64,000 bases of DNA from Stegostoma tigrinum (Eukaryota), in assembly GCF_030684315.1 (NCBI RefSeq), contig NC_081387.1, positions 10,622,822 to 10,686,821 on the forward strand, in the 5' to 3' direction. Positions 1-64,000 of this stretch are shown here, in pieces. The first letter of the stretch is position 1. The number at the start of each line of letters is the position of its first letter. The notes under the pieces are model-generated. The model worked only from the letters and a program-made list of their open reading frames with translations. It was not told where the DNA came from and ran no database searches. The position numbers and the translations under genes are program-made.

Positions 1-537
1 AACTAGGCAGGAGACTCACTGCAGATGCTCCAAATTAACTGATTAAAAATTATGAGTGATTTTCCATTTCACTTCATTTGTCCAACATATCGTTTTATCT
101 GAAATGCTCCTTCTTTACAAAACACACAGCTGTAAATGTAATTACAGTCAAAACTTATTTATCTTGTGCTTTAAAACTGTGAACTGCACATGAAGCTGGG
201 TGTCTGGAGTATCTTGAACTGTGGTACCAGTGTGGATATGTTATGTAGAACATTCCAAACAGCACCATGGTATGTTCCTTTACCACAGGAATGCAGCATC
301 TTCAGAGAGCAATTCACCACTGCCTTCTCCAGGGCAATTGGGAATACATAACAAAGGCTAGCCTATACAGCAACTACCACATTCCCAAAAGTAAATGATA
401 ATTCAAATTTGTGATCACCCTCAATCAATGAACTCCAACTAACTCTGATGTATAGTGAACGAAGTGATGAGCTTTTTAAATCCTCATGCACATAATGTCT
501 CCAATGACTCAGATACTAGAGTCTTGACATGTAAATT

Positions 538-762
538 AGAGATAGTGGGGATTGCAGATGCTGGAGAATCCGAGATAAAAAAATTGTGGAGCTGCATGAA
601 CACAGCAGGCCAAGCAGCATCTTAGGAGCGCAAAAGCTGACGTTTCTGGCCTAGACCCTTCATCTTTTCTGACGGGTTGAGGCCCAAAATGTCAGCTTTT
701 GTGCACCTAAGATGCTGCTTGGCCTGCTGTGTTCATCCAGCTCCACACTTTCTTATCTCTGA
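538..762. mobile_element. Palindromic Penelope-derived mini-element (family A, inverted pLTR pair, degenerate hammerhead cores)
   Basis: Inverted arms (gatgaacacagcaggccaagcagcatc...ctgacgtttc / gtcagcttttgtgc...gctgtgttcatc) match the 3' terminal repeat of the GIY-YIG element at 55157-56792. Confidence 0.8.
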
Positions 763-1544
763 TGTGTAAATATCTGGGAGCGAGCACACTTAAATTTGAA
801 TCTGAATCCATACTAAATAGCTTTCACCATCTCTCCTGGAAGCTTGTCCATAGCTTGTTCCCCTCATTCAGTGAAATCTTGAATCACCAGCTTTGTTTTG
901 CACATGGCCACCTTCAAGTTCAGATTGTGTCCTCTGGTGGGACTGCCCTGAGAGGCTGAGACGGTTGGCCATGGCCTGTGTTACGAGGTCGCCTTAGAAT
1001 TTTTGAAACAGCATGTGGCCAAATCACAGCCCACAATATACACAAGGTTGAGGAGGCTCAATGTGAACAATGCTGCGATCAGACTCAATCAAATCAAAGC
1101 TACAGGATAATGCAAGGAAAGTGCCATCAGAACAGGAGGGAAAATAACAGAATCACTGGAACAGGGAGAGAGACATTATAAATGTTCATCCAATCCCCAG
1201 ACTGGGTGTCTAGAAAATGTTCCTGCTCGGCAAATGCCTAAACAATCAGTTCGAGGATGTGAAAAATGAAATGATTGGAGATTCAACTGGAAACAATTCC
1301 ACTTGATTAAAATTTAAGCAGGACACATCAGGACCAAGTTATAAATAATGAATCAACCGCGTGTTGAAAGCTGGGTATGTTTGACCTTCAGATCAGCACA
1401 GAAACCATCTGAATATTTCTCAAACATCTTCCGCTGAAGCTTGTGTTTCTACATTCACCAATTTCTGACACTGATCGGCATTCAGGTGCTGGAATCACGA
1501 CTCGGAGCGTTTTGGAGAAATGACTCACGTGGTCAGCGGAGGGT

Positions 1545-1870
1545 TGCATTTCTGCAACATCGCCTCAGGACATCCCTAAGGTGTTCAAGAGCAACAAAGA
1601 AGTGTTTGGTCTTGAATTGTAGTTACTGCTGGAATGTATGAAACACGGCAGTCAATTTGTGCACACTGAGATCCCACAAACAGTGACATCGTCATGACCG
1701 GGCAACCTATTTTATCATGGATTCTTGGAGAAATAAATATTGGGAAGATCTCCGATATTGGAGAGGCAAGTGGAATCTTGTATAATCAACTTAGAGATAG
1801 GACAGGGTTTTGGTTTCACATTTCATCTCGATAATGTGACCCCTGATTGTGCAGCACCCCACCAGGCTTG
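1545..1870 (-). mobile_element. DeuSINE/SacSINE-like SINE remnant
   Basis: Similar to 14020-14300 and 25370-25600 (gcagccaatttgtgcac...cccacaaacag motif). Family assignment is from recollection of the consensus. Confidence 0.45.
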
Positions 1871-2063
1871 CAGCAACAAGTCGCTGTGATCTCCAACACT
1901 CCACCTGGAAGGTTGGGGTGAGCAGTTTCAATCATAACTTACAAAATGAAATTGGCCAAATACTTGAAGGGAGAAATAATCAGGGAGATCAGGAGTGTGG
2001 GTGCAAGGGAATTGTATTTTCAGGACAGATGCAATGGACTGAATAACCTCCATTTGTTCTCGA

Positions 2064-2355
2064 ATCATAGAATCTCTACAGTCCGGATATAGCCTGTTCA
2101 GCCCCTCACGTCTGTACTGACCCTCCAAAGAGAATGCCCACCCTACCCTGGCCCTGCATTTCCCATACCCACCTAGACTGCACATCCCCAAACACTACAG
2201 AAAATTTAGTGTACCCATTTTTGGACTGTGGGAGGAAACCACAGCACCCACAATAAACAGGCAGAATGTGCAAAACACATACAAACAGTTACATGAGCCT
2301 GGATCTTGAGCACTGTGAGTTAGCAGTGCTAACCACTGAGCCGCAGTGCCGCCAA
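2064..2355 (-). mobile_element. HE1-like V-SINE (tRNA-derived)
   Basis: Reverse complement begins ggcggcactgcggctcagtggttagcactgct (tRNA head, A box), then V-domain gggtgctgtggtttcctcccacagtccaaaa and a CR1-type tail. Confidence 0.85.
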
Positions 2356-4119
2356 ACTACGTGTTTATCCTGAAATGAAGCTATGAAACGCTTCACTTAT
2401 CTGACCCTCTTGAACCTATTTAATACCCCAGTTTCTCCTGAGCTGTCTTCTCTCGCTCATTCCAGTTCCACCAAACCAAATGATAACCCGTTCCTTGCAA
2501 GGGCCCAGCACCTTCCTCTTATTCAAGCAGCCAAGTTTAATTCCTTCATGGGGGAGATCACTGTATAAGAAAAACTATTCAGTGTAAGGTGAAGAGTCTC
2601 AATGAAGATGCTCGGCTAGTGGAAATAGAATCTGTTTCAAATTTATTGGAAGCATAATGACCGGAGGGAATTGAACTTTGTGTGAAACTTATTGCTGGAG
2701 ACTCCCAGCAATCATTGTGATAACTAGGTGCAGTGAGGCTCACAGGGATAGGTAGAAGGTGCTGGATAGCGGCTGTGACTTTCAGACAAGGACAGCTTAG
2801 ATATCAGAGAAGACATTGATGGGTGTGACTTAAGGCTACTATTTTCTGCCTTTCAAATTCCAAGAGCAGAATCCCTTCCTATCTGCTTTGTCTCGTCTCT
2901 TTTCAAACACACTCCTGTTGAGTGATATGTGCCTCAGATTCCCATCAACCCAATACCCAAATGTCACAGCTGTGATAAAACAGTGCAGCTTAGCAACATT
3001 GTCAAGCAGCATGGAGAGAGACAGAGCAAGAGAATTCTCTCTTTTCATCTAAACAAACCAGTCGAACAATTCCACTGGCATCATCTGTATTGGATCAGGG
3101 AATGACACAGCACAGGAGGTGGCTGTTCATTCCAATGTGTCTGTACTAGCCCTGTGACAGGGCTGTCTTTTATTCCAATTACTCTGTTAGAATTCCAGCT
3201 GCTGAGATGGAATGACAAATAAAGGGAATGAAGCCATTTCAGGGGTTAACTGTAAAGGTGACTGTGTCAATCTAGAGACTAGGTTCTTCTCTAAATAATC
3301 CACATAATTCACCTCTACAAAACATTACAGTTCTAATGCTAAGGACAATATATAGAGAGAAAACTTTCCTATTCCGTTCATCAGCTTGTAGCACAAGTCA
3401 TGTTATGTAAAATGATTATGAGGGAAACACAGTCTTTCTCACACACATTGCGACTCCCCTCTTACTCAAGCCCAGTTACGAATCCTGAAGAATATCCCTC
3501 CCATTGATCTCCTGTTTCAAAAGGTCTGATATTCCTGACATCCTTTCACCAGTTTCCAATCAGCATGAGGTTGACAAATGGAATTAAATCTCTTTCAATC
3601 AGCTGCCCCAGTCTAGTTTTGAAATTCTGGAAAGAGGGAGAGGAAGAAATCACAGAATCAAAGCTGCTTCCAGGGTTGAAGAGAGCAACTCATTGCCTCT
3701 AGAAATCAACCAGTTGGAGTCTCAGAGATACGAGGAAGAAAAAATTAAACTGGAATTGGGATTTTTGCAAAGCTTCCTCCTCCTCTTCCCCTCACACTAA
3801 TGAGAATTCTTTAGTGAGCTGGTGACTGGGGGATGAACATCGCCTACTCTGAGCTGGTGGAGTCCATGAAATGGAGGCACAGGAGTTTCTAGTGTTTCTA
3901 GGTGTTGAAGCAGCTGTTTGTTGAAGTGAGGGACATACAGTTATTACATTGTTGGCAGCTGTGCCTCCAATTGTGACGGCCATGACCTCAGAAATTTCCT
4001 CACTTAACCCTTCCACATCCCAACTCTTGGTTGTGGGGACAGTGAGAGGTTTTAGTGGGGTCAGTGAGGTGGGCCCAGTGACAAAGAGATGGCACCTAAA
4101 ATGTGACAACTCCTAAGTT

Positions 4120-4433
4120 GGTGGGTCCAGCGCAGGTGGTGGTGTGGTGATGGAGGCCTCTCTTTTAGTTACTGGAGGCTAGGTGCTGGCATAGGCTTGG
4201 TCGGAAAGACTGTTGTTCTGAACTTTTAATTTCTTTATTTTTCTAATTTATTCCTATGAGTTGTAATGCTGGACTTTTTATTTCTTTACTTTTCTAATGT
4301 CCTTTAACCTAAGAATTTCTCCTGAATAATTTATATCTTGGCACCTAACGTGGCACTGTAAGGTGGCACAGGGTAAACTTTTCACTATACTCAATTGAGT
4401 TTGTGTGACATTAAAGCTAATTCAATTCAATTC
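4120..4433 (+). mobile_element. SINE/LINE 3' end with Rex1-like tail
   Basis: Ends ttttcactatac...gtgacattaaagctaattcaattcaattc (ATTCA microsatellite tail). Confidence 0.4.
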
Positions 4434-4609
4434 TCTCTCCTCCTTGGATAAAACAAAAATCTAGCCCAACCTTTTGGCCATCTACGCTAATACCTCCCCA
4501 ATGTGGCTCAACCTTAAGTTGAAATTGTCAGGCACCTTGGGATATGTTATTGTTTTCATGGTGCTAAATCAATGCAAGTTTTTGTCAGTATTCTACATTT
4601 AACAAAGTC

Positions 4610-5530
4610 AGAGAATTAGACAGTACATCCCTGCAGTCCATCAAATCTGCACTGACAGTAATCTACTGTAAATCTACACCAGTCCCACTTTCTAGCACAT
4701 GACACATAGTTTTCAAGTGCTCATTCAAGTACTTTTAAAAGGTTGTGAGGTTTCCCCCTCTACAACCCTCCCAGGCAGTGCATTCAATTCACCTCACCCT
4801 CTGTGTGAAACATTGTTCTCCTCCAATCCCCTTTCACCTTAAAATTATGTGCGCTCGTTATTGACACTTCAACTAAGGGAGCAGCTGCTTTCTATCCACA
4901 CTGTCCATGCCCCTTTTACACCATTATCAGATCCCCTCTCAGTCTTCTCTGCTCTAAAGAAAACAACCCGAGTTTATTCAGCCTCTCTTTGTGGCTAAGC
5001 TGTTCAGTCCCAGGCAATATCCTGATGAATCACCTTTGCAACCCCTCCAGTGCAATCAACTGTTAACAGAATACAATATTGAGGCTGAAATCTCTCTGCT
5101 GCCTCCTGCAAAGGCAGAACCTTTGATGCTATCCAGCGGAAGTTTCTTAAGGCAGGGATGAATAAAAAGACTGCGAGATTTCTACAAAGAGTTTGTAGAT
5201 TTGAACATAGGACAATATAGCACAGCACAGACTCTTTGGCCCTCGATGTTGTGCCGACCTATTATACTACTTTGAGCAATCTACCCTGCATACCCTACAT
5301 TTCACTATCCTCCACATGCCTATCCAAGAGTCGCTAGAAAGCCTCTAGATTATCTGACTCCATTACCACTGCCGGCAGTGCATTCCACAAGCCCACCACT
5401 CTCTGTCAAGAGAACCTACCCGTGACATCTCCCCATACCTTCCTCCAATCACCTTAAAATTATGTCCTGTCATAATAATCATTTCTGCCCTGGGAAAAAA
5501 AGTCTCTGACTGTCCACTCAATTTATGCCT
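4610..5530 (-). mobile_element. CR1 LINE 3' fragments (two copies)
   Basis: CR1 3' motifs on the minus strand (ccaggcagtgcattc, cccctttcaccttaaa, tcagcctctc; gaacataggacaatatagcacagcacag tail). Confidence 0.75.
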
Positions 5531-5949
5531 CATTTGAGGGGATGTTCATTATTCTCTGGAGGGAGAGGGGCTCAGTCCATGAGTACAACTCTCAAATGCA
5601 ATATCATCTCCTTGTTCAGATCTGGAGATATTTTCCAGGACAGAAGCTTTGCAGATCTAGGTAGCTGCTATGGCGAAAGGAACAGAGGAACTTCCAGAAG
5701 CAGTCTCAGAGAGTGCAAGAGAACCTCAACAGGCCTGGGAGCATCTGTCGAAAGAGAAGCAGAATTAATATTTTGCGTCTGGTATGATGCCTCACCTGCA
5801 GCACTTTGATTTTGTTAAGGACGTTTTCTGGATATTTTCTAGCTCTGTCCAGATATTTCACCTCATACACTGCCTCAATGAATAAACGGCCATTCTAGGT
5901 CTAATCTGGAGAGGGATTGAATAAGCTCCATCGCTCTGGAGCAAAGAAA

Positions 5950-6500
5950 AATGCCAAAGGAACAGAAAGTGGGAATTGAAGTTAAGGGGAGAGGGACAGA
6001 ATAGAAAGGAAGGGAAAAGGCGATGAGGATGGAAGAGGGACAGAAGGACAGAATGAAGACATGATGGTGAAGGGAGAAAAAGAGGGAATATAGGTACCAG
6101 AGAGGGGAGGACATGAGCAGGGTAAAAAACAGAGAAGAGAGAATAAATAGATGTTTGAGAGGACAGGAGGGAAGGACAAGTGTGGTTTAAAGACAAGAGG
6201 GAGTGTGGAAGCAGGAAACGGAGGAGGGAGTGAGGAGGGGGATTCAGAGGAGAAAGTGGGAAAGGGAGTAATGTGCCAGAGAGTGGGGAAGAGGTCATTC
6301 CAGGAGGAAGTATGGAAGGGGGAATCAGAGGAGGGAGTGGGGAAGGGGGAATGAAGATGGAGTGGGGCTCAAAGGGAGGGAGTGGGGAAGGGGACGAATC
6401 ATTGGAGGGAGTGGGAGAGGTTAATTAGAAGGAGCGGGGAAGGGAGTTAATTGTGGCAGAATGGAGGAGGGAAAGTGGAGCTGAGAAAGATGTTAGTGAG
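5950..6500 (+). repeat. Purine-rich (GA) low-complexity tract
   Basis: About 550 bp strongly enriched in G/A on the plus strand, with GGGA/GGAG runs. Confidence 0.85.
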
Positions 6501-6659
6501 GGACGTGCTGATTCTAACTGCTGAACTGTGATACATCTGGGGATAAGATTCCAGATCATCTTGTTAAACAGCAGTTTAATTATCCTCCTGAGATATTAAT
6601 GTACAGACTACGCTGGCTGTGAGCTCCGATATGTAAATATTTCGAGAGAAGGAATAAAA

Positions 6660-6830
6660 GACAGAGTGTGGTGAAGGGGCTGGTGTGTATGTGCATGCCT
6701 GTGTATATTTGTGACTGTGTCTGTGTGTGTGTGCCTGTGTTTGCTTGTGTCTGTATGTGTATGTTTGGGACTGTGTGTGTGCCTTGTTTGTGTATGCGGT
6801 ATATGTGCCTGTGTTTGTTGGCGGGCTGGT
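6660..6830 (+). repeat. Degenerate (GT)n microsatellite
   Basis: gtgtgt/gtgcct runs. Confidence 0.85.
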
Positions 6831-7011
6831 GTGGGAGGTGGTAGGGAGCAATGGCGTGGGGGAGGGAGGGAAGGCAGAAGGATGCAGGAGGAGATTTTTT
6901 TTCTTTCCTCAATGCCTTCCACGGAGAAACAAACTGTCGACAAGAAACAAAGCCCAGGGGTGCTGTTTAATCTACTCACTATTTGAGGAATGATCGGTGC
7001 ATGAATTTTCC

Positions 7012-7055
7012 ATGAGTTGTCCCACGGATAACCTTGAAAATTGCCATCACTTAAG
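7012..7055 (+). CDS. Candidate small peptide-precursor gene, coding exon 1 (MSCPTDNLENCHHL + AG, phase 2)
   Basis: ATG at 7012 and a consensus donor AAG|GTGAGT at 7055/7056. Phase is compatible with the exon at 21018. Confidence 0.4.
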
Positions 7056-7675
7056 GTGAGTCATTTGCTAACGGAACCCGATCATTACCAAAAAATAAAG
7101 AAATTAAAAGGCATGGAAAATGCAGAAAAAGCATAGAGTTTAAGCATTATGTTCGGGTCGACAAAAAGGAATCATAAAGCATTGTGGTTTCAACAGTTTA
7201 AAAATCCAATTAACTCAATCAAAATTTTCCATTATAATTATTATAATTGGAAGTAATATCAACTCCCAATGTGATTCTGCTCCTTGTCGTTGCTGAATTT
7301 GGGGAGAGACTTTGTGTGAATGTCATGATTCTGTGGCTGGGTTAATTTTCAAGAGAATTTGAATTCAACTCCCACTGGAATTTTCAGAATTTAGAATTCA
7401 GGTTCAGAAGTATGAAACAAAATCAGTAAAAATGACAGTGACTCTGTTCATTCTTGCAAAAATACTTCCCAGAAAGTTAAGCCGTGAACTGAAAGGAAGT
7501 AAATTTGGACATTTCTGTTCCAGCTTGCCTTAGTATTCTCTGCTCTACAGAAGCTCACCACATTAGAAGTGCACTGCAAGTCTGGAATTCATCAATAAGT
7601 ACAAATTGCGTCCAATAACTGCAGGACCCACAAAAGCAGTGGTAAGGGTATAATGTCATTAGGAAAGTAATCTAA

Positions 7676-7775
7676 AACAAAAATAGAAATTAATAGAAAA
7701 GCTCAGCAGGTCTGACAGCATCTGTGAAGAGAACTCAGAGTTAACATTTCGGGCCCAGTGATCCTTCCTCTGAAT
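7676..7775 (-). mobile_element. Penelope-derived short element (family B)
   Basis: aacaaaaatagaa...ctcagcaggtctgacagcatctgtg...gagttaacatttcgggccc; related copies near 5690, 12265, 22430, 23205, 45154 and 46720. Confidence 0.6.
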
Positions 7776-7789
7776 TGGAATCTAAACCA

Positions 7790-8090
7790 GTCATCTAAAA
7801 AACTCCAGGCTTACGTTTTAGGATTTTGTGTTGAATCCCACTGCAGCAGATGGCAAAATTTGAATTACATAAAAATAAACCTTGAATTAAAAATAGCCTA
7901 ATGGTGATTATGTAACCATTGTTCAATGCTGTAAAATCACGTCTGATTCACTGATTTCCTTCAGAGAAGGAAGTCTGCCTACACGTGACTCCAGACCCAC
8001 AGCAACGTGGTTGACTGTCTGGGCTATTAGGGACAGTCAATAAATAATGGCCCATCCTGTGATGTCTACATCCCATGAACATAAAATGAA
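7790..8090 (+). mobile_element. tRNA-derived SINE sharing a 3' tail with the LINE end at 8240-8470
   Basis: B-box-like gttgaatccc; body gatggcaaaatttgaattac...gtgactccagacccacagcaacgtggttgact. Related copies at 15520-15690, 21990-22330 (-) and 23740-24000. Confidence 0.65.
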
Positions 8091-8822
8091 AAACAAACCA
8101 TACAGCACATGAGGAAGATAATTGGCAGAAGAATCGAGAAATTTACATAATGAGTTACAATCTGGAACGATCCGTGGCAAAGGGCACTGAAATCAAATTC
8201 AAGAATAACTTTAAAAAGTAGAAAAATAACAATCAAACTAAAGTTCCCCTCCAACCCACTCAACATTCAGACTTAGAAATATGATGCAATTTCTCAGCGT
8301 CACTGGGTCAAACTATTAGAACTTTCCTCCTAATAGCATTTTGAAGACAACCAACGCCAAATGAACCGCAGACATTCATGAAGGCAGCTCACCACCATTT
8401 TCTCAAGGGCACCTAGGGCAATAAATGTTGGCCCAAACAGTCACAACCACATCCCGTGAAGCAATAAATAATGTCTCCAGACACCCCAGAAATGTTCTCA
8501 GTATGCAAGTGCAAAATGAGCATGCGCATTCACCCTGCCAGCACTGTCAGTGATGTCATTCCATTCCTTTCACTCACATTCATTGTGCTCATTTAGATGC
8601 CACAGTGTTTTAGGCTGACAAGGCATTTCACAAATTGTTCATGTGTATCCTTTGGGGGTGAGCATCGGGAGACTCAGACTGAAACAGAACAACTCATTCC
8701 TCATGCGATATGAATGAGTTAGTTTAATTGACACGTACCTGGCCCCAATGGTACATTAGCTATCCCAGTATGACTTAGGTTTATACACTTCAATTACTCC
8801 CCAGAATTAAGAGCTGGGATGG

Positions 8823-9160
8823 TCACAGAATCACGACACTGTGGAAGCAATCCATTTGGCCTGGGGGGACCCAGCCCAACACGCCGAAGAGCATCCCACC
8901 AAGACCTACCTCTCTCTGTAACCCCACATTCCCAAATGATAGCTCACCTAGCCTGCACAACCCTGGGCACTATGGGCAACTTAACATGGCCAGCCCACCT
9001 AACCCGCACATCGTTGGATTGTGGGATGAAACTGAGGAAACCCGTGCAGGCTCAGAAAAGAATATGAAAATTCCATGTAAACAGATGCCCAAGGCTCGAA
9101 CTGAACCCAGGTCCCCAGCCCTGTGAGTTGGCAGTGCTAACCACTGAGCCACCGTGCAAC
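8823..9160 (-). mobile_element. HE1-like V-SINE
   Basis: Reverse complement begins gcacggtggctcagtggttagcactgcc; V-domain and tail as in the other copies. Confidence 0.85.
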
Positions 9161-10124
9161 GCTAGTGATAACAACTTAGGGAGGCAAGTAATAAGGGGTT
9201 AATTTTCTACGCACTTCAATGTTGTCTCAGGTATTTCTCTTCACACACTGAGCTCTGTTTGAGAGTCAGTGTTATTGCTGAGTGCTGCACTAAATTTGAT
9301 GGCTTTTGGGACCATGTGGGTTAAGACAATTAGAAATGAATTAGTCTGAAGAACAGCTCACTATTAGTCAAATATGGTCAGGAAGCAAAACTGAGCATCA
9401 AAGGGAGAGAGAGTGGAGATCATGAATTATGAGTTGTTTGGGAGTTGAGTTCTTATTGAGCGGCAGAGACAGAGATCTTGAAAGATTTAAGGCAATGTTA
9501 ACATATTCTTTGCTGTTCTGATGAGCTGCTTTAAACAGATTATTGAGGGTCATCTGGGGTCAGATTAAAGCAATTCAGTATCACCGACTACCTCTGAGCT
9601 GTGATATATCAGATGGTGAATGCCAGCTGTTTCATTTTAATGGAGGGATGGTTACCAGAAGTAATGTGAAAAGATTTAATCCTCAATTTGCCTGCAGCTG
9701 CCTTCACTCCGTTGAAGTTTTTCAGGTTGGAAACCCAACAGCAAGTTGGCAAGGACCCTTCAAGCTCATTGTGGAAGAACAAGGGAAGCAGGAATAGGAG
9801 AAGGCACTGGACAGAGTCTTCCCAGCTCATCATTGTCATGGGAATTAGAGAGTCAGTTGGAAAACCAGGCTGAGATCAGTGGCAATGGAAATCTTGATAT
9901 CAAGAACAAAATGTCTGATTTTCCAAGTTTTGAAAGACAGGATAAGAATCTTACTAGCATGTGGTAAGAGGCCAATTTGAATTGATTTCCATGTAATGGC
10001 TTGCCATTAGTACCTAACTGTGCCTCATTAGCTTGCAATGTCCTCTTCTCCCAAGTACCAGATAGAAACTACACAATGACAATTCCTGGCATGACAGTCA
10101 AAGCCAGGATAGTTGGTGAATTGG

Positions 10125-10445
10125 GTTGGTATGGTGGCTTAGTGCTAAGTACTGTTGCCTCACAGTGCCAGGGACTTGGGTTTGATTCCAGCCTCAGGTG
10201 ACTGACTCCATGGAGTGCATTGTTGCCTGTGGGTTTCCTCTGGGTGCTCTGGATTCCCCCCGCAGTCTGAAAACGTGTACATTAGGTGATATGGTTATGC
10301 TAAATTGCCTCATCGTGTTCAAGGATGTGTAGGCTAGGTGGATTAACCATGCTGAATGCAAGGAGGAGTGCATCTGGGAGAATAAGACTCTTTGAAAGAT
10401 CAGTGCAAACTCGATGAGCTGAATGGCCACTATCTGCACTGTTTG
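10125..10445 (+). mobile_element. HE1-like V-SINE
   Basis: ggtggcttagtgctaagtactgttgcctcacagtgccagggacttgggtttgattccagcc...gggtttcctctgggtgctctgg. Confidence 0.8.
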
Positions 10446-11315
10446 TGTTCTACATCTTCAGATCGTACTTTGCTCCTTGGGTCTCCACCTTGTGCATTTT
10501 CAACTGTCTGCAATAAAAACACCTTACCCCCAATTAAGGACATGTGCAGAAGATATGCACCAGCATCATCACACTCTCCTGACAACAGTCAACTCCACTT
10601 GCAGCACAGATTTGCAGTTTGGAACACTCCTCTCATTGCAATGTTGTTGCTAGGGCATTTTTCACACAGTGTCAAAACCCAACAGATAATGGGTGTGTCA
10701 CTTGCTCTCTCAAGACTAGATCATTTTGCATCTGGACGCTCCCATCATCTCTGCCTTGCCATGCCTTTCTTGTGCTTTGGCCTCTCCAGCAGAGGTCAAG
10801 GGTTCACAGTTACTTCTGTCTTGCCTTGTTACTTGCAAAAGACACTAAGTTGGCCTTGGTTGTCAGCAGCAACCCATCAAGCGGGTGGATATGTGGCTGC
10901 ACGGCAATATCTCTCACAAGCAGCATGTGCCAGTGTCACAAGTTACAATGCACTGTTCATACTTCAACCAAGTAGCCAGGTGTTACATTCTACAGGGCGT
11001 AGTCCTCAGTCAGGCCGAGGGGGGCAGACTTCATGGTGCAGTAATTAAGAGCACAATCTGCCTTGTTTTTCTCAGTCACAAATGACCACTCCTAATGGAA
11101 AATTGTTGCACTCACACCCAGAGGGCCTGTTTATGTTTTTTTTTCCCTTCTGTCTCTGTATGCAGTCTTTTCTTGTAAATGATGTGACCCTTGTAGTGTT
11201 GGGCAGAAAAATGATGCCTCCAAACCAGAAAACCCAATGTTAGTTGGCCATGAAAATGACCAATTGAAGCAAAGAGGAAAAAAAAACGTGAAAATAGGCC
11301 TGGTGTGACCAACAG

Positions 11316-11554
11316 AGATAATAGGAACTGCAGATGCTGGAGAATCCAAGATAACAAAGTGTGAAGCTGGATGAACACAGCAGGCCAAGCAGCATCTTAG
11401 GAGCATAAAAGCTGATGCTTCAGGCCTGGACCCTTCATCAGAGATATGGCTTGTTACATCAGAGATGAAGGGTCTAGGCCCGAAACGTCAGCTTTTGTGC
11501 TCTTAAGATGCTGCTTGGCCTGCTGTGTTCATCCAGCTTCACGCTTTGTTATCA
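11316..11554. mobile_element. Palindromic Penelope-derived mini-element (family A) with ~16 bp TSD
   Basis: TSD ctggtgtgac(c/a)aacag at 11300-11315 and 11555-11570; inverted arms. Confidence 0.85.
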
Positions 11555-11850
11555 CTGGTGTGACAAACAGCCTGCTTTGACGGACAGGTAATTCCATCAC
11601 TTCAATTGTTGTTGATTGTTCAAGGGAAACATTCTTGCAAGGCACGGCAGTGATGATGGGATCATCTTGCTACAAAATGGTGACCAGTTTCGTAACATTG
11701 GGACCACGGACACTCACTGTCGAACTGGGGATCGTGAGGCTGATGCAGTGGAATCTGAGATAGAGCTCCAAGTCCCAACCATCCAAAGTTTCTATGAGAG
11801 GTCAGTGACTCTCATTAATTTGCAGATATATAAGGTAATTTGAGCTAATA

Positions 11851-12067
11851 AAATGTGAGGCTGGATGAACACAGCAGGCCAAGCAGCATCTCAGGAGCAC
11901 AAAAGCTGATGTTTCGGGCCTAGACCCTTCATCAGACTCTCTGATGAACGGTCTAGGCCCGAAACGTCAGCTTTTGTGCTCCTGAGATGCTGCTTGGCCT
12001 GCTGTGTTCATCCAGCCTCACATTTTATTATCTTGGAATCTCCAGCATCTGCAGTTCCCATTATCTC
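11851..12067. mobile_element. Palindromic Penelope-derived mini-element (family A) with up to 18 bp TSD
   Basis: Direct repeat aggtaatttgagctaata at 11833-11850 and 12068-12085; hammerhead cores on both strands (CTGATGA at 11941 +, and at about 11907-11935 -). Confidence 0.9.
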
Positions 12068-13339
12068 AGGTAATTTGAGCTAATAGTTTTGCTTATTTGT
12101 TTGTATATGTTAAGTAGATTAAGCTAATAAATTAGAAATGTATTAAAATGCGCATGTCTTCTAGTAATTATTTTAATGAGACTTTTTAGAACCCTTTAAG
12201 TACCCCCAACCTAACAATACAGACCATGCGAGGTACAATTACACTAATCAAAAAATTTCAGCTAGAAACAAAAACAGAAAGTGCTGGAGAAACTCAGCAG
12301 GTGCGACAGCATATGTGGAGAGAGAAACAGATCTCACGCTTCAAGTCCAATAATAGCTCTTCTTCGGAGTCTTCTGTTGCTGTCTCCACAGATGCTGAGT
12401 TTCTCTAGCATTTTCAATTTTTATTTCAGATGTATAATATCCTCAGTGTTTTGCTTTTACTTTCAAAACACAGGTTGAAGTACCCTACAATCATCGTATC
12501 TTGCATGAGAAACGCACGTCGTGGCCAATTGTGTGGTAAACAAATCCTAGTCTCAATCAATCTTCACTGCTTCATTCATCATTGCAGATTGAAGAGAGTC
12601 ATCTCTGCGAAGCAGAAGTAATCACGGGTGACCTGAACAGTGGTATCTGCGGGCCATAATTCACAGGCAATCCAAGAGCTCGGAGACTGTATGAGGGACC
12701 AGAGCTCATTTCCCCTCAATTTAAAATGTTAGATATTTACCAAGATGCTCTTGTACAAAATGCAGCCTTTCTTGGGCGATCTGGCGACAAGATATCAATA
12801 ACTACACAGAACATACAATCTTGGTCTGTACTTGTACAGCTTGGTTTTTAGAGCAGTTATTGGAAAAAGGCAAAAATACCATGTAAGAGTCCTCCTTGTC
12901 ACACTCTCAGACAGGGTGTGCTGCATAATCTTAGTATGCTATACTCTGCACAATTACAGCAGTTAAAGAAGGGATGTGATAGACACCGAGGAGCAGGGAG
13001 AGTAGCCGCAGTTCTTGTAAGGAGGAAGATGAGGACATTGAGCAGGATGCGCATTCCCTTCAACATGACAGAGCACAGCAGCATCAAATGTAACTAGCCA
13101 GACAGGATTGCAGTCTGTGTGCAATAAATATGAGCAAGGCGCAGTGATCAATTATTGACTATACATTTGTTTCTATTCAAAAGACGTGCAGATCCTGTCA
13201 ATTTGTTTTGTGTTCATTTTTGCTGTTGTTGAGCATAAGTAACAGTTTTCAATTGTTTGAAAGCTTACAAGTTTCTAATGGTCTAATATTGAACAATAAT
13301 AAAAGTGTATGTATGCATTGACCATTGGAGATGGTGTGG

Positions 13340-13920
13340 CAGGTGGAGACAGCAGTGAACAAAACATTCAGTGGTCTCAGCTTTATTAAGAGGCCCATAG
13401 ATTACAAGACCAAGGAGATGATATTGAGCTTGTACAATACAATTACGAGACCTCAGCTGAAAATTGTGTGCAGTTCTGAGTAACATAACAAAGATGTGAA
13501 GTATTGGAGAGACAGAAGAAGGGATTTACAAACACAGTTCCAGGGAAGATGAACAGATGGAAGAAGTTACGATTACTCTCCTGAGAGAGAAGGAGGTTAA
13601 AAGGAGATTTGGTTGAGGTTTTCAAAATCATGAGCAGGCTGGACAGAGCAGTTAGGGAGAACTTGTTTCTATTCATTAAAAATAGACCAAGAGGCAATAG
13701 ATTTCAAGTAATGTGCAAATAAATAAAGAGTGATGTGAGAAAAAAAGAACTTTTTCACACAGCAAATAGTTAGAGTTGGATTGCACTGCCTGGAAGAGTG
13801 GTGGATTCAGGTTCGCTTGTGGATTTTAAGAGGGTATAAGGGAATTATTTAGATAGCAATGGTGTGCAGGGATATGGAGGAAAAAGCAGGAGATTTGCAC
13901 TAGGTAATAGACTGGCATAA
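13340..13920 (+). mobile_element. CR1 LINE 3' fragment
   Basis: Degenerate RT C-terminal region (cctcagctgaaaattgtgtgcagttctg) and 3' UTR. Confidence 0.75.
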
Positions 13921-14259
13921 TGCACCAAATGGAGAATTGCACGGCCAAATTCATTCATGAAACTCAGTAAAATTGACATTTACTGATTTGTTAAATCCAA
14001 TCACAAGAAATCAAAAATAGTTTACATCCAGCAAGTTTCTTTTTTGTGAACTGGGAAATGTGATAGCCAATTTACACACAGCAACATCCCACTAAAATAA
14101 TATGAAAATGAATAGGCAATTTGTGTAAGCATCATTTTGTAAGGAATACATATTGCTGAAGAAATTGGTTTCAATACTCTGATTTTCTTCAACACAATGC
14201 CATAGAATCTGTTAAATTCACTTGCAAAAGCACAATATTTCCAGAAAGATAGCACTTGC

Positions 14260-14540
14260 AATTGTGCAGCACTCCCACACTATACCTTTTATTGCGCAGC
14301 ATTCCACACTTACCCTCCTCTGAAGGTATAGCACTCAAAACCACACTCCTCAAGATGTGGCTGTCCATTAGCACTACACCTCCAACAGTGCTGAATTCCT
14401 TCAGCATTGCCTTGAAAGAAGTGTCACACTCCGTCAGAATTGACCCTCTGACAGTGTGGCACTCCCTCAACATTGACCGTCTGACAGTGTGACACTCCCT
14501 CAGTACTGAATCTCTGACACTGGCAGCACTTCCTGAGCAT
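14260..14540 (+). repeat. Degenerate copies of the 33-bp SINE-derived repeat
   Basis: ctccctcagtactgaatctctgacactggcagca and variants, homologous to the 25596-26170 array. Confidence 0.7.
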
Positions 14541-15199
14541 GAAATACGTTTATTAACATGCATCATCTACAGTTCTGGATATAATGAAGTTGCAAAACCT
14601 CTCCAGAATGTGACATGTATTCCTTAAACTTTTGAAAATTTCAGTCATGAATGTTAATCCTATTTTCAAATATTGTCTCATTCACTGATTTGTAATATTG
14701 CTGAAAATAGAATTGTAATGCAGTGTTTGTGACCCTTGGTAACCCTTTGAGCGGAGGCAAAGCTCTAAGATTGTCACACTATGTCTGCTTTTGCCACATG
14801 TCCTGTTTTCAATCATTACTTATTCCAAATTTGATCTCCACAATAGCCATAACAATCTGATTGAAAACAGATGTGTCTTTGAGGAACTCATCCCTTACTC
14901 CATACATTGTACTTTCCACTTCAAACCGTGGTTCCTGACATTCCTGACAAATCCAAATTCCAAGCTTAATTAGATTCCATCATCCAAAGCCCCACAGCTT
15001 CATTTGTCACTTCCAAAGCTAAGGGTGAAATCGTGGAGGTGCCAGATTCTATTAAACACTCCCAAGCTAATCCATTCCCATTTCTAATAGATTTCACCAC
15101 CCATCAAATTTCCAAAGGGCTTCTTTCAACTCACTCTCACTCCTGGTGGAGCAGTAATAGAGAGGAATGTAGTTTATTGCAACAGGAATGGAACATAAC

Positions 15200-15990
15200 A
15201 GTGTGCCATGGAGTCATTGAGTTCATACAGCATGGAAAGGTACCTCTCGTCCCATCTTGTCTGTGCTGATCAGATATCCTAAATTGATTAAGTTCTCATT
15301 TGCCAGCATTTGGCTAATTTTCCTCGAAACCCTTCCTTATTCATGCCCCTGTCCAGATGTCTTCTAAATGTTGTAATTGTACTCACTTCTACCACCTCTT
15401 CTGGCACCTCATTCCATACACCCTCAAGCCAATTTTTTATCCAGTTGACTAGCCCCACCTGAATTCCACGCGATCTAATCTGACCTACCAGTTTGCCATA
15501 CGAAATACCTTGCTGAAGTTATGGTAGATAGGCACGGGTGGAGTGTTAATGTTGTTGGATTGAGCAATTGAGAACACCTTCAGCCAACGTTTGGGGATTT
15601 CGGCTCTATTCCCAGCTTGGTAGACAGTGAAATTTGAATGCTACAAAAATCCGCAGTTGAGAAAGCTGGCCTAATGGTTTCTGTGAATGATCAAATGATG
15701 CTTTTCACATTGTACAAAAGAGTAGAATGAAGGGTCATACCTTTAAAAATACGTGCATTCCTTTTGAGATGGACGTGATGAGATATGTATACTCATTGCC
15801 ACGGAGTGCAGTGGAGGCCGGGACGTTAAATGCCTTCAAGGCAGAGATCGATAAATTCTTGATTTCACAAGGAACCAAGGGCTACAGGAAGAGTGCAGGG
15901 AAATGGTGTTGAAATGCCCATTAGCCATGATTAAATGGCGGAGTGGACTCGATGGGCTAAATGGCCTTACTTCCACTCCTCTGTCTTCTG
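15200..15990. mobile_element. CR1 3' fragments (15200-15520 minus; 15720-15990 plus)
   Basis: CR1 3' UTR motifs (gcagtggaggcc...ttcaaggcagagatcgataaattcttg; gatgggctaaatggcct). Confidence 0.7.
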
Positions 15991-16057
15991 GTCTAATGGT
16001 CTTATGTTTATCTCTCAGATGGTTATGAGTCATGGAAATCTCTTTGCTGGAGAGGAG

Positions 16058-16390
16058 GGCAGCATGGTGGCTCAGTGGTTAGCACTGCTGCCTCACAGTG
16101 CCAGGGATATGTGCTGGGTGATTGTCTGTGTGGGGTTGGCACATTATCCCCATCACTGCATGGATATCCACTGGGTGCCCTGGTTTCATTCCACAGTCCT
16201 AACCAGTGCAGGTTAGATGAATTGGCCCTGTCAAATTGTCCTTTGTAGCCAGGGATATGCAGGGTTGGTGGCTTAGTTATTGTAAATGTGTGGTTACGCA
16301 GATAGGGTGGGTGTTGGAATACTCATTGGATGGTTGGCACAGAGTCAATGGGGTGAAAGGCCTCGAAACGCACTGTAGGACTTCTATGTT
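16058..16390 (+). mobile_element. HE1-like V-SINE
   Basis: gggcagcatggtggctcagtggttagcactgctgcctcacagtgccaggga head. Confidence 0.85.
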
Positions 16391-16659
16391 GGAGTAGTGT
16401 CATTGAATAATTTCAAGGCAGGCTTAGTTAAATCCTTGATTATCACGTGAGTCAAATGTTAATTGGGGAATATAGAGGTGAAGCCAAAGTCAGGTCAGAC
16501 ATTTTATTGAATGACAGTGCAAGTGAAAGGGGATAAGTAATCTCTTCCTGCTTCAAGTTTGTATGTTCGCAAGAAAAAGAGGGAGATTCTGAGCGAGGGA
16601 GAGATTCCAACTGTCATCATTATTAATCAGAATTAATCACCATTATTAATTACTGACAG

Positions 16660-19600
16660 AGTGTAGTGGTGGTGGAGGGTTGCTTTTAGGACTGCAGAAC
16701 TGTGGCCAGCGTTGTGCCTCAAGAATCAGTACTGGGTCCACTGGTATTGGTCATTAATGTAAGTGATTTAAATGTGAACATGGGAAGTATGGGTAGTGAG
16801 TTTGCAGATGACATCAAAATTGGAGGTGTGGTGAGCAGCGGAGAGGGTTACCTCACAGGACAACAGGACCTTGATCAGTTGGGTCAATTCGCTGAGGCAT
16901 GGCTGATAGAGTTTAATTTAGATAAATCTGAGGTTCTACATTTTGGAAAGGTGAATCAGGGCAGGACTTATACACTTTATGGTAAGGTATTGGGGCGCGT
17001 TGCTAAACAAAGAGACCTTGGAGTGCAGGTTCATAGTTCCTTGAAAGTGGACTCGCAGGAAGATAGGACAGTGAAGATGTTTCGTATATGCAGTGATTGG
17101 AATCGGGTGGATCTTTTGAACTGCTAGATCCTTGGTTAGCATTATTGACCACAGCCAATCAGGAAGCCCTGGCTGACCAATATAAACAGGTCATTTAGAA
17201 TCTCCTCACTTCAGAGGGCAGACTCCGAGCTGGCTGGTCACAGCTAGTGAACTGTGCACAAGAAAACAAAGGGTAACTTGGAGACAGGGTATCAACCTCT
17301 GTGCAGTTATTTCAGGGATGACGGGGATGAGATGTCATTTACTCACAGGGAATTTGAGCATTTCCTAAAGGTGAATGCCATTCAACACATAAGCTCCATG
17401 CCATCTGTCATCCAATGATCTAGTAGAAAGTGCAATCCAAACATTGAAGGCAGGCTTAAAGAAGCAGCCTACAATGTTCCTTGATACCAAACCGACCCAG
17501 TTCCTGTTCAATTAGGGGACCACCCCTCATGCAACAGTGGGGTTAGCTTCACCAGGTTAAACATGATGTTTCCAGCCCTGGGTGAAATGGCAGCTGGAGT
17601 GTCCAATTGTGTATACTCCCAGGACTTTGACTGATGCCAAATGCAAGGATGCCCAGATAGAGAAGAAAGGTTTGGAGTTCCACCAGCAATTTTATGGATG
17701 GGAATTCGTCATAGTCACAAATCACAAATCCTCGCTAGGGATATTGAAGGAAGACGAGGTGGTGCCGCCATAGATCCTGGTAGAATTAAGTGGTGAGCCC
17801 TTATTTTCAGTGTGTAAAAGTATGAGTTAGAACACCTTCCAGGAAGCTAACTGGCCAATGCAGATGCCTTGAGCCATGTCCCACTGGCTGGCAGATACAT
17901 CACCAGTGATGCCTCCACTGGAAAAGTCTGTTTCAGTTTTAAATTTCCTGGACACCGTTCCAGTCACTGCTGACAATATCTGACTGTGGACACAAAACCT
18001 TGCTGTCCTGGCAAAACTAAAAATGCCGGTGGTAATGGAGAAACAGGCAGGCCATCACAAACCAGATTGAAACCTTTCTGGGCCCGATGGAACTACATTA
18101 CCATAGAGGACAGCATATTACAATGGGGAGCAATGGTGATTGTACTGAGTAAATGCCACCACCTGATACTGGCTGAACTCCACCAGGATTACCATGGGGT
18201 TTCCAAGAAAAAGGTGCTGACAAGAACCTATGCTTAATAACATAAAATATAGAACATTACAGCACAGTACAGGCCCTTCGGCCCTCGATGTTGTGCCAAC
18301 CTGTCATACCGATCTGAAGTCCATCTAACCTACACTATTCCATGTACGTCCATATGCTTATCCTGGCCTAATGGTCAGGATTGGTTGATGACATAGATGC
18401 ATTGGAGTGGCAGTGCCTAGTGTGCCAATATGGACAAAAATGGCCACCAGCACAGTCATGGGAATCGCCAGGTAAACTCTGAACTCAGTTGTATGTCGAC
18501 AATGCTGGTCCTTTCATAAGCTCAGTGTTCCTGGTTATTGTTGGCGCCCATTCAAAGTGGTTGGACATGTATAAAGTTCATTCGGCAGACTCAGGGATGA
18601 TGATTGAGAAGCTGCAAGCATTGTTCACGACACATGGACTCTTGGAAGTTTCAGTCACTGGCAATAGGGCATCAGTCACCAGCAGGGAATTGGAATATTT
18701 CCAAAAGTCACATAGCATTTGGTACATAAGGACAGCTCCATCTCATCCATCATCAATTGGCCTGGCAGATAAAGCAGTCCACATGTGAAGGCAGACTTAA
18801 AGGAGCAGCCTGTAGCATCACGTGATACCATATTGCCCCAGTATATGTTTGTCGATTATAGGACCAGCCCGCAAGCAACAACAGGGGTATCTCCAGGAGA
18901 GTTACTGATGGTGAGAAGACTCCACGCCAGGTTAAATCTGATATTCCCAGACCTTGGAGGGGTGGGTGAAATGGCATCAGGAACACAAATGCTGGCCATA
19001 TGACCCCTCTAAGCGAGAGCAACAATTTAATTCAGGAGTTGAAGTTTGGTGCCGGGATCAATGAAATGGCCCTGCATGGGTACAAGACAAGTTGACGCAA
19101 GATCAGGCCCCATGACTTACAAAGTTCGCATAGGCGAGGCAGTCCTGAACCAACCTGTGGGTCACCTGAAAGCTATTAGTTTGCAATCAGATCAGGAGTA
19201 AAACATACCTGGCCCCTCAGAGCAGCCAGAATGCCTATCAGAAAATGTAGGTTCTCCCCCTCCATCGAGGAAACTTCAGAGTCCAAGATGGATGCAGCTC
19301 TAATACCAGTGCCTCTGGAAGGAGAGGAGGAAACTCTCCTGAGATGCTCCGGACACAAAAGACGTGCAGTTATTTCAGTGATGATGGAGATGAGATGTCA
19401 TTTATTCATGGGGAATTCGAACATTACCGAAAGTTGAATGCCATTCAGCACTTCAGGACAGCTCCATACCATCTATCATCCAATGATCTAGTAGAAAGTG
19501 AAATCCAAACATTGAAAGCAGGCTTAACGAAGCAGCCTACAATGTTCCATGATGCCAGTAGATGCTGCCTGTGTCAGAATCCAAGTCAGACGAACTGGAC

Positions 19601-20940
19601 ATGGGGTGAAAATGTTGCAGGGAAAGCTGCCAAAGGCTGTGGGAGTTCTGGTGGGGGAGACGGGGGATGAGGGCTGGGGGTGGTGGAAGGGATGTTGTGA
19701 TTGAAACCAGGTGCATCTTGTTGGCTATGAGATCCTTGATTGTGTTTGTTAACCTGGGCCAATCAGGAAAGCCCAGGCTGACCAATATAAACCTGGAGCT
19801 CAGTGCTATGAGAATTGTACACTGTAAATTTTTTATCATGTTAAAAAGAGCTGTAAAAACAGATGTTTAATGTGCAACTATTGTCACACCATGTGTGATC
19901 ATCTCCTCCCTCTGCAACCCCCATCCCCACCCGATTTGTGAGATGCTAGGATCAGTCTTGGGTGCAGATAGTCTCTTTCCTAGTTAATTTTTTTTTGCTT
20001 GTTCACAGCTTTGTTGCAAATGTTTTGAAATCTACATTATTTACTTGGAAGATTATCTATTTTGTATATAAACAAATTTAATGAAACAATTGATTGATTT
20101 TGATAACCTTATCATGGACTTTGCGTCTGTTACATTGAAACCAATGGTGTTTTTCCTTTATTGCTGCTCAGCACTTCAACACTCAGTTGCTGAAGCTTTT
20201 CATTCTGAGCTAATAAACTTCGGGGCTCTACACAAAATATATAAACTCCGAGCTGGCTAGCTACAACAAGTATACTGAGTTCAAGTAAATCAAGCGTAAC
20301 TTGGTGATGGGAAACCCGCCTCTGTGCAGTTATTTCAGTATGTTTGCTTTTATTGGTCGGTGCATTAAGTGTAGGAGTTGAGAGGCCATGTTGCAGCTGT
20401 ACATTGATTCGGCCACTTTTGGAATAGTGTGTTCCATTCTGGTCTCCCTGCTATAGGAAGGGCTTGTAAACTTGAAAGGTTTCAGAAATGAATTACAAGC
20501 TTGTTGCCCGGGATGGAGGGTTTGAGATGCAAGGAGAGGATGAATAGGCTGAGGCTATTTGCCCTGGTGCTTCGGAGGCTGAGGAATGGTTACAGATGTT
20601 TATAAAATCACAAGAGGCTGGGATAGGGTAAATAGCCAAGGTATTTTCCTGGGGCAGAGAAGTGCAGGACCAGAGGGCATAAGTTTAACGTGAGACAGGG
20701 AAGATTTAAAAAGGGCCTAAGGGGTAACTTTTTCACTCACAGGGTGGTGCGTGTATGGAATGAGCTGCCAGTGGAAGTGGTGGAGGCTGGTACAAATGCA
20801 CCATTTAAAAGGCATCTGGGTGGGTAAGTGACTAGGAGGGGTTTAGTGGACCAAATGCTGGCCAGTAGGAGGCTATGTGGTCAGCGTGGGCGAATTGGAA
20901 CAATGGTCTGTTTCCGTGCTGTGCAGCTCCATGGTTCTGT
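16660..20940 (+). mobile_element. CR1 LINE ORF2/3' end, split by a Gypsy insertion (CR1 parts 16660-17088 and 20338-20940)
   Basis: ORF 16702-17127 has SVVPQESVLGP...EFADDIKIGG (CR1 RT motifs). The CR1 sequence resumes after 20337. Confidence 0.9.
17089..20337 (+). mobile_element. Defective Gypsy (Ty3) LTR retrotransposon with short LTRs (17089-17314; 19693-20337, interrupted) and RNase H/integrase remnants
   Basis: LTRs start TG and end ...gtgcagttatttCA. TSD gtata (17084-88)/gtatg (20338-42). Degenerate tRNA-Ser(GCU)-like PBS after the LTR and a G-rich PPT. ORFs FHQQFYGWEFVIVTNHK (RNase H), ELHQDYHGVSK (IN zinc domain), YVDNAGP...VIVGAHSKW and TAPSHPSSIGLAD (IN core). Confidence 0.85.
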
Positions 20941-21017
20941 TACACTATGATCACCAGAGATTCCTGAGTATGCTAATGATTCTCTCGTTTTTGTTTTGTT
21001 TTCTTTTCACAAACAAG

Positions 21018-21129
21018 GTGGGAGTTTATAGGCTTCATCCTGCTTGTGAGCCATGTGATAATTTGCTGGCACAGACTCCCAACCCAGGGAGTGTCTGTCT
21101 CAGGAGCTCCGCTGCGAACTGTAAAAGAG
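21018..21129 (+). CDS. Candidate small peptide-precursor gene, exon 2 (R-WEFIGFILLVSHVIICWHRLPTQGVSVSGAPLRTVKE)
   Basis: Branch-like CTAAT near 20973, long polypyrimidine tract, acceptor aacaag|G, donor AAGAG|GTAAAG. Sequence is not recognisably repeat-derived and encodes a hydrophobic core. Confidence 0.5.
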
Positions 21130-23202
21130 GTAAAGACTTCACACGGATATTGGCAGAGTGCTGATAATTATTCATGAGCTTTGTGAAAGTTCATTTCTGC
21201 TGATCATTATTCGGGTTGTTTGTGTTTTTATCTCCTGTGTGTGAATTGCAAAAGTTGCCAGTACTAGGTTCCTTGTCAGTGAATTAATCTGCTTCAAAAC
21301 TAATATTTCAATGCTGGGAAGGGCTGTAGGCATTGTCCTCAGTCCCCATCACAAATACCATTCCTTAACCACTGATGCCCTCTCAGATTTGACAGGCGAT
21401 GACACAATCTTGAAATTCATTGCATCCAAAATGCTGCTGCCATGTTGAAACTTGTGCCACACCCTCCTCACCATCACCTTCTCATTCTGATTGAACTGCG
21501 TTGGCTCCCAGTCTGAATCAGTCTCAACTTCGAAATACTGCAAAAACTGCAAAAAATATTGCGAAATAATCCAGAAACTGGGCTGTCTGCAATTTTTCAA
21601 TGAAGCAGAAATGAAGTTTGAGGGATGTCACCTCATTTTCCATGTAGACACTTTACAGACTTGATGTTTCCAGGTTGATGTTTCCAGTTCAGTAACTTCA
21701 AAATCACATAATTGTGTTGGAGAGACCAGGATCTGAGGGCACACCCTCAGAGTGGAGGAATTTCTTCAGCCAGAGGGTGGTGAATCTGTGGAAGTTATTG
21801 CAATGGAGGGTATGGAGGCCAAGTCACTGAGTGTATGTAACATAGAGCGAGACAGGTTCTTGAATAACAAGGAATGAGGGGATCAAAGGTCACAGCAAGC
21901 AGCTAGGAGAATGGGGTTGAGTAACATCAATCAGAATAAATGGCAGAACAGACTCAGTGGGGCAAATGGCCGAATTCTAATTTCATTCATTCACAGGCTG
22001 AAGGCAAGATCAGTGATAATTGCCAATCCCTAATGGGGTAGTGAAGTGTCAATCACATTGATGTGGGTCAGGAGCCACATGTAGGCCAAACTGAGTAAAG
22101 ATGGCAGTTTCCTTCCCTAAAGGACATTGGTAAACCAGATGGGTTTTTTTCCCCAAAAACTGACAATTGTGTCATGGTCATCTGTAGATTCATAATTCCA
22201 GATTTTGTTTATTGAATTCAAACTTCACCATCTGTCATGGCAGGATTTAAATCCAGGTCCCCAGAACATTACTTAGGTCTCTGGATAACAGTCTAGGAAT
22301 AGTACCACCAGGCCATTGTCTCCCCATTATTCTACTCCTGTATCATATGCCCTTACGCTTGTCCATTTTTCTTACATTCTCTCCCCCGATCACCCCCAAG
22401 CCACCCAACCTACCCACACAGCCCATTGAGGAGCAGGGAAGTTAATGTTTCATCCCAAACATTGACTTCCATACTCCTCAGATGCTGGCTGACCTGCTGC
22501 GTTTTCCAGCCCCGCATTTATTAACTCTGGCTTCCAGGATCTGCAGTCCTTTCTGCCTCTACACAGCCCTTTTTTGTCTGCATCTTACTTACTTCACACT
22601 TAGCAGAAGAGACCAATTCTCTCCATTTCACAGCGAAATTTACACCCACCTTACACCTTTTTTTTCACACCATTTACAACACCTGTGTCTTTCGCACCGT
22701 GGCCTCCTCTGCCAAATACGTATAACAAAAAAGCAGTGTTTGCCGACATTGGCAAATTGTGTGAAATTACGCATTCATGTTCACAGGGGAATGTGCAGTT
22801 CCCAGTGTGGAATCTGGGACCAGGAAGGGTGGCAACAAGGAAAGGCCAGGACCTGGGAGGGGGCAGTGTAAGGAAAGCCCAGGAGGTGGGAGGGCCATTT
22901 CCTCCTCTGTCTTCCTTCTGTGCTCTTTCCAGCTCTCTTACCACGGGTGACCTTGTTTTCAAATGCTCCATGGTCTCGCTGTTTTCAGCCTCTATTACCT
23001 CCTCCTACTCTACATACCTCCAACTGCTCTGGGCTTTTCTAACTATGACCTTATGTTCCATCTGCCCCAGTCATTCTCCCCATCACTGATAGCTGTGTAT
23101 TGCAGCTGCACCGTTGAACATCCCCCATGAACAACACCCTCTAGCCCATTTAACATGTGCCTTTAAGCTTAAATCTTTGACCAAGTTCTTAAATCTATCT
23201 AG

Positions 23203-23690
23203 TCCTGAGGAAGAATCATTGGGCACGAAATGGTAACTCTGATTTCTCACTACAGATGTTGCCAGATTTGCTGAGCAGATTTCTGTTTTTGCTCCTTAAA
23301 TCTATTTGTGACTCCATCTCAGATGATATATAATTTCCCAGTGAAGCATCTAGGACACTGAAGGTGCTCCACCTTGCAAATAAAACAAAACAAAGAACTG
23401 CAGATGCTGGGCATTTGAAACTAAAACAGAAATTGCTGGAGAAACTCAACAGGCTTGACAGCATCTGTGGAGAGAAAACATTTTGAGTCCAGTGACCACT
23501 TATTTAAAAAAAAAATCAACAATCCTCTTGCCTGCCTAACCCTTTTCCTTTCTTTCTCTGGACTCCATCTCCACCTGCCCACCCACGCTTTTCCACATCC
23601 CCATCCCCATCCCCATCCATCAGCATAAATATCACCTTTTCCCAGCTGCTATCAGCTCTGAGGAAAGGTCATTAGACTCACATTAACCTG
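23203..23690. mobile_element. Penelope-derived family B element (inverted arms)
   Basis: CTGAGGA...CGAAA hammerhead-like core at 23205; inverted copy at 23380-23500. Confidence 0.55.
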
Positions 23691-24206
23691 TAACTGGAAG
23701 CATTTAAGGGGATGTGTTAGCTTGGCGGTACAAACACAGGGCCGTAAACATGGAAATCCAGTTGGCATTGTGTGACCCCAGGTTCAAATCTGACTGCACA
23801 AATTGGTCAAATTTGGTTTTGATTAAAAATCTAATGATGACCATGAAATGATTGGCAGGAAGAGCCCATCTGGTTCACTAATGCCCTTTTGGGAAGGAAA
23901 CTGCTATCCTGACCTAATCTGATGTGGTTGTCACTTAACTGCCCTCCGGGCAACTAGGCCTGGATAGTAAATGACACCCTCATTCTGTCAAAGATTAATG
24001 CAAATAAACCTCTGCTTTCTCATCCTCAGGTGCTGCCAGATTTTTCCTGCAATTTCTGTTTTTGAAGCTCTGTGGCAGTACTGTTACCTATTGTCCTAAT
24101 TCTTTAATGCATGACTCAAAAAGTTATGTGATCACAAATGAATAATTATTTTGAGAGAGGGCAGTTCTTCTCTAACAATGATGTGAATTTATTCCAAACT
24201 TTCCAG

Positions 24207-24299
24207 GAGCAGCGAATCGCTGGATATAGAGTCCATGTGCTGAGGTGTGCTCTGTATGACTATTCTTGTGATTACATTGAAGTTCAAATTGCTGGATAA
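24207..24299 (+). CDS. Candidate small peptide-precursor gene, terminal exon (EQRIAGYRVHVLRCALYDYSCDYIEVQIAG*)
   Basis: Branch-like CTAAC near 24172, acceptor aactttccag|G, phase 0, stop TAA at 24297-24299. Confidence 0.4.
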   Translation, partial: EQRIAGYRVHVLRCALYDYSCDYIEVQIAG

Positions 24300-24849
24300 T
24301 AGTGAGAGTGTCAATATTATCAATGCACTGACGCATAATCCTGGCAGATTGTGTTAATAGCAACAATATCAATCGAAAGAATGTCTTCCCATTTAACAGC
24401 ACACATTATTACTGGAATAAGCCAGGGTTGAGTTTCAGTCGATGTTCTCACTATGTGATCACATCCCATCACTCATAGTAATTACCTTACACAGACTGGG
24501 ATGTTACATTATGGCTGAGATTGTAGGTGTGCTTTTCACAATTTAATACTTTGCAGTAACTTATGGATACTCCTCATGAGTTTCCAGAATTCCATTCAAA
24601 ATATTCTACTTACATTTACCCATATTTCAGGCAATGTTTCCCAATAGCTGTTAATTTCAGAAGCTGTGCTGTATAATGGCTTTGAGAAACCAAACAATGC
24701 TCAGCACTGCAAGGTTAAACACAGATATTTGTGATGTTTGTATTTGAGTATTGTAATAAGTCATAAAGATTTTCATGAGATTGAAAGGATTTATAAGATT
24801 TTCATTGAAAAAGTGATCTCTGCACATAGAGACTGAAAATCAATGACAA

Positions 24850-25360
24850 GAAAGAGGAAAAAGGAAAAAGAGACAGACATGGAGGTATAGAGACAGAAAC
24901 AAAATAAACAGTGAGATAGACACACAGGTAAAGTGACAATACAGTCAGGGTGACAGAATGACAGACTCACAGACATGAATGCAGGCAGACAGACAGACAC
25001 TTGGACAAACCAATATACAGAGAAACAGATACATTGACAAACACAAGGCCAGAGAGACAGACATAATGATAAACCGTGAGAGCAAGACATGTGGACAAAC
25101 CGATACAGAGAGACACAGACATATGAACGGGCACACAGACAGAGAGACAGACACAGAGGCAAACCGATACAGAGAGAGAGAGAGACATATGGATAAAGAG
25201 GCAGCCACAAGGACAAACCAATGCACAGAGACACTATCACATCGACAGGCACTGAGATAGAGAGACAAACACATGAATAGACACACAGACTGAGAGACAG
25301 ACACATGGACAAACTGACACATAAAGAGAGAAATGCTTAGATCGAAACAGAGAGACAAAT
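24850..25360 (+). repeat. Degenerate (GACA)n/(GA)n microsatellite tract
   Basis: agacagacagacac and gagagagagaga runs. Confidence 0.85.
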
Positions 25361-25595
25361 TCTCATTCCTGCAAAATATTTAGGATACTTCAGAATTCCT
25401 AAATGTTTTACTGCCAATGAATTACTCTGACTTCAATCACTGTTATAATTTAGGAAACAAGATCCCCAATTTGCACTCAGACAATGTATTGGGAGTAAAT
25501 AACTAATGAACCGGTTTAATGATTTTGATTCATGGAAACATATCGGAACTAGGATGCTTAATGTTTTCCTCTTCAACTGAGTGACATGGCCCCTC

Positions 25596-26170
25596 CTACA
25601 TTCCAGCACTGCCTCAGTACTGACCCTCTGACAATGCAGCACTCCCTCAGTACTGACCCTCTGACAGTGCGGCCCTCCCTCAGTACTGACCCTCTGACAG
25701 TGCAACACTCCCTCAGTACTGACCCTCTGACAGTGCGGCCCTCCCTCAGTACTGACCCTCTGACAGTGCAGCACACCCTCAGGACTGGCCCTCTGACAGT
25801 GCGGCACTCCCTCAGTACTGACCCTCTGGCAGCGCGGTCCACCTTCAGTACTGACCCTCTGACAGTGCAGCAGTCCCTCTATACTGACCCTCTGACAGTG
25901 CAGCACTCCCTCAGTATTGACCCTCCGACAGTGTGGCACTCCCTCAGTACTGACCCTCTGACAGTGCAGCACTCCCTCAGTACTGACCCTCTGACAGTGT
26001 GGCACTCCCTCAGTACTGACCGTCTGACAGTGCCAAACTCCCTCAGTACTGACCCTCTGATAGTGCGGCACTCCCTCAGTAGTGACCCTCTGACAGTGCG
26101 GCACTCCCTTAGTACTGACCCCCTGATAGTGCGGCACTCCCTCAGTACTGACCCTCTGACAATACAGTAC
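25596..26170 (+). repeat. 33-bp minisatellite (~17 copies) inside a DeuSINE-like element
   Basis: Unit ctccctcagtactgaccctctgacagtgcagca; gives 11-aa periodic ORFs in several frames; flanked by SINE body (25370-25600, 26170-26270). Confidence 0.95.
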
Positions 26171-26399
26171 TCTATTCGTGCCAACCATGTGACAGAATGA
26201 GACTGAAATCTTTGAAGTGGGTCTTGACCTTTGAACCAGGGATGAAAGTGAGAGCAACTGAGCTTTAGCTATCGCAGATAGGTGATGGTTAAGGCTCCCG
26301 CAGGCTGAGGGATAAGATAATAGGTGATTTGTTTGATTTGGCTGGTTGGCAGGGCACCATGTAAGTGGAAAAGGATGTCAGTTTTAAAAAGACGGGACA

Positions 26400-26960
26400 T
26401 TGGTGAAGTTTCTTCTGGAGTACTTTGAGCGGTTATGGCCACCCCACTGTAGAAAATGAATTGTTAAATTGGAGAGCGTTCAGAAAAGATTTACCAGGAT
26501 TTTGCTGGGAATCGAGGGTTTGAGATGTGTGACCAGCCTGATAGGTTGGTACTTTTTCACTGGAGCATTGGAGATTGAGGGGTGATCTTATAGAGTTTTA
26601 TATAATCGTGTTGTCATAGGCAAGGTGAATGGTTGGTGTTTTCTTTTGCCTAGGGTGGGGCAGTTCGAAATTTGGGGGCATAACGTTGAGACCAGAGGGG
26701 AAAGATTTAAAAAGGATGGGGGCCAACTTTTTTTTAACACAGAATGTGGTTCGCTTGTGGAATGAGCTGCTAGAGGAAGTGGTGGATGTGGGTAGAGATG
26801 TTAAAACAAAGACATTTGGATTAGCACATAAATGGGAAAGATTTGGAGGAATATGGGCCAAATGCAGGCAAGTGGGGCGAGTTTAGGTTGGGGACATGGT
26901 CAGCATGGACTAATTGTGCCAATGGGTCTGTTTCTTTGCTGTCTGACAATGACTGTGTGG
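26400..26960 (+). mobile_element. CR1 LINE 3' fragment
   Basis: ggagagcgttcagaaaagatttaccagg...tggaatgagctgctagaggaagtggtgga. Confidence 0.8.
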
Positions 26961-27924
26961 CAGAGAGATGTTGAGTGAGTTGGGAGGCAGTTCAGTGAGG
27001 GAAGATGGTGACTGATGGGTAAATGAGTGAGATGGTGGGTCCACTGACTGTTATGGGAAAAGGGGATGCGTGGGAGTCGGGCAATGGGGTAGCTACCATA
27101 TCAGTTTCCTTCTTGTAATCTGAGCAGTTCTCGTGGGAATATCACTTGACAGACAAAAGAGCAAGGATTTCAATAGTTAGAATCAAAAGGTGTAATTCTG
27201 CTTAAATGCCCTGTATTGTTTTTGGAGGCACAGTCAGTCCCTGCAATTTCAATATCTAACCTGCTGACATGGAGGGGAGGGATGATTATTTTGGAAAGCT
27301 CACTTGAAACTTTGCTGGAGGATGAAACACATTTTTGTATGTGAAAGGAAGCAGCTTTTAATCAAGTTAACCTTGCCACTTCACAAAGTCAAATTCACGC
27401 TGGTCTCTGAAAACATGTTGTCTGGTGAGGGACTCCACATTTCAGAGGCAACAGTGCCACCTAATGAGCGATGTTTCCTCTCAGAATGCCATCTGATGCT
27501 GAGCCCGAATTTGTCCACTCTATTTTACTTATTTAACATGTTGCTCAATAAATTCAAAACGAGCCTACAGACTTTATTCAATAACATAAGTTTATTGCAC
27601 ACAAAAGAAAAGAAAAAACAAGTTATGTAAACATAGAAGGCAGTTTCAGAGATCTTTGAACACAGAATGACAAAGTGCTGAATCTGCAGAGGCCAAGTGA
27701 TGTTTTCATCAAATTTCATGAGGGGTTCTCTCACAAGTCCCAGCAAGCTTTCTTCCACTATCAACCCAAAACTGCTTCATTTACAAGGGAGCACACTCCT
27801 CTCATCTGACGCTAGCCCAATTCTCCCATTTGCTCAGGTAGAAACACCCACTACTGCTTGGGCATTCTGGGATTCCCTGAACTGGTGCCACATTTGAATG
27901 GCCATCAGGCAGTAGTCAAACGCT

Positions 27925-28458
27925 GGCAATCCAGAATTTCCCTGCACCTTTTGAGACATTAATCCCAGAACGTTAGGTGAAGGGGGTGTTGTCACCATCG
28001 TTTAGAATGAAAGGTGATGGTCACTCCATAGTGCAGCATTATACAGTGGAACAGCACTGTGAATGGATCCTAGATGTGCCATGATGATGAAGTGAGCCTG
28101 GTACATAATGGGTGCCAATATGGCATGGGGTGCATATCGTCATTTTCCATGGAGTGTGCCTGCATTTGCTGGTGTGTGACATCCGAGATGGAAGTCTGGA
28201 GGATCAAGCCACAAGCTGGAGCTACCACGTCCCACATCTTGGGAATTCCATCCAGTGGGCAGTAGAATGGGAGATTGTATGTGAATGAAGTAGGATGAAT
28301 TATAAAGCTAGTAGTCCCCTCACTACTCACATGCCTAAACAACCAAGTGAAAAATGAGACATTTCAGACTCAACATCAAAGAATTTTGCTGGAAACCTCA
28401 CCTGCTCTTCCCAAATTTCTCAGTCACAATTCACCCATGGCTGGGAAGATTCTGCCAA
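27925..28458. mobile_element. Probable MITE (Harbinger-type TIRs)
   Basis: Ends ccagaatttccc (near 27931) and gggaagattctgcc (near 28443) are imperfect inverted repeats. Confidence 0.35.
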
Positions 28459-28595
28459 TTGTTTCGGCCTGTCTCCTGGTGCTGTCCATCACTGAACTTA
28501 CAACCAGAGAAATCACAAACCTGTGCGTGTGTCTTAAGCTTCAAAGGAACTGACACACAACAGTTTATTTGCTGTGATCTGTGGGAACAATTTGA

Positions 28596-31066
28596 TGATA
28601 ACAAAGTGTGAAGCTGGATGAACACAGAAGGCCAAGCAGCATCTCAGGAGCACAAAAGCTGACGTTTTGGGCCCAGACCCTTCATCAGAAAAGGGGGATG
28701 GGGAGAGGGTTCTGGAATAAATAGGGAGAGAGGGGGAGGTGGACCGAAGACGGATAGAGGAGAAGGTAGGTGGAAAGGAGAGAATAGGTGGGGAGGTGGG
28801 GAGGGGATAGGTCAGTCCAGGGAGGATGGACAGGTCAAGGAGGCGGGATGAAGCCAGTAGGTGGGAAATGGAGCAGCAGCTTGAGGTGGGAGGAGGGCAT
28901 GTGTGAGAGGAAGAACAGGTTAGGGAGGCGGGGACAGGCTGGGCTTGTTTTGGGATGCAGTGGGGAGAGGGGACGAGTTGGGCTAGTTTTGGGATGCTGT
29001 GGGGGAAGGGGAGATTTTGAAGCTTGTGAAGTCCACATTGATACCATTGGGCTGCAGGGATCCCAGGCGGAATATGAGTTGCTGTTCCTGCAACCTTCGG
29101 GTGGCACTATTGTGGCACTGCAGGAGGCCCATGAATGACATGTCATCTAAGGAATGGGATGGGGCGTTAAAATGGTGTGCCACTGGGAGGTACAGTTGTT
29201 TATTGTGAACCGAGCAAAAGTGTTCTGCAAAGAGGTCCCTAAACCTCCGCTTGGTTTCCCCAAAGTAGAGGAAGCCACACCGGGTACAGTGGATACAGTA
29301 TAACACATTGGCAGATGTGCAGGTGAACATCTGCTTAATGTGGAAAGTCAGCTTGGGGCCTGGGATGGGGGTGAGGGAGGAAGTGTGGGGGCAAGTGTAG
29401 CACTTCCTGTGGTTGCAGGGGAAGGCGCCGGGTGTGATGGCGTTGGAGGGGAGTGTGGAGCGGATCAGGGAGTCACGGAGATAGTGGTCTCTCCGGAACG
29501 CAGACAAGAGTGGGGATGGAAAATGTCTTGGGCGGTGGTGTTGGATTGTAGATGGCTGAAGTGTCAGAGGATGATGTGTTGTATCCGGAGGGTGGTGGGT
29601 GGTATGTGAGGATGAGGGGGATTCTCTTAGGGTGGTTATTGCGGGGGCGGAGTGTGAAGGATGTGTTGCGGGAAATGCGGGAGACACGATCGAGAGGGGA
29701 AGTTGCGGTCCTTGAAGAACTTGGACATCTGGGATGTGCGGGAGTGGAATGCCTCATCCTGGGAGCAGATGTGATGGAGGCGAAAGAATTGGCAATAGGG
29801 GAGGGAATTTTTGCAGATGGGTGGGTGGGAGGTGCTGTGTTCTAGGTAGATGTGGGAGTCGATGGGCTTGAAATGGACATCAGTTTCTAGCTGGTTGCCT
29901 AAGATGGAGACAGAGAGGCCCAGGACAGTGAGGGATGTGTTGGAGATGGCCCAGGTGAACTTGAGGTTAGGGTGGAAAGTGTTGATAAAATGGATGAACT
30001 GTTCGAGCTGCTCTTGGGAGCAAGAGGTGGCACTCATCCTCACATACCGCCCCACCAACCTCCGGATACAAAGCATCATCCTCCGACACGTCCGCCATCT
30101 ACAATCTGACCCCACCACCAAAGACATTTTTCCATCCCCACCCTTGTCTGCCTTTCGGAGAGACCACTCTCTCCGTGAGTCCCTTGTCCACTCCACACTG
30201 CCCTCCAACCCCACCACACCCGGCACCTTCCCCTGCAACCGCAGGAAGTGCTACACTTGCCCCCACACCTCCTCCCTCACCCCAATCCCAGGCCCCAAGG
30301 TGACTTTCCATATTAAGCAGATGTTCATCTGCACATCTGCTAATGTGGTATACTGTATTCACTGTACCCGGTGTGGCTTCCTCTACATTGGGGAAACCAA
30401 GCAGAGACTTGGGGACCGCTTTGCAGAACACCTCCGTTCAGTTCACAATAACCAACTGCACCTCCCAGTTGCAAACCATTTTAACCTCCCCTCCCATTCT
30501 TTAGATGACATGTCCATCATGGGACCCCTGCAGTGCCACAATGATGCCACCCGAAGGTTACAGGAACAACAACTCATATTCCGCTTGGGAACCCTGCAGC
30601 CATATGGTATCAATGTGGACTTCACCAGCTTCAAAATCTCCCCTTCCCCACTGCTTCTCAAAACCAGCCCAGTTCTTCCCCTACCCCTGCTGCATCACTG
30701 AACCAGCCCAGCTTGTCCCCTCCCCCACTGCATCCCAAAACCAGCCCAACCTGTCTCTGCTTCCATAACCTGTTCTTCCTCCCACCTCAAGCCGCACCTC
30801 CATTTCCTACCTACCACCTCATCCCGCCTCCTTGACCTGTCCGTCTTCCCTGGACTGACCTATCCCCTCCCTACCTCCCCAGCTATACTCTCCTCTCCAC
30901 CTATCTTCTTCTCTATCCATCTTCGGTCCGCCTCCCCCTCGCTCCCTATTTATTCCAGTTCCCTCTCCCCATCCCCCTCTCTAATGAAAGGTCTAGGCCC
31001 GAAACGTCAGCTTTTGTGCTCCTGAGATGCTGCTTGGCCAGCTGTGTTCATCCAGCCTCACATTTT
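28596..31066. mobile_element. Neptune-type Penelope-like element, fold-back arrangement (minus copy 28596-30033, plus copy 30034-31066)
   Basis: ORFs with Cys linker FPCNRRKCYTC and GIY-YIG VVYCIHCTRCGFLYIGETK on both strands; RT thumb region on the minus strand (FIHFINTFHPNLKFTW); pLTR with hammerhead-like core at each outer end. Confidence 0.9.
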
Positions 31067-31159
31067 ACAACCAGAATGATGTCTTCCCCGGGCAATTGCA
31101 ATGCTTTCCATCACTGACCCTCCTCCACTCTGCACCCTTGCCTGTTTCTGAAACCATCG

Positions 31160-32136
31160 CTAACCCAACTCCCCTCCCTCGGTATCTTCTCCAGCCCTGT
31201 ACACTTCCTGGGCTTTGGATTGCGCCCATTCACTTTGCTTCCTCCTCAACTGAATAATTGACTTAATTGGGCGTTTCATTGCAATCAGCAACTGCTCTCT
31301 GAACTTGGATTGAGTCACCCCATAAATAAATGCATTTGTGCAACAATTTAAACTCAATACCATACCAGCAACTTCTGCAAATACATATAAAAAATCGTTG
31401 TAATATGTGGGTTTAATTCCTGTAATGGTGTAATATAAAAAGTCAATGACATATAGAAGCCAAAGCAATATGAAACTGCCGGATATGGTGAAGAGGAAAA
31501 TCACAGACTTTCTTCTGCGCTCCATCTCTGGGTCACTGTGATTCTCTCCTTTGCCCTGACCTCTGAGTCCTTTGCGAACTTGGCTGGTCACCAAAATGTG
31601 TCTGACTGTCAGAGCATTCAGTAACAGAATTAAAGCATACGGGAGCAATGGGGTCAGAATTTTGTCAAACCAGTCAAATCCCAACCACGCAGGGTCAGTA
31701 TGATAGCTTGTCTTCACAACACAGTAGAAGGGAATATTGTCAATTATCTGTCCAGGTTCATAGGTAAAATAGAATGGAATGTCTTTTAAACAAAGCGTAA
31801 TGCAGGTTGTTGCTAGAATCATACTTGCAAGTCTCTTGGTACAATATTTTCTTTTCAGATTCTGGCAACAGATGGCCACGAAGCGATCAAAGGAGAAAGT
31901 GACAGTGAACCAGACAGAACATTCTGTTGCTGCATAAAACAGGACAATGATAACACTGCAGATAGGAGTGATGTTCAAGAAAGATTCTGGAAAATAGTAA
32001 GAATTAATCTGCCACAGTACAACTCCAGTAATAATGACCATTAGATCTGCCATTACCATGGCCACAAGGTAGAGGGTGGTACAGGTGGAGGGACCATTCT
32101 TTCCCTGACACAGGATCACGATAGCCACCAAGTTAA
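31160..32136 (-). CDS. Orphan class A GPCR, GPR139/GPR142-like, exon 2 (TM1 end to C-terminus)
   Basis: Intact ORF with hydrophobic helices: N in TM1, LVAMVMADL (TM2), FDRFVAIC (DRY variant), ECL2 Cys, LLW in TM6, NCCTNAFIY (NPxxY variant). Acceptor tctcttttcactgccag|TT at 32137/32136. The ORF-track start at 32215 is intronic. Confidence 0.9.
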
Positions 32137-33069
32137 CTGGCAGTGAAAAGAGATTGCAAATTAGTAATGAGTTTTTTTTACCATATCCAAATATTTCTGA
32201 CCCTCCTTGACTCAAAAGTTAAAGCTTTTCAAAACAGAATGCATCACTGAAGTGACTCTAACTTAAATATGCTCATTTTCATACTTAATGGACATTCCCT
32301 GCAATGGGCAACCAGTCTGCTTAAAAGTTTCATGAGGTTGTGAATCTCTGATTTCACTTGTTCTAAGCTTGAATTGAATTGGCTTTGGACTTTTGCTAGG
32401 AAGAGAGATGTCACCAGAAATATGTGGACATCAAGAATACAATACTCAGCTCAGAAGAAAGAAAGGCGTGCATTTTGCAGAGCAGCATGTGCAACACAAA
32501 ACAGTTTATAAAGATACAGTTTCAAAATGTGAGAAAATGCAGCAGAGGAATGAAAGATCCATGAGGGACAGAACTAAACATTTGGCTAAAAATTGATCTT
32601 CTGAAATCTCATGTAGAAAGAGACAGAGAATTGGAAAAGTACTCAAAGGGTGCAGGGTGCAGATATACACATCATTGAAATTCACAGAGCAAGTTCGCCC
32701 AGTCAAAATAAAGCAAATGGAAAAACTCCCATCTAAATGGGAAGAAAATTCAGAAATCTTAGGTGCAAAGAGGCTTGTGTGTTCCAGTCCAGGATTCTCT
32801 CAAGGTTTCTGATGAAATAAAATTGAAAAAAGTCAGAGCTATTGTATTAAAACTGTAAAAAAAAATTGAAGTGCAACATATGGCTTTGTTCTTATTTTGC
32901 AGAAAGAACTTAAGAACAAAAGATATTACAAAATGTTGTGCAATGGTATTATCAAAACCTTGACATTTGAACTATCTGGAAAGAAGGATGAGGTTGGAAC
33001 TCTTTTGAAAATAGATGGCTGAGGAGAGACCTAAAGGAAACTGAACCCTTATGAATGGGTTTGAGAGAG

Positions 33070-33990
33070 TTCATAAGACCATAAGACTATAAGGCATAGG
33101 AGCAGAAATCAAGCCATTCAGCCCATCGAGTCTGCTCCACCATTCAATCATGGCTGATACTTCTCACAAGCCCATTCTCCAGCTTTCTTCATGTAATCTT
33201 TCATCTCCTGGACAATCAAGAAGCTACCTGTCTCCATCTTAAATATACTCATTGACCTGGCCTCCATAAACTTCCGTGACAGTGAATTTCAGAGATTCAC
33301 CACTCTCTGGCTGAAGAAGTTTCTCCTCACTTCCATTCCATCCTTACTCTGAGGCTGTGTCATCGGACCCTAGTCTTTCCTACCAATGGAAACATCTTTC
33401 CTACACCCATTCTGTCCAGGCCATTCAGTATTCTGTAAGCTTCAGTTAGATCCCTCCTCATCCTTCCAAACTCCATCAAGTATAGACACAGGTATTCAAA
33501 CACTCCTCATATGTTAAGCTTTTCAGTCCTGGTACCATTATCATGAACCTCCTCTGTACCTGCTCTAGAGCCAGTATACCTCTCCTGAGATATGGAGCCC
33601 AAATCTGCTCACAATACTCCAAATGTGGCCTGATCAGAGCCTTACAGAGCCTCAGACATGCATCCCTACTTTTATATTCAAGCCCCCTCAAAATAAATGC
33701 CAAAGTTGCTTTTTCCTTCCTAACTACTGACTCAACCTGCAAGTTTACCTTGAGAGAATCCTGGACTGGAACGCTCAAGCCTCTTTGCACTTAAGATTTC
33801 TGAATTTTCTTCCCATTTAGAAAATAGTCCATACCTGCATTCTTCTTACCCAAGTGCATGACCTCACATTTTCCCATGTTGTACTCCATCTAACACTTCT
33901 TTATCCACTGTCCTAACCTGTCCAAATCCTTCTGCAGCCTCCCTGCATCCTCAATACTACTTGTCTCTCACTTATTGTTGTATCATCTGC
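33070..33990 (-). mobile_element. CR1 LINE 3' fragment (GPCR intron)
   Basis: ORF ALIRPHLEYCEQIWAPYLRR; cataagaccataagac tail. Confidence 0.9.
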
Positions 33991-35174
33991 ATATTGAAAA
34001 GAAGGAATGGGGATAATTAAAACATATCAGTAGCTATAAACTGAAGCAATTAACCTGAATGCGGTGCAGATATATTTAACTGCATACTAGATACGGATGC
34101 TTTGTAGTAAAAGATATTCTGATTAGGTCAAATACAAAGGCTCCAATGCAGCAGAAAAATCACCAGCTGAGCTAATTCATCTGATTTTATGGTATAATTC
34201 TATGTAACCCAAGTACTAATTAATCAAAGTAATCAATTCCTTTATTTAGTGCACAATATATTTTATTAATAAAGCTTTATATTAGCATTGTAGTCCTGAT
34301 GCCTGAAAGCCCTCATTTAAACTCTTCAATTATCTGTGTCATTGTCCAAAGAGACACACTTACTGATCTCAGGGCAAAGGCTGACATAGATACATGTGTT
34401 GAGACTTTGCATCGCAGGTAATTACTGGTTCATCAAACATTAATCAGTTCCTGAAGTGAGCCATTTAATTACCTTAGGCTGTTGCTGTTACAGGCAGATC
34501 ATAAACATAAGACATTCATGACCCACAGATTCTTAGAAAAGTATTAGAGGAATGGGGATTCATCTCCTACTAATTTATAAAAAAAAACTCAGAATAAAAT
34601 ATGAACCAGAGGAGTTGAATCCTGTAATGGTGTTGTCCTGCTGTTTACCTGCCAGTAATTAGTGTTTATGTGTACCTGTTGGTGCTGTTCAAATGGAATC
34701 ATTGCAATATCACAACACTGCACTTCAGACACTGATTCTGGAATTTCGCCATACAACAAAAAACATTCCCATTGGCCATTATATTCATATAACACTAAGG
34801 CAGCTCCATGGAATGGAGAGAGCAGTCACCTGATTGTAAAATACAATAAATTCATTTATTTCCCCTAGTGAGCCACAGCAACATCAGTCCTAATATGGCA
34901 GTCATTCCCAATAAAACATGATCCCTACAGTCAGGTATTGCACATTGGTTAGTAAAGCACACGCAGGAAAATTCAACAATGACAAATATGTCTGATAATG
35001 CACGTTTTCTGAACATTGCCTTTATTGATGTCTAATTCAGTTGTATCTAATATTTAAAGAAAGGATATGACTTGATAATTCAGAGTGTTTTAGTTACAAA
35101 CTAGTTTACTATCGAATTAAAGGAATGAAGTGACAAAGATAATAGATCAGCATGCAACATTACCAGTCTTAAGG

Positions 35175-35860
35175 ATATAAGACCAGAAGAAGTCAGAACA
35201 GTAGCAGGCCATTCAGCTCTTGAGTCTGGTCTTCCATTCAAACGGATCATGGCTACTCCAACATTCCTTGCATCTATTTTTCTATCTTTTCCCTGTAATC
35301 CTACAGACTATGCACCTATCTATCCCAGTTTTAAATGAACACAAGGAATCTGTCCCCCAACCCTCTGTGACAAGGCGTTTCAAAAATTCACAACAAAGAG
35401 AAGAAATTTCTCCTTATTTTCTTAAATTGGCACCCCTTTATGCAGAGACTGTGCCCCCTGGTTCTAGGCTCTTCCAATGAAGAGAAACATCCTCTCAACA
35501 TTTATCCTTTTGAGCCCTTTAATAATCCTATATGTTTCAATGAAATCACCACTCATTCTTCTAAACTCCAACAAATAGAGCCCCAAGTTGTTTAGCCTCT
35601 GCTCAGGAGACAATCCCTCCACACATGGACCATCCTTGTGAATGGTGTCTGCTCTGTCTCCAATATCCTTCTTTAAATAAGGAGATGAAGCCTGCTCTGG
35701 ATGAGGTCTCATCAGCACCTTGCAGTGCAGTAAGACTTCTCTAGTCTTACACTGCAATCTCCTTGAAATAGGAACAAACATTTCATTGGCCTTCCTGATT
35801 ACTTGCTGTGCCTGTGTTTCATGGACAAACACCACTAAATCCCTTTATGTTGCCACTTAT
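35175..35860 (-). mobile_element. CR1 LINE 3' fragment
   Basis: ORF ...LGLYLLEFRRMSGDFIETYRII. Confidence 0.85.
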
Positions 35861-35917
35861 CATAGAATAGAACTAGAGACGAGCTCACACACAACTTCAG
35901 TATCTATGATTAGTTAC

Positions 35918-35978
35918 TAGAAACAACAACAGCAGGAATTGTGTTGTGTATCTTTCTGATACAGCGACAAGTTCCCAT
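35918..35978 (-). CDS. GPCR exon 1, proximal duplicate (MGTCRCIRKIHNTIPAVVVS, phase 1); possibly decayed
   Basis: Homologous to 38971-39034. Weaker donor A|GTAACT. Has HN instead of YY and a Pro in the TM1 segment. Confidence 0.5.
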
Positions 35979-36529
35979 ACATTTCTATGTAAATTGATCT
36001 ATCTGCAGGCTAGCTCGCTCTGTAAAACTCTAAGGTGACATATTCTCAGCACCTTTATTTACGTGGGATTGTCATGAGAACGTTCAGCTTGTGACTAAAT
36101 TAAAATTGCATTCATTCATTGTAAAAATAAAGAAAAAAAATGAGCAAACTGTTTATGGCAGCAAAATTAATTCATTATTGCCATCAAATATATTAGGAGC
36201 TGAGATTGAATCAGAAATCCTTAAAGACCGGGCAATTTTAATTGTGTTAGTTGACTCATGAAAGTTAGAAATAGTTCTCGTCCAGCTAAACTATCGATCA
36301 CTTGAGCCACATTTGTTTCGTCTCTAGATCTCCTAATGTTTCCATGATCATTTCATTCTGTTCATTCATAATTAAATTTCAAATTTGCAACACCCTCTTG
36401 GGGCTGCTCACTGTTCTCTCGCTGTGCACTTTAACTGTAGTCATTCAGTTAAGAAATTCAAGTAGGGACTTTGTGCCTGTGGAGTCCCAGTTGAATGCAG
36501 TCTCTCTCAAATTAATTTGACAATGACGG

Positions 36530-37450
36530 ATACTTTCAGGAAAACCTTCTGTAAGTTGCCTTTGCTGATGTCAGATTCAGTTCTACATAATTTTTTATTG
36601 AAGGAAGTAATTTGATACTTCAATAATTCATCAGACACATACATTATCCCAAACTCGTCCAACCATTAAATCTATCACAGCATGTAAGCGCAGGACCGAT
36701 ATAACAGTTCAGCATTCCCGGTTACTGCGTTTACGAATGAAATATAAGGCTACCTTTGCCTATCTGACTATTCCAGCGTATAAATAGATTAAAGTTTCTC
36801 ATTATTATCGGCGAGCCTTTCTGACAGGCTTTCATTACATGTGGTTGCTGTTCCAGGATATGAACACCACTGTTACAATCACCTTCTTGTCAGTATTGAT
36901 TCTACATTCCGCTAAACTGTTTCCACATCGCGGATTCTGAATGCAGGTCATTCTTATCCGCTATGTTGATGCTACCATTAACAAACTAAGCCACCCTTCA
37001 CCATTTCCTTGTATCCTGCCATTCTTACAAGTCCGGTACCCTCCAACGTTCTGGCCCAAAGCCTTATCATTCTGCAGTCATGCCTCTGCACTGGCTATCA
37101 GACATCCATAATCATTACTGTTTATACTTCTTGTTCCATCGGTTGCATTTCGAACAATGGCTGCATGCAGATGCAGAGCATTTAGTTTTATCTTTCAACA
37201 CTTCTTGTAAATTATAGTCTTATCTATTGGTAGACTTTTAGATTTGTACTGTCTGTTCTTGTTCAAAACCTTCTTTCTGGCCTTGGTGCTATCCTTAGAT
37301 TTGCAAAACTTCCCAAATGTGGTACATCATCTCAACTATTTAGTTCAACATTGTATCTACTTACCCAGTTATGCAATTGGTGGAATGACCGGCACAGCAT
37401 GACTTAGATTGATACTATACTGTCTGCACAGATCCCATCCTTACTGTAGA
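36530..37450 (-). mobile_element. Old CR1 ORF2 (endonuclease region) remnant
   Basis: Degenerate CR1 5'-ORF2-like sequence; no intact ORF. Confidence 0.4.
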
Positions 37451-38499
37451 CTAAAGTATCATCCATGAACTCCCTCACATAGCTAAAGCAACAGGACACT
37501 TGCTCAGTTATCCATAAGATATTTGAAGGAGCAATGAATTATTTTATTCAATTATGTCTTTATCATTATTAAATTTATATTTTGTAAAATTGACTACCAA
37601 TTGCTCACCAGCTAATTATTTCTTTCCTACTTTCAAATCCATTGTAAAACCAACAGAATTACGGAAATCAAATGGTACAGAGAGACAGGGGGAGAGAGAG
37701 AGAAGCCATTCACCCATTGTGCCTGCACTGGCTCTTCAAATGTGCATCAGTACCTTAAGCATCAATCATGTTCTTATAAGACGGAGAAAACGCCACAGAA
37801 TTAGAGAATCATTTAAAACTGGAAGCAACCTGTTGTACTCCAGTTAGAAACCGTCAGTCACCTCAACTCTACAGTGACAGAATTATTCAGCGATACCTGC
37901 CCTCTGAATATTGCCTTTCGGCCATAAGACATGGGAGCAGAAGAAGTCCATCAAATCTACCCAGCTTTTCAATTAGATCATGGCTGTTCTCATAACCTTC
38001 AACTCCACTTTCCAGCTTTATCCCCACAACATTTGATTTCATTAATGGTTAGAAATCTGTCTACCTCAAGCTGTGAAGGTTATTTAGCAAACCAATGTCT
38101 ATACAGCTGTATGCAGTAAAGAATTTCACAAATTCACACTCTCTGATAGAAACAAACTTCTATGCATCTCCTCCTTAAATAGGGGACTAACATATTCTGA
38201 AACAACATCCTCCAATCCTCGACTCTCTGACGAGTAGAAACAACCATTCCACGCCCATCCTATCAAAGATCCCACAAGGCTTAGACAATTCGATTCTGAT
38301 AACTTAACAAGGTATGTACGGCACTGTATAAGTCAAAGAAATGCAAGCTACAAATATTTATTGTCTGTTTAGGGAATAAAATAAAGGCATGAAGGTAATT
38401 CAGGACATGTAATTGAAAAGAAAGATGTCACTGTCCCAATTTCCGGCCTAATGGGAATCACTAGAGCAATATTTAACATTTGATATTTGTTGACGAGAT

Positions 38500-38900
38500 C
38501 AACATTTGACAGGTGGAGGCTGAGACAAGGCAGGATGGAAGTCTATAGAATTGTGACATGCATAGATAGGTTTGATGGTCAGAATCTTTTTTTATTCCCA
38601 GGGTTAAAATGTCTAATACAAAGGTGTATGCATTTAAGGCGAGAGGTGGCAAGTTTAAGGGAGATGTGAGGGGCAAGTATTTTGCACAGAGAGTAGTAGG
38701 AGCCTAGAAAGTGTTGCCAGGGGTAGTAGATACTTTTGGGGCATTTAAGGAACTTTTAGATAAACACATGAATATGCAAGGAAAAGAGAGGTATGGAGCA
38801 AAGGCCAGCAGAAGGGATTAGTTTCATTTTGCATCATGTTCGGAACAACATCGTGGGTAGAAGGGCCCATTCCTGTGTTGTACTGTTCTATGTTCTAACA
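38500..38900 (+). mobile_element. CR1 3' fragment
   Basis: Ends gggcccattcctgtgttgtactgttctatgttcta (CR1 tail). Confidence 0.85.
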
Positions 38901-38970
38901 GTCATAGCGTAAAACAAGCAACCTGGTCACAAACAGCAAATGCTCAGCTTCAATGCTCAGAGTCACTTAC

Positions 38971-39034
38971 CCGAAACAACAACAACTGCAAGAATTGTGT
39001 AGTATATATTTTTGATACTGTGAAATATCTGCAT
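38971..39034 (-). CDS. GPCR exon 1, distal copy (MQIFHSIKNIYYTILAVVVVS, phase 1)
   Basis: ATG at 39034 and consensus donor TCGG|GTAAGT. Splicing to 32136 gives ...IYYTILAVVVVS-V-NLVAIVIL, a complete TM1. Confidence 0.8.
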
Positions 39035-39519
39035 ACTATCCCCATGAAAAAGTGAGCTGTCGCTTTGTGCACCAAGCAATCTCTCTGTATCAAACTCTAA
39101 GTCGAGACATTCACAGAACCTTTATTGTTTACCAGTGGCATCATGATGGGAGATTGCAACATCATTCGAGTTGGATTCTATATCTTAAAGACAACACAAG
39201 CAAACAATTTATGACAATGAAGTTAAGCCATGCTTGTCCCTGGATATGTCTTGTGTTGAGACTGAATTAAGAAACTCTCCAGAGGAGTGATTTTGCTTTA
39301 CACTGATTAAAGCCTGCAAAATTTTTATTCCGGCAAAGGTGTTGATCATGCAAACACCTTTCAGTGCAACTTTAAATCTCTGAATATTTCACTGATCATT
39401 TTGCTGTGTTCTATTTCATGTCTTGTACTGCCCTCTTTGGGTTGATCATTGCACTCTGGCTGCCCCTTTATTTGTGGTCAATCAGTGAAAACAATCAAGT
39501 GGAAATTTTTGTCTTTGAA

Positions 39520-42080
39520 CCATCAAACTTACAGAGTTGTACAGCATGGAAGTAGGCCCTTTGAACCAACTTGTCCATGCTAACCAGATGTCCTAAATTA
39601 ATGTAATCTGAATGTACCAGCATCTGGCCTATATCCCTCTAAACTCTTCATATTCATACATCCACCCAGTGCCTGCTCTCAACACTTCCTCTGACACTTC
39701 AATCCATGTGCACCAGCCTCTGCATGCAAAATTTGTTCCTTAGGTCCCTTTTAAATCTTTCCCCTCTCACCTTAAACCTATATTGTCTAGTTTTGGAATC
39801 CCCTACTCCTGAAAAAAATACCTTGACCACTTACCCTACCCATGCCCCTCATGGCTTTATAAATATCTATAAGGTCACCCCTCAGCCTCCGATGCTCCAG
39901 GGAAAATAGCTCCAGCCTTTTCAGCCTCTCCCTATAGCTCAAACACTCCAACCCTGGCAACATCCTTGTAAATCTTTTCTGTGCCCTCTCAAGTGTAACA
40001 ACATCTTTCCTATGGCAGTGAGATCAGAATTGAATGCAGTATTCCAAAAGTAGCCTGATGTTCTGTACAGCTGCAATATGACATCCCAACTTCTTCGCTA
40101 CCTTGTCTACCTTTGACTCCACCTTCAAGGGACTCTGAACCTGCATCCCAAAATCTCTCTGTTCAGCAATGCTCCCCAGGACCTTAGCATTAAGTGTATA
40201 TTTCCTGCCCCAGTTTGCCTTACCAAAATGCAACACCATATCTAAATTAAATTTCATCTGTTGCTTCACGGCCCCTGGGCTCATCTGATCAAGGTTGTAT
40301 TCAGAGATAACCGTCTTCACCATCCACAACACCACCAATTTTGGAGTCATCTGCAAATGTACTAAAAGTACCTTCTATGTTCACATACAAGTCATTTATA
40401 CCAATGGCAAAAAGCAATAGACCTAGCACCAGGGTCTTGACAACAATCAACTTTGTCACCAATGTACCCTGAGGGATGTTTCTGAGTTGACCACTTCTTG
40501 TGAGGAAGGCTGTTTGTCTTCTGCTACAAGTCACTGCTGAGCAGTGCTCATCCTTCTCTATCTCCCTCAGCATGGCAACAACAGCGACAATAATAACTCT
40601 GGAAAGCACCAAGGATTGGAAGGTCCTTAGTGCGTGTGTGTCTGCAGGTCCTTTCAGGTAACAAGACAGGCAGATAAGGTGATTAAGAAGTTAAATGGGA
40701 TACTTGCCTTTATTAACCTAGGCATAGGGTTTAAGAGCAGGGAGACACTGTTGGAACTGTATAAAATGTTAGATGGGCCGCAGTTGCAATATTCTGTGTA
40801 GCTCTGGAATCTACACAATAGGTGGGATGTGATTGCTCTGGAAATCATGCAAAGGAATTTTACCAGGATATTGCCTGGACTGGAGAGTTTCAGTAATGAA
40901 GGGAGATTGAATAGACTGAGATTGTTTTCCTTGGACTAGAGGAGGTTGAGTAGTGGCATGATTGAGATTTATAAAATTAGATATGATAGACAGGAAGAAA
41001 CATTTCTCCTGCTGGATCTTGAGAGCACAGATTTAAAGCAAAGGGCAAGAGTTTTAGAGAGAATGTAAAGAAATCTGGAACTCACTGCCTGGAAAGATGG
41101 TCAAGTTAGAAACTCTCAGAACATCAAAGAAGTTTTGATATGTACCAAGGCATACAAGGCTATGGGCCAAGTGCTGAAAAATAGGAGTAGAATACTTAAG
41201 TGTTTGTTTTTTGTTGGGAAAGACTCAAAGGCCCTAAGGGCCTTTTTCTGCGTGGCAGATCTCGGTGACACTCTAACCCCTGGGCCTGATGTGGCTGGGT
41301 CTACCACGCTGGCAATGAGTCTGTTTCATAAACAAAAGTGACAGGAGATGTTCTTCATCCCAAGAACCATCAGTAGTGACATCCATGACAAATGACTGTT
41401 TAACATGCTCCTCGACAGGGTGAGATATTTTTCATGTAGATAGGGTGGTAGAGAAGGCGTAAGCATGCCTGCCTGTATTGACCAGGAAACTAAGTGCATG
41501 AGTCAGAATGTCATGTTGCAACTTTGTAAGACTTTGGTGAGGCCATACTTAAAGTATAGTGTTCACTTCTGGTTGTCACTCTACAGGAAGGATGTGAATG
41601 TTTTGGTGCAGAAGAGCTTTACCAGGATGCTGCCTGGATTAGAGGGCATGAGTTATAAGGGCAGATCAGGAAAACTCAGTCTGTTTTCTCCTGAGCTGCT
41701 GAGCGTGAGGGGTGATTGATAGAAGTTTATAGAATCGTAAGATGCATAGGTAAAAGTTGATGTTCAGAATCTTTATCAGGCTGAAATGTCTAATACTCGG
41801 GGACATGCATTTGAGGTGAGAAGGGGGATGTGAGAGTCAAGTTTCTTTTAACACAGAGAGCAATAGGAGTCTGGAACGCACTGCCAGGAGTGTTGGTGGA
41901 GGCAGATATGATAAGGGTATTCCAGGGACTTTTAGATAAGCATATGAATATGCTAAGAATGGAGGCATTTGGATCAAGGGCAGAAAGAAGGGATTAGTTT
42001 TGATTTGGTGTCATTTTTGACACAACATCATAGACCGAAGGGCCCATTCCTTTGCTGTACACTTCTGTGTTCTATATTCT
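39520..42080. mobile_element. Cluster of CR1 fragments (39520-40440 minus; 40655-41250 plus; 41440-42080 plus)
   Basis: ORFs STFADDSKIGGVVD and LVRPYLKYSVHFW; CR1 tails. Confidence 0.85.
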
Positions 42081-42672
42081 ATTGTGACGAGGAGGGTCAT
42101 AGAACGAGTCATGTGGGCAATTTAGCTCAATGAGCTCTCTCGTAGTCAGGCAGCATTAGATGATCAAAAAATGTAAGACCTTTTTGTAAATATACATTAC
42201 TCATATAAAATGTGTATACATATTTACTAAAGCAGTTCAATTCTGAATGGTGACATACGAAGAAAACAAACAAACAAACATTGGAGTTTGACTCAATCTA
42301 GCAAACAATCCAAAGGCATCTATTAATTGTGCAAGATTATACTTACATTTATTTGAGGCATCAGGAGGGTTCAATAACTGAATTGCTCCCCATTTAACTT
42401 GGGCTGAAAGATCTCATACAGTGGTCTTTCCCCATTGTGTCTTGGCAGCAGCTGCCCTGCCCAGTGTGGCCCTCAGCAGGTGGTACTGGATCCTGGAATG
42501 TGTCAGTCCGCCACACTCGGTCAGGGTTAACTTTTAGTTCTGGAATACCAATAGGTTTTGGGCAAACCAAAGAGCATCTTTCACTGAGTTGATTGTCCTC
42601 CAGTAGCAGGTGATGTTTGTCTCGGTGTGCATCCCTAGGAGCAGACCATAGAGCAGAATCCTGTGTCATGGA

Positions 42673-42876
42673 TAATGGGAACTGCAGATGCTGGAGAATT
42701 CCAAGATGATAAAATGTGAGGCTGGATGAACACAGCAGGCCAAGCAGCACCTCAAGAGCACAAAAGCTGACGTTTCGGGCCTAGACCCTTCAAAGGGGTC
42801 TAGGCCCGAAACGTCAGCTTTTGTGCTCCTGAGATGCTGCTTGGCCTGCTGTGTTCATCCAGCCTCACATTTTAAC
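42673..42876. mobile_element. Palindromic Penelope-derived mini-element (family A) with 15 bp TSD
   Basis: TSD atcctgtgtcatgga at 42658-42672 and 42877-42891; near-perfect palindrome centred near 42792. Confidence 0.9.
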
Positions 42877-43370
42877 ATCCTGTGTCATGGAGCTGCTCAG
42901 GACAAACCTCTGCAAAAACCACTGTATCACTCTCCAGGCATTTAAAGGAACATTCCAGAAGGAGATGTGTGACAGTGTCTACCCTCCACTGTCATTTTAA
43001 AGGCAGCGTGCAGTGTCTGTGTGTCTGCTTGAGCTTTGAACTCATTACCATTCACCCCACATCCTCAGGACGGGCACCATTCTATGTAATACTGTCTTGC
43101 GATAAATTTATAGATCAGGAAATAATTGGCAATCCTGTGCTACATGCTCTACAGGAGGTTTTGATTTCACCATTTGCACTGTGATTCGCAGGTTCCTTTT
43201 ACTGAATGGACGAAAAAAAAACCCTTTGGCTATCACATCTCTCACTTTACTGTACCTTGCTGTACCTTTGAATGCCAAGGCATTTTCAAGGGCCCCCAGA
43301 GTGTTTCCAAAAGAAATGTGTTTCTCCAGTGCTCTTTGCTCTCACAAAGAGGAGGAGGATTTTTGGTAAC

Positions 43371-43589
43371 AGATAACGAGGTGTGGAACTGGATGAACAC
43401 AGCAGGCCAGGCAGCATCAGAGGAGCAGGAAAGCTGACGTTTCGGGTCTGGGCCCTTCTTCAGAATTTCTTCACCAGACCTGAAACGTCAAGCTTTCCTG
43501 CCCCTCTGATGCTGCTTGCCTGCTGTGTTCAACCAGCTCCACACCTTGTTATCTCAGATTCTCCAGCATCAGCAGTTCCTACTATCTCT
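43371..43589. mobile_element. Palindromic Penelope-derived mini-element (family A variant)
   Basis: Inverted arms; minus-strand CTGAAGA-agggcccagaccc-GAAACGTC at about 43436-43463. Confidence 0.8.
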
Positions 43590-43769
43590 GGAGAATTTGT
43601 AGAGTTCTCCTCCCAGCAGGGAGCAGCGCTGAGTTTTACTTTCAGCAGTTGCTGTCAGTTATTGTTCTAACTGAGTGTTCCAGCAAGTCCAAAGGGCTGA
43701 AATTAAATCCCTAATCATGTTTCCGCTGGACCTTCCTGATTCAGAGTCCTTTCTGCTGAGATGCGGAGA

Positions 43770-44620
43770 TGCCAATGTTGGACCGGGGTAGACTAGGCCA
43801 TAAATCACACACCACCAGGTTAGAGTCCAACAGGTTTATTTGAAAACATGCAAGCTTTCGGAGTCTTACTCCTTCTTCGGGTGAGAGAGGTGGTATTAGA
43901 TAAAGAATTTATAAGTAAAAGATCAAAAAGTCACAGTACTGTTGCAGATGTACTAAACAAAGTTAAGATGCTGTTAAATCTTTAATCAGTTAAAAGGTTT
44001 AAATTAATATGCATATGTAAATCCCCAAATTCCTTTGAAGCCATTTTGAATTCCTTTGAACACACACTGCTGCCTGTGTTCCCCCAGCTCTGCACTGTGC
44101 TGAGTCTCATACGCACACACATACACACTCACTCCTTTTCACTGTCACTCTCCGCAGCCATTACCCCACACACACAAACATGAACGTATGGTGTGAAATT
44201 CTATTTGCAGATGCTTTCCGTTTTCTTCAAAAAGCACACAATTTATAGACAGTCAGTCAGCGTGGCACTCAATAAATCCCTACTCTAGAATACAATCAGT
44301 CTGACTCCAGACCAGAACACACATTCTAAACTAGGCCTTACACCTAACATGCATTGTCTGCCCGAAAACGTCACCTCCTTTTTTACACTGATAAGACAAT
44401 TACTTCTCTCAGGACAGTGACTTCAAAGGAATTCATGGATTTACATGTACAGATTAAACAATTAAAACTTTCTGTGGCCCTTTGATCTTTTACTAATAAA
44501 TTCTGTGTCCGATACCACCTCTCCCAGTAACACCTGAAAAAGGAGCAAGACTCTGAAAACTTGCGTTTTCAAATAAAACTGTTGGACTATAACGCGGTGT
44601 CATGTGATTTCTGAACTTTG
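43770..44620. mobile_element. Penelope-derived element, family C (inverted terminal segments)
   Basis: 43810-43930 is the reverse complement of 44485-44610. Hammerhead-like ccgaaga-aggagtaagactcc-GAAAGCTT on the minus strand at about 43853-43882. Confidence 0.6.
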
Positions 44621-44623
44621 AGC

Positions 44624-44810
44624 TCAGTTCACTTCCCCACCCACCCTGCAGCTCATGATACAATTGCCCTGATTTCCTGATTGGCTGTTTTACAAATGTG
44701 TGATTTCCTGGAATTATAACTCTTTCAAATCTAGTTCTGCCAGAGACTGGTGACTCATCAACTTTTTTTTTGTTGTGATTGGTTTGGCCATACATTTGTC
44801 TCCAATCGGT
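44624..44810 (+). promoter_or_regulatory. MHC class I promoter: ISRE-like, GAS, X1-X2 and Y boxes
   Basis: AGTTCACTTCC (about 44626-44636, ISRE/ETS-IRF-like); TTCCTGGAA (44705-44713, STAT GAS); GCCAGAGACTGG-TGACTCA (about 44739-44757, X1/X2-like) followed about 18 bp later by TGATTGGTT (inverted CCAAT Y box). Extra CCAAT motifs near 44677 and 44802. Confidence 0.7.
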
Positions 44811-44943
44811 ACGAAGCCATTTGAGTAAACAGGAAGAAGAGTTTAATTGCTGTACGGGATGAAGGATTCAGGGATTGGGGAAAGATATGTCTGAGGAAAG
44901 GGTCACCTGAAATGCTGCTTCCATTGTGTGGAAAGAAGTAGGA

Positions 44944-44992
44944 ATGGAGGGAATGATACTTCTGGTGCTTCTGTGTGTAGAGGTCTCTGCAG
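44944..44992 (+). CDS. MHC class I heavy chain, leader exon (MEGMILLVLLCVEVSA, phase 1)
   Basis: Signal peptide ending VSA; donor CAG|GTGAGC; phase matches the alpha-1 exon. Confidence 0.85.
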
Positions 44993-45153
44993 GTGAGCAT
45001 TCACATCTGAGAGGGGCTGGACCAGGCTGGGGGTTGCATTAGAACATCTAACATAATAGAGCGAGGTGTGAGAGGGGCAGAGCCAGGTGGACACTGGAAT
45101 CGGGAGGATTGAGGACAGTGTAGTAGGATGGGCAGGGTGAGGGAGGTGATTAC

Positions 45154-46450
45154 TAACAAAAACAGAAGTTGCTGGGAAAGTTGAACAAGTCTGGCAGCAT
45201 CTGTGAAGGAAAAATCAGAGTTAACACTTCGGAGATAATAGAAACTGCAGATGCTGGAGAATCTGAGATAACAAAGTGATGAACACAGCAGGCCAAGCAA
45301 ACTCCTCCCTCCGGACAAACCTCAAGGGATCTTACCAGTCCAACCTGTCTCTGCCTCCCTAACCGGTTCGTCCTCTCACCCATCCCTTCCTCCCACCCCA
45401 AGCTGCACCCCCAGCTACCTACTAACCTCATCCCACCTCCTTGACCTGTCCGTCTTCCCTGGACCGACCTATCCCCTCCCTACCTCCCCACCTACACTCT
45501 CTCCACCTATCTTCTTTACTCTCCATCTTCGGTCCGCCTCCCCCTCTCTCCCTATTTATTCCAGTTCCCTCTCCCCATCCCCCTCTCTGATAAAGGGTCT
45601 AGACCTGAAACGTCAGCTTTTGTGCTCCTGAGATGCTGCTTGGCCTGCTGTGTTCATCCAGCCTCACATTTTATTATCTCTCCCACTGCAACTCTCTCGT
45701 CCTCTCCACCTATCATCTCCTTGATCCTTCTTCGATCCGCCTCCCCCTCTCTCCCTGTTTATTTCAGAGCCCTCTTCCCTTCCCCCCCCATTTCTGACGG
45801 AGTGTCTAGGCCCGAGATGTCAGCTTTCCTGATCCTAAGATGCTGCTTGGCCTGCTGTGGTCATCCAGCTCTACACCTTGTTATCTGGGATTCTCCAGTA
45901 TCTACAGTTCCTGTTATCTCTATCGTAGGAGCTTGGCCTGCAGTGTTCATCCAGCTCTGCACCTTGTTAACATTTCAGGTCCAGCGACCCTTCCTCAAAA
46001 CTGAAACTTTAACTTTTTTTTTAATTTTTCCTTCACAGATGCTGCCAGACCTGCTGAGCTTTTCCAGCAACTTTGTTTATGTTCCTGATTTATAGCACCT
46101 GCAGTTCTTTCGGTTTTTATCTAGCTGGTTACAAAGTTGGTGGAGGGATGGGTGAGGTGCATGCCTTCACCATTGAATTAAATCATGATTGATATTTCCC
46201 ATTTTCATGTCCATCAATGTGCCAACAAAAATCCAGCCCAGTTTTCTTTTAATCTCCACTTGCAACGAGTACCCCCTGGACATTCACAACTTTCTGAATT
46301 CAGTGTTTCCACTATTGCTCAATGTGAGGAAAAACCTCAAGGCCCAAATGTCAGCTTTCCTGCTCCTCTGACACTGCCTGGCCCGCTGTGTTCATCCAGC
46401 TCAGATTGTTATCTCAGATTCTCCAGCATCTGCAGTTCCTGCTATCACTG
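45154..46450. mobile_element. Nested Penelope-derived elements in MHC intron 1 (family B arms 45154-45228/45965-46120 enclosing family A pLTR pieces; another family A piece 46340-46450)
   Basis: Inverted family B arms; internal polypyrimidine 3' UTR and repeated pLTRs matching 56220-56790. Confidence 0.75.
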
Positions 46451-47179
46451 CTGAATGGCCTTGTTCTTAATTTATGCTAATGTCGACTTGTTTTGTCTGG
46501 ATTATGTCAACTACTTGTAACATTTTAAGTGCTTAGAAACATATAAAGCAGAGAGACTAGGAGCCGGAGCACGCCATTTGGCACTTCAAGGCTGCTCCAC
46601 CACGCAACATGATCGTAGCTGAATTTCCAACTCCGTACCCTGTTCCCACTTTGTACCCACACTCTTTGACAATCAGATTAGCTGTGACTGTTCTATCCTC
46701 AAGGAATGATGTGCGTAAAAACAGGCAGAAAGTGCTGGAGAAACTTAATAGGCCCAGAGAGAGAGATTTGAGTTTGAAACGGCATTTCTTCAGAACTGTC
46801 AGCCAGTTCAGTGTAGACCCAAAACATTCATCGTGAGAACGTCTTTCCACTAAACATCAGAGGTTCTTTTGACAATCACGTTAAACTGGAAATCGACAAT
46901 TCTTGAACTGTTCATCAAAGGAACTGGCTCCCTCTACCCTGTGACTATTCTGATGTTGTGCACTGATATCAAATCTTCTCAATCTTGTCTTCTCCAAAGA
47001 AAACAGTCTGGGTTCTCCAATCTATGCACATTGCTGTGTGGTTCCTCACCACTGGAACTGTTTCAATTTATCTTTTTGATAAACTCTCAAAAGAGCTCTC
47101 ACAATCCCTAAAGTACGACACCCAGAATTAGAAATGGATACTCTGATTCAGCCTGCACTGTTTTTCTGTATCAATTCCT

Positions 47180-48700
47180 GAATTATAGAGTCATAGGGAT
47201 ACACAGCATAATCTAACTCTTCCAGGCTGACCAGATGTCCTATATAGATCTAATTGCATTAGCCAATATTTGGCCCATGCCTCTAAACCCTTACTGTTCA
47301 TATACTCATCCAGATAGTTCAGTGGTTACCACTGCAACCTCACAGTGCCAGGGACCCCAGTTCAATTCCAGCCTCGGGCGACTGTCTGTGTGGAGTTTGC
47401 ACATTCTCCCCATGTCTGTGTGGGTTTCCTCCAGGTGCTCTGGTTTCCTCCCACCAAAGATGTGCAGGCTAGTTGGATCGGCTATGCTAAATTGCCCATA
47501 GTGTTCAGGGGTGTGTGGGTTATAGGGGGATAGGTCTGTATGGGATGTTTCAAGGGGTGGTGTGGACTTGTTGGGCCAAAGGGCCTGTTTCCACACTGTA
47601 GGGAATCTAATCTAAATGTTGTAATTGTACCAGGTTCCACCACTTCCAATAGCAGCTCACTTCCATACGTGCACCGCCCACCGTGTGAAAAATTGGCCCC
47701 TTTTAAATCTTTCCCCTCTCACCTTAAACCTAAAAACTCCAGTTTTGGACTCCCGCACCCTGGGGCAAAGGCCTTGTGAATTTAGCCTACCTGTGCCCAT
47801 CACAATTTTATAAACCTCAGTAAGCCTCCAAAATTCCAGGAAAAGGAGCCCCAGCCTATTCAGCCTCTCCTTATAGCTCAAACCTTCCAACCCTGGCAAC
47901 ATCCTGATAAATCTTTTCTGAACCCTGTCAGGTTTCACTGCATCCTTCACCAGAATTGCACAGAATATTCCAAAAGTGGCCTAACTAATGTCCTGTACAG
48001 TCATAACTTGACCTCCCACCACCTATACTCAATGCACTGACCAATAAAGGGAAGCATTCTTAACAACTTCTTCACTATCCTATCTACCTGTGACTCCACT
48101 TTCAAGGAACTATGAACACACCCTCCAAGGTCTCTTTGTCTAGCAACACTCCACAGAACCTTGCCATGAAGCGTTTCAGTCCTGCCCTGATTTGGCTTTC
48201 CAAAATGCAACACCTCACATTTATCTAAATTAAACTCCATCTGCCATTCCTTAGTCCATTGGCCCATCTGATCAAGATCCAATTGCACCATGAGGTAACC
48301 TTGTTTGATGCCAGCTACACCTCCAATTTTGGCATCAACTGCAAACATAATAACCATACCTCGATGTTGATATCCAGCCATTTATATCAATGACAAAAAG
48401 CAATGGACCCAGCACTGATCCTTGTGGCACACCACTGGTCACAGGCCTTCAGCCTGAAAAGCAACCCTTCACCACCACCCTCTGCCTTCTACCTTTGAGC
48501 CAGTTCTGTATCCAAGTAGCTAGATCCCCCTGTATTCCATGTGATCTAATCTTGCTAACCAGGCAACCATGAGGAGCCTTGTTGAATGCCTTACTCAGAT
48601 CCATACAGATCACATCCACCACTAGGCCCTCATCAATCCTCTTCATTACTTCTTCAAAAAACCTCAAGCAAGTTAGTGAGACAAGATTTTGTACTCATTT
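47180..48700 (-). mobile_element. CR1 LINE ORF2 fragment with an HE1-like SINE inserted at about 47318-47612 (+)
   Basis: ORFs VVDVICMDLSKAFNKAPHG and MFAVDAKIGG...WQMEFNLDKCEVLHFG; SINE head gtggttaccactgcaacctcacagtgccagggaccc. Confidence 0.9.
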
Positions 48701-49739
48701 ATCCGTTCTTGGGAAGTATGCAACTCTGGCAGGGCTAGCTTTTCTTTCCCATCCCGAATTCCTTTTTGGCTTTCCAGGTCTTTTCAGAGGGAAGCTAAGT
48801 AGTATAGAATCCCTACAGTGTGGAAGCAGGTGATTTGGCCCATCTTGTACACAATAATCCTCTGAAATGCATCCCACCCAGACCCACTCTCCTCCCCTGT
48901 AACCCTGCGTTTCCTATGGCTAACCCACCTAGCCTTCACATTCCCTGCACACAATGGACAATTTAGCATGGCCAATTCACCTAACCTGCCACACAATGCT
49001 GAGGAACTGGAGTCACGTGCAGGCTTGACCTGTCAACTTTCCTTCCCTCAGGGACAGGTGTATGAATGAGTGTGATGTTACTCTGAAGAACAACCCACCC
49101 TATCCCAGAGGCCTACATTCACCATGGCTGACACATATGCTGCACATCCCTCGCTAACTACTGGGCAATTTAGCTGCTGAATTACTTTTTTTAAAGAACT
49201 TCTTGTAATATCTTTGCTAAGAAAAATGTGGAGTCACGGGGCTAGGATGGGAGGAGTGGGGTGCTCTTCAGACGGTTGGTGCAGACTTAGTCGGCCGAAT
49301 GGCCTCTGCCTGCACTGTAGGGATTCTACGGTTCACTTTTTGAGATCTGTGTGCACCATATGTTGTCTATGAGCCTGTTGCCTCAATCAAAACTCAATAT
49401 GCTTTGTTAAAATTTTGTTTTTTTTTTGAAATGGCAAGGCAATCTCTGCATGTTTTCCTCTGTTATCACACAGTTACAACAACAACAGCCTTTGTTTATA
49501 TGCCACATCTAAAGTCTTACAATTTTCCACAGATTGGTGACACAATTTTCAAGGAGAGATTCAGTTGTAGGGGCACAGTGAGACACTGAAACCTTGATCA
49601 TGGCCACTCAGTGAGGGATCTGGGAGATAGGGGATAAGACTCAGGAGGACCACAGCAAGCAGGGGTCAGTTGTAGGTCTCGTTTTCTGTTGTATTTCAAC
49701 GTGGAGGACATGACCCTCTTGCTCCTTTTTTTGTTTCAG

Positions 49740-50000
49740 AGTTTCACTCTCTTCAATACTTGGCCACTGCTCAGACTGCGACCCAACACCTCCCAGGCTT
49801 TGTGATCGTCGGTTATGTGGACGGTGCCCAGTTTTTTAATTATGACAGTGATCAGAAGAAATTGATTGCCCAGGGGCAGTGGATGGTAGAAAATAAGAGG
49901 CCCCCATTCTGGGAGCGAAGTGCTGTGCTGGCACAGCAGAAGGAGAAACATTTCAAAACCTACATCGAAGAGATAGCAGCACGGACCAACCAGTCGGGCG
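49740..50000 (+). CDS. MHC class I heavy chain, alpha-1 domain exon
   Basis: Acceptor tttcag|A, donor GGCG|GTGAGC, 261 bp, phase 1-1. Translation EFHSLQYLATAQTATQHLPGFVIVGYVDGAQFFNYDSDQKKLIAQGQWMVENKRPPFWERSAVLAQQKEKHFKTYIEEIAARTNQSG has HSL-Y7, GYVD, YDS, W, FWE, R84 and the NQS glycan site. Confidence 0.95.
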
Positions 50001-50742
50001 GTGAGCACTTACATTTTTGCCATTCACCATCTTTTTGACAGAAGCTGGGAGTGGAATGATGCCTGGATAGGGTCTTGGAAAGGAAGTGGCTCCATCTCCA
50101 TAGGACAAGGGATGGAGCAGAAGGTGTACATTAGACTTCAAAATGATATACTTATATATTTTTTAAAGAAAGCTGTACCCACCTGGCTGATGTTCCAAAG
50201 CTTAGGGAAACATAGATTTCAGAAAACATGGCAAGAATACGGGAAGCAAGAGACGATAATAAAGAGGAATACCAAGATATTCTAAGAGTGCTTGCAGAGA
50301 TGGATAACACTAGAATGGAGGATAAAAAAGTCAAGAAGTGAATTTGGAGTAAGGGAGAAAGTACTGAAATGTAAATCAAGGATACTGACTGTGTGAAGTA
50401 TAGTAAATTAGACTTTCGAGTTACAGACTCAGATTGTCTCGTGAAAATATGTTGTAATAGTAGCAGAGATCTGGCTCAAGGACTGTATAGTAAATGTCTC
50501 TGGATATAAGTTATATGGTAAAGATAGGAAAGGAAGAAATGGAAGAGGGGTGGCATTATTGGTCATGGAGAGGATTGCAGTGCTAGAGAAAGTGTACATC
50601 CCAGATGGTTCGAGGACAGAATCAATCTGACTTGAGCACAGAACAAAACTAGTACAATTATATTGCTAGTCGATAGCTCACCAACAAGTGGAGAGTGACA
50701 ATTATGCCAACATTATAAAATAGTTTTAAATGGGTTGGTAGT

Positions 50743-53201
50743 TCTGGATGTGAGTTTGCTCGCTGAGCTGGAAGGTTAGTTTTTAGACGTTTCATCACCA
50801 TTCTAAGTAACATCATTGAGCCTCCAACGAAGCACTGATGTTATGTCCCGCTTTCTATTTATCTGGTTAGGTTTCCTTGGGTTGGTGTTGTCATTTCCTG
50901 CATTGGTGATGTCATTTCCTGTTCTTGTTCTCAGGGGATGGTAGATTGGCTCCAAATCAATGTGTTTGTTGATGGAGTTCAGGTTGGAATGCCATGCTTC
51001 TAGGAATTCTCGTGCATGTCTCTGTTTGGCTTGTCCTAGGATGGATGTGTTGTCCCAATCAAAGTGGTGTCCTTCCTCATCTGTACGTAAGGATACTAGT
51101 GACAGTGGGTCATGTTGTTTTGTGGCTAGTTGATGTTCATGTATTCTGGTGGCAAGCTTTCTGCCTGTTTGTCCAATGTAGTGTTTGTCACAGTTCTTGC
51201 AAGGTATTTTGTAGATGACGTTAGAAGCAACACTGAAAGACAACAAACTCACAGAAGAAACCCAGCAAACCATCAGACAGACAGTCACACCAACACTAAG
51301 CAGGAAAAAGGAAGAAAACACGCTCAATACACAAGAAAGAAAAGCCCTAAAATGACTCATTTAAGATAAAAACATCGTTATCCTACCTGCAGACAAAGGA
51401 CGCTTGACAGTCATCTTAAACCGAACAGACTACATTGAGAAAGCGAATGCACTGCTTGCAGATACCGACACTTACGAACAGGTGGCGATAGACCTGACCC
51501 CACAACTAGAGAACCGAATCACAGCCTGACTCAAAAAACTTCAAAAATCTGGAGAATTAAACAAGAGAGACTTCTAAAAAATGAAACCAGATGGATCCCA
51601 CACACCACGCTTCTACGGACTACCAAAAATTCACAAACCAGGAGCCCCCCTCAGACCCATAGTGTCGCTACCTGGAACACCAACCTACAGATTAGCCAAG
51701 GAACTACACCCCAAAGACTAAAACACCTAGTAGAAGACTCCCATCACTCCACCCAAGAATTCCTGAACACCAAAGACACCAAGATAGAAGAGGATGAAAT
51801 AATGGTTTCTTTTGACGTAACAGCCCTGTTCACATCCATCAACATCAACCTGGCCAAAGAAACACTGACTACACTATTAGACGAACCAAAGACACATACA
51901 CCAGACACCACCAACCTCATCAGCAAGGACAACATCATCAAGTTAGTGGACCTATGCCTCACCACCCACTTCACTTTCAATAACAAAACCTACAGACAAA
52001 CCAACGGTACACCCATGGGATCTCCGATATCAGGGTTCTTAGCAGAGGCAGTAATGCAGAGACTCGAACAAACAGCTCTACCAATCATCCAACCCAAACT
52101 TTGGGTCCGCTACGTGAATGACACCTTTGTCATCACTAAACAAAACAAATTAGAGGAAACCTTCAAGACCATCAATAATACCCTTACTGGCATAACATTC
52201 ACAAAAGAGGAGGAAAACAACAGCAAACTGCCATTCCTAGATGTCACAGTAGAGCGAACAGTCAATGGGGAACTTCAAACCAGCATCTACAGGAAAACAA
52301 CACATACGGACCAAATACTGAACTACAGGAGCAACCATCCCAACACCCACAAACGAAGCTGCATTAGAACATTATTCCAACGAGCCACCACACACTACAG
52401 CACAGAGGAACTACGCAGAGCAGAGGAAAATCACCTATACAGCGTATTCACAAAGAATGGGTACCCTATGAACACAGTCCGCCGATTCCTCAGCAATAAA
52501 CCCAAACAAACAGACAAAAAGGGCCCAGAAACCATAACCACTCTCCCCTACATCAAAGACATTTCCGAAATGACTGCCAGACTACTCGGATCCCTTGGCA
52601 TCAGGGTAGACCACAAACCCACCAACACACTAAAACAGCAGCTAATGTACTTAAAAGACCCTATACAGACAACAAACAAAACAAATGTCATCTACAAAAT
52701 ACCTTGCAAGAACTGTGACAAACACTACATTGGACAAACTGGCAGAAAGCTAGCCACCAGAATACATGAACATCAACTAGCCACAAAACGACATGACCCA
52801 CTGTCACTAGTATCCTTACGTACAGATGAGGAAGGACACCACTTTGATTGGGACAACACATCCATCCTAGAACAAGCCAAACAGAGACACGCACGAGAAT
52901 TCCTAGAAGCATGGCATTCCAACTGGAACTCCATCAACAAACACATTGGCTCCAAATCAATCTACCATCCCCTAATCAATCTACCATCCCCTGAGAAAAA
53001 GAACAGGAAATGACATCACCAACCCAAGGCAACCTAACCAGATAAATAGAAAGCGGGACATAACACCAGCGCTTCATCGGAGGCTCACTGATGATGTTAC
53101 CTAGAATGGTGATGAAACGTCTAAAAACTAACCTTCCAGCTCAGCGAGCAAACTCACATCCAGAACCTCAACCTGAGCTACAAATCTTCTCAAAACTCGC
53201 T
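50743..53201 (+). mobile_element. Poseidon-type Penelope-like retroelement (5'-truncated plus copy 51222-53201 with inverted 3' copy 50743-51221), inserted in an old CR1
   Basis: RT motifs SFDVTALFT, GTPMGSPISG and WVRYVND (catalytic D to N); GIY-YIG VIYKIPC...YIGQT; upstream stops and frameshifts. TSD atg(g/c)gttggtagt at 50730-50742 and 53202-53214. Confidence 0.95.
53088..53121 (+). ncRNA. Minimal hammerhead ribozyme core in Penelope pLTR
   Basis: CTGATGA-t-gttacc tagaat ggtgat-GAAA-CGTC: conserved core, stem II, and palindromic ACGT at stem III. Confidence 0.7.
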
Positions 53202-53624
53202 ATGCGTTGGTAGTGTTTAAACTACTTAAATGCGGTCTGGGACAGTGGTATTGTCAGGGTCAGAGAGGGGAAAATGTTCCTGTATTGTATTCGGGAGTTT
53301 CCTACAGCAGCATGTGTCCAGTCCAACAGCAAAGGGTGCACTGTTGAACCTCGGTCTTGAAAATGAGCTGGCCAACTCAGTCAAGTGTCAATGGGGGAGA
53401 ACAATGAGGAGGTCACGATCAGTGTCTTGTAAGGAAGGTAGTAATAGAAAAGGACAATAGACAATCCAGAGTATGATGAATTGACAAAGGACGATCCAAC
53501 CTCAATGAGGCACATATGGGCTTTTTGACTGGAATAAATCGACTTGAAAATCTGTAGCTGAACACTGGGCTAAGTTCAAAGAGGAGCTGGCTCATTTGCA
53601 CTTGGGCTGGCAAGGTGCTTCATG

Positions 53625-53875
53625 ATTAGCACAGCTGTCTAAAGCACCAGGAATCCTGGCTCAATTCCACCCTCAAACTGTCTGTCTCTGGAGTCTGCCC
53701 ATTCTGTGTATCTGGGTGGCTTTCCTCAGGATGCTCTGGTTTCTTCCCACAGTTCAAAGATGTGCGTGTTTGGTGGTCTGGCCATGCTAAATTGCTCACA
53801 GTACCCAGGGATGTGTAGGCGAGCTGGCTTAGCCCCAAGAAATACAGGGTTACAGGTTTGGGCGAGGGTTGCTGT
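53625..53875 (+). mobile_element. HE1-like SINE, target of the ERV insertion
   Basis: gattagcacagctgtct...ggtttcttcccacagttcaaagatgtgc; truncated at the LTR. Confidence 0.75.
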
Positions 53876-54624
53876 TGTAGTGGAGAAACTACCAGGAGAC
53901 GCGGAGAATTCTTCAGAAAGTTTAAACTTTTATTTGCAAACAAAAGCTGTGACCATCAGAAAATGGTTTCCCAATTGCCCCCCGATCCTCGGGCCTCGTT
54001 ATTTTTTAATACTTTTTAGTTATCACACTTTCTTCAAATTATCAGCATGCCCAATGGTATTAATTAGTAAACAACTTATGTCACTATGCTTAGATCATTT
54101 CTATCTCATGACAGAGAGCCATTGCACCTGCACTTGAAGGTCAGTTAGAGTGGTTAGTACCCCTCTATCTTATCAGGTTACTGCTGTATTCTGAAAGGCG
54201 CATTGTTTACGATCTTTCTTTGCAGCGGCCTGAGGGTTAGTGATTTACGTAGCTCGAGCAGAATTAATAAAGTTCGCAGCCGAGAAGCCATTTTGTTGCT
54301 AATTTGCATCGAGAAGCCATCTTGTGCCTGTATCCAAGTTTCTTATTTATTACTACATCTGCCTGAATGGCCGTTGACCCCATTACGGCATGCTAGTCCT
54401 TAGTTCTATGTTACATACTTTAATTAACCTAATTAAGCTGCCGTTAATAGCTAACCTGGGTGTCCTACCTTTGTTTTACACTCCCTTGACCTATGCTCAA
54501 GCACTTCATTCTGTTAACGTACAGCATTCTATTGATTATTGTAATACTCCATAAATCAGTACATCATCCTGCTGATCACTAAGATTTAACCCTTTGTCTG
54601 CCCCTATAATTTTAATTTCCATCA
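53876..54624 (-). repeat. ERV 3' LTR (~750 bp)
   Basis: TG...CA ends; minus-strand AATAAA near 53930; PPT AAAGGGGGGAA at 54625-54635; first ~127 bp repeated at 63874-64000. Confidence 0.9.
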
Positions 54625-55156
54625 TTCCCCCCTTTGAGACCTTCTGGTCTCAATCAAAGGAAGAAACCAATAAGTGCAGACCTCCTGTGTGCCAATGAAA
54701 ACCTTACAGAACCCAACACAGGCCAAGTGAATTTTGAGGTCCGATGCTTAAAGGGTTCTTCCCCTGATCCTGGAGTCCCCTGGGCCAAAAGCCTGTTCCC
54801 CAAAAGCTAGAACAGGGAAAAGACCCACAGACCCTCACAATCTAAGGCCCGCGCATCCCGCAGAAGCGACTTTGTCTTCTTTCAAGCATGCCTCCTGCAC
54901 TCTATCAGATGCCGGATCGGAGCAGTAGAGTCAAAGGAGGGGGCGCATCCGGGGGGTTGGAGGAAGAACCAAGAGTTGCTGTGTGGTAATGTGCACTAGA
55001 AGAGACTAAAGAAAAGGTAAGGCATGACAAAAAAACAAAAGCGACGATGAGTAGTACAATACCTACAATAATTCCAACCTTGGCAACCCAAGCCCCCCCA
55101 TCCCCCTAATACGCAATCCAGCCAATCAAAAACCTGATGGCCAAAACCTGCGTTGT

Positions 55157-56792
55157 TGCCCTATCCCTCACCTTCCTGGACCTCTCAGTCTCCATCTCAG
55201 GCAACCAGCTTGTAACTGATGTCCATTTCAAGCCCACCGACTCCCACAGGTACCTAGAATACACCTCCTCCCACCCACCGTCCTGCAAAAATTCCATCCC
55301 CTATTCCCAATTCCTCCGCCTCCGCCGCATCTGCTCCCACGACAAGACATTCCACTCCCGCACATCCCAGATGTCCAAATTCTTCAAGGACCGCAACTTC
55401 CCCCCCCACAGTGATCGAGAACGCCCTCGACCGCGTCTCCCGTATTTCCCGCAACACGTCTCTCACACCCCGCCCCCGCCACAACCGCCCAAAGAGGATC
55501 CCCCTCGTTCTCACACACCACCCCACCAACCTCCGGATACAACGCATCATCCTCCGACACTTCTGCCATTTACAATCCGACCCCACCACCCAAGACATTT
55601 TTCCATCCCCACCCCTGTCTGCTTTCCGGAGAGACCACTCTCTCCGTGACTCCCTTGTTAGCTCCACACTGCCCTCCAAACCCACCACACTCGGCACCTT
55701 CCCCTGCAACCGCAGGAAATGCTACACTTGCCCCCACACCTCCTCCCTCACCCCTATCCCAGGCCCCAAGATGACATTCCACATTAAGCAGAGGTTCACC
55801 TGCACATCTGCCAATGTGGTATACTGCATCCACTGTACCCGGTGTGGCTTCCTCTACATTGGGGAAACCAAGCGGAGGCTTGGAGACCGCTTTGCAGAAC
55901 ACCTCCGCTCAGTTTGCAACAAACTACTGCACCTCCCAGTCGCAAACCATTTCCACTCCCCCTCCCATTCTTTAGATGACATGTCCATCATGGGCCTCCT
56001 GCAGTGCCACAATGATGCCACCCGAAGGTTGCAGGAACAGCAACTCATATTCCGCCTGGGAACCCTGCAGCCTAATGGTATCAATGTGGACTTCACCAGT
56101 TTCAAAATCTCCCCTTCCCCAACTGCATCCCTAAACCAGCCCAGTTCGTCCCCTCCCCCCACTGCACCACACAACCAGCCCAGCTCCTCCACTCCACCCA
56201 CTGCATCCCAAAACCAGTCCAACCTGTCTCCGCCTCCCTAACCTGTTCTTCCTCTCACCCATCCCTTCCTCCCACCCCAAGCCGCACCCCCAGCTACCTA
56301 CTAACCTCATCCCACCTCCTTGACCTGTCCGTCTTCCCTGGACTGACCTATCCCCTCCCTACCTCCCCACCTACACCCTCTCCACCTATCTTCTTTACTC
56401 TCCATCTTCGGTCCGCCTCCCCCTCTCTCCCTATTTATTCCAGTTCCCTCCCCCCATCCCCCTCTCTGATGAAGGGTCTAGGCCCGAAACGTCAGCTTTT
56501 GTGCTCCTGAGATGCTGCTTGGCCTGCTGTGTTCATCCAGCCTCACATTTTATTATCTTGGAATCTCCAGCATCTGCAGTTCCCATTATCTCTGATACTA
56601 TTTTAACCCCCCTACCTATACTCTCTCCACTTATCTTCTTTTCTCTCCATCTTCGGTCCGCCTCCCCCTCCCTATTTATTCCAGAACCCTCACCCCATCC
56701 CCCTCTCTGATGAAGGGCCTGGGCCCGAAACATCAGCTTTTGTGCTCCTGAGATGCTGCTTGGCCTGCTGTGTTCATCCAGCCTCACATTTT
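55157..56792 (+). mobile_element. Neptune-type Penelope-like element, 5'-truncated, tandem pLTRs, 5 bp TSD
   Basis: LTFLDL RT thumb, CNRRKCYTC linker and GIY-YIG. GTTGT duplicated at 55152-55156 and 56793-56797. pLTR hammerhead cores at 56466 and 56707. Confidence 0.95.
56466..56493 (+). ncRNA. Minimal hammerhead ribozyme core (family A pLTR)
   Basis: CTGATGA-a-gggtc tag gccc-GAAA-CGTC; second copy at 56707-56734 with an ATC site. Confidence 0.75.
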
Positions 56793-57035
56793 GTTGTCCT
56801 TAAGCTCCTGCCTTAACCTCTTCAGCTTCTCTATCGCCTTAGTAAAAGACCCCTCTGGAGTGATATTGTTAGGTATAAAGGTGCAACAGTGCTCCCCAAG
56901 CATTACACATACTCCTCCTTTCTCAGCTAACATCGAACGCAGAACCTGTCTATTTTGCCATGACATTTTGGTAGTTAATAAATCTTTGTTGGTTGTAATA
57001 GATGTGATTAATCCACTCAGTATTTTTGCTGACTC

Positions 57036-57270
57036 CTATCCAAACCTCTGTTTGATCCTTAAAGCTTGCAGATCCAACTTAACTACTTTTTGTGCAAAGG
57101 CGGACCCATTGTCTGAACTGATTTCAGACGGTATGCCAAACCTTGGGATAATTTCATTTGTCAGAAATTTTACCACTGCTCCTGCTCCCAAATCTTTGGA
57201 TGGAGTTCCTTCCACCCATCTGCTGAACCTGTCAATTACCACTAACATGTACTTTTTCCCTCTCACCTTC
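57036..57270 (-). pseudogene. pol: ERV integrase core remnant
   Basis: GKKYMLVVIDRFSRWVEG...IIPRFGIPSEISSDNGSAF. Confidence 0.9.
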
Positions 57271-57299
57271 TTTATTTCTACCTTCTTTGGGTTCCCTAC

Positions 57300-57760
57300 C
57301 ATATCAATGTGCACTATAATTTTAACATAACCATCATCCCCAGATTTCCTCACCCCTGTTGCTATTATTCGTCAATCCCTAACTGTTCCTGCATGTTTGG
57401 TCATGCCCGAGGTCTTTAGGTTGTACCCCTAATTTATGAGTAGCATCACATGGGGTGCGGCACCTGGCATATTGTACCATTTTTCCAAAAATTTGTTCTT
57501 CTTAACTTGTAGCACTGCTCCCTGTTTTCCTATCCTTGTAGCTTCACCCAATAAATGCTGCGGAGTGTTAACCCTACACTGCCACCATTTAGCCAACACC
57601 TCATCCTGAGTCCCATCAAATATTACTGAGCAGTGTAACTCAGACTTAGGAGGTTTTGCCCTTGGTAACATTGCTAATACTTCTGTCTCCCATTGTTTCC
57701 AAACACTGAATGTAACTGGCTATATCACCTATCCAATACGCATTGAAATCTCTAGCTTTC
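57300..57760 (-). pseudogene. 2H-phosphoesterase-like domain in ERV pol, downstream of protease
   Basis: Two HxS/T-type motifs 61 aa apart: LHCSV (57635) and PHVML (57452; Met codon ATG is one transition from ACG Thr). Confidence 0.7.
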
Positions 57761-57829
57761 TGCATTACGAACTGTGTGTTTGCTTTTTCTACACTGAAGC
57801 CTTGCTGTGTGCATTCTCATCTCAATTCT

Positions 57830-58165
57830 AATTTCAGTAAAGCATGCTCACCTAACAAATTACTAGTGTCCGAAGGGACACCGATTTATCGGCAAGATTA
57901 TCTCTTTGCCTTCCATTTCTAAATTTACTAGAGCAGTGAATCAAGTTAGCTGTGCTTTCCCCGAGAACCCAACAGCTTTAACAAATTTGCTTGACGTGGG
58001 AAGGTGGGAGGCATACTGCGGCTGCACACACGTATACGTGGCTCCAGTATCCATCATCACTGGCATCAGCCGTCCCTCTATACTAACGCGTACAATTGGA
58101 TCTTGATCAGCCTCCCATGTAATTGCAGGATACAATCCCTTCCCATCCAGGTTCTCAGGGCACCC
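57830..58165 (-). pseudogene. pro: ERV aspartic protease
   Basis: DPIVRVSIEGRLMPVMMDTGATYTCV...VGFSG; in frame after an amber codon TAG-GGG at 58168-58163 (readthrough-type gag-pol junction). Confidence 0.9.
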
Positions 58166-60076
58166 CTAGCACAAGCCATAAGGATTTACGGGTCCCGTTG
58201 AGCTTTAAGGCATCTGGGGTGGGGCTGTCAGGTATTCCTGATTCCTAGGTCTGTTATGTGTCGGGGCAGCCCAATTCCAATAGGTGCAATTCCTTCTGAA
58301 GTGACCTGGTTGGTAGCACTCCCAGCACAGTAATTCTGCCCCTCTTGCATTTGGTCTCTTGCTATGTTTTTCAATCTCCCACCCCTGTGCCCCTGTCCTC
58401 AGGGATGCCAGTTCTGCCTGGGTTGCTGTTTAATTTTTACCTACCTTGGGTACTGTGTCTGTGGGGAAACTTCCCTAGAGACTTCTATTGTTGGCATGGG
58501 ATTTTCCAGTCCTTGCCTGGCAATGTGAGGGGGGCCCCCTTGTGCTGGCATTCGGCTCATGTTTGCATCGACCATTGAGTCGGTTCTCACAGGCAGTACC
58601 TTTTGCTCTTTTCTTTTTCAACTCTGAGCTGCATTTGTGCCAGTTTTCTCTGCACCTCTTCCTGCTGCTCAGACAGTTTCTCTTTGTCTTTTCGGTACTT
58701 TTCAACTATATGGGCTAGGTGGTCTCTGAACTCTTGGTGGCCCATTGTTGTCAGTCCCACCACTTCCTCCAATTTAGACCTGACTTGAGAGGGCATTGCA
58801 TTAACAACAGCGTTTCGAAATATTGCAGTCAGCAACATATCACTCTCTACGTCTTGTTCCGTTTCCCGCCTCCACTTTCTCAGCTGTTTCTCTAAATAGT
58901 CTGCCGGGTTTTCACTGTCTCCCATTTTGTTCCCCTTTAGCACTCAAGGGTCTGATTTAGGTGGATAACAGTCTCTGAGGGCCTGCCATACCCTCTGTCT
59001 CACTTGATCAAACCCGACACTGTCCACCGTCGGGTTGTCCACCACATTTTTCTAACCGGCTGGGTCCATTATTTCTTTTAACTTCAGGAGCCCCACTAGC
59101 CTTGCCAGCAATGCCTTTAAATCTCCCATAGCCAACAATCATCCTGTGGTCTCATCTTCAAAAGCTCTGATCCACTTCCCTGCTCCCTCATGTAAACTGG
59201 GGAGCACATTCCTCAACCTTTCCAGATCCTGGGCTCCCCAAGGAACATATTGTGGCAGTTTCTTCCCCTTAATAAGTAATGGCAGCATCTTTCCTTATGG
59301 GGGCTTCTTCACTTTACTATAACTGCCATATTGTGTTTCCTCATCAGATGCAGATTCCAACCCTGCCTCTATCTCCAATTCCTCCCATCCTTTACTCACT
59401 TTTCCTACTCCGGTCCCTCCTTTCACCTGTTTCTCATCTTCCTCTTTTACTTTATATCACTTCCACTCCCTCCCTGCTGTGCCCTCCTCTTACTTTCCAG
59501 AAACTCCTCATAGTCTTTTTGTTCCCTTCATCTTTGCAATGTAATAATTTCTTGTCTTAATTCCTGCTGTATAGCTTCGACTTCTTCCTGCCTCATCTTT
59601 CCTTCTGCCTCACTTTTTCCTTTAAGATATTCTTCTCTTTTTCACCCCTGTCCCATTCTAGTTCTCCCTCTATCTCCACCATTCCCCTTAGTACAGGGCG
59701 TTGCCTCGCATTTTCACTGTCTGCATAGGGAGGGGGTCTATCCATCCCCTCCAAGCTTGGGTATAGGGAGGATTTCTTTTCTGGTTCTTCTACTTCTGTA
59801 GTCAGCTTAACCTGTTCTTTAGCACCCTTCCTGGTCACACCTGGTGCCTGGTCTGCTTTTCTCAACTCGTCCCCTTCTTTGCTATATAGTTTTAATATTT
59901 CCATCTCTGTTCTCTTTTTTTAAAAACTTCTTTTTCCCAATTTATCTGTTGATCTGTAGTTCTTAATTAACCCTTCCATGTCCTCACAAAAGCTATTATC
60001 AAAGGTACCCTCCTTTGGCCATTTAGTCAATAACTTCTCAGTTCTTTTTGCCCATTTCTCAGAAATTTTTACAATG
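58166..60076 (-). pseudogene. gag: ERV gag (frameshifted)
   Basis: MA motif WPKEGTFD (near 60020), late domains LYPSL and PPPY, CA-like helices, and NC knuckle CWECYQPGHFRRNC (58327-58286). Confidence 0.9.
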
Positions 60077-62108
60077 TCACTTTTTAAAAAAAATTATCAC
60101 TGTCAAAGCTTTGTTATTAGTGGCTAGAAAAGCCTCAATCCTTCTACTAAATACATCAACAATAACAAGACAATACCTATAGCAATGTACATGCGGCAAT
60201 TCAATAAAATCAAGCTGAATGCACTCAAATAGACCACCAGGCAAGAATGTTTTCCTGTTACGCACTGCACTCCTTGACCAGTCAATAAGCATTGATAACA
60301 AAGCATCAGGTATACACACTTGGCCAAGTGGGAGTGACCCAGAGGCCTTGTGACGCAGAGCACGAACACTGATACATCTTCCACAATAGTTTTTTGGAGC
60401 TAGGGGCGTCCCCCTTGTAAACGCTGAACAGTGACAATATCTGGCATGCCCGTCGTATTTGAGGAAGGCAAGCAATTTATTACCTGCTTGCTCATAGAAG
60501 GCACAATAAAAGTTTGATCTGCAGCAGCCTGATCAACCCGAGCATTACCCTAAGTAGCTATAGAATCTTCGGAGACATGGGCAGTGCATTTGATAATAGC
60601 AAATTGTTTAGGGAGGAGGATTATCTGGAGAAGGTTTTTAAACATACTGTGAATTCTGGATAGGTGTACCTGAGCATGGTTTTGTTTTCCGGGCCTCCCC
60701 TGTGAGTTTTAAAATAACCTGCCCTCCTTCCTTTTGTCAATGCTCTCATGATCTTGGTTAACAGTAGAATTTTTTGGAGGGCATCTGCATGTTCTACTGT
60801 TTCACATAATCTGCATCGCATGTCACATTTTATTTCAAGTTGCCTACTTCCTTCTCCAATCCTCCTCGTCTTACTCATTTATATCATTACTTTGGAACAA
60901 CATCGGCAAGCCAGATATGTCAGGAGGCACCTCCTTTTTATTTCCGTACGGTAATTCTGCCTGGCATTTCACTCCTAATTCTTATGCTGCATTTCCTTTC
61001 TCAATCTTTCCTGTTCTGCTTTACTCCCCACACTGCTGCTTTGATACCTCCTGTGATTTAAAGTTTCCCTCATAATCACGTACTCTAATCCCTCTTCGAG
61101 GTGCATTATTATCCCAACTCGCCAGTTTAGATTTGTTCATTATTTCCTCAGTGGTTTTTCTCCACGTGGATATTAAAGTTTTTCATTTTGTCCCTGAATT
61201 GCATTTTCAAATTGCTTCGTTCACTTTTATGCATTTATCTGCATCCCAAGTCCCCCACCTGTCCAAATTTCATTCCCTAATTTATTATTAAGGTATGCTG
61301 ACAGATGCCTGAATTGCTCCTAATCCTCAGAATTATCTCTGCACGTTCGATGTAGAGGAGCTCCAGTGCTGGATTTAACCAAGGTTTAACTCATTTTTAG
61401 CGCGTTTACATTGTTGCTTATTTCTATCTACTACAAAAGTGTCCTTGGTCCAAACACCCAATTCAGGATCCTGACCTTTGCGTGGGGGATTTCCCCTCTT
61501 AACAACTGGTCTAAGGCAGGGTGTTTGAGACAGGCAGACACTATACTTATCGCCGAATACTTATTCTACTTTATTCCTGCTTAGGGGTGCGAGGCGCAGA
61601 TAGGAACACCAATCATCCAAATCCGAATTTTCGTTGTCTCCCGCACCCAAACCAAAGCCAACCATTGAATTACGCAACTCTTTTTGTTTGTCAGTCACCG
61701 GCGACTTTTCTTTTTGTTTCTGTTGACATTTGACTCCAGTACATTTGTTTTTGAGGACCTCAATTAATTTTATGGCACCATTATCAGTCAGTTCAATTCC
61801 CAATTTGGTGGCAGACTCCTGCCATGAATTTAATACCAATTGTTTTGTGGCTTTCATCACAAAATTGTCGCCACAGTCCAATCAATTCTTCCATTTTTTG
61901 AGCCCATGTTTCATCGCCAAATCAACTACTGGGCTGATTTAACAAATTGATTATTTCCAGGGCCACTTAGTAGCCACTGTTCATCACCTAATTTCTTATT
62001 TAAGGCATCAGAAAGTTTATGCAGAGCTTCAGATTTATCCGGATACTTTGCTCACGGTTTCATCGTGAGGAAGTTAGATCTTCCATCTTATCTACCGTTA
62101 TTACCCAT
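60077..62108 (-). pseudogene. Second, divergent retroviral block: gag-like (62108 to about 60700), RNase H C-terminal half (about 60670-60520) and integrase N-terminal/core (60475-60077)
   Basis: MGNNG start with a QWLLSG MA-like motif; SGTPIQN...LLPKQFAIIKCTAH...GNARVDQAA; IQLDFIELP...YCLVIVDVFSRRIEAF. Confidence 0.65.
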
Positions 62109-63065
62109 CTTAAGCAAGTTTCCGTTACAATGTCGACCCAAAACTTCTACTAATCAACCATCTGTCAACGAACAGCAGATTAACTACTTCCACAAAAAGC
62201 TTCACTACTCCGAAGACCTTGACAGCCTCGTTATAATATATCGCGATACTCCTTAGTCTCACCTTTCACAGACTAATTTAGAAATCACTTTAAACAATGC
62301 TAATTTGACCAGATTTGAGTCCCTGACTCATTTAAAGTCTTCAATACTCAGGTCCCTGACCTGTCTATTTTTGCCTCTCATTTCACAATGTTAGGGTCCT
62401 CGACTCTAATCTGGATCCCCGATCCGTAGGTCCCAGACCATTAAATGGAGTCCCCGACTCCCTCTTTACCCATTTAAAATTTCCCTCATCTTTCCAAGAC
62501 CGATGCTCTTTCGGGCTGGACTTATACTATAGGCAGCGAAGTTGGAGTCAACCGTTACTTTGAATGAAAGGAAAACCAGATGGAAAAAAATACTCACGTC
62601 TGGCCGGCCGGTTCCTCTACACTCAATAGTGGAGGACTCGAGGCTCTTACACCGCTGTCCAAAATCCGTCCGTACCGAATCCGAATCACAGCACTGTATG
62701 AAAATCTCCACTCCCAGTGCGGCCTCTCGTTCTGCAATCGGTCAGTGAGCACTCGCCGTTGGTCTGGCTGTTTAAGGCTTAACCCTTTATTTCTCAATAC
62801 GGCCGGTTACAGAGCATCCGGAAACACAGGTTGAGCACTTCAGTATTCCTCAGAGGAGCTGAACACCACAGGTTAATACAAAGACATTGTTATATTTTTC
62901 TTAAAGGAGGCTACAAGGTGCGATCATACAGTACATTCACACAATTGCTAATCAGTGTATAATAGTGCTTCATTGACGGTTACTAAGGCCAACTGTCAAA
63001 AAATTGTTCTCTCTACAGAGCTCTGTAATCTGATACTACTTCTAAAACTGCTACTGTTCCCTGCT

Positions 63066-63254
63066 AATAAAATGTGAGGCTGGATGAACACAGCAGGCCA
63101 AGCAGCATCTCAGGAGCACAAAAGCTGACGTTTCGGGCCTAGACCCTTCATCAGAGGGTGCTCCTGAGATGCTGCTTGACCTGCTGTGTTCATCCAGCCT
63201 CACATTTTATTATCTTGGAATTCTCCAGCATCTGCAGTTCCCATTATCTCTGAC
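63066..63254. mobile_element. Palindromic Penelope-derived mini-element in the ERV leader, 13 bp TSD
   Basis: TSD actgttccctgct at 63053-63065 and 63255-63267; intact minus-strand hammerhead core at 63127-63154. Confidence 0.9.
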
Positions 63255-63852
63255 ACTGTTCCCTGCTGTTTTGTTTCAGCCAATTACTAATGATCTATCC
63301 CCCTTTAATTTAAACCAGATTCAATAATACTTGCAATACAGCATTCTCTGCTTCACTTGTTCTGCCCGTACAGACCCCTGTTTTTTCAGAGCGGTATCCA
63401 CAGGATTCTCTGTCCTGCCCATTCAGCCCCTTGCTACCTGCAAGGCGGTATCCACAGAACTCTCTGCCCTGCCGTCCAGCCCCTCACTCCCTACGAGGCG
63501 GTATCCACAGGGACTTACTTACACCACGTGGAATTTTATTTCACCCGATCTTTTTCACTTATTTGTCCCTTATCCCACTGCGCAGTTTACTTGAACAGTC
63601 CTCCACGCCTCCTTCAACTTTAAATTACTCCCTGCTGTCTGGATCTTTGGGTCGGAGAGACCATTCGGCAGCTTCCCCACACTTCCGAGTCCCCGAGGAC
63701 CTCCCAAGCGAACAGAATATAGTCCGAATCAGAAGCAGAAATGCTTTTCTTTTGCTTTGGGTGCACCCTTATTCTGTCAGTTTCAGGAGTGTCCCCACCA
63801 GACCGGGAAGCGCCCTGTTACTGTCGCCCCTCTTCAGGTAGCTCTCTGCACG

Positions 63853-63870
63853 ACCCTGCTCATTGCGCAA
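63853..63870 (-). promoter_or_regulatory. Primer-binding site, tRNA-Ser(UGA)-like
   Basis: Plus-strand ACCCTGCTCATTGCGCAA matches the recalled vertebrate tRNA-Ser(TGA) 3' end ACCCTGCTCGCTGCGCCA at 15/18 positions; it lies 3 bp from the LTR. Confidence 0.7.
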
Positions 63871-63873
63871 ATT

Positions 63874-64000
63874 TGTAGTGGAGAAACTACCAGGAGACGC
63901 GGAGAATTCTTCGGCAAGTTAAACTTTTATTTGCAAACAAAAGCTGTGACAATCAGAAAATGGTTTCCCGATTGCCCCCGAACCTCGGGCCTCGTTATTT
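63874..64000 (-). repeat. ERV 5' LTR (U5 end, truncated by the window)
   Basis: Direct repeat of 53876-54004 with about 5 substitutions and 2 single-base indels. Confidence 0.9.

Follow-up and report, generated by a model that had tools for sequence, protein, structure and literature searches.

The window analyzed here, 64,000 nucleotides of Stegostoma tigrinum contig NC_081387.1 (positions 10,622,822 to 10,686,821), contains a decayed provirus in which two histidine motifs follow the protease and no reverse transcriptase (RT) is found. We asked whether these motifs mark a 2H phosphoesterase domain, what such a domain would do in a fish retrovirus, and why it is present in an element from which RT has been deleted.

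Location and decay of the domain

A single open reading frame of 96 amino acids (57432-57719, minus strand) holds both peptides on which an earlier, sequence-only reading of this locus had based its 2H call. As that reading had stated, the motif histidines, whose codons begin at 57635 and 57452, lie 61 residues apart, and the second motif carries methionine at its third place (Table 1). A tblastn search of the window with protein P0001 of the stingray Hypanus sabinus (146 residues aligned at 52% identity, together with an N-terminal segment read in a different frame) extends the homology past the end of this ORF, in frame across both stop codons, down to 57273, and places the first strand of the domain in the other frame, beyond the frameshift near 57710. 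A motif pair of this kind is not beyond chance by itself: among the 119 stop-to-stop ORFs of at least 90 amino acids in the window, 10 contain a loose H-x-S/T ... H-x-S/T/M pair at similar spacing, and a stricter pattern that recovers only 1 of the 119 was fitted to this very ORF and is not independent. The 2H call therefore rests on homologues and fold. No Pfam family matched the 96-residue ORF or the 149-residue read, and the window protein did not match the Pfam CNPase family, PF05881.

The window copy does not have paired H-x-T/S motifs and reads as a decayed member of the 2H superfamily. Because the second hydroxyl residue has been lost and two stops and a frameshift have been gained, this copy of the domain is almost certainly inactive. 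For CNPase, loss of the second-motif threonine is described as nearly abolishing activity (PMC4643303). CpG decay is a plausible origin of the degenerate residue; the observed/expected ratio of CpG is 0.28 in the domain and 0.29 in the window.

Table 1. Features of the provirus and of the retroelement that interrupts it, in order along the minus strand
Feature	Position	Strand	Evidence or state
5' LTR, inner end	63874..64000	-	runs off window
Probable primer-binding site	63851-63873	-	inferred from position beside 5' LTR
RNase H C-terminus and integrase N-half, other retroviral lineage	60113..60633	-	tblastn P0032/P0034; PF00665 E 6e-5; upstream of gag
gag (capsid and zinc knuckle)	58169..60084	-	tblastn P0064, 220 residues aligned at 51% across 3 stops; stops and frameshifts interrupt the frame
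Retroviral aspartic protease	57800..58165	-	PF00077 E 5e-5; tblastn P0001, P0033; stops and one frameshift
CNPase-like 2H phosphoesterase domain	57273..57750	-	spans the whole domain; interrupted by a frameshift near 57710 and by stops at 57431-57429 and 57374-57372; motif 2 degenerate
First catalytic motif, H-C-S	57627..57635	-	read in ORF frame
Second catalytic motif, H-V-M	57444..57452	-	third position without hydroxyl group in window copy
Integrase core, middle fragment (79 codons)	57036..57272	-	PF00665 E 1e-11; aligns with tilapia pol P0032 residues 1113-1187
env transmembrane-subunit fragment	56784..57035	-	PF00429 E 2e-5; joined to integrase fragment
Penelope-like retroelement insertion	55163..56800	+	weak GIY-YIG (PF01541 E 0.004, below cut-off); high-copy repeat by contig depth; splits env TM
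Probable env membrane anchor and tail	54905..55105	-	hydrophobic stretch in translation; no Pfam match
3' LTR	53876..54624	-	123/130 nt match the portion of the 5' LTR inside the window

Relatives and conservation of the motifs

A phmmer search against 1.84 billion representative sequences returned 23 matches at E <=0.001, with the motifs common to 22; a bacterial repeat protein among the 23 (P0004) was spurious and was dropped ahead of all counts. Profile searches added 5 long proteins (from 4,439 candidates) and 21 shorter ones (from 3,467 candidates). A single-sequence word search for longer proteins found none among 120 candidates, which is weak evidence, since the profile search did find them. 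Soldierfish, tilapia, fugu, sea bream, and grouper are the sources of the long relatives; in four of these five the domain stands ahead of RT, and in three it stands after the protease (PR). In the pol of tilapia, sea bream, and fugu it has PR on one side and RT on the other, and the paired histidine motifs are present, so that intact relatives bear out the assignment of the domain to pol. Intact natural homologues include tilapia CAI5657156.1 (domain at about residues 135-305), sea bream A0A671WVG1, and stingray XP_059830613.1, the last with a non-canonical first motif. The nearest named relative is stingray P0001 (59% identity, E 3e-25), which supports the extension of the domain to cartilaginous fish; all other named relatives are teleost. 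Scans of viral contigs and of metagenome contigs found no relative.

Conservation was counted over the 43 search matches, a larger census (47 of 55 canonical) being set aside because many of its entries are near-identical cluster members. Among relatives covering the position in question, motif 1 has histidine in 35 of 35 and threonine in 34 of 35, while motif 2 has histidine in 40 of 40, threonine or serine in 37 of 40, and methionine in none of 40; the canonical second motif anticipated for other copies is thus what natural relatives carry. Both H-x-T/S motifs are canonical in 29 of the 32 relatives that cover both, and the two histidines never vary, which puts them among the best-conserved columns of the alignment (median column, 45%). 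Their spacing is 61 to 65 residues in this family versus 79 in CNPase. In the cluster of P0037 (23 members), the six members covering both motifs have alanine at the third place of motif 2, and P0001 has alanine in motif 1; these sequences may possibly represent pseudo-enzyme lineages.

Fold and kinship with CNPase

The window domain was modelled with X at its two stops from a 23-sequence alignment (pLDDT 85.7). Compared with 48,161 representative chains, this model was closest to mouse CNPase (Z 12.9, rmsd 2.8, 146 residues aligned), and the next row reached 6.7; Z was 5.7 for rotavirus VP3, 5.7 for Acb1, 5.6 for MHV ns2, 5.1 for AKAP18, and 4.9 for the penguinpox cGAMP phosphodiesterase (PDE). 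In a Foldseek search of the PDB with the same model, all 42 matches listed were CNPase or goldfish RICH. A model of the intact relative P0005 (pLDDT 87.9) gave the same ranking at higher scores, with CNPase at Z 15.6-16.4, RICH at 13.4, 6u05 at 12.9 (rmsd 7.2, 161 aligned), and all other rows at 9.7 or less, among them ns2 (8.4), VP3 (7.8), Acb1 (7.8), AKAP18 (7.3), and the penguinpox enzyme (6.7). In each of the two wide structure searches, the best 21 rows consist of 2H proteins or of entries annotated so by fold, and ESM features of the bare 96-residue ORF point to 2H families at 0.91-0.95. Models and ESM features together thus argue for the 2H fold that had been proposed from the motifs.

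The P0005 model aligns near-full-length with CNPase residues 160-378, and a helix lies 11-21 residues past the second histidine (residues 126-136 in the P0005 model, with His 115, and 106-110 in the window model, with His 90). From its position and the near-full-length alignment, we judge this helix of the predicted models to be equivalent to helix alpha7 of CNPase, which other 2H enzymes are said to lack and which is tied to stereospecificity (PMC4643303). Single residues were placed against mouse CNPase by numbering, as given in PDB entry titles and in PMC4643303, and not by residue-level superposition. In this register, the position five residues after the first histidine (His1+5), where Phe235 of CNPase is described as stacking on the base (PMC4643303), is aromatic (Tyr or Phe) in 40 of 40 relatives and Phe in the window copy. 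Proline occupies His1-5 in 25 of 35, and glycine occupies His2+15 in 36 of 36. The base pocket appears to differ from that of CNPase, because Arg307 has no counterpart (Arg at His2-2 in 0 of 41, by register) and the position of Val321 (His2+12, by register) holds mostly Lys, His, or Arg, with Val in 0 of 36. The first strand bears a conserved Tyr/Phe-Trp pair, whose register to CNPase Tyr168, the residue under the ribose, is ambiguous.

Sequence comparison placed the domain further from CNPase. Pfam PF05881 matched 1 of 39 members, at a best E of 0.084 that does not reach the curated cut-off, and profile searches of PDB sequences with the domain found no 2H protein. A further PDB sequence search likewise gave none, and its nodavirus capsid and protoglobin rows were rejected as chance (E >=0.5). 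Identity between the domain and CNPase is 11-16%. We conclude that the domain is CNPase-like in its predicted fold, yet outside the CNPase family by sequence.

The provirus around the domain

Read along the minus strand, the element runs from the 5' LTR through a leader, gag, an amber codon, protease, the 2H domain, a piece of integrase, and env TM to a polypurine tract (near 54625-54635) and the 3' LTR. The amber codon is in frame at the gag/pro border, just before the protease. The order LTR-gag-pro-pol-env-LTR, a gag and pro that share a frame with amber between them, and relatives of murine leukemia virus (MLV) type make the element epsilon-like; the long relatives carry MLVIN_C, and the start of their RT is most like MLV RT among PDB sequences. 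The zf-CCHC match in gag (E 0.003) is under the curated Pfam cut-off.

The placement of the domain after the protease in an element with RT deleted, as the sequence-only reading had described it, is confirmed: PF00077 lies upstream, the PF00665 fragment directly downstream, and neither RT nor RNase H lies between the two. Measured against tilapia pol P0032, the window retains residues 4-83, 158-264, and then 1113-1187, so that some 800 residues, covering RT, RNase H, and the N-terminus of integrase, are missing at a junction near 57272, where the integrase fragment carries on the reading frame of the 2H domain directly from its end. The integrase C-terminus and env SU are deleted at the join between integrase and env TM. 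Both junctions keep one reading frame (56784-57371, minus strand) with a stop at the second, an outcome with a chance of about 1 in 9.

The provirus also reads as a mosaic, with RNase H and integrase of a different lineage upstream of gag; its two integrase pieces share 32% identity across 40 residues. This foreign piece and one ORF without assignment lie in the leader of about 3 kb between the 5' LTR and gag. The leader ORF (61561-61881, minus strand, 106 codons) has no Pfam match and an ESM recognition of 1931, below the useful level; its look-alikes by ESM are weak, one cluster being from chordates, and it is perhaps the start of a second gag. Stops or frameshifts occur in gag, protease, and the 2H domain alike. 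Taken together, the features point to an epsilon-like provirus of a cartilaginous fish, a mosaic that has undergone internal deletion and is dead.

Several other features lie in the window. An MHC class I alpha-1 exon (49679-50035, plus strand; PF00129 E 1e-17) is found about 4 kb from the 3' LTR, and its best PDB match among 481 sequences is 6lup, which we take to be a shark MHC molecule. This match and the stingray origin of the nearest named relative of the domain point to a probable cartilaginous-fish host. An open frame of 352 codons (31160-32218, minus strand) encodes a rhodopsin-family seven-transmembrane receptor (PF00001 E 4e-25). Penelope-like retroelements with RT and weak GIY-YIG matches lie at 51439-53013 and 55163-56800 (both plus strand) and at 28600-31070, and a Penelope-like tail repeat occurs in many copies, some of them as inverted pairs. 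Arrays of a 33-bp tandem repeat are found at 25492-26283 and 14354-14558, the longer falling within a 314-codon open frame that has no Pfam match.

Copying of the deleted form

The sequence-only reading held that the domain was kept while RT was deleted. This stands as anatomy; as a statement about selection it does not, the domain having decayed no less than gag and protease and a piece of integrase without its N-terminal part having been retained as well. The breakpoint lies 59 residues past the second histidine, at the very end of the domain, and RT begins 85-90 residues past that histidine in 6 of the 7 relatives examined. Two contigs cross the junction in one piece, each about 9% diverged from the window: record 10 of X2 (57074-57375, 28 other letters) and record 18 of X4 (57103-57375, 25 other letters). 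Since these diverged contigs share the junction at 57272, the deleted form exists at another locus and has been copied at least once after the deletion, through either retrotransposition in trans or duplication. The four sequencing runs that hold related contigs all belong to one study, and no RNA run is among the listed runs holding the sequence. Parts of the leader and the 3' end have a summed contig depth several times that of gag-pro-2H; this depth, which is not a copy number, suggests several related copies.

One explanation for such copying is that the RT-less element was maintained for a useful Gag-PR-2H fusion, the 2H domain being retained by selection, whether viral or host. A breakpoint at the very end of the domain, an in-frame junction with integrase, and diverged contigs that span the same junction would all fit this explanation, to which we nonetheless give little credence. 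The deletion is a single event, non-autonomous endogenous retroviruses (ERVs) spread by cis signals alone, and segmental duplication could also account for the second copy of the junction. Moreover, gag, PR, and 2H are all broken in the window copy, and the integrase fragment retained beside them cannot work. We conclude that survival of the domain in this element reflects the position of the breakpoint and not shown selection.

Proposed function in intact viruses

The domain belongs to the regular makeup of Pol across many fish retroviruses. Its position suggests that, in intact viruses, it would be made with Gag-Pro-Pol and packaged in amounts like those of RT; the ratio of Pol to Gag is low in gamma- and epsilonretroviruses. 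Fold and residue register point to the chemistry of CNPase, in which a 2',3'-cyclic phosphate would be opened to a 2'-phosphate and a free 3'-OH, and the substrates may be RNA ends (of a genome or tRNA primer nicked by host RNases) or free 2',3'-cNMPs. We lean, with somewhat better than even confidence, toward a virion-packaged CNPase-type enzyme opening 2',3'-cyclic phosphates on RNA ends or cNMPs. Action on 2',3'-cyclic phosphates had been raised at first sight as a minor option, and the CNPase-type fold of the models backs it. Gammaretroviruses such as MLV replicate without a domain of this kind, and the healing of ends would therefore not be a core retroviral need.

The principal alternative is an anti-immune phosphodiesterase that would destroy 2'3'-cGAMP or a related cyclic dinucleotide, carried in by the infecting core at the stage when the host senses reverse-transcribed DNA. 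Viral 2H enzymes are reported to change substrates readily, with a range that varies across viral 2H groups (10.1101/2025.08.21.671373), and those of avian poxvirus and phage T4 are reported to cleave cGAMP (PMC11410667). Acb1 clusters are present among the ESM and BFVD matches, and delivery in the virion would fit the timing. We nevertheless consider this alternative unlikely, given that the penguinpox PDE (Z 4.9 with the window model and 6.7 with P0005) and Acb1 (5.7 and 7.8) lie far below CNPase (12.9 and 15.6), and that an enzyme made at the level of Pol is made in small amounts. Furthermore, a helix like alpha7 has been proposed to limit substrate size in CNPase (PMC4643303).

It is also conceivable, if improbable, that the domain is a captured host CNP acting mainly as a non-catalytic decoy or scaffold, host CNP being a protein that binds the Gag matrix and blocks retroviral assembly. 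Such binding to HIV-1 MA, with inhibition of particle formation, has been reported (PMC7471995); the third motif residue is non-canonical in 3 of 32 relatives, including stingray P0001 and the representative of the 23-member cluster; and a match inside a membrane-bound Env loop (described below) would face the matrix layer. However, both histidines are invariant and stand among the most conserved columns, as expected for a working active site. Least probable of all is degradation of 2-5A to block OAS/RNase L in the manner of coronavirus ns2 and rotavirus VP3. These enzymes and AKAP18 do share the superfamily (at the Z scores given above), and a listed elephant shark OAS (PMC6307210) suggests that cartilaginous fish may have the pathway. 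CNPase is nevertheless by far the nearer fold, and the named relatives, all teleost but the stingray, keep the motifs in hosts for which loss of OAS1 is reported (10.1101/326454; for "some teleost fishes" in PMC2852836). The analogy with ns2 and VP3 that the sequence-only reading had drawn for 2-5A and cGAMP thus finds little support beside a CNPase score about twice that of those enzymes.

A CNPase-like match in walleye virus Env

Among the BFVD models, a CNPase-like fold matched the Env polyproteins of walleye dermal sarcoma virus (WDSV) and walleye epidermal hyperplasia virus 1 (A4GTG3 and Q9WHI8). The top three BFVD matches of both the window and P0005 models had E values of 3e-14 to 9e-6 and TM-scores of 0.67-0.78 over 138-187 columns. 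Membrane helices are predicted in WDSV Env at 850-874 and 1045-1069, with a cytoplasmic loop between them (PMC3185748). This loop, at 170 residues, is the right size for the domain, and the match probably lies there, in the TM subunit of Env; its range and histidines are placed by inference. The walleye viruses would thus carry in Env a fold that the window provirus and its fish relatives carry in Pol. We regard as new, on the strength of predicted models, this CNPase-like fold matching Env of two walleye retroviruses. Mazumder et al. are said to have described 2H modules in retroviral polyproteins in 2002, and the Env match may already stand there.

We suggest tentatively, at a confidence somewhat short of even, that a CNPase-type enzyme is a general module of fish retroviruses and can change its place within them. 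It would occur in viruses of sharks, rays, and teleosts alike, in most lineages in Pol between PR and RT and, in the walleye viruses, in the Env loop. If so, two routes into the virion would imply that these viruses need to hydrolyze 2',3'-cyclic phosphates inside the particle or on entering the cell, where the enzyme might heal RNase-cut RNA or tRNA ends or clear cNMP signals, a retroviral activity and a host pressure not yet described.

Comparison with known systems

Some epsilon-like ERVs of ray-finned fish are reported to encode CNPase (Naville and Volff 2016, citing Basta et al. 2009; PMC4977317). A CNPase-like domain is therefore already known in teleost ERVs, and the window locus is one more decayed copy. 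It shares with them a CNPase-like domain in an epsilon-like fish retrovirus and differs in its cartilaginous-fish host, its broken state, and its lack of RT, RNase H, and env SU. Our literature search found no shark case, Env location, or enzyme assay of a fish-retroviral CNPase-like domain. Three surveys of viral 2H enzymes (10.1101/2025.08.21.671373, PMC10835031, and PMC11410667) do not use the terms "retro"/"retrovir" or "CNPase" in their main text, and the first part of a study of elephant shark ERVs (Han 2015; PMC4422223) does not mention the domain.

CNPase and fish RICH (2xmi, 1woj, and 2i3e; PF05881) are the best structural matches (Z 12.9-16.4) and have the paired motifs, the base-stacking aromatic, and the helix in common with the retroviral domain. 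In contrast to them, the retroviral domain has about 165 residues versus about 215, lacks the N-terminal kinase-like domain, and sits inside a viral polyprotein. The physiological substrate of CNPase itself is still described as a question (PMC4643303). The next closest fold is that of the cyclic phosphodiesterase of fungal tRNA ligase (PF08302; 6u05), to which 2 of 39 members have weak Pfam matches (best E 5e-4). Entry 6u05 is titled a fungal RNA kinase, and we take its C-terminal part to be this phosphodiesterase, which heals 2',3'-cyclic RNA ends; the retroviral domain differs in belonging to a retroviral polyprotein without a kinase or ligase partner. MHV ns2, rotavirus VP3, Acb1, and the avian poxvirus cGAMP PDE share the superfamily and the paired-histidine site with the retroviral domain, but their Z scores are about half those of CNPase, and helix alpha7 is described as absent from them (PMC4643303).

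The window locus adds little by itself; what makes it useful is that it leads to intact homologues and to the walleye Env version. Extra enzymes inside retroviral Pol are, to our knowledge, rare, the textbook example being dUTPase, and the invariant histidines of the CNPase-like domain across sharks, rays, and teleosts point to an unstudied step in retroviral replication or defence.
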